Origin: Octopus vulgaris
Taxonomy: Eukaryota
NCBI GenBank assembly: GCA_951406725.2
Contig: OX597815.1
Span: 60,078,001-60,142,000 of the forward strand
DNA: 64,000 nucleotides
Direction: 5' to 3'
The notes below the pieces were generated by a model. That model had not been told where the DNA came from and searched no databases. It was given only the letters and a program-made list of their open reading frames with translations. Below are positions 1 to 64,000 of the stretch, in pieces. A program made the position numbers and the translations under genes. Every line of letters begins with the position of its first letter. Position 1 is the first letter of the stretch.

Positions 1-960
1 AACTACCGGTCACATTAGACTGATTAAAAATTAAAGCAGAGAAAGATGTGTTTATAAATAAAATGAAAAAAATAGTAAAGTCTGAGACAAAGATAAAAAC
101 TTATGTAGCTGAGCGTAACGCGGGATAGAAATGCTATTCGATATGTGACGACGTATTGATGTACGCTCAGAGGGTTGTGATACCTGTCTCTTTACAAAAT
201 CGGATGTGAAAAGAATTTAACGTCTGACATCCATGAATCGGGAGTATGGAGGCACTTATGAGAAACTACATTTATTGGCTGAATATGGATCAGGATATTG
301 AAAAACTGGTGAAAGCTTGCAGGGGTTGTTCCCTAGCAGCGAAAGCACCATCACTAAAAATTCAGTCGCGGCCAAAGACGGACACACCTTGGTCTAGATT
401 ACATAGAGATTTTGCAGGGCCACTAAATGGTGGGTATTATCTAGTAGTCGTAGATAGTTGCACAAAATGGTCGGAAATATGTAAATGCAGAAAGCCAACC
501 TCTAAAATAGCAATAGCATTTTTGGATGAACTTTTGCACGATTTGGTATTCCAGACACTATTGTGTCTGATAACGGAACGCAGTTCACAGCAAAGGAATT
601 TAAAAACTTTTGTAAAATGCATTCAGTGGGGCATATTACCAACCCGCCATACCGTCCGAGATCCAACGGACAAGAGAATCGTCTCGTAGACACATTTAAG
701 AGAGCTATGAGGAAAACTAGAAATGAATTATTAGTGGTTACTACATTGACTCAATACTTTGCCAGGAAAGTCCAGTCAGTATTTGATAAACTACTACAGG
801 GAAGAAAACAAAAAAAATACGCAGAAACACTGAAAATAAAATGAAGTATTTCATTATAGGTGACAAAGTGTTATTTTTAAAAATATAAATATGACAAAGA
901 AATTTGCGAAGAAGGAAAAATAACTAAACGTTTAGTATGGTAAAAGGGCATACGTGGGAA
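1..960 (+). pseudogene. Decayed Ty3/Gypsy LTR-retrotransposon integrase fragment (Zn-binding + rve core)
   Basis: ORF 246..689 has MEALMRNYIYW..MDQDIEKLVKACRGC and PWSRLHRDFAGP..YYLVVVD. It frameshifts into 563..844 SDNGTQF..F.KFC...PPYRPRSNG..ENRLVDTFKRA. Upstream VVIP..LQ..KEF..HP carries stops. Confidence 0.9.
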
Positions 961-970
961 CACAAGAGAT

Positions 971-1110
971 TGTGTTCGAAGTTTTTTTGGTGTCCTGTAC
1001 CCATATATGGAAGTATATATATATGTAGATGTAGGTACGTACATATATGTATGTATATATGCATATGTTTTATTTATTAATTTGTTATATATATATATAT
1101 ATATATATAT
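971..1110 (+). repeat. Diverged copy of the terminal repeat of the 53598-54583 module
   Basis: tgtgttcg..tttttggtgtcctgtac..catatatg..atgtaga.gtaggtacgtacatatatg..atatgcatat matches 53625-53730 and 54473-54578; ends in (TA)n. Confidence 0.75.
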
Positions 1111-1310
1111 ATGAACACAATTGGAGCGTGGAAGGTGTTTGTAAGCCATTTAAGAAACACACAAAAGCCGTTCGATTCACTTCAACATTTAAGTTTAATT
1201 TGTCAAAATATTTTTTGTGTGTTTCTTAAATGACTTACAAATACCTTCCACGCTGCAATTGTTTTCGTTTCAGCACACGCTCTCAGATCAAATCAAAGTA
1301 CATCTCCGTA

Positions 1311-1315
1311 ATATA

Positions 1316-1384
<69 letters not shown>

Positions 1385-1536
1385 GTATATATATGTATAT
1401 GTATATATATGTATATATATGTATATGTATATATATGTATATGTATATATATGTATATATATATATATGTATATATATGTATATATATATATGTATATAT
1501 ATGTATATATATATGTATATATATGTATGTATATAA

Positions 1537-1568
<32 letters not shown>

Positions 1569-1744
1569 GTATATATATGTATATATATATATGTATATAT
1601 ATGTATATATATATATATATATGTATATATATGTATATATATGTATATATATATGTATATATATATGTATATATATATATGTATATATATATATATGTAT
1701 ATATATGTATATATATATATATGTATGTATATATATATATATAT

Positions 1745-1788
<44 letters not shown>
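1311..1788. repeat. Compound (TA)n/(TATG)n microsatellite followed by (GA)n
   Basis: Direct reading. Confidence 0.98.
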
Positions 1789-1794
<6 letters not shown>

Positions 1795-2090
1795 GTTTTC
1801 TAGATATACGGTGTTCGGGATAAATTTGACGATTTGTTGCGTGTCGTTATTTTCTGGAACAGCTGGATTCATTTGTAAATAGTCAACAGCGTTGCAGAGT
1901 ATGAAGATTTACATCGTAGTTGAGAAAAAGCTAGTTGACATGGAGAACTAGGAGTCATCTGAATATTGAGTTACATGTATCATGATGCCTCCTCCGAGTA
2001 TTAAAATGCCGATATCATGACTTCTGCTCAGCCTATATATATGTGTGTGTATGTGTGTGTGTGTGTATGTGTGTGTGTGTGTGTGTGTGT

Positions 2091-2337
2091 GGAAGCGCGT
2101 AGCTTAGTGGTTAGCGTGTCAGCACCATGATCGCAAGATTGTGGTTTCAATTCCTGGACCGGGTGACGCATTGTGTTCTTGAGCAAAACGCTTCGATTCA
2201 CGTTGGTCCAGTCCACTCAGCTGGCAAAAATGAGTAACGCTGCGATGGACTGGCGTCCCGTCCAGCTGGGGAACACATACGCCATAGAAACCGGGAAACC
2301 GAGCCCGTGAGCCTGGCTAGGCTTTAAAAGGGCGCAT
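2091..2337 (+). mobile_element. tRNA-derived SINE
   Basis: A-box-like tagcttagtgg and B-box-like gtttcaattcc. The body cagtccactcagctg and gcgatggactggcgtcccgtccag resembles conserved metazoan SINE central domains. Head related to 29375-29708 and 55457-55753. Confidence 0.85.
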
Positions 2338-2959
2338 TATATATATATATATATATATAGCACATTTTCTAGTTTATAATTTTTTATGAAGTTTATTTAA
2401 AAATTTGAAAGTGTAAAGTTGTGAAATCTATGATGATGGTATTCGTGTCAAAGGAAGTAATCCTCCAAACAGCAGAATACTGACATCAACAGAGATAGAT
2501 AGATATACTAGATAGATAGAGAGAGGTAGATATAGAAAGAGAGAGAGAGAGAGAGACAAAGAATTAGTCAGAAACATAGAATAATCACGAGCCAGCATGG
2601 CTCTCAGTCTAAAAATGTAACGGCCGGAAATTCAAATTAGAGCTGTTGGTCCGCAGCGGTCATATCCACTAGTTATATGTAGTTTGGTAAGGGATTTAGA
2701 AATCTTACTGCCTCTACCCCAGCCCTTCCCCAAAAACTGCAGCGAACTTATGACAGTTTGAAAAAGACTTGTAGGAAAATGTAAAACTAAAACCAACAGT
2801 GTGTGTAGTACATTTCTACAAGAATGGGCGTCCTCGTATATACATATATTCGCAGAACACCCCACAGGAAGTGGCAAGGACAAAGCCTTGATATGGTGGT
2901 ACAAGTTGCAGGGGAAGGTATTGAAAACACCCCCCACACACACACACATGTTCGTGATA

Positions 2960-3700
2960 TGGATTCAAAACCCGAACATCAAGTAATGGCATGAAAGAAA
3001 GAGTTCCAGTATGTAGACGACAATGCCATCCCTACCTCCTCCGTTGCCGACCTCCAGCATTGTTCGATTCTTGTCTCCGAAGCCTACAATTACTTTGGAA
3101 TGGAAGTGAATGCGGACAAAACGAAGATACTTCCTCATTCTGAAATACCAGAAGTTACCATCAATATAGGAGACACACTTCTGGAAACAACTCTCAATGT
3201 CTCGGCAGTACTCTCTCACAATTCGGGACATGTGAAAGTATTTCTAATAAGCCAAGCTTCGGCAGATCCTCAACATCAGATTTCAGGAATGACGCACCAA
3301 CAACGAAGTCCTCAATCACTCAATGATGCTAAGCATTGAAGCTGCCATCCGCAAGCATCATCTCAGGTTGTCAGGAAATGTCATTCGAATGGCCCCTTCA
3401 AAACTCCCGCGGACCATTCTCTACAGCGAGCTTGTTAACAGCAAACGACATCGCGGAGTCCCAAAACGCAGATTAGAAGATCTACTGAAGTCTTTCCTCC
3501 TTCAAGCCAGAATCAGCCCTAACACCTGGGAAACAGAAGCCGCTGACCGTCCATACTGGCGAAGAACAATTTATTTCCGCTGTTCCACTTTCGAGGAGAG
3601 GAGAAAGAGTGAAGAAGCAAAAAGAGGGTAACTCCAGTTTATCTCCTCCAAAAAATGCCTCTTTGATGATGAAGGGATAACAACGGGAACAAGTGAAAGA
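2960..3700 (+). mobile_element. RTE-clade LINE 3' fragment (decayed)
   Basis: 3323..3631 LRLSGNVIRMAPSKLPRTILYSEL..KRHRGVPKRR.ED.LK..L....I...TWE..A.DR..WR is the RTE C-terminal signature; upstream EVNADKTKIL. Confidence 0.85.
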
Positions 3701-3869
3701 TGTCACCGGAAGTTCTTAGCTTGAACTTCGCTTTTCAAAACATCTTCGGGTAATTGTGTAATTCGTGTCTTCCTTTCACAATAAAGTAGCCCTGTTTAGG
3801 ATGGCACTGCTTTCCTCCTATGGAGGAAACTGCGACATAAAAATTGCTTACTCGTATTCTTCCATGTTA

Positions 3870-6800
3870 ATAGGTGCAAATGACTGTGTATCCAAGCCTG
3901 TACCAGACAATTAAGCAAATCAAGAACAAAAAAACCTTTTAACTCCAGCTTGGAATGTAAGAACTCTTCAATTGAACGTTGGGTTTGCTATTCGGAATGA
4001 CCTAGTGAAATATCTTGAATCTCTCCCTGTTGGTATTAGTGAAAGACTCATTTCATTGCGTAACTGCATTGGCAAAAATAAATATGCAACTATTTTTAGC
4101 TGCTATGCTCCAACGATGATCTCAAACGAAGTAGTCAAAGAACAGTTCTACTCTGAGCTACGTAGCCAGTTGAGAGGTGTCTTCATCCATGATAAACTTC
4201 TCTTTGGTGATTTCAATGTACGCGTAGGTTGTGATACATCCATATAGCATGACGTAATAGGTAATCATGGTGTTGGCAAGGCTAACTCAAACATCCATCT
4301 GCTGCTATCGCTTCGTAGTGAGTATGGCTTCTTGATTACAAATGCTATTTTCCAACTTCTCAACCACCACAAAACTATCTGGAAGCATCCTCGATCAAAA
4401 CATTATCACCTCATTGATTACATAATTATGAGGTTTCCCATGAGGAAAGATGTCTAAGTAACACGTTCTTTCTCCATTGGGGAGTGCTGGTCTCACCATA
4501 GACTGATCCAATCAAAGGCGAATTTTACTATCCGTTGTTCTATTCGTAACAATCGCATTCGACCAATTCGAAAAGTGGATGCGATAAAGCTGAGGAACAC
4601 TGACAATTTAACCTCATTTCAGATAGCCTGTGACAACAAACTTGCTCGTATCTCAGACAACACAGATATTGAATCAGTGAGGTTTGCTTTTAAACATGCT
4701 GCATTTGAGTGATCTTGTGAAACACTTGGGTGTGTCAAGACGAAGCACCAAGATTGATTCGACTCAAATGATTCAAACATCTCTTCTCTTTTGGACAATA
4801 TGCACAAGTACCACTGTCAATGGATGTCAAATAAAAAGCAATGAGTTTTGCCACAAAACGCAACGAGTTTTAAAATGTCAGAAATATTTGCCATTCTCAA
4901 CTGAGGCAAATGAAATAGATATGGTGACAAAAGAAGGCACAAGAATTGCAGGGTGCTGCGAACAGATGTGACTCCAGGTAATTTTATCAGAATTTAAAGA
5001 GTGCTTTTGGACTTGTGTCTTATGGTTCAACTCCCATACTTTCAATTGAGTGTAATCTTCTGACAGATAAAACGGAGATCACAAAGTGCTAGGCAGAGCA
5101 TTTTTCAAATGTTCTGAATATGGACTCAATTGTTGATGAAGAACTGATCAACAGCCTACCACAAAAGCCTGTCCTTGAAGAACTGTCAGTTGCTCCATCA
5201 AATGCTGAAATAAAAAAAGGCCATAAAACAGTTCAAATGGAAAGTCATCTGGGAATGATGGCATACCAGCCGAGATATATAAATGTGGCAGCAGTCTCCA
5301 GCTGAACAAGTTATGCAAACTCTTCACCTTAATCTAGGAATCAGGATCAATCCCACAGGAGGTTAAAGATGCTTTTATTGCCCATCTTTATAAGCACAAA
5401 GGCAAAAAATGTGAATGTGACAACCATAGAGGTATCTTTCTTTTGTGTGTTTCTGGGAAAAGGCTCATGAGCACAACCGAGACCTTTTGTCACCTTTGTA
5501 GATCTAACTAAGGCTTTCGACACCGTATCTTTAGGTTATTCTTAGAAAGTTAGGTGTTCCAGAAAAGATGCTCAATGCCATCATTTCTTTCCAACAAGGA
5601 ATGATGACTTCTGTCAGATCTAACGGGGAAGTATTCGATTCATTCACATGGGACAAGACAAGGCTGTGTTCTTGCACCGCTCTTATTTAGTTTGTATTTC
5701 TCCATCATGTTGGAAACAGTCTTCGAGAGTGTTAAAGGAGTAAAGTTTGAGTACAGAACTGGTGGTGGCTTATTCAACCGACAGCGCTTCAAAGAAAACC
5801 TTAGACTTTGGTGCAAATAGTTCGAGATTTGCTCTTCGCAGACGATTGTGCACTTGTAGCATACCCTTTTGAGGACATGCAATGGATTCTAAACAACTCG
5901 CGTGCATCGAATGCTTTTGGTCTGACCATCAGCATCAAGAACCTGAGCCCATTCGTGATCAGCTTCCCCTTTTCCCCCTACTGTATATGTTGAAGGGAAA
6001 GCTTTACAAACTGTTTTCTCCTGCACCTATCTTGGTTCCATTGCATTCAGAGATGCTAAAAAAGATTAAAAAATTGAGTCCAGAATCAGGATGAATAACT
6101 CCACTTTCGGTAAGCTTTATCACAGGCTTTAAAACAGCCACGACGTATCGTTGAAGGTGAAAATCAATGTATATAAGTCAGTGATGTTGACAACATTGCT
6201 TTATGATGTTGAATCTTGGACTCCGTACCGAAAGCACATCAACCAGGTTGACGCTTTTCATATGCCATGCTTGCGTACTATCTACAACATAAAACCGAGC
6301 GACTATGTTCATAACAGTGAGGCACTAACAAAATGCAACATATCAGGTATTGAAGCCATCCTCATCAATATACAACTTAGATGATCAGGTCATCTCTTAC
6401 GTATGAGTGATATCAGAATTCCGAAACAACTTCTCTTTGGCCAATTCTCAACAGGAAGGTCAGTTGGAAGGTTACTCTTGGGCTTCAAAGACAAACTAAA
6501 AAACAATCTGAAGAGATGCAACATTCCCTTTTCTTCCCGGGAAAACAATGCAGTAGAACGCAGGACCTGGCGCCAGTGCTGCTTCTCAGTTCAAAGATTT
6601 GAGCAAAGTCGACTCCAACAATGGGACCAACTTCGTGCAAACATGAAATCATGCAGGCAAAACGCTGTTCCTTTAAATGGAAACCTTAACTGTCATTGTA
6701 GTTTTGTGGCATGCAGCAAAGCGGGCCTTGCTGTCCACTCAAGAAAATACATAGTGAATGATCGACAAGCACTCAAGCAAATTAAGTCCTCAACCTGTTC

Positions 6801-6920
6801 CATTTGCCAAAAGATTTGCAAGGCACCAGAAGGCCTCAGCGATACATTCGTGTCCATAGAACATGATTAGTACTTTATTTTGCAGAACCCTCATTTGTCG
6901 TTCACAAGAGAATTCATCAT
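3870..6920 (+). mobile_element. Near full-length, heavily decayed RTE/BovB-like LINE (APE + RT + C2H2-like tail)
   Basis: APE motifs AWNVRTL (~3947), VGFAIRN..ISERLISLR, CYAPT, GDFNVRVG. RT motifs FVDLTKAFDTV (~5495), GTRQGCVLAPLLF (~5650), LLFADDCAL (~5830). C-terminal IPKQLLFG..GR..GR...FKD.LK..LK and C..C..AGL..H. Many stops and frameshifts. Confidence 0.92.
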
Positions 6921-6921
6921 A

Positions 6922-7520
6922 GATCCACGGATAATTGTTTAATTATTAATGGTGAAACTTCGAAGTATAGATTTCACTGGTCCTTTTATATCTTTTCATA
7001 GTGTCTTGCACTTGTACATCCAACGCGCCGTTAAATTAGAATGCATGTTTCGTGGTTAGACGATTTGGAATCTACTTTAATCTTATATTTGAATATGATT
7101 TGCAGTCCTTGGACCGTTTTTTACGCATGCTGACTACTGATATAAGTTATTTTTTAATAATAATTTTTACCCTTAGTATTTATATTTTTAAACATTTTAG
7201 TTCTCGAGTAGGGTAATTCACTGCTAATTTATTCTGGCTTGACGTGCTAGTTGAATTGAACGCATGATGTATAATGGTGGAACTCGTTACGCACGTGTGT
7301 TCTTTCACGGAGATGGTATGTATTCGAGTTCTATTATTGCGTCCCCAGCGGATTCCACTGATGGTCCACGGATAATTGTTTAATTATTAATGGTGACACT
7401 TCGAAGTATGCAATTGACTGGTCTTTTTATATATTTTCATAGTGTCCTGCACGAGTACATCTAACGCGCTGTTAAATGACAACGCATTTTTCGCTGTTAG
7501 ACGATTTGGCGTCTACTTTC
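6922..7520 (+). mobile_element. Retrozyme-like module: 441-bp unit plus ~155-bp terminal direct repeat, each repeat with an HHR remnant
   Basis: 6924-7078 is repeated at 7365-7519 (diverged). HHR motifs at 6922-6973 (5' part lost) and 7352-7414. Confidence 0.7.
7352..7414 (+). ncRNA. Degenerate type I hammerhead ribozyme
   Basis: attcca-CTGATGG-tcca..tggt-GACA-cttcgaag-TA-tgcaat. The sister copy at 6922 supplies the canonical GA and GAAA. Helix III palindrome ACUUCGAAGU. Confidence 0.6.
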
Positions 7521-7539
7521 AGCATGTAATATATTGAAT

Positions 7540-8600
7540 ACATATATATATATATATATACACATACACACACATACGCACACACGCATATACTTATACA
7601 CATGCACACACACACACATACATACATACACCCATATACATACACACACACATACCTACATACTCCTATACGCACATACATACACACAGACATACACACA
7701 TACACACTCACACAAACATACACACACACATACTTACACACACACTCACCTGCACGCGCACACACATGCATGACAAACACCCATACACTCACACTCACAT
7801 ACGCACACACCAACATAAACACGCACACGCACACACACACCTACACTCCCACACACATACACACGCACCTACATACACACACGCACGCATACACACGCAT
7901 ACACACATACATTACACACGTACACACACACCTACATACACATGCATACACACACACACACAAACATGCACGGACACACCCAGACATACATACATACACC
8001 TATATACACACGCCCACACACCTACATACACACACATATACACACGCCCACACAGCTACATACACACACATACATACACACATACACGGACACACCCATA
8101 CATACTTACATACATACACCTATACACACACGCCTACACACCTACACACACACATGCACACACACACACATGTACGCACACACATATATACCCACACACA
8201 TGCACACACACACACATACGCACATACATGCACGCATGCACACGCGCACACCTACACACATACACACACACACACACACACGTACACATACACATACATA
8301 CATACACACACGCATACATACACCCATACACATACATGCATCCTACACACACATACATACACACTCACACATACATACACACACACGCACTCACTCACAC
8401 ACCTGTATGTTCGCGCACACACATGCACATACACACACTTCCCCACACCCACACGTACATACATACACACTCATACACATACACACACACATACTCACAT
8501 ACATTCATCGGACACACTGCCACCCAGACATACACACAGACACACTCACACATCCACACACACACATACGTACGCGCACACTCGCAGGCGCGCGCACACA
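7540..8600. repeat. Long degenerate (CA)n/(CATA)n microsatellite
   Basis: Direct reading; source of the spurious His/Thr-rich ORFs. Confidence 0.97.
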
Positions 8601-9289
8601 CGCGCTTGCGCCGGTTCGCGCACGCATGCGCGCCGCATGCACCTCGCCCTTGGACCCGACGAGACCTCCTGCCCGTTCCTGGGATGTCGCTTGTCGTTGG
8701 GTTTTCCCACGCCCGTCTCCGCGGGACCACTCTTCCATCTTCCCCTCCGCTGGAGTCCTTTTCCTTAACCCCCCCCCTTTTTTTTCCGTTACACACACGC
8801 GCACACATATACACACATTACTTAAACATATACATTACTCTTACACACATTCAATCTACTCGCCACTAATACTACCACGACACTGGACACACACACACAC
8901 TACTACTCAACACACGCTGGCACGCTACATACGCCCCCACCCCTTCCCCTCCCTCCCTTCCTCCTTCCTCCCTTGTCTTACTACTGACCTTTGTCTGCTA
9001 TGCTGCTGCTATGCTGACCACCGTCTCGCCCTACCTCACACGCCTACACACAGACGCACACACTAACACATACATATATTTTTTGTTTTTTTATCTCGCC
9101 TCACACACACACATACACACACGCACACGCACACACTCACACATACACACACATCTGTTGCGTTACCAACCTTGTCTCCACTCTTTTGCCTTTAAAAACC
9201 CACTTTGCTCTTGTTATCGTAAACATCCGCCTTTCACCATGTGTAACTCCTAACACCAGTCGTTTTTTTCTCTATCTCCGTTGCCCGCT

Positions 9290-9445
9290 CCGGGATCTTT
9301 CTTTCCTCTCTCTTCCTTCTTTATGTTTCCGACGAAGAGCTCCGCTCGAAACGTCATACCTCCCTGCTTCCATTTCCTGAGCGCCTATTAATAATAATAC
9401 TGTTATTGTTCCATTGTTGTTGTTTTTTTGTTTCCCGTTTGGATT

Positions 9446-9450
<5 letters not shown>
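9290..9450 (+). mobile_element. PLE-type terminal repeat fragment ending in (TA)n
   Basis: Same family as 29139-29345 (minus). Architecture parallels the pLTR at 12878 (HHR, then cctgagcgcc..taata). Confidence 0.7.
9325..9359 (+). ncRNA. Minimal hammerhead ribozyme (U4C variant)
   Basis: gttt-CCGACGA-a-gagc-tcc-gctc-GAAA-cgt-C-atac; helix III palindrome ACGU. Confidence 0.6.
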
Positions 9451-9488
<38 letters not shown>

Positions 9489-9723
9489 AGATAAGAAAAT
9501 GGAGAAATACATCTAAATCAAATATCAATTACCAGATAATACTCAATCACATACTTTATTAAACCACCACATAAGAGACTGTAGGGTTAAATATAAAAAG
9601 CAGAACAAATCAGTGTACATAAAGGCATGTACATAAAAAGTGTACATAAAAGAGTAATGTTGTAGAATATATATATAAAAGAGAATATAAATATAAGTAA
9701 ATATAAATATAAGTATAGATTAC

Positions 9724-9850
9724 ATCTTACAGCTGTTTCGGCCATGTAGATACGTATGTCTCATTTTACCAATATTAGCCTTTCATGGTAGGTCAATATA
9801 TAGATATAAATGAGACATTTACAAAAATATCATAAGGCCTCTTCGGAGAT
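9724..9850 (-). ncRNA. Type I hammerhead with ~100-nt extended helix II (U4C variant)
   Basis: Minus strand: atct-CCGAAGA-ggcc-[..atgtctcattt..atattgacct..aggctaatat..aaatgagacat..]-ggcc-GAAA-cagctg-TA-agat. Confidence 0.75.
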
Positions 9851-10164
9851 TATGTAATATAAATCAGTCTACATATATACCCACATGGGTGTGGGTGCAT
9901 ACCCATAATACAACATATACATATACATATGAGTGCATATACTCACACTCTTATACATATAAAAATATACATATACATAATGATATAAATAAATAATATA
10001 AATTAGTAAACATATATATGTGTTCCACATTCAATGTCTCAGTTTTTCGACTTAATATTGTGATAATAAACATACACAAATTAGTACCTAGATGCAAATA
10101 TACATAGTCAATAGTACATTATATTACTTTATACTAATTTCTAAAGTGTCATTAAAGTTAGCAT

Positions 10165-10238
10165 CATTATCGTTGTCAATACCATTAATGCTACCATTAT
10201 TATCGTTGTCAATACCATTAATGCTACCATTATTATCA
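10165..10238. repeat. 33-bp tandem duplication
   Basis: attatcgttgtcaataccattaatgctaccatt twice. Confidence 0.9.
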
Positions 10239-10443
10239 TCATCCATAATATTATTAATAACGCTTATCTTGTATTAGTAATTTGTGGTAAATCATTTTAC
10301 CTTTGCCCATATAATACAGTAAATGAATTGATTGCATCGCAATCATTAACATTTATGTATTAACTTTGTTGGGTACTTCACTAGCAGTATATTGGATATA
10401 TGTTATCCCATGGAGGGTTGCATTTACAACCCCTATCTCAATT

Positions 10444-10477
<34 letters not shown>

Positions 10478-10525
10478 CATGGAAAAAGCAAGCACTAAGT
10501 CCTGAGCAGACCTAATTACCCCATC

Positions 10526-10559
<34 letters not shown>

Positions 10560-10631
10560 GATGGGGTACTTAGGTCTGCTCAGGACTTTTTCTATGGGTA
10601 TGAGTAAGTATTTCACTTATATCTCACGTAT

Positions 10632-10692
10632 TTATCGCTGAAGAAGGGAAAATTCTTATGAATTAACCCCGAAATTGGGACCAATGCAGTAA
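10632..10692 (+). ncRNA. Hammerhead-like motif, copy 1 (G at cleavage position)
   Basis: ttatcg-CTGAAGA-aggg..cccc-GAAA-ttgggaccaa-TG-cagtaa; near-palindromic helix III. Confidence 0.55.
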
Positions 10693-11100
10693 TAACGGAT
10701 TTTTTAGAAATTTCTATCGGTTTGTTTCGAGACGCATAAAATATAATGGTTTTTGACAAATTTTGTCATTTTTTCGGCATATTTGGCATTAGAATTTTTC
10801 TTCTGCCCTCATTTTGTAATTTATTTATAAATTTAACCTTTAATGGTATTTTTTGATATGTTGGCCATTGATAAAATTTTTTCCCGAAAAAATTTTTTAT
10901 CCTACATTAGTTATAAATTGAATAGTGTTCACTTCCGGATTCTCTCACTTTGTGAAAGTTTCTAGTTCGAATCACACGTGTCTCGAGATGTGTCGAAGAT
11001 TTTCTATTTTGGATATATTTGGGGTACTTAGGTCTGCTCAGGACTTAGTGCTTGCTTTTTACATGGCTATGAGTAAGTATTTCACTTATATCTCACGTAT

Positions 11101-11161
11101 TTATCGCTGAAGAAGGGAAAATTCTTATGAATTAACCCCGAAATTGGGACCAATGCAGTAA
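11101..11161 (+). ncRNA. Hammerhead-like motif, copy 2
   Basis: Identical to 10632-10692, 469 nt downstream. Confidence 0.55.
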
Positions 11162-11424
11162 TAACGGATTTTTTAGAAATTTCTATCGGTTTGTTTCGAG
11201 ACGCATAAAATATAATGGTTTTTGACAAATTTTGTCATTTTTTCGGCATATTTGGCATTAGAATTTTTCTTCTGCCCTCATTTTGTAACTTATTTATAAA
11301 TTTAACCTTTAAAGGTATTTTTTGATATGCTGGCCATTGATAAAATTTATTCCCCCCCAAATTTTTTATCCTACATTAGGTATATATATATATGTATATA
11401 TATATATGTATATATATATATGTA

Positions 11425-11492
<68 letters not shown>

Positions 11493-12277
11493 CTACAATG
11501 GAGAAAGGTGCTTATTAATTAGGTATCTAACAATTACTAAAAGTACTAAAAGAAAGCAGTATTAGAAACTTGACCGTCTGGAAATATTTTTTATGAATTC
11601 ATGTTCTAAAAAATTTCCTATAATTTCGATTTTTTAAGTTTATTGAATTTTTTAACTTCAAATTTTCGCAAATTTAAATATTCATTGCATTCAATGCGTC
11701 CAATTCTTCATAAATCTAAATATTCATTGATTAACTGCGGAGTAGAATTTAATATTTAATAATAAACAATATTAAGTCATTGCAGGTAACATTTTACGCT
11801 TTTATTTGCATCAGTCTCTCATTCTCGCTCGCCTCTATTTTCATTAATGATAATTTAATAATAGCTATATAACTTTGACACAAGGCACAATTTCAAGACT
11901 ATTATCAGTTTATTAAAACTTACTGAAGCTTCGAACTCATATGACTTATTTCCTTTCCATCATTATCCAAAAATTAGTAAGTGAATTTGTTGCTATGGCT
12001 ATTGGATACGCTATAGGTATCAAGGTATCTCTATGTAATCACTGATATTTTTGGCACATTAAACGTAGTTGGACTACCTTGATGTTTCTTTAAAGAAGAG
12101 AGATTATGACTGTGATAAAATTATGAAAGCAATATTTACTAAGCAAATGAGCACTATAATAGAAGAAAATAATTAGACTTAAAATATCATAAAAATTATT
12201 AGAATTGGGAATCAAATGTGGAAATATTATCGAGCGGCTAGCAGAAAACGCCCCGGAGGGCGGTCTTTCTGCTAGTG

Positions 12278-12335
<58 letters not shown>

Positions 12336-12390
12336 TGTATGTATGTATGTATGTATGTATGTGTGTATGTATGTATGTATATATATATAT
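12278..12390. repeat. (TA)n/(TATG)n microsatellite; (ATT)n follows at 12459-12512
   Basis: Direct reading. Confidence 0.95.
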
Positions 12391-12456
12391 CGATCTCTCT
12401 ATATATATACACACATATAAGAATGAGTAAGTATTCAAAATAAATACTCATAAAGA

Positions 12457-12514
<58 letters not shown>

Positions 12515-12782
12515 AGGGTCAAATCTAAATAATTCATAATAACAATAATAATAACATTAGTTGCAGCAAAAAATATTACATTTAAACAGCTATACAATAA
12601 ATTCTTAATTATATTAGAGGGTACACAAAGCACCAGCTTGCTAAAAAGTAGAAGTAAAAACTTCCAACACAACTACTAACCTTACTGAAAAAATAGCTAA
12701 CGGACCAACTGAAATCGGGGAAACGAGTGGAATTTAGCATATTTTCCCAGCTAGGAGACCATAGAATATAGTAACAGATAAA

Positions 12783-12835
12783 GACGGATTATAATTTCAA
12801 AATCTGGCTAGAACTTTAACTCTCCTCAGCAGGTC
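12783..12835 (-). ncRNA. Degenerate hammerhead-like motif
   Basis: Minus strand: gacctg-CTGAGGA-gagtt..gattt-t-GAAA-ttataa-TC-cgtc; palindrome AUUAUAAU; helices I and II poor. Confidence 0.45.
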
Positions 12836-12958
12836 TCGCTGTACCAAAAATGAAAAATCCCTCTCGCCTAGATGTATATCAGATCGCCATGTTGAATCGC
12901 TAGCTTCTGTACGCATTTTTTTCTCTCCTTGTTTCTCTCCGTGTTTCTTTTCTGTGTA

Positions 12959-12996
12959 TCTTTCTGTTGAAGAGCGTAGGCTCGAAACGTAAAAGA
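12959..12996 (+). ncRNA. Minimal hammerhead in 5' pLTR, core CUGUUGA (A6U)
   Basis: tcttt-CTGTTGA-a-gagc-gtag-gctc-GAAA-cgt-A-aaaga: perfect 5-bp helix I, 4-bp helix II, ACGU palindrome. Confidence 0.75.
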
Positions 12997-13705
12997 CTTG
13001 TTTTATTTATATTCCTGAGCGCCATACTAATACAATTGTTTGTTTGTACTCCACCTGCCTTCGTCTTTTGTTTATTTTCATAAAGCTTCCCGTTATATAT
13101 TACGCGCTCACGTGGTCTCACTTTCATCCTATATTCTACCAACACCACTATCAACTCTTACCTCTGCATTGGATTTTCTTTACCTCCTGGATACTTACCA
13201 CTGGCTGCGCCTCTCTTTCACGGATCAAAGTGACTTTGTTATTGATGTGAAATCCTTAAAAAATATACCACGACGTCTATACATTTTTAACCTTGAACTC
13301 TCAACCTTGAACTTGTTCGTATAAACTGTCCCGTTCGTTTTATTTTATTTTCTCATATATTATCTTTTTTTTACATTCATTTCATACTTTCCACAATTTC
13401 CTGCATTTTTTGTCCTCCTTTCTGTCGTTTCTTCCTTCTCTGGATGTCCATACTCTGTTTCCTCTGCCTGCACCCCCTTTTTTGCCTCCCCCTCTCTCTG
13501 TTTCCTTTCTTTTTTCTTTCCTTTTTCCATTTGTCCCATCTTCTTTGCCTTTATTTTCTGCCCCTACCGCTTTTTTTATCTAGTTTTTCGAACGATTGTT
13601 TTTTTTGTTGTTTTTTCGAACGTTTGTTTTTTTCCCCTTTTTTTCTCCCTTTTTTTCTCTTTTTTTTCTCCCCTTTTTTTCTCTCCTTTTTTTCACTATT
13701 CCACC

Positions 13706-16530
13706 ATGCCGGATTACAAATCCTACCTCCTCACTATCCACCACTGTTTGAAAGATTACCTCCGCCTACTCCCTCCAAACTGCTTTCAGCCGTCCATTAA
13801 TCTCTCTCTGCTCCTTTTTAAAAAAGCCCGCTTCTCTAGCCACGTCTCTTTTCGAAACCGCTGCCTAAAGGTTTCCGCCTCCATTTCCACCCTGCTCTCT
13901 ACTCGGCTTCTTCCATCTTACCCATACTCCGCACCACATCCTACCGCCTTATGCGGGCCACCATTCGCTCCAATCTCTCTAAACTACATACCATCGACTG
14001 CCTCCTCCCTCCTGCTTTTTCCATCCTTTTCTCCTCTCTGCCGCCTTTCCATGCTCAAAACACTCTACGCTTCATTATCCATTTAAATCACCTCTTCCAT
14101 CAATTTCTTTCCAATACCAAACTTCGTAAACTCCAATCACTCCTCTATTCCACCACACCCGACGCCACTATCCCAACTCCTCCACTACCCTTCTCCCCTC
14201 CTGATAGGCTCCACCCACCCACACCTAGCCCCACTGTCCCTCCCAATAACCCCCCACCTCCCCCAATCCCTCCCCCTCAAACCTCCACCAGCCCTACCAC
14301 CCCTCCTACTCCTACTCCCATTCCATCCACCCCTCGTACTTCTATTCCACCCACCCCTTCTCCACTTCCGTCTGTTGTTACCATTCCCCCTGATCTTCCC
14401 CTCTCTGCGGCGGAACGCTCCGTCCTTAGTAGGAGTCTGCGTTTCATCCCCCTCACTCCATCCTGTAAGGAATTCCAGACGCGAGCTGATGTCCACAGCT
14501 TTGTGCGCCGCGTCCGGTTGGGTGCGTTTTTCCGCGACTCACCACCCGCATCCAACGACGAGGACTGCTTCACTGACCTGGGCCGCCGACCATCCCTGTG
14601 GACGCCTGCCCCCGGCCAGTTTCTAGCAGTGGATCTTTTCGCGGGTGCCTGTTGGAGCGGTTCAACTTCTCCAGGCGTACCGCCGCCTCAACATCTCCCC
14701 GGCCGAGCTCTCGACTCTTCGTTCCCTCCAACTGCGCGCTGACATTATCATCAAACCGGCTGACAAGGGTGGAGCTGTGGTGGTGTGGGGCGCGAACCTC
14801 TACAGGGCCGAGGCTCTCCGCCAACTCAATGACACCTCCTTCTACTCCCCTCTGTCCTCTAACCCCACACGTAGCTACCAACAGACGGTATTCTCTACTG
14901 TCCACGACCTCATCTCGTCCTCCCGTCTCCCCACACCGCATCCAACCTAATTGTGCGAACCCCACGCACCCCCACCATTTACTTCCTCCCCAAAATCCAC
15001 AAACCCAACAACCCTGGCCGCCCCATCGTCTCCGCCTGCAACTGCCCCACAGAGCTCATCTCAAAATACCTCGACCATGTCCTTGCCCCCCTAGTGGCGT
15101 CTCTTCCCTCCAACATCCACGACACCAACCATGCTCTCCGGCTTTTCAACTCTTTCTCCTTTCCTCCCGGCTCCTCCAAAATACTTTTTACAATGGACAT
15201 CCAGAGCCTCTATACCGTCATCTCTCACAACGAAGGACTGCGGGCACTTCAACACTTTTTCGACCTCCGCCCCAACCCCGAACCCGACACCTCCACACTC
15301 ATTCGTCTGGCCGAACTTGTCCTTTCTCTTAACTGCTTCTCGTTCGCGGGCGAGTTCTACCAACAGATCTCGGGAGTGGCCATGTGAACGCGAATGGGCC
15401 CCAACTATGCGAACCTATTCGTTGGCTATGTTGAGGCCCAAATATTCTCTAATTTCACTGGTCCCACTCCCGAACTATACGGTCGTTACATTGACGACAT
15501 TATCGGTGCCACCTCACTCTCCCGTGAACATCTAGATCCCTTCCTCTGTTTCGTTCAATCCTTCCATCCTGTCCTCCACTTCACCTCCACTATCTCCAAC
15601 ACCTCTGTCTCCTTCCTCGACATTTCGGTCAGCATTCATCACTCCACTCTTACCACCTCCATTCACTACAAACACACAGACTCACACTCATGCCTAAACT
15701 TCTCTTCCTCCCACCCAAAACACACCAAGCTTTCCATCCCCTATTCCCAAATCCTCCCGTCTCTGTAGTGACGACCATGACTTTGAGACTCAGTCTCAAC
15801 GCATGGCTCGCCACTTCATCCTACGTGGATACCCACTTACCACTATCCACACCGCCCTTGCCAGAGCACGTTCCGTACACCGTGCATCTGCTCTCTCCCC
15901 CCGAACCCTCCCTGTAGTCTCCCGCCTCCCTTTTTCCCCTCACTTACCACCCCACGACCCTACCTCTCCAACGCACCATTCTTCAAGCTTTCCGGCATCT
16001 CCAGTCCGACCCGTCCACTTCACACTTCTTCCCTAACCGACCCCTCCCCTCCTTCAAACGAGCCCATAACCTACGAGACCTTTTGGTCCACAGCTCCTTC
16101 CCTGACCCTGCCTCCCAACCTGGCTCGTTCCCCTGCTCCCACCCACGTTGCCGCACTTGCCCTTACCTCTCCAACACCACCCTCCTCACTGGCACCCATC
16201 ATCGACCCTATCGCATCATCAACTCCTTCACCTGCACCTCCAGCAATATCATCTATTGCATCTCTTGCTCTCTCTGCCATTCCCTGTACATCGGCCAAAC
16301 GGGACGCCGCTTGGCTGACCGGTTCGCGGAACATCTCCGTGACATCCGCCTTGCCAACGATACACCGGTCTCACGCCATTTCCGCTCCACCGGTCACTCC
16401 TTGCAACACCTGTCTGTGTTCGGTCTGTCCTTGCACAGAGGCCATCCGGATTCCCGTTTGCGCCGTGAACAGGGATTAATCTTCTCTCTTTGCTCTTTTA
16501 CGCCATTTGGTCTCAACTCTCCCCCTCCTC
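13706..16530 (+). pseudogene. PLE polyprotein: RT, Cys-rich linker, GIY-YIG endonuclease (frameshifts and a nonsense codon)
   Basis: IIIKPADKGGAVVV; YFLPKIHKPNNPGRPIVS; MDIQSLYT; GVAM*TRMGPNYAN; YGRYIDDI; PCSHPRCRTC; NIIYCISCSLC..LYIGQTGRRLADRFAEH; PFGLN. Confidence 0.93.
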
Positions 16531-17091
16531 ATCTAACCTCCCCCGACTCCTACTTCTCTTCAGCCCTTCATCTTTTCACCCCTACTTTCTTTCCCTCCTC
16601 TTCCCTTCTTCCTCCTCTTCTTTCCTCTTTCTTCTTCCCTCTTCCCTTTCTCTATGCTCCCTCACTCCCCTTCTCCCCTTTTCTCTACCCCCTTCTCCTC
16701 TCCTTCCTTCTCCCCTTCCCCCTCCTCTTCTCCTCTTTCCTTCTCCCCATCCCCTCTCACCCTCTCCTTCTTTCCTGCTCCTCCCTCTCCCCCTCCCCCT
16801 CCTCCTCCCCTCTCCCCCTCATCTCCTCTCTCTACACTACACCATACGACATTACACATCACATCATACATACATACACACGTCCAGACCTTTCATACGC
16901 ACTACATACTCTCTCATACACACACGCACCCTTATGTTGGGGCGAAGTCATTTGACCCTGTTATCTCCCCTACTTTCGCTCTCACGTCCGATCTCTGACT
17001 TCTGGCCGGAATCAGATCGCCTTGTTGAATCGCTAGCTTCTGCACGCATTTTTTTCTCTCCTTGTTTCTCTCCGTGTTTCTTTTCTGTGTA

Positions 17092-17129
17092 TCTTACTGT
17101 TGAAGAGCGTAGGCTCGAAACGTAAAAGA
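17092..17129 (+). ncRNA. Minimal hammerhead in 3' pLTR, core CUGUUGA
   Basis: tctta-CTGTTGA-a-gagc-gtag-gctc-GAAA-cgt-A-aaaga; one mismatch in helix I. Confidence 0.7.
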
Positions 17130-17217
17130 CTTGTTTTATTTATATTCCTGAGCGCCATACTAATACAATTGTTTGTTTGTACTCCACCTGCCTTCGTCTT
17201 TTCATAAAGCTTCCCGT

Positions 17218-17249
<32 letters not shown>

Positions 17250-17399
17250 GGCGCAGGAGTGGCTGTGTGGTAAGTAGCTTGCTAACCAACCACATGGTTC
17301 CGGGTTCAGTCCCACTGCGTGACATCTTGGGCAGGTGTCTTTTGCTATAGCCCCAGACCGACCAATGACGGAAACTGAAAGAAGCCTGTCGTATATATG

Positions 17400-17430
<31 letters not shown>

Positions 17431-17616
17431 TTGTCCCCCTGGCATTGCTTGACAACCGATGCTGGTGTGTTTATGTCCCCGTCACTTAGCGGTTCGGCAA
17501 AAGAGACTGATAGAATAAGTACTGGGCTTACAAAGAATAAGTCTTGGGGTCGATTTGCTCGACTAAAAACGGTGCTCCAGCATGGCCGCAGTCAAATGAC
17601 TGAAACAAGAAAAAGA

Positions 17617-17617
<1 letters not shown>
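17250..17617 (+). mobile_element. tRNA-derived SINE with internal microsatellite
   Basis: ggcgcaggagtggctgtgtggtaag (A box) .. gggttcagtccc (B box); near-identical copy at 18220. Confidence 0.9.
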
Positions 17618-17653
<36 letters not shown>

Positions 17654-17731
17654 GCGCTGAAATTGTCTTCAATTTGGCACGTAACGGATTACAAGAAGGT
17701 GACATGGAATTTTCATTTTAAGTACCCGAGA

Positions 17732-17782
17732 CTTGGTGAGGAGAATTAAGGCTTAAGCTAGAATTCGAAATCATGATCCAGG
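17732..17782 (+). ncRNA. Hammerhead-like motif (C3G)
   Basis: cttg-GTGAGGA-gaatt..aattc-GAAA-tcatga-TC-cagg; palindrome AUCAUGAU shared with 35931-35987. Confidence 0.6.
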
Positions 17783-17929
17783 GAAATCTGTTACCTTATC
17801 CTATGGCTTCTTAGCTGAGAAAATATGTTAAATTACACTCCTTTTTCTGATTTCTGTTGGTCCGTTTCATATTTTCAGTAAGATTAGTGGTTAAGTTGAA
17901 GTGCTTTGCGTACCCTCTAATATAGTTAA

Positions 17930-17975
<46 letters not shown>

Positions 17976-17990
17976 TTATATAAATATCTA

Positions 17991-18200
17991 TGTGTGTGTG
18001 TGTCTTTGGTCTGTGTTTGTTTCCCCACTACGACTGGACAACCAGTGTCAGTGTAGTTACGTCACGGTAACTTAGCGATTTGAGAGAGTACCAAACTTAA
18101 AAAGAAAAGTATTGGGGTCAATTCATCCGACTTTGAAATAATCTTCAAGGTAGTGTCCAGCATTGCTGCAGTAGATTGACTGAAGCAAGTAAAAGATAGA
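17991..18200 (+). mobile_element. Older diverged 3' half of the same SINE family
   Basis: gacaacc..gtaacttagcg..ggggtc..gtccagcat..gcagt..tgactgaa.caagtaaaaga aligns to 17451-17617. Confidence 0.7.
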
Positions 18201-18219
18201 AGAAAAAGGTTAATATATA

Positions 18220-18614
18220 GGCGCAGGAGTGGCTGTGAGGTAAGTAGCTTGCTAACCAACCACATGGCTCCGGGTTCAGTCCCACTGCGTGGCATCTTGG
18301 GCAAGTGTCTTCTGCTATAGCCCCGGGCCAACCAATGCCTTGTGAGTGGATTTGGTAGACGGAAACTGAAAGAAGCCCATCGTATATATGTATGTGTGTG
18401 TGTGTTTGTGTGTCTGTGTTTGTCCCCCTAGCATTGCTTGACAACCGATGCTGGTGTGTTTACGTCCCCGTCACTTAGCGGTTCGGCAAAAAGAGACCGA
18501 TAGAATAAGTACTGGGCTTACAAAGAATAAGTCCCGGGATCGATTTGTTCGACTAAAGGCGGTGCTCCAGCATGGCCGCAGTCAAATGACTGAAACAAGT
18601 AAAAGAGTAAAAGA
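18220..18614 (+). mobile_element. tRNA-derived SINE, second full copy
   Basis: Aligns to 17250-17617 along its length. Confidence 0.9.
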
Positions 18615-19027
18615 TGTATGTATATATGCATATGCATAAGTCTATAAAAAAGTATATACATGCATGTATACATATTGGCCGAGAAGAAGACAAAGTGAAT
18701 GCCAGAATGATTAAAAACTTAAAAATGTAAAAAAAGTATATGGAAATTTATGTACGCATGCGTATTTGTGGATGTATTTGTGTGTATCTCGGCGTACGTA
18801 AAAGTATGTATTGCGTCTTTATGATTCTAGGGTTACTTCACAGATTGGGATATGATGAACAACGGCAACAAAAACAACAAATAATAATATTAATAATAAT
18901 ATTTATAACATGAAAGACCTGAACATAAAACAATAAAAATAATAAACAAAGTAAATTATATTAAAAGGCAAAGAAATATAATTTACGAAAAACAACAACT
19001 AGAATACACACAAATATACTCATACAC

Positions 19028-19077
<50 letters not shown>

Positions 19078-19349
19078 GAAAAACCTTCACTAACATAAAA
19101 TATTGAAAAATTAAACTAAAATTTATATTAAAGAATGGAATACAAGTATAAAATATAAACAGGTATAGAAAAACTCATATAGAAAATATCTGGAAAGGTA
19201 AACTGAAATATATTAGAAAAATACGGCAACATATAAACAAAAATATAGAAATGAATATACATAGCTCATATATAAAAAAAAGTTATCCTATATACGTATA
19301 AGATGACTTTTTATATATGAGCTCCGTATATCATTTCTATATTTTTGTT

Positions 19350-19503
19350 ATATGTACATCTATGTACATACATACACACACATACATATATACATACGTA
19401 CATGCATACATATATTCATACATACATACAAACATACATACAGATACATACATACATGAATATATATGAGTGTGTGTATGTATGTATATATCTATATCTA
19501 TAC

Positions 19504-19588
<85 letters not shown>

Positions 19589-20037
19589 GATGACATAGAA
19601 GAAATATGCAGTGAACCACGGATTACACATGCGCACACATATATATTTGTTTGGAACTACATACACACACACATCTACACACACATATGTGTGTATGTGC
19701 GTATATGTATGTATGTATGTATATATGTATGTATGTATGTATGTATGTACGTACGTATGTATGTATGTATGTATGTATGTGTGAATGTGAGTGTGTATAG
19801 GTCTGCGTGTGTGTGTTTAAAATGTGAAAAAAATAATTAGAAATATATCAAAAACACAATCAACAAAATATAAAATTAAATATAGAAACTTATGAAACGC
19901 AACATATAAACATATATAAAACATGAAACAATATATAGATGAAAAATCGTGTAAGAATAAAGAAAAAGATATTAGAAAGAGAGAAGGACGAAATACAATA
20001 TATATATACATACATACATATATATATACATACATAC

Positions 20038-20071
<34 letters not shown>

Positions 20072-20122
20072 GTATGTATGTATATATATATGTATGTATG
20101 TATATATATATGTATGTATGTA

Positions 20123-20158
<36 letters not shown>

Positions 20159-20375
20159 TGTATATTTATATATATATATATATATATATATGCATATATA
20201 TATAATATATATACATATTATATATCATATATATATATGTATATATGGATGTATGTATTGTAATACGTTAGGAAAGGCAACGAAATGTTGTAAAAGCATT
20301 ACAGATATGCATACACACATGTTTATATATATATATATATATATTTATGCATACATATATATATAAATAAATACC

Positions 20376-20410
<35 letters not shown>

Positions 20411-20419
20411 GTATATCTA

Positions 20420-20450
<31 letters not shown>

Positions 20451-20481
20451 TTATGCATACATATATATATAAATAAATACC

Positions 20482-20516
<35 letters not shown>

Positions 20517-20525
20517 GTATATCTA

Positions 20526-20556
<31 letters not shown>

Positions 20557-20633
20557 TTATGCATACATATATATATAAATAAATACCTGCATATATATAT
20601 ATATATATATATATATGTACGTATATCTATATA

Positions 20634-20680
<47 letters not shown>

Positions 20681-20719
20681 ATGTATATATATATATATAT
20701 ATATATGTACGTATATCTA

Positions 20720-20767
<48 letters not shown>

Positions 20768-20800
20768 TATGTATATATATGTGTGTGTGTGTGTATTTAT
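19350..20800. repeat. Compound TA/TATG/CATA microsatellite field including a ~105-bp unit repeated three times (20342, 20447, 20554)
   Basis: atatttatgcatacatatatatataaataaatacctgc...gtacgtatatctatatatgtgtg recurs. Confidence 0.9.
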
Positions 20801-21299
20801 GAATCACGTAGATAACACAGAAGAGCAAACTAAGATATATTGGAGATTGGGCGTGGTGGTGGGGGAGGGCTGGATGGGGATGGGTGGTGGAGTGGAATAC
20901 AAGACAGACATGAAAATATATGTAGTAAAAATAACATACTGCAAAAAGTAAACATAAATAAAAAAACTGAATTTTAAATAAATAAGAAACCACCAAACAA
21001 ACCAAAAACAACAACAATAACAGCAGTAATAATGATAACAACAACAACAATATCGCCAAACAAAGATAACCGACAAAAAAATATAAAACTCAGCAAACAG
21101 ATAAGGAAAAAGATAAAAAGCAATTTGGAATATGGTGGGAAGTGTATAGAGAGAAAAAGAGAGAGATGGGGAGTAGTGATGTTGGGTGAGGAGGAAATTT
21201 GAGGCAGAGGAAAATGGTTAGAAGGTGTAGGCGGAGGCGGCTTCAATTGGAATTCATCTTTGCCTAAAAGATTTGCTGAAGATAAATAAACAAATGGAA

Positions 21300-24171
21300 T
21301 GGGAGGGAGGATGGCGTGGTGTTGTAGGTGTTAGTATTGGTGGTGTTGGTGGTATTGATTATAGTGGTTGTAGTGTTGATGATAGTAGTGTTGATGAAAG
21401 TGCTGTTGGTGGTGGTAGAAGTAGTGGATGGGGTTGAATGTAGCCATGTTACTGTTGGTGGAAGTAGTGGTGTTTTTGGAGGTAGTGATGTTGGTTGTAG
21501 TGATATTGGTTGGTAGTAAAGGTATTAGTTGTAATGGTGCTCATGGTAGCTTTTGTGGCAGTGGTGGTGCTGTTAATCGTATTGGTGGCAGTTTGGGTGG
21601 TGTTTCAATTGTTTTCGCTCGATTCATTCAGGAACGATAGTAATAAAAGTGAGTGTAAAGGCAGAAATCTTGACCTAATCAGTCAGGCATACCACTGTGA
21701 CATGTCTTATGACACAGTCAGCAACATCTCTGTGACTTGTCTTACTCATAGTTAAGTAGATAATGTATTGATTTACTTGTGTGCGAGTATCATGTTCAAA
21801 CTCTCCACAATTGTGTAAATTGTACCTTTATGCTAATAGTTTTAAATATATTGTTGGTGATGGCATGAGTGAATTGGCGGAGACGTCAGGGTGTCTGAAT
21901 AAATAATTCGTAGTATTCCTGTTCATCTCTGAACGCTCTGAGTTTAGCCTGTTGAGTAGCTGTCATGTACTGTAGGTAGATTTAATATACTGTCTACGTT
22001 CTACGTACCACCCTAAATGTGCGGCTTGGTGCCTATTGCGTACAGTTGTTGAACAGAACGCAAAAGAGAATATAGGATAGAATAGAAAGAGAATAGTACA
22101 GAATAGAATATAACTGAAAAGGATGGAATAGATAAGAATAAAATAAAACCGAATTGAGTGAAATGGAACTGAAAATAATAGAATAGAATGGTAGAGAACA
22201 GAATAAAACGGAATAAGGCCGAGCAGAATAAAATAGAATAGATCAGGAGAGAATATAAGAGGAGAATAGAATGTAAGAGAAAAGAAGAAATTTACAGGAC
22301 AAATAGCAACCATATTGGATGTTGAGTTCGTGTTAATGTCTGAATTGTTGACTAATGGTTTCTTGTATTTAGTGGTGACTATATCAGTTTCTGTTGTGGT
22401 TGTTGTTGTTGTTGCATAGTCTCCACCCCAGCTCAGCTTTGACTGAATATACCAATGATTCAAAGACATTCCTTTACTCGGGTTAACCCTCGGGTGTCTT
22501 TTACAGACTCCACTTTGTTACAAGGATTCCTCCCACATTCCAACCCATCTATTTCGGAGACCCTCCAGTTAGACATGACGGGCACTGCACCTTCGCCTGA
22601 CTAATTAAAAAGAAAAAAATATGGCCGTCCTATATTATTATACTATGTGATCTGAAGTTTATTTAGCTGCCATTTCTCTCAAATAGAAGAACGTTCGTTG
22701 GTCGTTATCAGAGCAGTGATGGCAGTGGCTGCTAGTGGTAGTAGTAGTTGATGTTATGTTGGTGGTGTTTGTGGTAGTTGTTATGGTGATGATGATGATA
22801 GTGGTGGTGGTGGGGATGGTTGTAATTATTTTTGTTGTGTTGATGATGGGACTACTGCTGCTGATGTTCGTTATGGTGATTATTGTTGTTGCGGTGGGGG
22901 TAATATTGCTGTTGGGCGTCGGTATTTACGCTGTTGTTATCAGTACAGAAGACATCAGATAGATAAAAGGTCGAAGACGACAAAAACTATGATGGCGATG
23001 ACGTTAAAGATAATGACGATAATGTCGACAATAATGGCGATGATGACGGTGATGATGTGAAATACTGGTTTGGGAGGTGGGTGATGATGATGATGGTGAT
23101 TGTGGTGTTGGAAATGATGATGATGATGATGAAGGATATGATGTCAAAAAAATGGCGATGATGATAATGATGATTAAAAATAGTTAAAAACAAAAAGAAA
23201 TGCTGTAAAAAGAACAAAAGACGAAAAACCCAAGGAAAGAAGAAAGGATGAGTAGAGGAGTGGTGGGAGGTGAGGGGTGAGGGTGGTAGAAATAAAACGC
23301 TGGGTGGTTTATTGATGTGCTTCCATGACATGACAGGCCGGATGTCAAGTTTGTGTTGTCATAGAAACGGAAAGTCAAAACAAGTAAAAATGAAAGCAAA
23401 AAAAAAAAGTAGAAGAGAAAGAAAAAAAGGAATGAAATGAAAGAAAACAAAAACAAATGAAAATGAATGAAGAATAACGAAAAAAAGAGAAATCTGAAAA
23501 AAGAAAGCGAAACCAAAAGTAACCAACATAATAAAGTATAAAAACTATAAAACAAAAAAAAGTGAACATGAAAGGTCCTCCCGCCTTTACTAAAAAAGTG
23601 AAATAAATACTAATAAATATGAGTATAAAGAAGATTAAAAATGAAAATAAACAAAAATAAAATATCGTTGGTTTGGAGTTTAAAATGTTGACGTATTTGT
23701 TATGGTTGTTATTAGTGTGTGTAAGTGTGTGTGTGTGCATGTGTTCGTGTGTGTATTTCTGTGCATGCATGTGTGTGTGTTTGTGTGTGAGCGTGTGTGT
23801 ATTTGTGTACATGTTATTCAGGTTGTTACTGGTTTGCTGCTCTTTGGGCAGAGGTGGCAGTAGTGGCAGGGGTGGAGAAGGTGGGAAGGGTGGTAGGAAT
23901 TTCAAACAGACAAGCCGGGACGTCATGGTCATGCGTCTTGCGAGTTTTACGGTTCTTGGCTGTTGAGGTTTTTAGATAGAGTGATAGAGGATAAACAGAT
24001 AGACAGAGAGAGACAGATAGATAATAGAAAGATAGACAAGCACATAGGTATCTAAACAGATAGACAAACAATTAGACAGATAGAAAAAGGATAGACATAC
24101 AAATAGAAAAATCGATATATAACAATATATATATAAATATATAAATGTTTATTTCTCTATCATTTGTCTGC

Positions 24172-24259
<88 letters not shown>

Positions 24260-24790
24260 TTATTTGTCTATCTGTCCGTCTGTTTGTCTAGATAAATAGA
24301 TAAATACTCAGTCGGTGAGGGTGAGGAGAATGAAAAAGAAAAGGAGAGGGAAATTGGAATGTTAGAGAGAGGAAGTAAGAGGGTGAGAGAGTGGGAGGAG
24401 GTGTAGGAATTAGCTTAACTTCATTGAACTAAGCTTGTTATTGTCGTAGCAGTAGTAGATTGTAGAGCAGATTGCGTGGGGATGGTAATGGTGTTGTCTA
24501 GTTCCAATAAATTAAATTAGTTTATTGTTGTAGACCAGGGCTACTGTTGTTGGGACTCGTCTAGTTTCATCGAAAATTGGTACCTTTTGGTTTTGTTATT
24601 GTTGTTGTCGTTCATTTTTGAACTCAGCTTGTTGTTATTTGTTATTGTTGTAGATAGAAGTAGCGGTAGTGGTGGTGGTGGTGGTGATGCTGTTATTGAA
24701 TTTCATTTACCCAAGGTTGTTGTTGAGGTAGTGGTCATGGTTATAGGGTAATAGTAGTAGTAGTAGTAGTAATAGTAGTAGTCAACCCCA
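21300..24790. repeat. Low-complexity tract of decayed (GGT/GAT/GTT)n, (GAATA)n, A-rich and (CTAT)n repeats
   Basis: Direct reading; e.g. (CTAT)n 24172-24258 and degenerate (GAATA)n 22070-22270. Confidence 0.85.
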
Positions 24791-25261
24791 GGTCAGTCTT
24801 GAATGAAAACACGCATACAACACTCACGCACATACACACACTCATATACACATATATGTGCACATTCACACACAAGCATAGATATACACACATACACACA
24901 ACATTCAAATACACATACGTTTACATACACTCACACATGTACATACTCACAACACACACATACATACCCACTCATACATACACCAAGCTCATATACATAC
25001 ACACACTCACACACATACAACGTCCCCCACACACACATAGACACACACACACCTACGATCAAAAACCTTTCTTTTATTGTTCATATTATGTTGATAGCGG
25101 TAGTTGCCTGTATTGGTTGCTGTTGTTGTTGTTGTTAATGATAGCGTTGAGGAGTGGTGAGGGTGATGATGTTTTTTTTTATTTAACCCCAGCTTACTTC
25201 TGATCCAGCATCTCGCTATGATTAATGACGTTCTGTAAATGACCTTCAAGTAGTTTTATTT

Positions 25262-25633
25262 CAATGCCGTGACTCTCCGTCGGTTACGATGACTAGGGTT
25301 CCAGTTGATCCGATCAACGGAACAGCCTGCTCGTGAAATTAACGTGTAAGTGGCTGTGTACTCCACAGACACGTGTATCCTTAACGTAGTTCTCGGGGAG
25401 ATTCAACATGACACAGCGTGTGGCAAGGCTGGCCCTTTGAAATACAGGTTCAATAAAAACAGGAAGAAGGAGTGAGAGAAAGTTGTGATGAAAGAGTACA
25501 ACAGGGTTCGCCCCCCCCCCCCACTGCCGAAACCTTGTGGAGCTTTAAGTGCTTTCGCTTAACAAACACTCACAACGCCCGATCTAGGAATCGAAACCGC
25601 GACTCTACAACCGCGAGTCCGCTGCCGTAACCT
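25262..25633 (-). mobile_element. tRNA-derived SINE
   Basis: Minus-strand head ggttacggcagcggactcgcgg..gcggtttcgattcc..gggcgttgtgag, related to the heads at 2091 and 29708. Confidence 0.8.
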
Positions 25634-26307
25634 CCACATTTCAGTGTAACTATTAGAGAATATATTTTCTCTTACTGATCGTAGTGCTGGTGGTGATGGT
25701 GGTGGTGACGGTGTTAGTGGTAACATCACTGATGAAGGTGGTGGTGATGGTAGATGTGGCGTTATCATGGTGTTGGTGATGTTAAAGACAGTGGTTTTGT
25801 TTTTGTTTATTATGTACCGTCCCAACCCCGCGTCTTTGAGACATTGACATAACTAATAATTCCTGCCATTTGCTCGACGTCATTTTGAATGGGACGGGGC
25901 CAACAGTTTGACCTAAGACATTCCAGCTGTAGATGTAATGGCAGTGGTGTTGGTGTCGTGGAAAGTGCTGCCGTTAATTGGTTTGGTAGAGCTGCCGCTG
26001 ACTTCACTTGCGTTGATCGTATTAATATTCAAATTGTTGTCACAAATATGGTCGTGGGATTGTCTCAGAAGTGTATGTTAGAGTGACTTCTATAATTTGT
26101 CCAAGTAATTAGTAGACAAAATTCCCTATAGAGTTATTTTCAATATAAAAACAACAAACGAAGTTCCATAATTTTATTAAGACCAGTTGACAAAAGTGCC
26201 CATTGTAGATGACATGGTCTTTAAGATCAACTGTTGAAAATAACGAGAATGTTCCTGTCTTATTAGACCTCCCCTGCGTAACATCTACTTGGTTGGTAAG
26301 TCTAATA

Positions 26308-26362
<55 letters not shown>

Positions 26363-26826
26363 GTTTTGGGGCTGGCCAGATTGGAGCAGTCTCAAGATTA
26401 ATCAGCCGAACTTGCGAGGATGATCCGGTTCTTGACTGTGGATAAAAGGCTTCGAATGACCCGTCCTTGTTTTTTTGTATTGTCTATCTGGATGTATATA
26501 TATATTTCTCGCTTTATATACACGTTTACAATATGAATACATCATTCAGAATACTACCAAAATACTGCCTGGTTTTGCCTGGGATTCTAACTAAAAACTC
26601 TACCCTCATGCAAGTACCGACCAACATCCATATCCTCTGCAAAAAGATGAGTTGTGAATATTATTCTCCTGCCTATATTCTTCTGACTACTTTGACGCTT
26701 TATTTTTCTATTTTACTACTTTATTCTTCCATTTTACCACTTTATTCTTCTATTTTATTCCTTATAAACTGTGAATTATATACCACGTAAACTATAAATG
26801 TTCCCCGTCTAAAATATTCATACATT

Positions 26827-26897
26827 GTCTCTGATGAGACAAGTGCACGGACATGCTACTCAACCATTTGGGCTATCTCAGAAAAGGCTATTAGAAC
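26827..26897 (+). ncRNA. Degenerate hammerhead in a decayed pLTR-like segment
   Basis: gtct-CTGATGA-gac..ctca-GAAA-aggcta-TT-aga; resembles the gaaacagctgtaagac family. Confidence 0.45.
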
Positions 26898-27055
26898 TTC
26901 AAATATATATATATATAAGTGATTATTTATGTATTGGGTATGTTCCTGGTAGCAAGCAGATGAAGCACGTTCACTACCTATGGCTACCTGACATCGTTCT
27001 CAGTATTTACCCAATTGTCGCTGGATCTATCTCAGAATTCCTGAGTGTTTGTTGA

Positions 27056-27104
<49 letters not shown>

Positions 27105-27248
27105 AACTATGGGCGTTTAGTTCACAAGTAATCTAAACGACTTGGTACGCTGAGGGAGTGCTGTAACAGATTACCAGTGCCCCAAGCTTATAGCTGAGAC
27201 GGGAGTTATGGAACCATTGTAGACTTCCGATACAGCGGATATTTAATA

Positions 27249-28513
27249 AAGAGAACAACAAACGCTAAGGTAAGACAAACATCTCAAGTCATATACGTTA
27301 TTATTATTAGAAAGATTTAGTCTTACAGCTGTTTCTGGGATATCCCAATATATGTGATAATCTGGAATTCCACATCATTAGCCAGTTACGTAGCAATTCC
27401 ACAGTATGTACACCATCTAATTAATAAAAAATACAATATAAGTTATCTTGGGCTATAATAAATTCTGGCATCCCACATCAGGGCCAGCGCTCCACTTGTG
27501 GACTCTTCCTAAAAGAAGCCCCCAAACTTTTAACCCATAACTCACTACAATTACTCAGTAAACACAACGAAGCCTTCATAAGGTGTAAACAAATTCTTCC
27601 GCGCTTTTAAATTCTTCCATAAATCCAAGTGTAAACTTGCCTCCCGCACATAATATTCACATACATACCTCCATAGTTGTATTTATATACCCTTGTATAT
27701 CTTTTCCATCAACCTTAGTACCTTAGTACCTTAGATGATAACTGTTAATTTCACACTCATACCCGCCTTAGCTAGAAATATTTCTATAGCCACTGACCTT
27801 AGCCATAAAACGGACACAAACATTTACTACTTGGCTTCCTACCCCAACTCCCTACAAACTAGAACAGCTCTAGCATCTGCTACTCCATTGGATCCCTTTC
27901 ATTTTACTTTATTTTGTATTCGTTACGCTATCTTCCTTTACCTCCTCATCCTCTCTTCGTATTTACCCTTATATATTCATTTATCCTCTTGTTTATTTTT
28001 GTACATTAAATTTCTGTATACCTTATTTTATCCTTCATACCAATCCTTACATTCCTCCTCCATTCTCTGTACCTTCAGCTTCCCTACCAATACCTTTCTC
28101 CCGTTCTATTTATTTTTCTTTCTCTTTAACCCTCAGTAGCCATTTCTGCAACCATTCTCTTAGTAAACATCGATATGTTCGCATTTATCTCTGGATATTT
28201 ACACTATGAAGGCTATAACCATACATAGATTTACATAGGGTTGCACTAAAGGACTTATAGACTAACATCTACACCATCGGAAAGTTGAACTATGAATGTT
28301 TATGCTTCTGTTTCCTCATTCTTTTTCTCCAGTACTTTATTTCATCGTTTCCTTAATCTATACTCTTCACGCTTTTCCTATTTGTCTCCGATGTAGGAGC
28401 ATCCCATATTTTTTGGGGATATCCCAGAAACAGCTGTAAGACTTTAAACTTTTCTGATAATAAAGTATATGACTTGAGATGTTTGTCTTACCTTAGCGTT
28501 TGTTGTCCTCTTT
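27249..28513 (+). mobile_element. Decayed PLE-derived segment bounded by ~100-bp inverted repeats containing the HHR 3' half
   Basis: 27249-27350 is the reverse complement of 28410-28513 (gggatatcccagaaacagctgtaagac..gtatatgacttgagatgtttgtcttaccttagcgtttgttg). Confidence 0.75.
28384..28442 (+). ncRNA. Degenerate hammerhead
   Basis: gtct-CCGATGT-agga..atccc..gggat..ccca-GAAA-cagctg-TA-agac. Confidence 0.55.
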
Positions 28514-28525
28514 AACAATTACACA

Positions 28526-28619
<94 letters not shown>

Positions 28620-28623
28620 CTCA

Positions 28624-28671
<48 letters not shown>

Positions 28672-28680
28672 GAAAGTTGT

Positions 28681-29097
28681 AGACAAAGTAGAAAATGCTG
28701 AAATATTTTTATCATAAAGAACATTTTAGTACCGGTTTCAGTCTTTGCGGCGTTTTTAACTTTAGAGTAAAGCAAGAAAAACAATTAAATCGTGGAAAAT
28801 TAAATGAACCGTTTTTTAAAAAAAATATTTCCATAGTTTTCAAATGTAAGGAACATTTTCCTTTTTTCTGTCTGTCTCTGTCTCTCGCAAGAGTAAAAAA
28901 GAGAGACAGAAACAGACAGAAAAAAGGAAAATGTCCCTTGCATTTGAAAACTATGGAAATATTAAAAAAAAAATAATTCATTTAATTTTTGTACAATTTA
29001 ATTGTTTTTCATGCTTTACTCTAAGTTGAAAAAGTCGCAAAGGCTGAATCCGGTACTGAAATTTTCTTCTTGATAAAATCAGCATTTTCTACCTTAT

Positions 29098-29099
<2 letters not shown>
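28681..29099. mobile_element. ~420-bp foldback palindrome (MITE-like)
   Basis: gtagaaaatgctga..tttccatagttttcaaatg.aagg.acattttcctttttt ctgtctgt is mirrored by acagacagaaaaaaggaaaatgt..catttgaaaactatggaaa..tcagcattttctac; centre ~28890. Confidence 0.88.
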
Positions 29100-29138
<39 letters not shown>

Positions 29139-29143
<5 letters not shown>

Positions 29144-29345
29144 ATCCAAAGATGAAAACACAAAGAGAAAACACAACAACGCGAGGACGTGGAACAAATA
29201 TAGTATTATTGGACGCCGAGGAAGGAAGGGAAGAAGGAGGGTTTTTACGTTTCGAGCGGAGCTCTTCGTCAGAAACATAGGAAAAGGAAAGATCCAGAGA
29301 AGAGAAGACAGAGAAAAAAATCGCCAACGGTACACACGCGGTCAC
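29139..29345 (-). mobile_element. PLE-type terminal repeat fragment inserted at (TA)n
   Basis: Reverse complement aligns to 9290-9450. Confidence 0.72.
29241..29276 (-). ncRNA. Minimal hammerhead, canonical core
   Basis: Minus strand: gttt-CTGACGA-a-gagc-tcc-gctc-GAAA-cgt-A-aaaac. Confidence 0.72.
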
Positions 29346-29374
29346 ATATATATATGTATGTACAAAGGGTAAGG

Positions 29375-29708
29375 GTGACTCCCTTCGGTCATGAATGATC
29401 ATGGGATTTCACCCAGAAAGTTACCCTCCGAGGCACAAGATAGGGAAATGTTGTTTATGGAAGACCAGCAATCACCCATGCATACCAGCCTCTCCTCTCC
29501 ACGCCACCGATGTTATCCAAGAGAAAGACATGCCGAAAGGGCTTCGCACCAGTGTCGCCGCAACTCATTTCTACATCTGTGTGAACTGGAGCAATGTGAA
29601 ATAAAGTGTTTTGCTCAAGAGTACAACACGTAGCCCGGTCCGGGAATCGAACTTACAACCTCACGATCGTAAGCTTGACGCCCCAACCACTGAGCCGTGT
29701 GTCTACAC
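29375..29708 (-). mobile_element. tRNA-derived SINE
   Basis: Minus-strand head cggctcagtggttggggcg..gttcgattcccggaccggg; body aligns to 55457-55753. Confidence 0.85.
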
Positions 29709-29725
29709 ACACACATACATATACA

Positions 29726-29961
29726 GACAAGGTGTTCACAAAGTCTCTCCGTAGTAAGTATTTAATGGTTTTCGGGTGATTCTTGTACACTGGCTCTTTA
29801 CTTGCTCCCCAGAAAAATGTCTGGCGGTGTGAAATCAGGTGAACTTGGTGACCAAAGTTCCTACGAATTTATCCGTTCACTGAAAAACTCTTGAAGTAGC
29901 ACCATGGTGATGCGTAGGATGAAAGAAATTCACCGCGGAGACACCATTTGATCACCCTGTA
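29726..29961 (-). mobile_element. Internally deleted Tc1/mariner-superfamily derivative
   Basis: Imperfect TIRs aca(a/g)ggtg.tca..tctccg. Minus strand encodes WSPSSPDFTPPDIFLG (WPPxSPDLxPxDFFLWG motif). Confidence 0.65.
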
Positions 29962-30915
29962 TATATACTCATACATCATACTTACATACATACAAACGTA
30001 CACATAAAGACAAAAAAACACGCGCGCACACATGCTCCCCCACAGACACAAACACATATATATAATTTTAATATCCATCTCTCAATCATTTTAATGTATT
30101 TCATTTTTGTAATGGAAATCATTGAAATATAGCAGAGGTGGACAAGAAATTCCCCATTTAGGGAAAGAGAGGGAGACAGAGAGGGGAGAGAAAGAAAGAG
30201 AGTAAGAGTGAAAAAAGAGAATAGGATGAGAGAAAGCGGGAAATACAGTGGAAAAGAAAAAAGAAGACTAAGAGAAGAGAAAAGAAAAGAGGGAAAGAGA
30301 AGAGATAATAAAAGAGACTACGATAAGAAAGGAGAGAAGTAAAAAGAAAAGAGGAAGTGACCGATATTTACATATTTTTATTTATTTTTTTAACGTTTAT
30401 TTATTACAATTTCTTGCATAGTTTTGTTTTTATTGTTTCAAATATATTTCTTTGTTGTCAAAGAATCTTAAAAGTGTACTTCTATAGGGTTCTTTGACAA
30501 TTTCACGAAGAATTAGGAAATATTTTGCATAAAGTGTTTATTGTTTATTGTCGTTTGTATATGTTTTTGTTTCAAAAAGTTTTTAACATTTGATCTAGTA
30601 TCTAACCATGGATTTGGAGGCTGAAGTTGATTTTGCCGTCTTGAATATTGCAAAGTAGATAATTAGTCAGTTAGAGTTTATATCTCTTTAATATCTATTC
30701 TGTTTTCTTGTTGTCTGAATCACTAAGCAGATTAAAGATGTCCTTGCATATTTTATTCATTGCATATTTTATTCATGCTTAATGTATCCTAAACCTACGT
30801 TATCTAATGTGTCTTAATGTGTCCCATCATGTTCTTCCACAAATAAACAGTGATCGAGAAGACATATTTCAAGGAATTCCACTCATGACTATCATATGCA
30901 CTTTATTTAAACGTA

Positions 30916-32185
30916 TATCAGGTCATCCTTTAAGTTCTGTCCAATTTTTACCTTTTTTAAAAATTGAATGAAATTTAATAGTATTTTAGAATGTCTAATG
31001 GAATTAAAAATTATTTTTATGCATTTGTGTACATTTAAACTAATTAATATTATTTTACAGAATAATAGAATTAAAATTTCTTTGATTAAAACCCTTTCTA
31101 ACATGGAAGTATCCAAAAAGCATTTGAGGCACATAATGCTTTATGAGTACAAAAAAGGAAACTCTGCAGCCGAAGCGACTCGAAACATAATGCTTGAATG
31201 AAAGAACTTGCAGAAGATGGTTTGCAAAATTCAGAAGTGGAGATTTCAGCCTTGAAGATGAAGATCGAACAGGACGTCCTAAGAACAGGAATAAAAAAGG
31301 AACATTTTATGGTACAACCTAATAAGCTCTTTGATGCACTACTTGCAGAAAATCATGCATTATTAGTTGAAGAATTGGCAATAAAGCTTAGTTCAAACCA
31401 TACAACTGTTCATCGCCATCTTCAACAAATTGGAAAGGTTCCTAAACTTGAAAAATAGATGCTTCATGAATTGTCCGAAAGCAACCGCAAATCTTGAGTT
31501 GACATCCGCTCTTCTCTCCACTCTCGCAAACTCATTTCACCCTTTTTGGATAGACTTGTGAATGGTGACGAAAAATGGATCTTCTATTGAAATGTTAAGC
31601 GTCGTAAACAGTGGCTTGGTAAAAGGGAAAAAGCTCAACCACAACCGAAAAGGGAACTTCAAAGGAAAAAAGGTTCTTCTCTCTATCTGGTGGGATTGCA
31701 AAGGAGTAATTCACTTTGAATTGTTACCACCTAATGCAACAATCAGTCTACTGTCAGCAATTAGAGCGTTTGAACCAAGTTTTGAAGAAAAAAAGACTCG
31801 CTTTAGTGAATCGAAAAGGAGTGATGCTTCATCAGGACAAAGCGCGACCCCATACTGCAAAGATCACATCACAGAAGATCGAAAAAATTCCTCATCTACC
31901 TTATTCTCCCAAACTTACTCCTTCAGGCTACCATTTGTTTCGTAGTCTACAGAATCATTTGGGAGACATAACTTTCGCAAGCCAGGAGGAGGTCGAAACT
32001 GACATTTCAGAGTTCTTCGCTTTGAAACTAAACATTGATGGGATTTAAAAGCTTGTAAATAGATGGAAGGAAGTCATAGATAAATAGGAAAAGTACATTG
32101 ATGATTAAATTTCAATTAAATATAACATTTTATCACTTGTTTTCATTATTCAAAATTTGGACAGAACTTATGGGATGACCTGATA
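30916..32185 (+). mobile_element. Full-length decayed mariner DNA transposon
   Basis: TIRs tatcaggtcatcc.(t/a)taagttctgtccaa at both ends with flanking TA; 1270 bp. Confidence 0.95.
31103..32108 (+). pseudogene. Mariner transposase pseudogene
   Basis: MEVSKKHLRHIMLYEYKKGNSAAEATRNI; GDEKW; KVLLSIWWDCKGVIHFELLP; HQDKARPH; PYSPKLTPSGYHLF (third Asp lost); several frameshifts and stops. Confidence 0.93.
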
Positions 32186-33289
32186 TATGTAAGGCTACAT
32201 TTCCTCATGCATCCTTCCTATTTTATGACAGCGGAGTGTGACTTACAAGAAATTTTGCTTAATTTTAGCAAGTCAAGTGATCACCTATTAGTTTTTTAAT
32301 TGACTCACCTTCTACATTCTGTACTTGTTTTGTTCTTTACTTTGAATATCACCCATATCCCTCAATACAATAAAATAGGTACCAGTAATATACACAGGTC
32401 ACTCTAGTTGACATTACATCTCCTTAATAACTCGTCTACTTTCCTAAGATAATCTATTTATTTAATTCAGTAAATTTTAACAGAGAAACCTTTTAACGTG
32501 TCTCCTGATGAGGTAAAAGATTTTACAGAACTACTAAGAAACCTGAAAAATACTTTACGTTGCACAGATTAGTCCCAGTGCATTCTCAGTGCAAATCTCA
32601 CTTTAAATCGACATTATTTTTAATCTTTCAGATGTCGATAAAAGTTATCAAAAGCTCTGGGAACGTGTATCTACCCCGGGTACCACTATATACACTGACT
32701 GCCTATATTTCTCTTCTACAAATGCGTCATTCTGTACTGTTGTAAGAAATCATTATTTGAAATATTAAAAGTGATGAGAAATGGGAGAAATAGGAGAGTA
32801 CAGAAAAACTGGCTCATTTAGTTATGTCCCTTTATTCTTATGGCTTCAAAATCAGTCAAAATTGACTTTACAGTTCATTCTTTAGGGGTTGATAGAAAAC
32901 AGAAATAGTGGATATAATCAATTGTTTTCTAAAACAAAATCCCTGGTTTTTCCTTAACTGAGAATCCACTCTACAGTTTCATGCAAGATTCTACAGCAAC
33001 ATCATGTGCACATCTGACGTATGTACTGCATCATCATGTGCATTTGAAGTACCTATTGCATCCTCGTGTGCACCCGTGTTTCTAATATGTGTGCATTTAA
33101 GCGGTTGGGACGTAGATTTGCACGTTCCATCTTGCTTTGTGGGATTTCGCTTCTTATTTCTGGTATTTAGTTGCCACTCGCCACCATCAAAATACCGACA
33201 TCTCAGGAATAACACTCATAGGAGTGTAACTCATTGTTGCTGCTCGGCCCTATAGAAATAATAGGCAAATTTCCTGAAATTAAATACTA

Positions 33290-34110
33290 TTTAAAGGACA
33301 CATCAGATGATGGGGTTTCGTATTCCCTGTACATGGAGAAACGACGTGAAGGTTTCAACAAGAATGCCTTTATAGATCTGTTTGATGAGAGTTCCCCTGG
33401 GGCAGAACAACTACTACTCTATATTCTAAGTCGAAATCCTTCTAGGTTTTGTACACAGATTGTGGTATATATCGTGATGATAGCCTGGTTCTGTCGAAAA
33501 ATTGTGATGGTTAGATACATTGAGAAAAAATTCAATTAAAAATCCAAAAATAAAAAGAGATCCAAAAGGGCTTAGTATTACTTTTGATACTAAATTTATC
33601 ACCGTAAATCTTCTAGACACAACATTCAGATTGGATCATAACATTCTAGACACAACATTCAGATTGTTTGCATACCGCAAACAAGAAGTTAGTGTACATA
33701 CATAAACAATCAAACCACTCACCTAGTATCTTGAGAAACTTGGCCGACAATGTTAGTAAATGGATATCCTCGACATATTCCGATGTAGATGCTGTTATGG
33801 GCACTGTTAGGTATTATAAAGAGGCGCTAAGAAATAAAGGATACCCCGATAAGAGTAGATACATAAAGAAACTGTAGGAATGCACAGCTAAGAACAAGAA
33901 TAAAAAAGGAACATTTTATGGTACAACCTAATATTAACCCTGAAATAAGAACTAATATAGCTATAGAATTCCTTTGTTTAATGGATCAGCATCTTCCACT
34001 AGGGTATAAGTATAGTAAAATATACAATAGGAATAGTGCTAAGGTTTGTTGTTCAGATTGCAAGAATTTCGGTTGTGATATCAGAGGTTATAATGTTGTA
34101 AGGTTTATGT
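33290..34110 (+). pseudogene. Highly decayed PLE RT fragment with Naiad-like signatures
   Basis: SSPGAE..LLYILS; CGIYRDDSL (33461); YIHKQSNHSPSILRNL..YKEALRNKGY; RNILWYN..IRTNIAIEFL.LMD.H.P....SKIYNRN. Confidence 0.7.
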
Positions 34111-35657
34111 TGCAAAGATGTTATAATGTTGCAAATCGATTTTATAAGCACAAACATACCTGACAGTCCTAATAAAATATGTACTAAGGATTTGTAGAAA
34201 TTTATAAGAGAGCTGAACAGAAGGTATTCAGAGAAGAAACACATCTCAGGTAAGAGTTTCAGCCCTTAACTTCATACGCTTTAAGGGGGTCGGTCTGCAT
34301 CCAGGTCATCACTCTTGAGTGCCATTCTGCCGATACTTTTTAGACAAGTGGATATCGGAGACTTATACATTTAAACCGCTTGGAAATTTCATATAGCTGG
34401 AACTCAGCTTTCAAATTTATACTTAAATAAAAAATAACGCTGTTTGTCATGGTAGCAGTTAAACGTTAACGTTATCACAATGACTGAGCCAGAATGACTT
34501 CCCTACCGCAAAAATACAAAAACGGTATAAATACCTTCAAACGATATAGAAAGTTGTTTCTCATCGACAAGATCCAACTGGAACACCTCTCTGGTGTCTT
34601 TAATATTGCCTTTAGAGCTTTGATCGTATTCTTCCCAGAGACTGAGAGTTGCTTCATTATATTTGCCCACGAAAACTTTGGTTCCAACCTCTATGTCAAC
34701 AACCTTGACTTGGAAGTTGGCCTCAGAATATTGGCCAGACTTGATCAAAATCATTTGCTTTGATGAACTGGAATGGATATCTGTCATCAAACGACACTTC
34801 CTGATGATTTCTGGTTGTTTTGTTGAGCCTGGGAAGTCTTTTGAGCACTCCCACTCATCCATACCACCCGGAAAACTCCATTCCCGGGCCCCGTATGTCA
34901 TAGCTGTTCTTGACTATCATTTGCTGCATCCTGCCCTGTAGAATATTAATGGAGATATTGGTACAATGGATATTACTCTTGCCTTACTCATCCTGTGTAC
35001 GATTTCCTTAAGCATTTGATTGCGCCCCTACGTTTATCTTTTGGGGGCTAGTACTACTCTGCAGGAGCTCAGAATGTGTGCCATTGTCTACTTACCCTGG
35101 CAGAGTGGACACTCAGGATTATCTGATTTGCAACAGACCATAGACAGATCTGAGGATAAAATTTATTCTAAGAGGAGCCATATGTCAGAAGTTGTTCCAG
35201 CTGAGGTAGTTCCAGATGAGGTAGTTCCAGCTGAGGGACTTCTGGAGTGCGCTTTCCTACATCGTCCACTGGCCTTCCGGATTCTTATGATATCCTTTTC
35301 CTTTATTACCTCCTCATCTTTCTCCTGGCCTCTGATCACCATTCCATTTTTGTTACACCCAGTCCCTGCATCCACCTGCTCCTGGACTTTTCATTTCCTG
35401 CTTGCCTTCAGCTTGGGCCGGATCGACCTCACAACTGGGAATAAAGACGTTGTTTCGATGTCTTCAGAAAACTGTTTTAAAATTTTACTTAAGCAACTTA
35501 TTACTTATTTGATGGGGACAGTTTTCAGAGTAACTTCCCTTGCATGATGTCAGTCATTTTGAGATCTACAAATGAAATGAAAAATGTGAACTTCATACAG
35601 ACGTTTGTACATAGCCGTGCTTTCATCAATACACACACACATGCACACACACATAAA

Positions 35658-36167
35658 TATATAAAGAACATTAATACTCATAAGAGATATTAATGTTAGT
35701 GGCCGCAGGCTAAAACCGTAAAGGCAAAATTAATAGATATATATATAAAAGAATTATATATAACAAGGGTGCTTTTTTTAAGCACCAGATTTGCTAAAAA
35801 TAGGAGTCAAAATACTCCTAAGCCACAAAAATTAACACTAGATTTTCACAGGCAAGGTTGGAAGAAAAAACTAAGCGAAATAAGGACTGTGTCTTACCTC
35901 TGCAAAATTGCAAGAAGGAATGTCAGTTAACTTGATATCATGATTTCGAATTTAGCGCCAAAAGACGCTTGATTGTCCTCAGTAAAGTCTACAAGTAAGA
36001 AATTCATATATCACTTCAACCAATGGTGTGTTCGTTTCAGTGCCCAAGCCGCATTGAGAAAAAAACAAGTGGATACAATTCTTTGAAACTATATAAAGAA
36101 CATTAATGTTCATGAGAGATAATAATGTTAGTGGCCGCAAGCTACAACCATATAGGCAAAATTAAGA

Positions 36168-36168
<1 letters not shown>
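35658..36168 (-). mobile_element. Retrozyme-like module: 432-bp unit plus ~75-bp terminal direct repeat, one HHR
   Basis: 35658-35733 is repeated at 36090-36165. Contains gcacc..tttgctaaaaata.gagt.aaaata shared with 54841-54873. Followed by (CTAT)n. Confidence 0.7.
35931..35987 (-). ncRNA. Type I hammerhead, canonical core
   Basis: Minus strand: cttta-CTGAGGA-caat..agcg..cgct..attc-GAAA-tcatga-TA-tcaag. Confidence 0.65.
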
Positions 36169-36250
<82 letters not shown>

Positions 36251-36408
36251 ATAAAGGGCAAGCTTAGCCACTTACCGAAAAATTAGAAATAGCAGTCAAA
36301 GACCGCTTATTTCTATTTTCTACAAATATAACTCCACATATAACATATACATGTAACTCACATATGTAAAACAGGATGAAAAATAACGAAAACAAAAGTT
36401 TTCGGTTA

Positions 36409-36468
36409 GTTACGGACGCGTTTCTGGGTCAGAATTATAAACAAATTCATTCCCGTCTTCAGCGCAAC
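36409..36468 (-). ncRNA. Type I hammerhead, canonical core
   Basis: Minus strand: gttgcg-CTGAAGA-cggg..gaatt..aattc..ccca-GAAA-cgcg-TC-cgtaac; 6-bp helix I, GUC site, palindrome ACGCGU. Confidence 0.8.
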
Positions 36469-36625
36469 ATTCCATTAGATAGATTTGCAAATGTTAATTT
36501 GCATACCTCTTGCTTCTCGACCTCGCTCCATCGGAGATAGCAGGAGATAGTCAACATAGGCCAAATCCATATAGACGAATGAATACGTATTTTCCCTCCA
36601 CAATTTTACCATGTGCATCACAAAA

Positions 36626-36662
<37 letters not shown>

Positions 36663-36663
36663 C

Positions 36664-38030
36664 TGGAGGTTTGGGGATTTCAGGTGATTTAACCTTTCCA
36701 CCACTACAGCACAATGAAGGTGGCTCTCCAGGCTACTTCCTTGCTTTACAATGTATGCACTTAGTTGTAATTGCACCAATGGAAACTCTAGTGTCGTCTG
36801 CATAATGATCTGCTGGAATCATAATTGAAAGCTGCTTCATAGAAGTTGCTTCACTAAGCTGTTGCAACTGCTCTTTGATCTGCAGTGGAGATCATATTCC
36901 TTGTCAGCCTTGTATACATCTGTTCATCACTTTGAGATGTTCTGGCTTTTGTATTTCACAGTCTGTTCGTTTCTTGGTATGCTTCCCTTTCAGCAGCTGT
37001 CTGTCTTTCTCTGGACAGAGATATTCTTTTGGCTGACCTTGACATTGTAGACAAATATGACACTTTCCTTGTAGGCATGGTTATATACGTAGACAGAAAT
37101 ACACTGGTGTAGAAGATAGTAAAAAATGAAAATAACTGGGTAACGGAAATTATATTTCTTAATAAGACGGGCAGAATGTAAATAAGAAATTTTTACAGAA
37201 AATAAAGAATTGTACGGGTCGAAGCGACATTTGTCAGTGAACCAAAGAGCCAGTATCGAAGGAACCAGAAAAAAGCCGTTAACAACAGAAAAACACAAAC
37301 CGTCGCATAAGTAGATAAGAAATTTGTAGGCAAATTTAACGAAGTGTACGGATTGAAGTGAAAGTTATGAAGTTACTTCTGTCAGTAAATTATGTATGAA
37401 ATTACTTTCATCAGTAATAGTGAACTTCTTTCTGTCAGTAATTTGTCGTTGTTTGTAAATAGCGATTGAAAACTTACAGTAACAACAATAGCGATTGAAC
37501 ATTAGAAAAACATTAGTGTCTGAAAAGTGAAAATGAAAACAATTGAGTGTGAGTGAGATATAAAGAGAGTGGAGAGAGAGAGAGAGAGAGAGAGACTGCT
37601 AGCTAGTTAGACAAATAAGATAGATATAGATAGACAGATAGATACAGAGAGATAGGTAGATATAGAGGTAGAGATGGATAGAGATGGATAGAGATATACA
37701 GAGAGACAGAGAAAGATGGATTGAGAGATATAGAAAACCGGAAGCAAATATTTTAGAAAACTTTCAAAGACGTGAATCTAATACAAAGAGCAATATTCTT
37801 TATTTGTTTTATGACCAATGGATCTAAGGGAGACAATCAGTTTCAGAAAGTTACTTCGCAAAGAGTTACGTCCTCCATGTAACCCAGAAACGGGTGTTTT
37901 CTGCCCCCAGTGGACACGCTTCTTATTATGTGAAAAATTTTAAGAGTCTAAAACCAACCCTGGAATATAAGTAATTATGTTCCTAGTTTGTAGAAGATCA
38001 GTTGAAAAATACAGCCGTTATAATCTTTTA
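36664..38030 (-). mobile_element. Helitron-derived fragment, copy 1
   Basis: 36664-37500 is nearly identical to 39934-40770; 37733-38030 is a diverged match to 41088-41376. Confidence 0.8.
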
Positions 38031-38631
38031 CACACACACATACCAGTTACACTCCTAATGTCGACCAATCGACCTTAATATCTCCTAACCCGGAGAAGTA
38101 AAAAAAGAATCTATGATTCGTTAACAGTCGAATATATATCACTTTTGTAGTCGTCGACGCCAAAGTCGTTATGGATGTTGTTCTCTATGTTGTGGATGTT
38201 TATTAATGTCGCTGCCATTTCAATATTGCAGGGAGGGGAAAAAGAAAAAGAAGTAAAGAAGAAGGTATTAAAAATGAAAATAGATTAGAAGGCAGATGGG
38301 AGAAAGAAGAGCTATAGTGATTCAAGGGAGAGAGAAAAAGAGGCAGAGGGGAGTTACAGGATGAGGAGTTCGGAGATAAACATTGTACAACCATGTTATT
38401 GAAGTTTTGGTTGATTTTCTCCTTGTTTGTTTTTGTTGTCAAGAAGGTTTGGCCAAACAGTATTGAATCATTGATTATTTTTTTATTATTTTTCTCATAT
38501 AATTTTGTATATTTATTTTTGTTTTTAGATTTCAATCAATAATGGCGGATCAAATTTTAACCCAGTTATTTTTCCGTTTGAGCTAGAAAAAACTATATAC
38601 ATACATATATATATGCATATATACATATATT

Positions 38632-38708
<77 letters not shown>

Positions 38709-38715
38709 CATACAT

Positions 38716-38754
<39 letters not shown>

Positions 38755-38763
38755 CATACATAC

Positions 38764-38817
<54 letters not shown>

Positions 38818-39281
38818 GTGTGTTTGTGTGTGTGCGGGTCTGAATGTGTGTGTATACATATATTAAAATAAAACAAAATTTAAAAAATAACTGATGAGCA
38901 GAAACTTTTTCCCATTCCTTGTCTGTTTCGTTCTCTCTTTTTCGCTCATTTTCTATTGGCATCTTGTTCTTTACTTCCCTTTTTTACTCGCTCTCTCATA
39001 GTTTCTTTTAATCTACTAACACTCTCATTGTTTCTTTCTGTCTACTGCTCCTCTCATTACTATTCTCGCACGCTTTCTTCATTCCTCTCCATTTTAGCAA
39101 TCAGTCCCATATCATATTTGCATTTCACTTTTTCACACTTGTTACCGTCTTAAACACGAAATAAAATTTAAAAAACACAAACATGCAGACACAAAAGCAC
39201 GCGCGCGCGCGCGCACACACACACACACGTCAAAAACACATACATACCGATGCACGGATCTTCAAACATATTCCTTTTTCA

Positions 39282-39434
<153 letters not shown>

Positions 39435-39444
39435 TATATATACA

Positions 39445-40908
39445 CTAGAAGAAATACCCGGGTTAAAGAGAATAAGGAAATTTAAAAACGACGTCTAGAT
39501 TACACACGTCTCAACTGCTTGTAGCTGAGATATCACGTGTCTTCATTAATAGCTCCCCAACCCATGCCAGCATGGCAATTAGATAGATGCTAAGTGAAAT
39601 GTTTAAAAGAAAGTTTTCAACTCATATATGTATATAAAGTAAGTGCACGTAATTAAAAAAAAGTTTTGTCTAGCTTATTTCGTGACCAAAAAACAGGTAC
39701 AGATTATAAACAATGAAAAGCCGATTTTGGGGATTCATTTGACAGATATAGTAGAGAACCAATCCGATGATAAATCTGACCTTGGATCTTCAAAGTTTGC
39801 ATGAATACTGGCTCAGTTAAATCTCTTGTGACTGTAAATGATGTCATCTGTAGTGCAGCGTTTTATTGCCAAATTTCGATTTTGCAGTGCTTAGAATCTT
39901 GGTCAGCTGACGATAACATTTTCTTCAATGGCTCTGGAGGTTTGGGGATTTCAGGTGATTTAACCTTTCCACCACTACAGCACAATGAAGGTGGCTCTCC
40001 AGGCTACTTCCTTGCTTTACAATGTATGCACTTAGTTGTAATTGCACCAATGGAAACTCTAGTGTCGTCTGCATAATGATCTGCTGGAATCATAATTGAA
40101 AGCTGCTTCATAGAAGTTGCTTCACTAAGCTGTTGCAACTGCTCTTTGATCTGCAGCGGAGATCCTATTCCTTGTCAGCCTTGTATACATCTGTTCGTCA
40201 CTTTGAGATGTTCTGGCTTTTGTATTTCACAGTCTGTTCGTTTCTTGGTATGCTTCCCTTTCAGCAGCTGTCTGTCTTTCTCTGGACAGAGATATTCTTT
40301 TGGCTGACCTTGACATTGTAGACAAATATGACACTTTCCTTGTAGGCATGGTTATATACGTAGACAGAAATACACTGGTGTAGAAGATAGTAAAGAATGA
40401 AAATAACTGGGTAACGGAAATTATATTTCTTAATAAGACGGGCAGAATGTAAATAAGAAATTTTTACAGAAAATAAAGAATTGTACGGGTTGAAGCGACA
40501 TTTGTCAGTGAACCAAAGAGCCAGTATCGAAGGAACCAGAAAAAAGCCGTTAACAACAGAAAAACACAAACCGTCGCATAAGTAGATAAGAAATTTGTAG
40601 GCAAATTTAACGAAGTGTACGGATTGAAGTGAAAGTTATGAAGTTACTTCTGTCAGTAAATTATGTATGAAATTACTTTCATCAGTAATAGTGAACTTCT
40701 TTCTGTCAGTAATTTGTCGTTGTTTGTAAATAGCGATTGAAAACTTACAGTAACAACAATAGCGACTGAACTTTGAGTGGAAACAATAGTGTCTGAAAAA
40801 TGAAAGTGAAAACAATAGAGAGTGATATATATATCACTCTCTATTGTTTTCACTTTCATTATCAGTCACTATTGTTTCCACTCAAAGTTCAGTCGCTATT
40901 GTTGTTAC

Positions 40909-40979
<71 letters not shown>

Positions 40980-41390
40980 ACTAAGTTAGATATATAAGAT
41001 AGATATAGATATATAAAATATAGAGATAGATAGAGTGAGATCGATGTAAAGATATAGATAGAGAGATATAGAGGTCACTGACTCTAGGAAACTGGAAGTA
41101 AATCTTTAAAAAACTTTCAAAGACGCGAATCTAATATAAAAAGCAATATTTTTTATGACCAGTGGATGTAATGGAAACAGTCAATTTCTGAAAGTTACTT
41201 CACCAAAAATTGCCCTTGTCCACGTAACCCACGAACGGGTGTTTTCTGCCCCTAGGGTCCCCGTTATTCATGATGTGAAAAATATTAAGAGTCTAAAACG
41301 ATTACTGGAACATAAGTAATATACGTTCCCAGTTTGGAGAATACCCGTTGAAAAATACGGCCCTTATAATCTTTTACCCGCCCCCACAGT
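39445..41390 (-). mobile_element. Non-autonomous Helitron carrying a decayed RepHel N-terminus
   Basis: Minus frame from ATG 40349: MPTRK..SIGAITTKCIHCKARK*PGEPPSLCCSGGKV..PPEPLKKML..SKH..QMTSF..FMQTLKIQGQIYHRIGSLL. Minus 3' end cccgggtatttcttCTAG followed by T at 39445/39444. Confidence 0.8.
40744..40914. repeat. Inverted duplication (~80-bp arms) centred on (AT)n
   Basis: 40835-40914 is the reverse complement of 40744-40824. Confidence 0.92.
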
Positions 41391-43090
41391 ACGGGATACA
41401 CGTCTCCTTCTACACCATAGTAATGGGTTGAGCCAATCTAGCAGCATCAACATCAAACAATGCATGTTTCAAAGTGATTCCCTCTCCCCATTACTCTTTT
41501 GCATGGCATTAATCCCACTCTCAAACGAACTGAGTAATATAAGGTATGGGTTCAAAGTGTATAATATAGTAAGTCATCTGTTTTATATGGACGATATGAA
41601 GTTGTTTGGTAGAAATGACGAAGAGCTAGTGGATCTGTTAACAATTGTTAAAGACTGCAGCAATGACAGTGGGATGGCTTTGATGAGTGTGCTAAAGCAA
41701 CTTTTGTAAGAGGTAAGCTCAAACAAACAGCTTCTATTAAATTAGATATCGACACTACCATTTGACCCACAAGAAAGCTATAAATACATATCGATAACAA
41801 AGGAGATTGTATACAACATGCTATTATGAAGGAAAAATAACAAAGGAGTATTACAGGAGAGTAAGACTCACTCTAAAAACTGAACTCAACTCCAAAAATC
41901 GCATCGAAGCCATTAACACCCTGGCAGTTTCAGTAGACCAATGCAGTTTTAACATCATTAACTGGAATGTTACAGAGCTCCAACGCCTGGACAGGAAGAC
42001 AACAAAAATACTAACATCTAAGAACATACACCACCCAAAAGCAGATGTTGATCGTCTGTAACTATCTAGAAGTAATGGGGGAAGGGGAATGAAGGAAATA
42101 GGACTGTGCTATATGACCTCCTCAATAGCAATGAACAAATAATTAGCTAGTACAGAGGACTGGATGCTCTATCTTGTGTGCAAACACAAAAGCAGCAAAA
42201 AATCACATTTTATTGTCAAGGAAGCTTGCAAATTCGTAAGGGAATCTTGCAGCAACTCTGAATTAGATGAAGAACCTGAAACCACTGATACCAAGCAAGC
42301 AATACGGATCAAACAGCCTACAAAAATGAACGGTCAGAATCAAATTGAGGAGCGGCGGAGCCAGAAACCTCTGCATGGACAGTATATACTTCAAAGCCGA
42401 AATGCTGATGTAGGTCAAGCAACAACCCAGAAGCTCAGGACTGAAAGCAGACACCGAAGGTTTCATATTAGCGGCACAAAACCAAAGCCTGCTTACCAAA
42501 AAATACCAGGCTAATGTTCTTCAAAACGGTTCTGACCCTAAATGCAGATTCTGCGATAAATTTGATGAACCAATAGACCATCTCGTCTTGGCGTCCTGTG
42601 TTGACACCAAACGAATACAAATATCGCCACGATAGGGTAGGACAGTATTTACATTGGAGAATATGTAAACACTACAAAATCAGCACTCCTGCTTACTGGT
42701 ATTAACATCACCCTGAGCCAGTCATTGAAGGTAAAAATGTCACTATTCTCTGGGATTTTCCAGTCAACACCGACAGAACATCCAGGCAAATCGACCAGAC
42801 ATAGTCATTAAAGATAGGAAAGAAAATACTTGTAGACTAATAGATATAAGTGTTCCCACTGATAAAAATATATCTGTAAAAGAATTTGACAAATCAAGTA
42901 AATATAAGGCCCTGGAAACTGAATTACAAAATATGTGGCATCTTAAAGCGAGAACTGTTCCTGTTATTATGGTTGCCCTAAGTATAATTAGAAGGGGTTG
43001 TGAGAAACATCTAGATTATATTCCGGGAGAACCATGTCTCAGAGAAGTCCAAAAGATTGTGCTGACAAATACTGCCCACATCTTTAGAAA

Positions 43091-44430
43091 ACCATCCTTA
43101 AGAAAACCATCCTGTTCGAAACCATCCTTAAGAAAAGTATGATGCTCCACCTCCTAAACACAGCCTCTATCACTGATTCCCAACACGGCTTCGTGCCGAA
43201 GAGATCATGCTTGACCAACTTACTAGTAATGGAAGAATTGGTGACGCGCATTCTCGATGATAGTGATGCTGTTGACATCGTTTTACTGGACTTTGCCAAA
43301 GCTTTTGACTCGGTAAACCACCGCCTATTACTTGTCAAGCTTCAAGCATATAGTTTCCATCCGGATATTGTACGATGGGTCGGTGCCTTCCTCTCAGATC
43401 GCTTCTTCCAAGTCCAAGTTAATGGTTCGCGGTCCGACGTCTCCAGTGCGAGCAGTGGCGTGCCTCAAGGTTCAGTGCTTGGGCCCTTGTTGTTCTTAGT
43501 CTTCATAAATGACTTGCCCGACGACCTCACGCAACACACCCTTCTATTTGCCGACGATATCAAACTGGTCGCTCCTCGCGGTAATATAGAGGATCTTCGT
43601 CGATGCCTCCACCAAATTTGGAAGTGGTCTAACGATTGGGACCTGTGTCTGAACGTGTTAAAGTGCTGTCATCTGCCTGTCGGCTCTACTCCTGCAACTC
43701 AACTTGATTTCGAGCCGGGTCGTCTGCTGCTGGAGAGGACCGATCAGGTAAAGGACCTAGGTATCTTGGTGGATTCCTCCTTTTCGCCTTCGGCCCAGTG
43801 CGTCCATGCGGCCAACAAAGCACGCGGAATTCTGTTCTTGATTCGACGGTCATTCGGAATGCTCACAGCAGCCATATTCCTACCACTCTATGTCACGCTG
43901 GTGAGACCCATATTGGAGTATGGGATTCAAGCCTCTTCTCCTTATCTCCTCAAAGACATACAGCATCTCGAAAGAGTCCAGAAGCTGGCTACCCGCATGG
44001 TTCATGGTCTCAAAAATTTGTCCTACGAAGAAAGGCTGAGGACGCTCGACCTTTATTCTCTTGAAAAACGCCGCCGCCGTGGTGATCTCATTCTCGCCCA
44101 CAACATCATAAGCGGAAAGTGTAACCTCTCGAAAGAGCTGTTCTTCACTCCTGCTCCAGAGCGTCGGCTGCGGGGTCATTCCGAAAAGCTCTACCTGCGA
44201 CGATTTCATCTCAATCGAAGGAGAGGAGCTTTCTCCATCCGGGTTGCGGATCCGTGGAACAAGCTGCCAGACGAGATGGTAAAGATGCCGACGACCGCTT
44301 TGTTCAAAGCCTCCCTGGACCTCAAGTGGCCTGAACTCTTTACATGAACACCACCCTGTACTTAACTCCATGTCCCCCTACATGGCTTTGCTATTTGCTT
44401 TTGAGCCAAAGTAACTAACTAACTAACTAA
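43091..44430 (+). mobile_element. 5'-truncated CR1-clade LINE with (TAAC)n tail
   Basis: GC-richer than flanks; short 3' UTR ending gtaactaactaactaactaa. Confidence 0.9.
43139..44347 (+). CDS. CR1-type reverse transcriptase, uninterrupted C-terminal 402 aa (5' truncated, no endonuclease)
   Basis: QHGFVPKRSCLTNLL; LDFAKAFDSV; SGVPQGSVLGPLLF; LFADDIKL; LVRPILEY; LERVQ; YEERL..L.L.SLEKRR.RGDLI; LRGH; WNKLP. Confidence 0.9.
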   Translation: MMLHLLNTASITDSQHGFVPKRSCLTNLLVMEELVTRILDDSDAVDIVLLDFAKAFDSVNHRLLLVKLQAYSFHPDIVRWVGAFLSDRFFQVQVNGSRSDVSSASSGVPQGSVLGPLLFLVFINDLPDDLTQHTLLFADDIKLVAPRGNIEDLRRCLHQIWKWSNDWDLCLNVLKCCHLPVGSTPATQLDFEPGRLLLERTDQVKDLGILVDSSFSPSAQCVHAANKARGILFLIRRSFGMLTAAIFLPLYVTLVRPILEYGIQASSPYLLKDIQHLERVQKLATRMVHGLKNLSYEERLRTLDLYSLEKRRRRGDLILAHNIISGKCNLSKELFFTPAPERRLRGHSEKLYLRRFHLNRRRGAFSIRVADPWNKLPDEMVKMPTTALFKASLDLKWPELFT

Positions 44431-44585
44431 AAGCCCTGTCAATTTAAATGTCTGTGTTCTATTACATAAAATATTTCGCTTCTGCCCCTGTCACATCCTC
44501 TCCCCAATCTTTCAGTCATACTGTAATATCTTTCATCCTTCACTCGCCCTAGTCCGCAGATTAAAAGTAAATAATGATAATAATG

Positions 44586-44649
<64 letters not shown>

Positions 44650-47600
44650 GGGGGGACGTTTAAAATGTAAGAACGATAAAACAGAGCTCCGGAATCTATC
44701 CACAAACATCGAAAACAAGGACATCGTATGGAGCTAAAAATTTACTAACAAAGGATTGGACTGTACCCGAGTAAGTAATACTCATTGAAATTTATTACTA
44801 TTTTCGAAACGAAATGATGTATTTTGACTCGATATCATCTCCACCTCTAACACAACACATGTAAACATGCGTGATACATTACGACCCATAAACACCAGCT
44901 CATCCCCGACCCCAAACACCATGTACAAAGGGACTACGAAGAAATTAAATACCACCGATATTATTCAACCCAAGAATAACAATCGGGAGGTACGTACTTT
45001 AAACTTACCACACAAAATGTACGAAAAACTACACGTGCAAAACAATGTGACAACAGAAATGAACGGACCGGTACTCTACGAAAATGACGACCGTCAAAAT
45101 AATGGGCCAGACGTTGTTCCTCATGTCCCGCAAATAAAACCTAAAAGACATAAATGGACACGTGAGGAATACATTTCTATCCTACACGCATACTTCACAG
45201 CAATGCTCTAACCAAAAAATGAAAACACAACAACACATACATATAAAATATGGAAGGAAAATAACATAAATATAGACTTGGATACAGCAATGAACCCTAA
45301 TAAACTAGCTAACGTAGGAAGATACATTCTCAACGCAAAAAAATATCAGAAATAGAAATAGAACACCTAAAAGAAAAAATACACCAGGAAAAATGTAGAT
45401 AGAAGCCACACAACAATGCCCAATAATATAAACACTGAAACAGTAAAACATGGAGACAAACGTAACATTCCCAACAAACACGATGTAAATAAAAACAACA
45501 AACCCTGACCGTAAGGATGCATAATAATACACGACAAACAGCAAGCCAAAACACGACAAACAAACATATGAATAAGAAAGAAAGCGATACAAATCTAAAA
45601 CCTGGAAACAACGAAGGGGAGCCTAATAATTATGATAATATAAAAAGTAAAATAGTCAAAGAACTGAAAACCACAAAGCTCAAAATGGACCACCGACCAT
45701 ACCTCCCAAAAATCAAAATAGACGAAACAACAACACCAATTATAAACAGCATAAACCTAACCGTCACGGAACTAATAGCCACTGAAACAAAAAGCGATAT
45801 CACTGAGCTAAATGACTTAGTATACGCAGCAGCCACTGCAGCCACAAAAGAAGCTGGATACTCACTCAAACCTATCCAAACAGGAGTTCCGCCACCCAAA
45901 CAAACCCTGTGGATAAATAACATCCAAAACAAAATACAAAAAATGAGAAAAGATCTGTCGATTCTTAATGAAATCAGTAGACAATCAACGCTACTGAGCA
46001 ACAAAAAGAAAACAAAAATACTCCGCAAATATAACATCACAGAAAAAGATTTACCTGAGATAAAAGAAAAGCTGAAGCAAGATATCCTTGCCAAAGCACA
46101 AAGGATCCGCCGGTACGAGAAAAGCCAGCGCTTCTTTGAACAAAACAAAAAGTTCAACTCCAACCCCAAAAGTTCTACCAAGAACTTGGCAAAAATAAAA
46201 TAGAAATCACTGCAGCACCAACGACAGAAGAAGTGGAAGAATTCTGGAGAGAAATATGGTCGGCGAACGAACAACCAAAAAAAAAAAGGAGTAGTAAAAC
46301 AACAAACTCAGCATCTGAAGAACTTTGGACCCCCATAACAACTGAAGAGGTCACACAGGCACTGCAAAGACTAAGCAACTGGAAGGCACCTGGGCATGAC
46401 AAGATCCCCAACTTCTGGTTGAAATATCAACCAGGAATGCACAAAAAACTGGCTGAAAGCATTCACGACATACTGGCAGAGCCAGAGACAATGCCTGAAT
46501 GGCTCACGAAGGGGGAAACCATCTTAATTCCCAAATCAAATGAGACAGCAAAACCAGAAAACTACAGATCAATAACCTGTCTCCCTACAATGTACAATGC
46601 ATTTACTTCAGTGATATCGCAAAGGTTGAACAAGCACCTGGACGAAAACAACCTGTTTCCAGAAGAGCAGAAAGGATGCCGCAAAGGCTAATATGGCTGT
46701 AAAGATCAACTAATGATTAATAAAGCCATAACTGGAGACAGCCACAGAAAGAAGAAAGGCCTCAGTATGACCTGGATCGACTACAAAAAGGCGTTTGATA
46801 GCATCCCCCACACATGGATCCTCGAAACACTAGCCATTAACAAAGTAGCACCAACAATTATAAAATTCATAGGGCACTCTATGAATAAATGGCAAACAGT
46901 GCTACAGCTCCAAACAAAAGAGGGACTCATGAAAACCAAAGCCATCACCATTAAAAGAGGAATATTCCAGGGAGTCACGCTCTCTCCACTCCTTTTCTGC
47001 TTGGCACTGTTACCTCTATCTGATATACTAAATAGAACTGGATGCGGATATAAATGTTACGGCAAAACGATCAGCCACCTTTTATATATGGATGACGTAA
47101 AACTATACGCTGCAAATGACAAACAGCTGGAAACACTATTAAAGACAGTTCATGGATTTACCAAAGAAATAGATATGAAATTTGGATTAGAAAAATGCGC
47201 CAAAGCAACCATGAATAGAGGAAAACTAGTTAAGAGTAGCAACATCACACTAGATAAAACCAATGAAATAAAAGAATTAGACAAAAGCCAAACTTACAAA
47301 TACTTAAGAATCCATGAACTAGATAAGACACAACACACGCAAATGAAAGAGAAAATGAAAAAAGAATATTATAGACGAGTTAGATCAATACTAAAAACAG
47401 AGCTCAATGCTAAAAGCAAGATAATAGGTATTAACACTTTAGCTGTCCCAGTTATAAGTTACAGCTACAATATCCTTAACTGGACACTAAATGAACTGAC
47501 CAAAATAGATAGAAAAACAAGAAGAATAATGACAGGATCTAGGACGCATCACCCAAAATCTGACATAGAAAGACTATATATACAACGTATAGAAGGTGGT

Positions 47601-48777
47601 AGAGGCCTTATACAGCTGGAAAACTACTATAAAATAACCACCATAGGACTGCAAAAATTTCTACTTCAGAAGGAAGGAAAACTGATACAAATAGCGGCAA
47701 AACACGAGCAAAACAAAAAACTGTTCTCAGTATTTAAGGAAGCTGACAAATACAAACAAGAAATCATACCACCTAACAAATATGAAGAAGAAGAAGAGAA
47801 GAAGAAGAAGAAGAAGAAGAAGAAGAAGAAGAAGAAGAAGATGAAAAACAACAAAAGCTATAAAACAAATGAAATCCAAACTAAAAATAGAACAGCAACG
47901 AACCATGATAAAACGATGGCAAGAAAAGCCCCTTCATGGTAAATACTGGACTAAACTAAACGCAAAAGAAATAGACAAAGAAAAATTCCAGCAATGGTTG
48001 AGAAGCTCAGGACTCAACGCAGAGACAGAGGGATTTTTAATTGCAGCACAAGACCAAAGCCTCCCCACCAGAAATTACCAAAATCATGTAATGAAAAGAA
48101 ATATAACAAGTAACTGCAGAATATGTGGAGATGGACAAGGAACAATAAATCATATTATCTCTGGCTGCCCAATCCTGGCTAAGAAGGAATATATTCACAG
48201 ACATGACAGAGTTGGAACCTACATACACTGGAAGCTATGTCAACATTATGGAATAACAACAGAAAAAAGATGGTATAGCCAAACACCAGAAAAGGTCAAA
48301 GAAAATGAGAAAGCAACCATACTCTGGGATATGCCGATACACACAGATAGAGAAATTAAGGCCAACAGACCAGATATAGTTGTCAGAGATCATGAAGAAA
48401 AAAATGCTTTCTAATTGATGTATCAAAACCGGCAAATGACAACGTGTCTTTAAAAGAAATGGAGAAACTTTCAAACTACAAAGACCTGGAAATAGAGGTA
48501 ACCAGAATGTGGAATCTAAAAACAGAAACAATTCCTATCATAGTAGGTGCATTAGGTATGATAAAAAAATATTCAGACAAATACATAACAAAAACACCAG
48601 GACTTACAAACACATATAACACACAGAAAATTGCACTACTAGACACTGCACACATCCTACGCAGAACACTTTCCATACAATAAGCATCAGAGCATCACAA
48701 CAAATCACAGCACATACCTAAGGCACACAGAGCTGTGCTCGGTAGTGAAGTGAAAGCACGCTATAAAAATAAAACTA

Positions 48778-48780
<3 letters not shown>
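44650..48780 (+). mobile_element. Apparently full-length R4/Dong-type non-LTR retrotransposon between (TAA)n arrays
   Basis: (TAA)n at 44570-44649 and 48781-49035; single disrupted RT-RLE frame; ~100-bp 3' UTR. Confidence 0.93.
44867..48683 (+). pseudogene. R4/Dong polyprotein (N-terminal WTREE domain, RT, CCHC, PD-D/ExK restriction-like endonuclease) with a few lesions
   Basis: KRHKWTREE; NWKAPGHD; YRSITCLPT; WIDYKKAFDSIPH; GIFQG.TLSPLLFC; HLLYMDDVKL; CRICG..TINHIISGC; RHDRV; ANRPDIV; QKIALL.TAHILRR. Confidence 0.92.
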
Positions 48781-48839
<59 letters not shown>

Positions 48840-48906
48840 TGATAATAATAATAATAATGATAATAATAATAATAATTATAATAATAATAAAAATAATAAT
48901 AATAAC

Positions 48907-48983
<77 letters not shown>

Positions 48984-49076
48984 CAATAATAATAATAATA
49001 TTAATAATAATAATATTAATAATAATAATTATAATAACAACAAGAACAAGAACAAGAACAAAACAACATCAACAAT

Positions 49077-49279
49077 AACCCTTTGTACTAAACGCACAAG
49101 ATCTGAAATTTGGGGGAGAGAGACAGTCGATTATATCGACCCCTGTGTTTCACTGCTACTTAATTTTTCGAGCACGAATGGATGAAGAGCAAAGTCAACA
49201 TCGGCGGATATTAGAACGTAGCAACAGACGAAATATCGCTAAGCATTTTGCCCGGCGTGGTAACGATTCGCCAGCTCAC
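49077..49279 (-). mobile_element. SINE-like repeat
   Basis: Minus-strand head gtgagctggcgaatcgttaccacgccgggcaaaatgcttagcg and ggggtcgatataatcgac hairpin; flanked by (TAA)/(CAA) tracts. Confidence 0.65.
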
Positions 49280-49283
49280 AGTT

Positions 49284-49330
<47 letters not shown>

Positions 49331-49334
<4 letters not shown>

Positions 49335-50910
49335 GGAAAAATTGTTTGTTCAAAATAGTAGCAGAGATAACAATGAAAATACAATTCTTGCTAATAAGGG
49401 TAATCCCATAGTACACGAAAGGAGCAGCGGTAGTTTACTTGATGAGAGACATATAGATGATCTAAAAGAAGAGAATAAAACTAATGGCGACATGACAGAT
49501 GAGCGAAAGTCAATCTACGACAAATTAAAGGCAAGACAACAGGAGAACGATAGCGACATTATTTGCAACCTTAAAAAGGTTGATCGATGGAATTTGAACC
49601 AAGAAACGATAACTGTCAATGAAATTCTGAAATACATCAGAACAAACAACGTCACAGAAACAAATAATTTGATCTAGGCAGCAAGTATTGTAGCAGAAAA
49701 CGTGGGTGTTGATGTCAAGAAAAAGAAACATAATGGGAGTGACAAAAGAAAAGATCCATGGTTGAAAAGAAGAATCCAGGCAGGGTTAGACATGCTCTCT
49801 GAGGAAATCGCTGTGTTGGACCGAGAAGAGAAATGGGAGATAAAAAGCGAACAAAGATACAGGGCGCTGAAAAGAGAGTATAATATTGAAATAAAGGGCC
49901 TGAAAGTAGTAGTGGAAGAACTGAAACAGCGCCTCGTTGCAAAGAAAGCAAAGATGGTAAGATACGACCAAAGAATGAAGGGTTACCAGCAGAATAGGTT
50001 ATTCAGAGTAGAATAGGTTATTCAGAAGAGATTCTATAAAGAAATAAATTGAGAGTGTACAGATGAAAAGTTGATACCAGATAACATTTGAAAGTCAAAG
50101 GTTTTAGAGTGACATCTGGAGCAAAGACAAAGAGCACAAGAAGGATGCTGAATGGTTGCAAGAACTGAAACAAACAGTAGTCTGTCCAAAACAGGCAGAA
50201 CTAGTCATTCCAATTAGGGAAGTGAAGGAAATCAGCAAAAAAATGAGCAACTGAGAGGCCCCAGGGTCAGATGAAGTTCGAGGCTACTGGATCAAAAGAT
50301 TTGGTGAATGTCATGCACGAATCGCTGCGCAACTCAACATCCTATTAAATGCCGACCAAGGAAAACCAACGTGGTTAACATTGGGTGGGACAGTGCTGTG
50401 CCTGAAAAACATCGAAAAATGCAATACGGTAGACAATTAGAGGCCGATATCCTGTTTGCCACTTATGTGGAAGTTATTGACTGGAATACTCGCAGAGTCA
50501 ATGTACGAACATCTGGAAAAAAATGGAGTCCTGCCACATGAGCAGAAGGGTTGCAAGGGTAAGTGCAACGGTACCAAGGATCAACTCCTGATAGATAAAA
50601 CTGTACTTAGAGACTGCAAGAAAAGGAAAAGTAACTTAGCCATGTCACGGATCGTCTATTGTAAGGCGTACGATATTATCCCACATTCTTGGATTATGGA
50701 ATGTATGAACCTATTTGGTATTGCATCGAATGTTGAGCGATTGCCTGGAAAAAGTATGATGAATTAGAGAACGAACCTGACAGCATATGGAAGAAGTTTA
50801 AGGACAGTAGAAATTAGGAGGGGCATCTTCCAAGGGGACTGCCTGTCCCCACTGACCATTGTACTGTGCTTGATACCACTAGCACATGTATTTGGGAAGC
50901 AAGCTTCTTA
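49331..50910 (+). mobile_element. Decayed R4/Dong-type element (N-terminal to mid-RT), 3' truncated at (TA)n
   Basis: DPWLKRRI; ELKQRLVAKKAK..RY; [16 protein letters not shown]; [14 protein letters not shown]; [11 protein letters not shown]; [11 protein letters not shown]. Confidence 0.85.
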
Positions 50911-50933
50911 TCATGCCTGCGCCTATATATATA

Positions 50934-51043
<110 letters not shown>

Positions 51044-51161
51044 AAAAGCAATAAAGATTCAAGTTAATTTAAATGAATTAACTTGAATATGGTACCTAAC
51101 TTAGATGCACCAAAAGAAAACTATACTGATTTAACAATACAGTAATGTGGGGTGATTATAA

Positions 51162-51237
51162 GCGAGAAAGAAGCAACAAGAATGGATAGGTTTTTAGTAC
51201 AATAAAAACCTATCCATTCTTGTTGCTTCTTTCTCGC
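51162..51237. repeat. Perfect 35-bp inverted repeat with 6-nt loop; smaller 13-bp hairpin at 51057-51088
   Basis: gcgagaaagaagcaacaagaatggataggttttta-gtacaa-taaaaacctatccattcttgttgcttctttctcgc. Confidence 0.95.
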
Positions 51238-51238
51238 G

Positions 51239-51272
<34 letters not shown>

Positions 51273-51442
51273 TATTTTGTTTTAAATATAAGAGTGTATA
51301 AATATTTATACACAGAGAGAAGACCCTTGACAGGACTTCTTACATGCCAAAAAGGACGTTTAAAACCCAAACCACGAAAATAGAATTCTTAAGGCACGCT
51401 GTTAAGGATACTAAAGTGAACAAAAAAATAAAATATTAGTTA

Positions 51443-51512
51443 ATCCTGTACTCGAGTTTCGCTATTAATGACCAAATAAATTAATTTGGCATCTGTAGCT
51501 CTTCAGCAGGAT
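51443..51512 (-). ncRNA. Type I hammerhead ribozyme, fully canonical
   Basis: Minus strand: atcctg-CTGAAGA-gcta..gccaaat..atttggt..tagc-GAAA-ctcgag-TA-caggat. Confidence 0.92.
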
Positions 51513-51927
51513 CGCTAATGAATGCATAATTATGTAGCTATAATAAGTACCGAAAGCATGTGCTAAAGACAGCTCCGTCCGTATGCATTATGGATTCGAA
51601 CTTAGTGCGCGAGCGTATTCATATAGCCCAGCCGTAAATTTAAACTGTGTACAATATGGCCTTAGAATTGGAAAATTTTACTGTAGTAAATATGAGGGTA
51701 AAAAATTAATATAGTTTATTACCTGTAGTTCGCATGCGTAATAAATGCCATAAGACATAACATATTTCTAAATATAAGCGTGTATAAAGATTTATACACA
51801 GAGAGAAGACCCTTGACAGGACTTCTTACAGGCCAAAAAGGGCAGTTAAAACCCAAACCACGAAAAGAGAATTCTTAAGGCACGCTGTTAATGACACTAG
51901 AGTGAACAAAAAATAAAACATCAGTTA

Positions 51928-51997
51928 ATCCTGTACTCGAGTTTCGCTATTATTGATCAAATAAATTAATTTGATATCTGTAGCTCTTCAGCAGGAT
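51928..51997 (-). ncRNA. Type I hammerhead ribozyme, fully canonical
   Basis: Minus strand: atcctg-CTGAAGA-gcta..atcaaat..atttgat..tagc-GAAA-ctcgag-TA-caggat. Confidence 0.92.
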
Positions 51998-52077
51998 CGC
52001 TTATGAATGCATAATTATGTAAGTATAATAAGCACCGAAAAAACGTACGCAAGACAGCTCCATCTTGATATAAATAA

Positions 52078-52192
<115 letters not shown>

Positions 52193-52303
52193 TAGCTATA
52201 GATATTGTATAAAGGATCGTGGGTAAGGCCAGAACAACGCGAAGTGAATGCAAAGCAAGTCACAAGAAAACAAATATATGAATTAATGTTGACTTGCCTT
52301 GCA

Positions 52304-52339
52304 TTCAATATTTCGGGGTTATAACCCCATTTTCAAGAA
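52304..52339 (-). ncRNA. Candidate ultra-minimal hammerhead with U3-A8 core
   Basis: Minus strand: ttc-TTGAAAA-t-gggg-ttataa-cccc-GAAA-tat-T-gaa. Confidence 0.45.
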
Positions 52340-52422
52340 ATTAACGAATATTGCTGATGTGCATTGTTCTGGCCTTACCCAAGATCAGTATATTCTACGC
52401 AATGCTTCATAGAAATTATTCC

Positions 52423-52474
<52 letters not shown>

Positions 52475-52810
52475 TTATGATGCACAGAAGCGTATATGAA
52501 ACCCAGTTGTGTGAAATAGGGAGATTTTGAGGAGTAAAGAGTAGGAAGATAGAGTGGGTGGGCGTGGGTAATAAACAAAGCAAAAGGCGGAGTGCGAGAA
52601 TTTGGTAGAGCATGAAAACAAGGCTTTTGCTCGGAACCGAAATACATGTACACTTGCATACACACCCGAACACATACACATACATAGCTCCTAGATACAC
52701 ATATACACACACTCACACATTGATACATATAACTCCCAGCACCCTCACGCCACACGCAAATACACATATACGTACAACACATGCAAATGCACACATCAAC
52801 ACAGACACCC

Positions 52811-52856
<46 letters not shown>

Positions 52857-53417
52857 GTACACAAACGCACATATGACTCCCCAACACAGACATACACATG
52901 GAAAAAACAAAGATACCTCCGCATACATATATGCGAGCATATACATATAGACACAATGGAAAGAAGACACGAGAGATAATGCCAGTGTTGGTGTTGTTGT
53001 CTGTGTGTAATAGATTAAGTGTGAAGACAAGATGGCGTCAGTGTGGTTGTGGTGGTGGAGAGGAGGTGAGAGGAAGTGATGGCATGTTTGGTCGGTAACG
53101 GAAGGGATGTCCTAGATAATTCTTTTGATGACAAGAGCAACGGCAGCAGCAACAACAACAATAACGTCACAACAATGATAACAACAACAACAACAACTAC
53201 AACAACAACCACAACGACCACAAATACGATAACAAAAAGAAAACTTCAAAAGCCACAAAACAAGTCGGCGAAGAGAACTTATAATAAAAAATCAGTAGTA
53301 GCAGCAGCAGCAGCAACAACAGCAACAATAACAACAAAGAATAGGTCCAACGCCAACAACAAGAACAAGAACATCAATAATAACCATTAAAAGCGTCAGA
53401 CCATATTCCAAACTCGA

Positions 53418-53459
53418 TGCCAGATGGAAGGACTAATCTCCTTCGAAATCAAGAAAGCA
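53418..53459 (+). ncRNA. Degenerate hammerhead-like motif
   Basis: tgc-CAGATGG-aagga-ctaatc-tcctt-c-GAAA-tcaaga-AA-gca; several core substitutions. Confidence 0.35.
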
Positions 53460-53597
53460 ACACTTCAGATGGAAATACTGAATAGTGTTGAAACACGCTC
53501 AATATTTCTGTACTACACAACATTACATGAAAATACCAGTACAAAATTTCATACGAATATATGATATAATATAGTGTACGCATATTATATATATATA

Positions 53598-54576
53598 TTT
53601 GTGTCTATGTTTTTCGTCTCTCTATGTGTTCGACGTCTTTTTGGTGTCCTGTACACATATATGCGTGTATATGTACATGTAGAGGTAGGTACGTACATAT
53701 ATGTTTATATATATGCATATATTTTATTAACATATTATACGACTAAACGCACGCACCCTATTAAGTAAGATTGTTCTGTTTATCAAGTTCGCCTTGATAT
53801 TAACTCTCACGCGACTCTGCATCTTTCTTTCTTTCTCTCCCATTCTCTCCCATTCCCTTTTTCGTCTTTTTTCCCTCACTTAACTTGTCTCTTCCTCTCT
53901 CTCTCCCCCTCACTGTTCTTCATGGTCTCCTCGCACCATTCCCCTTCTTCTCTCTCTTCCTCTTGCTCCTCCTCCCCATTCCCGTCGTCCATCTGCGACG
54001 TTACTTCCGTCGTAACTGCTCCTGTCCTTTCTCGCCCGCCTTCTAAGGCCACTGGTCGACATCTTCCTCTCTCGTCGTCCACTATAATCCAGCGTTTGCA
54101 ATACTTTTTTCGTCTGGCGTTAACAGCCCTTCTTATCTTGTTCTCCTTGTCCTGTCTCTCACTGTTATATATTTATTTTTCCACTGTTTATATATATATT
54201 TTTTATTGTTTATATGTTTGTACTGTCGTTACCGTCTTGCTTTTTTTACCCCTCTGCAAAAAGATCTCAGAATTTTAATTGATTTGCTTTTCGCAGGAAG
54301 GAATTTTTCATTCGAAGTATACGTCTCGCTTTTATCCTTCGAAACGTTTAGTAGATGAAACTTTAGCGACTGAAGAAGGGGATTTTTCGTTGTGCTTATT
54401 GTCCTGTATCTCTCTCTCTTTTTTTTTGCCTGTCTTGTTCCTTGGTTTGTGTCTATGTTTTTCGTCTCTCTATGTGTTCGACGTCTTTTTGGTGTCCTGT
54501 ACACATATATGCGTGTATATGTACATGTAGAGGTAGGTACGTACATATATGTTTATATATATGCATATATTTTATT

Positions 54577-54583
<7 letters not shown>
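53598..54583 (+). mobile_element. Non-coding PLE-like module: 848-bp unit with identical 138-bp terminal direct repeats in (TA)n
   Basis: 53598-53735 is identical to 54446-54583; pyrimidine-rich interior; HHR-like elements at 54334-54383. Confidence 0.8.
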
Positions 54584-54616
<33 letters not shown>

Positions 54617-54731
54617 AAAATTACAATTATAAGCTTACCGATAATGGTTCTTTTAACATACCGAACTACTTGGTAAGATTATTAATTATAAATTGATTAA
54701 TAAATTTACCCTTTATTATTATTGATTATAT

Positions 54732-54798
<67 letters not shown>

Positions 54799-54812
54799 TA
54801 TATAAATGGATA

Positions 54813-55197
54813 TCACAACCGTGACAGAAGGCGCTGATTAGCACCGATTTTGCTAAAAATAAGAGTTAAAATAACTCAAAAGCTGCAAAAACACTTACTT
54901 AATGACTGGCGAAGGGAGGTAAGTCCACAGCGTATATGGTCGGCTTGCGATTTCGGATTTTGATGTAGACCATCCTAATCTTCATCAGCGACTGACAAAG
55001 GAAGTGGAGTTTAACCCTAGGTGTTAAGAGTCGCTAATGGTCTACATCAAAATCAGAAATCGCGATCCCGCTATGCATGCTGGGAATCTACGTCCCTTTG
55101 TCGGTCATTAAGACAGTGCTTTTGTGGCTTTTGAGTTGTTTTAACTCTTATTTTTAGCAAACGCGGTGCTAGTCAGTACCCTCTGTCACTTTTGTGA
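54813..55197. mobile_element. Head-to-head inverted pair of an HHR-bearing terminal repeat
   Basis: 54813-54992 is mirrored (diverged) by 55029-55197; the right arm lacks part of the core. Confidence 0.8.
54939..54992 (-). ncRNA. Type I hammerhead, canonical core, decayed helix III
   Basis: Minus strand: gtcg-CTGATGA-agatt..gatg..catc..aatcc-GAAA-tcgcaa-GC-cgac. The mirror copy retains GAAA-tcgcga-TC. Confidence 0.6.
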
Positions 55198-55325
55198 CTT
55201 CTATTAATTTAGCTTTTAGGTTCCAATTGTTAATAAGTCACCATGTTTAATTTGTGATACATACATACATACATATATACATACATACATACATGCATGC
55301 ATACATGCATACGTACATACATACA

Positions 55326-55359
<34 letters not shown>

Positions 55360-55387
55360 CATATATATATACATATACATACATACA

Positions 55388-55437
<50 letters not shown>

Positions 55438-55456
55438 AATATATATATATATGTGA

Positions 55457-55753
55457 GTGTGACCCTCTTCGGTCAGAAACTGACCATGGGCTTGCACCTA
55501 GAGAGTTACCCTCTGAGGCACAAGTCTGGGCAAGGTTGTTTTATGGAAGACCAGCAGTCGCCCATGCATACCGGCCTCCCCTCTCCACGTCACCGACGTT
55601 GTCCAAGGGAAAGGCAAGGGCCGATACAGCTTGGCACCTGTGACGTCGCAACTCATTTCTACAACTGAGTGAACTAGAGCAACGTGAAATAAAGTGTCTT
55701 GCTCAAGAATACAACACGCAGCCCGGTCCGGGATTCGAGCTCACAACCTCACA
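55457..55753 (-). mobile_element. 5'-truncated tRNA-derived SINE
   Basis: Aligns to 29375-29665. Confidence 0.85.
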
Positions 55754-56171
55754 CTTAAGTTGAAGCATCAAGTCAGTCCGGTATTATCCAGACAGCTCGA
55801 AGTAAGGCGAATAAAATCAAAACAAGCAACAGGATATCAAGTAGTGATGCAGTACCACCATTTGAAGCGGCTCCATTTAATTGAACAATGCAATCATTAC
55901 ATCAATTTCAATGCAGTGCTCTCTTCAGCTGCATAAATAAATAAATAGAATTTTAACAAGTAGGACACATTAATATAATTTTTCTCCAATATTTCAACAG
56001 AGCAAGATGGAAGAAATTAATGTTGTCACTATTGTAGCGACATGAATTTATTCCATGACTGCATTGTTCAATTAAATGGGGCCGCTTGAAACGATCGTAC
56101 AGCATCACTACTTGATATCATATTGTTTATTTTAATTATATATATATATATATATATATGCATATATATAT

Positions 56172-56251
<80 letters not shown>

Positions 56252-56749
56252 GTGTGTGTGTGTGTATACACACATATATATATATATATATATACATTTA
56301 TATACATATATATATGTATATTTATAAAATGGCTGTGCCTCAGCATGGCCGCAGCTCTCGAGCTGCACCTAGTAGAACAGTAAAAGAAGGAGCACATACT
56401 CACACACAGACACACATACAAACTAACACACACATCTATAAGAACTTGGAGTTAAAATATGATCGACATATTTCAACTTCTGTAGGAAAATTCATTGGAG
56501 TTACCGTGAAGAGAATTATTCTCTAGCTCTTTAGGCGCTATCAGTGGGAGATACTGAAGAGTGGTAAGTATGAGCAGATTTTAAACTCGTAGCTTTAACT
56601 GAAACACAGTAAACAACATTGAATGAGTTGCGCTATTAGACCGCCAGAAATAAATAAAATAATAAACCTGTTGAGGTTCGGTTTATCTTCTATTACGTGT
56701 GACCTCCTTAAGCTCCCTGAATGTAGTGCCCGTTCTGTGTCAATAAGAT

Positions 56750-57830
56750 TCTAACATCTATGTTGTTAAGCGAGCCTTCATATTCTAATTGAGCGTGTTG
56801 GTAGAGCACTGACGAGCTTTTGCCCTCCTTGAGCTCCTATTAGTGTTTTCTTATCCGCTCACATATGCTACGTGCTATCGCTGCAAATTACGCGGTTGTC
56901 CTGTTTCTGCACCGTCCCTCTGTACATATTATGCTATAAACTACGTTCCTAGTTTTACAGTTTATCTGTAGGCTTACACACTCTACAGTTCCTATCCATA
57001 CAAGGGATCCTATCCATACAAGAGATCTACAGATCAAGGATTTTATGAGCTGCCCGGTCTTTCTACTACTTTAATCCTAAAAAGATATGTTAGTTCCCCT
57101 TCAGGAGTATCATTGATTAACCTGACACTCTGGTATTTTTGGTTATCTTAGTACTTTCTATGTTATTCTAGGATTTACACCTGTATAGCAGGTAGATCCC
57201 ATTAGCGTCATTCTCCACGAAGGTCTTATATTTTGCCCTGGCTTCTTTGTATACCCTGATCCTGTCTCTTTGGCTACGCAGAAAACTGTATGCAGTGGTT
57301 GAAGTGTTGTATGAGTCTCTTTAATTCCATTAGATCACACATGCAGGACATGTTTATCATCCCCCTTATCAAGTTCGCCATTAAGATATTGAACTTGATA
57401 TTATCTGCAATAATTGCATTCCAGTGGATCAAGTCTTTAGAGGCCATAAATTTAGCAAAGTGGCAATGGAAGGACCTCGTGATTCCTTGTTCCTCTGTTT
57501 AAAACATGTAGTCTGGAGTTAGGGTGTTTACTTAGGTAATCTACTGTAAATTTAATACTCTGATGGAGTTAGCTATCTGCTGGATGCTCTCCAGAGTGCT
57601 AATTTCCAGTTTGTGGACACTATCTTTTAGGGGTGCTTTTGCTACTATATTGATATTATCAACATAGCGGGAGTACATTTTCAGGATTCTGGAGCTCTCT
57701 TTTAAGCGTTCTTTGAGTCTCCTATTCCACCATACCAATAAGAAGTTAGTCACATTGCCAGTGATACTGACACCGATGCTGCACCCTTTTCTTGGGCGTA
57801 TATATTCTTATTAAAATTTAAAATGTGGCC
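56750..57830 (-). pseudogene. Highly decayed Penelope-like RT fragment
   Basis: KGCSIGVSITG.VTNFLLVWWNRRL..LKMYSRYVDNI (YxRYVDD-like); boundaries approximate. Confidence 0.6.
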
Positions 57831-58469
57831 CTATTGTGTAACTTTGATACTCCCCCCTACCGCACGTGTCACCATTTTTCTCATCTGATCATGGTTTTCG
57901 AGTGTCCGTATGGCTCTGGTCCACTCGTTCCGACTTTCGTTTGCGATACTCTTGGCCTTTGAAGTTGGGTTACGTTGACCATAAAGTCTGGATGCATAGA
58001 CGAAAATGCATATTTTCAATAATTTTATTCAACTCCTTCAACTCCATTTATGAATAATATTTTCAACCTAGTTTCCACCATTACTGATGCACTTTATGAG
58101 ATTCACATGAACCCGATGCAGTAACGTCACAATTCCGTCATTGACACCTCCAGAATTTATAATGACGCTGTATATAATTTCGAGCTAGATTTTATCTAAA
58201 AACCAGTGTTGATTATGCTATATTATTCGAACCTAGCGGTTTGACATGCAAAGTCGATAAAAAAGATAACAGAATAGGTCCTGGGCTGAATATATTAACC
58301 TAAAAACTTAAAGAAAGTAAAGTAGTATGGCTGTAGTTCTTGGAGGGAAAATGTGTGTATGTTTTTTTTTTAGAAATAGCAAACTATCTTTGTTAGTAGG
58401 TTTTCACAACTTCTTCAATAAACATATCCTTCCTCAGTGTGTGAAAACATATCGTTCCTCAGTGTGTGT

Positions 58470-58635
58470 GGCCACAGTTATTTCAACACTGTATAAAAAC
58501 AAAGAAAATAATGACGATGGCAATAATCACAGAGGATTATTTCTTCACATTATAATTGGCATATTCAGTTTTCGAATAATTTAGCAGAGATCAGAAACTT
58601 GGATACTGCATGCCCTGAGTCACAATATGGCATCA
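58470..58635 (+). pseudogene. Short RTE-type RT fragment
   Basis: TLYKNKE..DGNNHRGLFL..IIG and CPESQYG (LYKNKG..DCNNYRGISL..PESQCG motif). Confidence 0.7.
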
Positions 58636-60358
58636 ACATCAAGAAATTTTTGTATATGTATGTATGTACGTGTGTATGTATGTATGCATGTATGTATGTA
58701 TGTATGTATGTATGTATGTATGTATGTATGTATGTATGTATGTATGTATGTATGTATGTATGTATGTATGTATGTATGTATGTATGTATGTATGTACGTA
58801 TGTATGTGTGTGTATGTGTGTATGTAAGTGTGCATGTTAGGATGTATGTACGTATGTACGTATGTGCGCATTGCCCAAGGTATGACTTTAAACTGCATCC
58901 CGGTAGTGGGGCTTTGGTTTTGGATTTCCAGGGTTTTGAGGAATGTGGAATCACTTCTTAGCCGCTATTGCTCCGAGGTCTATTCTGAACTGGTGTTGTA
59001 GCACCTGTCAGGGTCTCACCTACGAGTCAACTAGCATATGAGTGATGGGATGTAGAAATACTCAGGCTGGTGTCCGAAGATGCTGTAAGCTCACTAGGAA
59101 TAAGAGACCCTGGCTTTTGTTAAGGCATCCCGCTAATAGAGAGCTAACCCGTATAGAAAATCCGCGGCTCTACTGAGCCAGATATCTTGCTCTTTGCTCT
59201 GGGTATCCTCGTATTGTTAGTAAGAGTCGTCGTGTTGTGCAAGCCGCATTCAACTCTGATAAAATCGTTGTACAGGCAATGATTACGTCCGTCTAAGGAA
59301 TACACAATCATCACATACATATGAACTCTGTAAGTCAACAAGGCACGAACATAGAACAGCTTTTTGCAGAATTGTTTTATCGCTTCTGCGTAACTCGGAT
59401 ATTCCCATCTGAGAGCACTTCCAGGTGTATAGGGTTTGTTTCGAACAGGTAGAAACCTTCGATACATACAATGCCTTACTGGTAACGAACAGAAGTAGTC
59501 GTTACTAAAAGGAGATAATAAATAATTTACTTCATCCAACCGAAGTATACTGGCCAAGACTTACTCGAGCCAAAATGATATTTTGACTCGAGACATGCTG
59601 GATGAAATATAATTCCTGCGATTGGCGAGCACAAATTTTGCGCTGTAAAATAACCCTCACGTGAAATAATTTTTGAGCTTAAAAATAAAAATAATTAAGA
59701 ATTAAGAATCAAAAGCAGAATATCAAAAGAAGATAAATAACATACGGCAATTGCAAAAAAAAAAAAAGAACCCCAATAACAAGCAGGTAAATAATTCAGT
59801 CGTTTGATACATTCTCACAAAGAGCTGCACATGTTCTCTACATTACTCAGTACATTTGTACGTGTGATAAGTACTCGAAATACTCGTCTACCAAGTACCA
59901 TCGTCAACGACACAGTCTTTATTACAAATAAATAAATGAATTATAGATAAATAAAACTTATATTCTTCATCACATGTGCATGTACATACCCCTACATTTG
60001 CGAATCTCTACACACGTATTATCACTCAGCACCCACTTGTATACTTCCAAGCGTGAACCATGCAATCGTGAAGTATATGCCACTCGGAAAGCATATATCT
60101 GCAGTTTGCCTATAAATCTACATATGCAAACACACGTATACACACGCCCACCCGTCTGCATGCACACACACACTTATTTTCATTTATGATATTCCGTTGT
60201 CAGTCAGTGAGACACACATATGCACTTATTCAGACATTGCAAGGCAGACTTACTTGCATATTGGCACAATCATAGCAACACTTCGCTTCCAAATGATTGT
60301 GCTCCGTATCTGGAGGTATTAATGTGTCACAATTATAGGGGTGGCGGCACATTAATCT

Positions 60359-60995
60359 CTCTTGATATGTCCGGGCATTGCTGACTTGTGGAGCTATGTA
60401 GAACAGCTGCTGTTGCGTGTGGGACGGATCTGTCTATCGTCCGAGTCCATAGTGATGATTGTCCGACTGTCCTCCTTTAATCGGGCAGGCAAGGCAATTT
60501 TCCTTTGCCTGGTGGCTGTGACGAAAGAGGCTGTTTGGTGGACTAGGCTGAAAGGCATGAAGACAGATACATTCCTCTTTGGTAGATCTCTCATTGACTT
60601 CTTCAAGTTTCACTTGAAAATGAAACTGAGGTGGAGAAGGAAGTGCTGTCTTCGAGTAAGTTTATTGAAAGGTGGATGAAAGTTGTGAAAATAGCAAGAG
60701 TGGATGGTACCTCTCTAAGTGTAGACCTGTGAGTCGGAGAGAAGGAATTGGGGAGGGTATTTGCCTTTGGTGTTTAAGGAGATCTTGGGACTGTGATATT
60801 CCTCAATTATCCCTAAAGCTCATCCTGTATCATGAGGACTACATCTCTATCACCCGACCCCTTTTTGTTAACCTTTGTGTACTATGCATATTTCCCTTCC
60901 TTTTCACATATATACTTACTCTTTTATTTTAATTTTATCATTTCTGTTTTGTACTGCTCCGCCTCATCCTTCACTCTGGTGGCAAATAAATGAAA
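60359..60995 (+). mobile_element. Tx1/L1-type LINE 3' end
   Basis: LLICPGIADLWSYVEQLL..LVAVTKEAVWWTR; 3' UTR with aataaa and (ATC)n tail. Confidence 0.65.
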
Positions 60996-61013
60996 TTATC
61001 ATCATCATCATCA

Positions 61014-61050
<37 letters not shown>

Positions 61051-61054
<4 letters not shown>

Positions 61055-61240
61055 GATTTGGCTCAGATTCGTTCTTGTTCTTGGTAGAATTTATGTGAGT
61101 ACTTGTCATCTTAGGTATCCACAATCTTTCAATAGTCTTTCAAGTGCTAAAAACTCGCCTGATTATCTTTCTTGTCCCTAAGAGGCAAACGTTCTGTAGT
61201 AGCTCTACAAGCCATTCTATTTCAATCTCTTTCAACCGTT
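61051..61240 (-). mobile_element. R4/Dong-type 3' terminal fragment with (TAA)n tail
   Basis: Minus strand: RLKEIEIEWLVELLQNVCLLGTRKIIRRVFST*. Confidence 0.75.
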
Positions 61241-61860
61241 GGCCCGAAGAACGGTTTCGTCACTCTACGCATACCCCGGAAAGCCCGTCTGACAGCACAT
61301 CCGTGCCGGTAGAGTTTATCTCGAACCATTTCAAACCAGTAGCGCCCCTCGTTAGCACTGGCAGTCCAAGGACATCTGAAAATTATTCATGATAGTTTCC
61401 GATCGGAATGTCCACCGGAACGGACTAGCCCGATTATTTTCATGAACGCCAAGAGTCTCCCCGAGAATGTCGTCACACTTCCCTGTCACTAATCCTCTAT
61501 AAATTTCTAAGTGGAAATCCACCGATCCTATTGCCCAACCAGTAGAGCGCATGGCGGCCTTCTAGGTACTAGGCGTCCAATCTTGGTCTTTTCTTCCCTC
61601 AAGACTGTAGCTCTTAAAGGGGACAAGCTACGAAGAGACGTGCCTTACAAACAGAGCCCATACATTCGCGCCATCTATAAATCGGTGCAGGTGGCGCAAT
61701 TGAAGATATACTTAATCCGTCACTCAGAGGGTTCTGACAGCAGATTGACGTCCTGACCATTGGAACACGTCCCTTCCACAAGAAATTCAATAAGAGACCC
61801 TCCAACCTGGTCAAGCAATAACCAGGACAAGGCACAACGGCCAGGCGATAAATGATGGTT
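61241..61860 (-). mobile_element. Tx1/L1-type LINE fragment (post-RT, zf-RVT region)
   Basis: IIYRLAVVPCP..LEGLLLNFLWKGRVPMVR..CCQNP..GL; RDKLYRHG; ends SDETVLRA. Confidence 0.7.
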
Positions 61861-61995
61861 TGTATAAAAGATTGAGGACGGCACAGAACAACATAACACA
61901 GAAAGAGTAGGATTTAATCGTGTAATTCTCTGGTTGACCTCGCAAAGTCAAACTGGTTTCGACTGGATTTGCATGTCTCGTTTTCGTTAGAAATG

Positions 61996-62032
<37 letters not shown>

Positions 62033-62596
62033 ATCTGCTACAGCTACCAGCGGTCGCGGTGGAGTCGGCAGTGTTCTTGCTTGTGTTGTCGCTTTTTGTC
62101 ATTGATTTCTTTTGTTCCTGCGACGGTGAAGGAGATGGTAAAAGCAAGGAAAAATTGTTTTCATAGGCTTCACGTGCAGTATTGTTGTTGTTTTCACTGT
62201 TGTTGCTGCTGCTAGTATCGTTGCATTTGTTACTGTTGTCATAGCAACAAAACAAAATTCTATTTCTCTTTGACGATAAATCAATTTTAACTCAAGCCTG
62301 CGTTCGGTGTTAAAACTGTGTGGACAGAACGTTGCTCACTGTCGATTACTATTATTTTGTAGTATTCCGACGTATTTTAAACATTGGAAAATATGTGAAT
62401 TCTATCTTCGATAAAAAATGCAAAATAAATATCATTGAGTTACATTTATATCAAGCAACATCCCATCAATCCAGACAGTAGAAGCAAAATTATACAAAAA
62501 TATTTGACTGAAAGGGGCCCAAGTAGCCAAAACGCTTGATTAAACACTGAAAACTTACAGAGCTCCATCTTTCTACATATTTCCAGTATGGCGGCC

Positions 62597-62642
<46 letters not shown>

Positions 62643-62644
<2 letters not shown>

Positions 62645-63845
62645 TGGGGGAAGAGGAATATTGCAGGTAGAACTGTGCTATAGGACTTCCATAATAGCAA
62701 TGAACAAGTACTTATCTAGCACAGAGGACTGGATGCTGCAAACACGAAAGCAGCAAAAAATCATATTTTATTGTCAAGGAAGCTTGCAAATTCGCAAGTG
62801 AACTCGGCATCAACCATGAAGTAGGTGAAGAACATGAAACCACTGCTACCCAACAAGCAAAACGAATCAAATAGACTTCAAAAACAGAACGGGCAAAATC
62901 AAATTGAGGAGTGATAGAGCCAGAAGCCTCTGCATGGACAGTATATACTTCGAAGCCGAAATGCTGATGTAGACCAAGTAACAACCCATCAATGACTGAG
63001 AAGTTCAGGACTGAAAGCAGACACTGAACGTTCCATGTTGGCAGCACAAGACCAAAGCTTGCTTACCAAAAACTACCAGGCTAACGTTCTTCAAAACAGT
63101 TCTGAGCTTAAATGCAGATTCTGCGATACATTTGATGAAACAATGGACCATCTCATTTCAGGATGTTCTGTGTTGACACCAAACGAATACAAATATCGCC
63201 ATGATAGGGTAGGGCATCATTTACATTGGAAAATATGTAAAAACTGCAAAATCAACACTCCTACTTACTAGTATGAACATCATCCTGAGCCAGTTGTTGA
63301 AGGTAAAACTGTCACTATCCTCTGAAATTTTCCAGTCAACACCGACAGAACGACCCAGGTTACTCAACCAGACATAGTTATTAAAGGCAGGGAAGAAAAT
63401 ACTTGTAGACCAATAGACATCAGTGTTCCCACTGATAAAAATATATCTGTAACGGAATTTGATAAATTAAGTAAATATAAGGCCTTGGAAATTGAAATAC
63501 AAAAGATGTGGTATCTTAAAGCGAGAACTGTTCAAGTTATTGTGGCTGCCCTATGTATGATAAGAAAGGGTTGTGAGAAACATCTAGATAATATCCTAGG
63601 GGAGCCATGTCTCAGAGAAATCCAAAAGGTTGTGCTGAGAAGTACTGCCTACATCCTTAGAAAAACCCTAACAATTTAAATGTCTGTGTTGTATTACATG
63701 AAGATATTTCGCTACTGCCTACTTTCGCTACTTCCCTTTCTCAATCTTTCAGTCATACTGTACCATCTGTTATCCTTCACTCGCGCTAGGCTGTTGGGTG
63801 TGTCTTGGCAAGTGATATTGACAAACATGCAGATTAAAAGTAAAT
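62643..63845 (+). mobile_element. 5'-truncated R4/Dong-type element between (TAA)n arrays (same family as 41410)
   Basis: AAQDQSL.TKNY; CRFC..ETMDHLISGC; RHDRVG; QKVVL.STAYILRK; aligns to 42075-43090 plus 44430-44570. Confidence 0.9.
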
Positions 63846-63847
63846 AA

Positions 63848-63878
<31 letters not shown>

Positions 63879-63883
<5 letters not shown>

Positions 63884-64000
63884 CGCAGGGTGAGGGCAAT
63901 ACACAAGAAGAGCTGATTGCAAGAAACAGGATTGAAACGATCAATATTTTAATCATACTGGTCGTGACTTACAGTTTCAATATTATTGACTGGTCAATTA
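63879..64000 (+). mobile_element. Start of another 5'-truncated R4/Dong-type copy
   Basis: YRRVRAI..ELIARNRIETINIL..VVTYSFNIIDW matches YYRRVRSILKTELNAK..INTLAVPVISYSYNILNW of the 44650 element. Confidence 0.75.

What the first reader, a model, noticed from the sequence alone, without database searches (positions are those of the whole stretch)
51283..52061. Tandem pair of canonical hammerhead ribozymes defining a 485-nt excisable non-coding RNA (retrozyme-like element)
Seen: two minus-strand type I HHRs (51928-51997, 51443-51512) with intact CUGAAGA/GAAA core, GUA site, 6-bp helix I and palindromic helix III ACUCGAGU. They lie in ~295-bp direct repeats bounded by (TA)n, with no credible ORF. 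The repeats have drifted, yet core, helix I and helix III are identical. Of four helix II differences, three keep pairing (C-G to U-A double change; G.U to A-U). Known: minimal type I HHRs with palindromic helix III occur in PLEs and in tandem non-LTR retrozymes, cleave as dimers and can give circular RNAs. Inference: transcription would release monomer 51449-51933 (485 nt), which could circularise and be reverse transcribed in trans by a PLE RT.
Basis: partly seen in the sequence, partly recalled or inferred. Interest (0 to 1): 0.9.

Follow-up and report, generated by a model that had tools for sequence, protein, structure and literature searches.

The report
Old hammerhead retrozyme with Penelope-type insertions
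Two intact hammerhead ribozyme motifs, 485 bases apart, mark one worn copy of an old, non-coding repeat family whose copies sit in TA microsatellites in the pattern left by Penelope-like jumping genes, so it is likely a new member of the known animal 'retrozymes', predicted but not shown to cut itself and form an RNA circle.

Summary
Observation confirmed. Both motifs score above Rfam's Hammerhead_1 cut-off at the stated coordinates. The precursor's lowest-energy fold is the double hammerhead. The element is 1.6 copies of a 485-nt non-coding unit, and one copy of a dispersed, decayed family in this 2.8-Gb animal genome (copies about 80% alike). Across 67 loci, 89 of 100 arms end at one of two fixed points about 85 nt apart. 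None ends at the cleavage site, and 72 of those 89 abut a microsatellite. All 33 two-arm loci are head-to-head inversions. This is the Penelope-like (PLE) insertion signature. No unit runs into a PLE reading frame (0 of 83 loci), and no coding parent was found. Helix I covaries across copies, so the ribozyme was likely selected in the source lineages, while the genomic copies decay about neutrally. This locus is the only one of 9 two-ribozyme arms with both intact, which is only weak evidence of selection here. Cleavage, circles and transcription of this copy are unshown. Verdict: new member of the non-LTR retrozyme / non-autonomous PLE kind. The scan has noted similar elements in other genomes.

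The parts
51283..52072 (-). Whole insertion: 1.6 head-to-tail copies (A-B-A) of a 485-nt non-coding unit, 5'-truncated; longest of 100 arms examined (biased, it was the query)
51768..52061 (-). Upstream repeat A (294 nt); 14 of the 28 differences between the repeats are private to this copy
51577..51767 (-). Segment B (about 190 nt), non-coding rest of the unit; its first 81-88 nt are the family's optional 'tail'
51283..51576 (-). Downstream repeat A (294 nt); ends at the family's main fixed 3' end (A290-294)
51928..51997 (-). Type I hammerhead 1 (RF00163, 34.5 bits); predicted cut 51934/51933; extended helix II; palindromic helix III
51443..51512 (-). Type I hammerhead 2 (RF00163, 34.4 bits); predicted cut 51449/51448
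51449..51933 (-). Predicted 485-nt monomer between the two cleavage sites (not shown to exist as RNA)
51679..51686 (-). Position of the family's second fixed 3' end (B81-B88), inferred second reverse-transcription start; not used as an end in this copy
51294..51313 (-). 9-bp hairpin just before the main 3' end (also at 51779-51798); candidate part of the enzyme's start signal (inferred)
51239..51275 (.). (TA)n microsatellite at the 3' end, likely the insertion target
52068..52100 (.). (TA)n microsatellite at the 5' end

Best explanation
This is one old genomic copy of a non-coding 485-nt hammerhead-bearing repeat unit (a non-LTR retrozyme) that was likely copied into a TA microsatellite in trans by the reverse transcriptase/GIY-YIG endonuclease of a Penelope-like element. 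Shown: the unit, its lack of coding, its dispersal, its decay and its insertion structure. Predicted: tandem transcripts fold into a double hammerhead and cut out monomers, while a single copy, with only a 2-bp helix III, would cut poorly, so a ligated monomer circle would be stable. Inferred: the PLE enzyme nicked (TA)n and began reverse transcription inside the RNA at one of two sites about 85 nt apart, giving 5'-truncated partial tandems and, often, a second inverted arm primed from the other site. This copy was primed at the A end and ran 1.6 units, across two ribozyme sites. Whether its template was a circle or an uncut linear multimer is open (about even). The family is most likely extinct, and this copy kept both ribozymes mostly by being younger than average and by luck.
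For: Family: 817 first-look candidates, 40 scored, all non-self pieces 72-91% identical, long matches 73-85%; mean between-locus distance 20.7% vs 14.5% between arms of one locus. Ends: of 100 arms in 67 loci, 56 end at A>=270, 33 at B60-95, 0 at A120-140, 11 elsewhere; microsatellite within 30 nt for 43 of 56 and 29 of 33, but 2 of 11 others; 5' starts scattered; 33 of 33 two-arm loci head-to-head; 24 of the 26 with both ends classed use one end of each kind (expected 12.9, P 4.6e-6). These match PLE hallmarks in PMC8557442 (passages) and the two internal RT start sites that define the PLE tail in PMC11167929. Coding PLE families in this genome also end at (TA)n. Non-coding: no PLE protein match to A or B pieces; 0 of 83 loci continue into a PLE ORF; orders A-B-A, B-A-B and A-B-A-B' all occur. 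Ribozyme: Rfam above cut-off; double hammerhead is the minimum-energy fold of 51420-52010, 13.4 kcal/mol below two single ones, inter-copy helix III pair probabilities 0.92-1.0; 56 cells with changes on both sides vs 23.9 shuffled, 0/500; Watson-Crick swaps need 4, 1, 2 and 3 changes on the tree at four helix I pairs. Decay: core intact in 22 of 46 unselected copies, fully intact in 5, near the 39% expected from a 0.076 median end branch over 12 positions (hand calculation).
Against: No coding parent sharing the unit's sequence was found among 50 PLE loci, so the PLE link rests on insertion structure only. The tail (81-88 nt) is longer than the 30-40 bp reported for PLEs. In the whole 779-nt transcript the inter-copy helix III has probability only about 0.44 and is not in the minimum-energy fold. 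Part of the covariation is shared descent: the top mutual-information pairs include non-paired subfamily markers, and 'pairs with a change on both sides' alone was not significant (47/500). The 10.1-11.1 pair, normally G-C, is unpaired in 16 of 44 sequences. In a PLE tested in vitro, hammerhead cleavage was not needed for insertion and unprocessed RNA was the main substrate (PMC11167929), and only 1 of 9 predicted frog retrozyme dimers cleaved.
Confidence: 0.8

Rival explanations
1. The unit is the pLTR or a gutted remnant of a coding PLE, and all copies are truncated by-products of that parent, with no life of their own as a retrozyme.
For: The architecture is that of PLE insertions. The genome holds thousands of PLE pieces in several families (6136 and 9223 first-look candidates), of which only 50 loci were read. 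Earlier scan notes reached this verdict for similar cases in other genomes (unchecked).
Against: Wherever an arm reaches 5' of B1 with recognisable sequence it continues into A again. 0 of 83 loci join the unit to a PLE ORF; the 5 with a PLE fragment within the flank have it on the other strand or separated by unrelated sequence. No coding trace in A or B. At least three subfamilies with compensatory changes imply long independent propagation.
Confidence: 0.08
2. This particular locus has been kept by selection as a working double ribozyme (host-co-opted or a still-active source) that releases a 485-nt linear or circular RNA.
For: Only one of 9 arms with two ribozyme sites has both intact. 0 of 28 differences fall in 41 critical positions (P 0.012). 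The C-G to U-A double change is private to one repeat (family frequencies 0.02 and 0.05).
Against: The locus was picked because both motifs are intact. It is younger than most (end branches 0.05 vs median 0.076). A 41-nt unchanged run also lies outside the ribozyme. The double change perfects a DNA inverted repeat, which template-switch mutation can do without selection (own knowledge). Mutations fall evenly on both repeats (14 vs 12), and no close daughter copies exist (best other long match 80-85%).
Confidence: 0.1
3. The hammerhead likeness is a relic or accident and the repeat is an ordinary satellite or locally duplicated sequence spread without an RNA step.
For: No RNA processing shown. 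Most copies have broken motifs (41 of 46 not fully intact).
Against: Rfam match above cut-off, compensatory swaps, fixed 3' ends with random 5' truncation and inversion, dispersal over many chromosomes.
Confidence: 0.02

Closest known systems
Metazoan non-LTR retrozymes (Cervera & de la Pena 2020, PMC7229834; Li, Clavereau & Pollet 2026, bioRxiv 10.64898/2026.07.22.740005)
   Same: Non-coding tandem unit with a type I hammerhead in each repeat, weak palindromic helix III, low GC (35%), dispersed monomers and dimers, coexisting with PLEs; two consecutive complete ribozymes meet the 2026 preprint's definition of an 'active' copy.
   Different: Unit of 485 nt is above the 150-450 bp of the 2020 paper (within the 51-972 bp of the preprint); helix II is extended to 39 nt; no array longer than about 1.6 units seen; the family looks extinct; expression and circles unshown. 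The sections read argue PLE mobilisation from co-occurrence, shared ribozyme type and pLTR trees, not from insertion ends as here.
Endonuclease-bearing Penelope-like elements and their pLTR hammerheads (PMC4209133, PMC8557442, PMC11167929)
   Same: 5' truncation, partial tandems, inverted 5'-truncated second copy, tail on one end only, (TA)n targets, internal start of reverse transcription at two sites (inferred here), palindromic helix III that favours dimer cleavage.
   Different: No RT or GIY-YIG coding; tail 81-88 nt rather than 30-40 bp; no sequence likeness to the pLTRs of the PLE loci sampled in this genome.
Newt satellite 2 / ASBVd double hammerheads (via PMC6155905 and PMC4209133 passages)
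   Same: Unstable helix III as monomer, predicted stable 8-bp helix III between two tandem copies.
   Different: Dispersed short partial tandems rather than satellite arrays or a replicating viroid; activity untested.
Plant LTR retrozymes (PMC4918200, search listing only)
   Same: Two ribozymes in direct repeats flanking a non-coding stretch.
   Different: Type I rather than type III ribozyme; the repeats are pseudo-LTRs of variable length made by truncation; PBS/PPT and 4-bp TSD were not looked for.

Membership tests
Type I hammerhead ribozyme (Rfam RF00163) | Score at or above the family's gathering threshold; intact CUGANGA/GAAA/UH core | tested here: met
   34.5 and 34.4 bits vs 34; sequence
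Type I hammerhead ribozyme (Rfam RF00163) | Helices supported by compensatory change | tested here: met
   56 double-change cells vs 23.9 shuffled, far above slid controls; 1-4 independent swaps per helix I pair; helix III shows no variation, so no support either way
Type I hammerhead ribozyme (Rfam RF00163) | Canonical loop 1-loop 2 tertiary contact | tested here: inconclusive
   Helix II is extended by a second stem; internal loops exist in helices I and II but no contact was tested
Type I hammerhead ribozyme (Rfam RF00163) | Self-cleavage | not testable with these tools
   Fold prediction only
Non-LTR retrozyme | Tandem repeat with a complete type I ribozyme in at least two consecutive units | tested here: met
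   1.6 units, two complete motifs; definition
Non-LTR retrozyme | Non-coding, low GC, few hundred nt monomer | tested here: met
   485 nt, 35% GC, longest ORF 43 aa; no PLE protein match
Non-LTR retrozyme | Dispersed multi-copy family coexisting with coding PLEs | tested here: met
   83 loci read; PLE families present
Non-LTR retrozyme | Expressed as monomeric linear and circular RNA | not testable with these tools
   Only contigs of guessed-RNA runs were available; they cannot show ends, strand or circles
PLE-mobilised non-autonomous element | 5' truncation, partial tandem, inverted 5' copy, tail on one end, microsatellite target | tested here: met
   hallmarks
PLE-mobilised non-autonomous element | Sequence shared with the pLTR of a coding PLE | tested here: inconclusive
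   No match in 50 PLE loci beyond one adjacent but separate copy (L048); thousands of PLE pieces were not read
Coding Penelope-like element | RT + GIY-YIG ORF between pLTRs | tested here: not met
   190-nt non-coding stretch between repeats; 0 of 83 loci join the unit to a PLE ORF

The most novel reading that the evidence does not exclude
The family is a fossil record of a Penelope reverse transcriptase reading more than once round a ribozyme-made 485-nt RNA circle, priming both nicked target strands from two fixed sites 85 nt apart on the RNA, and this locus is the surviving copy that can still fold a double hammerhead and release the circle. It would give a small, protein-free template for testing whether circles are the true PLE/retrozyme transposition intermediate.
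Probability: 0.2. Interest if true: 0.6.

Novelty: new member of a known kind. Interest (0 to 1): 0.35.

Why it matters
Animal retrozymes are proposed to hitch-hike on Penelope-like elements, but in the paper sections read the support is co-occurrence, shared ribozyme type and pLTR trees. This family shows the PLE insertion signature in its ends: two fixed start points, one used by each arm of an inverted insertion, neither at the ribozyme cut. That bears on the open question of whether circles or uncut multimers are the template and what the ribozyme is for. The window copy is the best-preserved dimer found and a ready construct for a cleavage assay. The class itself is known and the family appears extinct, so the gain is incremental.

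Tried and rejected
Rfam at gathering with fast filters on the whole window: 0 hits; the relaxed scan found both motifs. Search for a coding parent: GIY-YIG family search (148 matches listed, 30 loci read), window PLE protein search (150 listed, 20 read), profile searches of A and B against those 50 loci, DNA searches centred on the B/A junction, the A end and the tail, looser ribozyme pattern: no parent found. L048 holds the unit beside a PLE fragment, but on the opposite strand, separated by microsatellite, and that PLE has its own unrelated 3' end. A Pfam accession asked for was not in the library. RNA: no RNA holder listed for this stretch. Contigs of 4 of 19 listed runs were laid at 80% likeness; the deepest pieces in X5 and X6 (depth 44.9 and 142.4, guessed RNA, two studies) carry the deletion joint of another copy, L025, and read across its cleavage site; strand and ends cannot be told, and one X6 flank differs from L025's, so this says nothing about the window copy or circles. 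L025 has no close copies. Pile-up of 5' ends at the cleavage site: 2 of 100 arms start there within microhomology (L086, L120), about 1 expected; rejected. Circular monomer fold is not unusually stable (z -1.5, 40 shuffles). Host gene context: 18 long ORFs of the window gave only RT and transposase families above cut-off; whether the locus is intronic was not settled. Literature: 'hammerhead ribozyme + Penelope + retrozyme', 'hammerhead + octopus + Penelope' (the host guess comes from recalled SINE likeness and genome size, not from a call); no paper describing this family was seen. Supplements of the bioRxiv preprint were closed and supplements of the PMC papers were not read; they may list related families. 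No earlier notes exist for this genome.

Full report
Observation. The minus strand of 51283-52072 holds two type I hammerheads. Both match Rfam RF00163 above its gathering score at exactly 51928-51997 and 51443-51512 (34.5 and 34.4 bits, E 1.2e-6), although the fast whole-window scan missed them. They lie in 294-nt direct repeats (A) that differ at 28 of 293 columns, separated by about 190 nt (B), with (TA)n on both sides. Predicted cuts at 51934/51933 and 51449/51448 bound 485 nt with 35% GC and no ORF over 43 aa even as a circle. Helix I is 7 bp with a G.U pair. Helix II is extended to 39 nt.

Fold. Each motif alone has only a 2-bp helix III. The minimum-energy fold of 51420-52010 is the double hammerhead: helix I strands cross-paired, an 8-bp ACUCGAGU helix between the two copies, cores unpaired. 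It is 13.4 kcal/mol below two single ribozymes, with pair probabilities of 0.92-1.0. In the whole 779-nt transcript that probability drops to about 0.44. Dimer-dependent cleavage is known for newt and viroid type I motifs and is thought to protect monomeric circles (PMC4209133 and PMC6155905, passages). This is a prediction. In a frog test only 1 of 9 predicted dimers cleaved.

Family. The genome (G000, 2.8 Gb, 227 contigs) gave 817 first-look candidates, of which 40 were scored; long matches are 73-85% identical. Further searches brought the set to 83 distinct loci. The end analysis used the 67 held at that time, not the last 16. Orders A-B-A, B-A-B and A-B-A-B' occur, so 485 nt is a real unit, but no arm exceeds about 1.6 units. 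A strict pattern finds 12 intact motifs genome-wide, control 0. As 2 of 46 unselected copies fit it, the family has roughly 200-250 ribozyme-bearing copies (hand estimate, wide error). Distances average 20.7% between loci and 14.5% between arms of one locus. A tree of 51 of 91 A pieces, stem columns removed, shows about three subfamilies and end branches of median 0.076; the window's two repeats have 0.051 and 0.049. No young copies were seen, so the family looks extinct.

Insertion structure. Of 100 arms in 67 loci, 56 end at A270-294, 33 at B60-95 (peaks at B80-81 and B85-88), none at A120-140 around the cleavage site (A128), and 11 elsewhere. Microsatellite follows 43 of 56, 29 of 33 and 2 of 11. 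5' ends are scattered. 33 loci have a second inverted arm, all head-to-head; among the 26 with both ends classed, 24 use one end of each kind (12.9 expected, P 4.6e-6). 64 arms cross the cleavage site once, 9 twice, 27 not at all. These are the PLE hallmarks listed in PMC8557442 (passages): 5' truncation, partial tandems, inverted 5' copy, a tail on one end, (TA)n targets. PMC11167929 (parts 1-2 of 4 read) showed in vitro that a PLE enzyme cuts AT-rich DNA and starts reverse transcription inside its RNA at two sites whose interval is the tail. I infer the same here, with an interval of 81-88 nt rather than 30-40, and each arm of an inverted insertion primed from a different site. Coding PLE families of this genome also end at (TA)n.

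No coding parent found. No PLE protein piece matches A or B. In 83 loci, 5 have a PLE fragment in the flank, none continuous with the unit. Profiles of A and B find nothing in 50 PLE loci except the separate copy in L048. Only 50 of thousands of PLE pieces were read, so a parent may exist.

Was the ribozyme selected? In the source lineages, likely yes. On 45 aligned motifs, 88.1% of cells pair against 83.3% shuffled and 22-43% slid; 56 cells change on both sides against 23.9 (0/500). The count of pairs with a double change was not significant (47/500). Relatedness inflates this, since unpaired subfamily markers top the mutual-information list. On the tree, Watson-Crick swaps need 4, 1, 2 and 3 changes at four helix I pairs and 1 each at two helix II pairs. 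After insertion, apparently not: the core is intact in 22 of 46 unselected copies and the whole motif in 5, close to neutral decay at that branch length (about 39% for 12 positions, hand calculation). At this locus the evidence is weak. It is the only one of 9 two-site arms with both motifs intact, no difference falls in 33 or 41 critical positions (P 0.03, 0.012), and the helix II double change is private. Against this, the locus was chosen for being intact, it is younger than most, an equally long unchanged run lies outside the ribozyme, and the double change perfects a DNA inverted repeat (template-switch mutation is a known neutral route; own knowledge).

RNA. No RNA holder was listed for the stretch, which is no evidence either way. 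Contigs from 4 of 19 runs show family-related pieces in guessed-RNA runs. The deepest match a different, internally deleted copy (L025) and read across its cut site. Contigs cannot show strand, ends or circles.

Mechanism. Shown: non-coding unit, dispersal, PLE-type ends, decay. Predicted: dimer-dependent cleavage and a stable monomer circle. Inferred: trans-mobilisation by a PLE enzyme with two internal start sites. Open: the template. The window copy crosses two ribozyme sites, which needs a circle read 1.6 times, an uncut multimer, or template jumps. The absence of arms longer than 1.6 units and of long arrays fits a circle or short multimers. The in vitro finding that uncut RNA is the main PLE substrate fits the linear route. 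I put these about even.

Comparison and novelty. Non-LTR retrozymes are described as short tandem repeats with type I hammerheads, expressed as circles in coral, mussel and axolotl, with PLEs proposed as the mobiliser (PMC7229834, passages and sections 14 and 17). A 2026 preprint argues they are non-autonomous PLE derivatives (parts 1-3 of 5 read). More-than-unit copying from circles was already proposed for PLEs. This element meets the sequence-level definition; expression is untested. It differs in its long helix II, 485-nt unit and longer tail. Four literature searches showed no description of this family; supplements were not seen. Earlier scan notes describe similar elements in other genomes (unchecked); they agreed with my reading and supplied no evidence. 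Verdict: new member of a known kind, interest 0.35.

Noticed in passing
window 6923-7540 (+): A second, more distant hammerhead repeat of the same build: two 85%-identical repeats 441 nt apart with decayed cores and a 10-nt palindrome at helix III, ending at (TA)n; weak profile matches to both A and B (E 4e-5, 3e-6).
   Followed up: partly
window 12878-17220 (+): A near full-length coding Penelope-like element (RT and GIY-YIG pieces in broken frames) between 95%-identical pLTRs, each with a minimal hammerhead variant (UUGAAGA core, ACGU palindrome) at 12967 and 17100; thousands of related pieces in the genome.
   Followed up: partly
window 51050-51240: Perfect hairpin right after the element's (TA)n, 75% like the end of another non-coding, head-to-head inverted hammerhead repeat (59-nt helix II, ACGAUCGU palindrome) seen in L053; probably a heavily truncated inverted insertion of that family.
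   Followed up: partly
L152 (G000:C20:36459869-36459917): A further tandem hammerhead repeat, period about 435 nt, same ACUCGAGU palindrome but unrelated unit; the genome holds several retrozyme-like families.
   Followed up: no
L025 (G000:C9:56761163-56761653): A copy with an internal deletion (period about 401 nt) matches the deepest contigs in two guessed-RNA runs of two studies, read across its cleavage site; its helix II starts with an A-A mismatch.
   Followed up: partly
Alignment A2, columns 22/66 and 80: The ribozyme's 10.1-11.1 pair varies by lineage (G-C, U-A, A-A, U-U), and the cleavage triplet is GUA in 39 and GUU in 18 copies, GUU marking one subfamily.
   Followed up: partly
L051, L056 and many other loci: A young PLE family with 781-aa open frames in many copies ends at (TA)n; a candidate source of enzyme in trans, though it shares no sequence with the unit.
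   Followed up: partly
Run X1, contig 3: A DNA contig matches window 51508-51809 with no substitutions and a 22-nt gap, so the insertion is present in that sample with a length difference.
   Followed up: no
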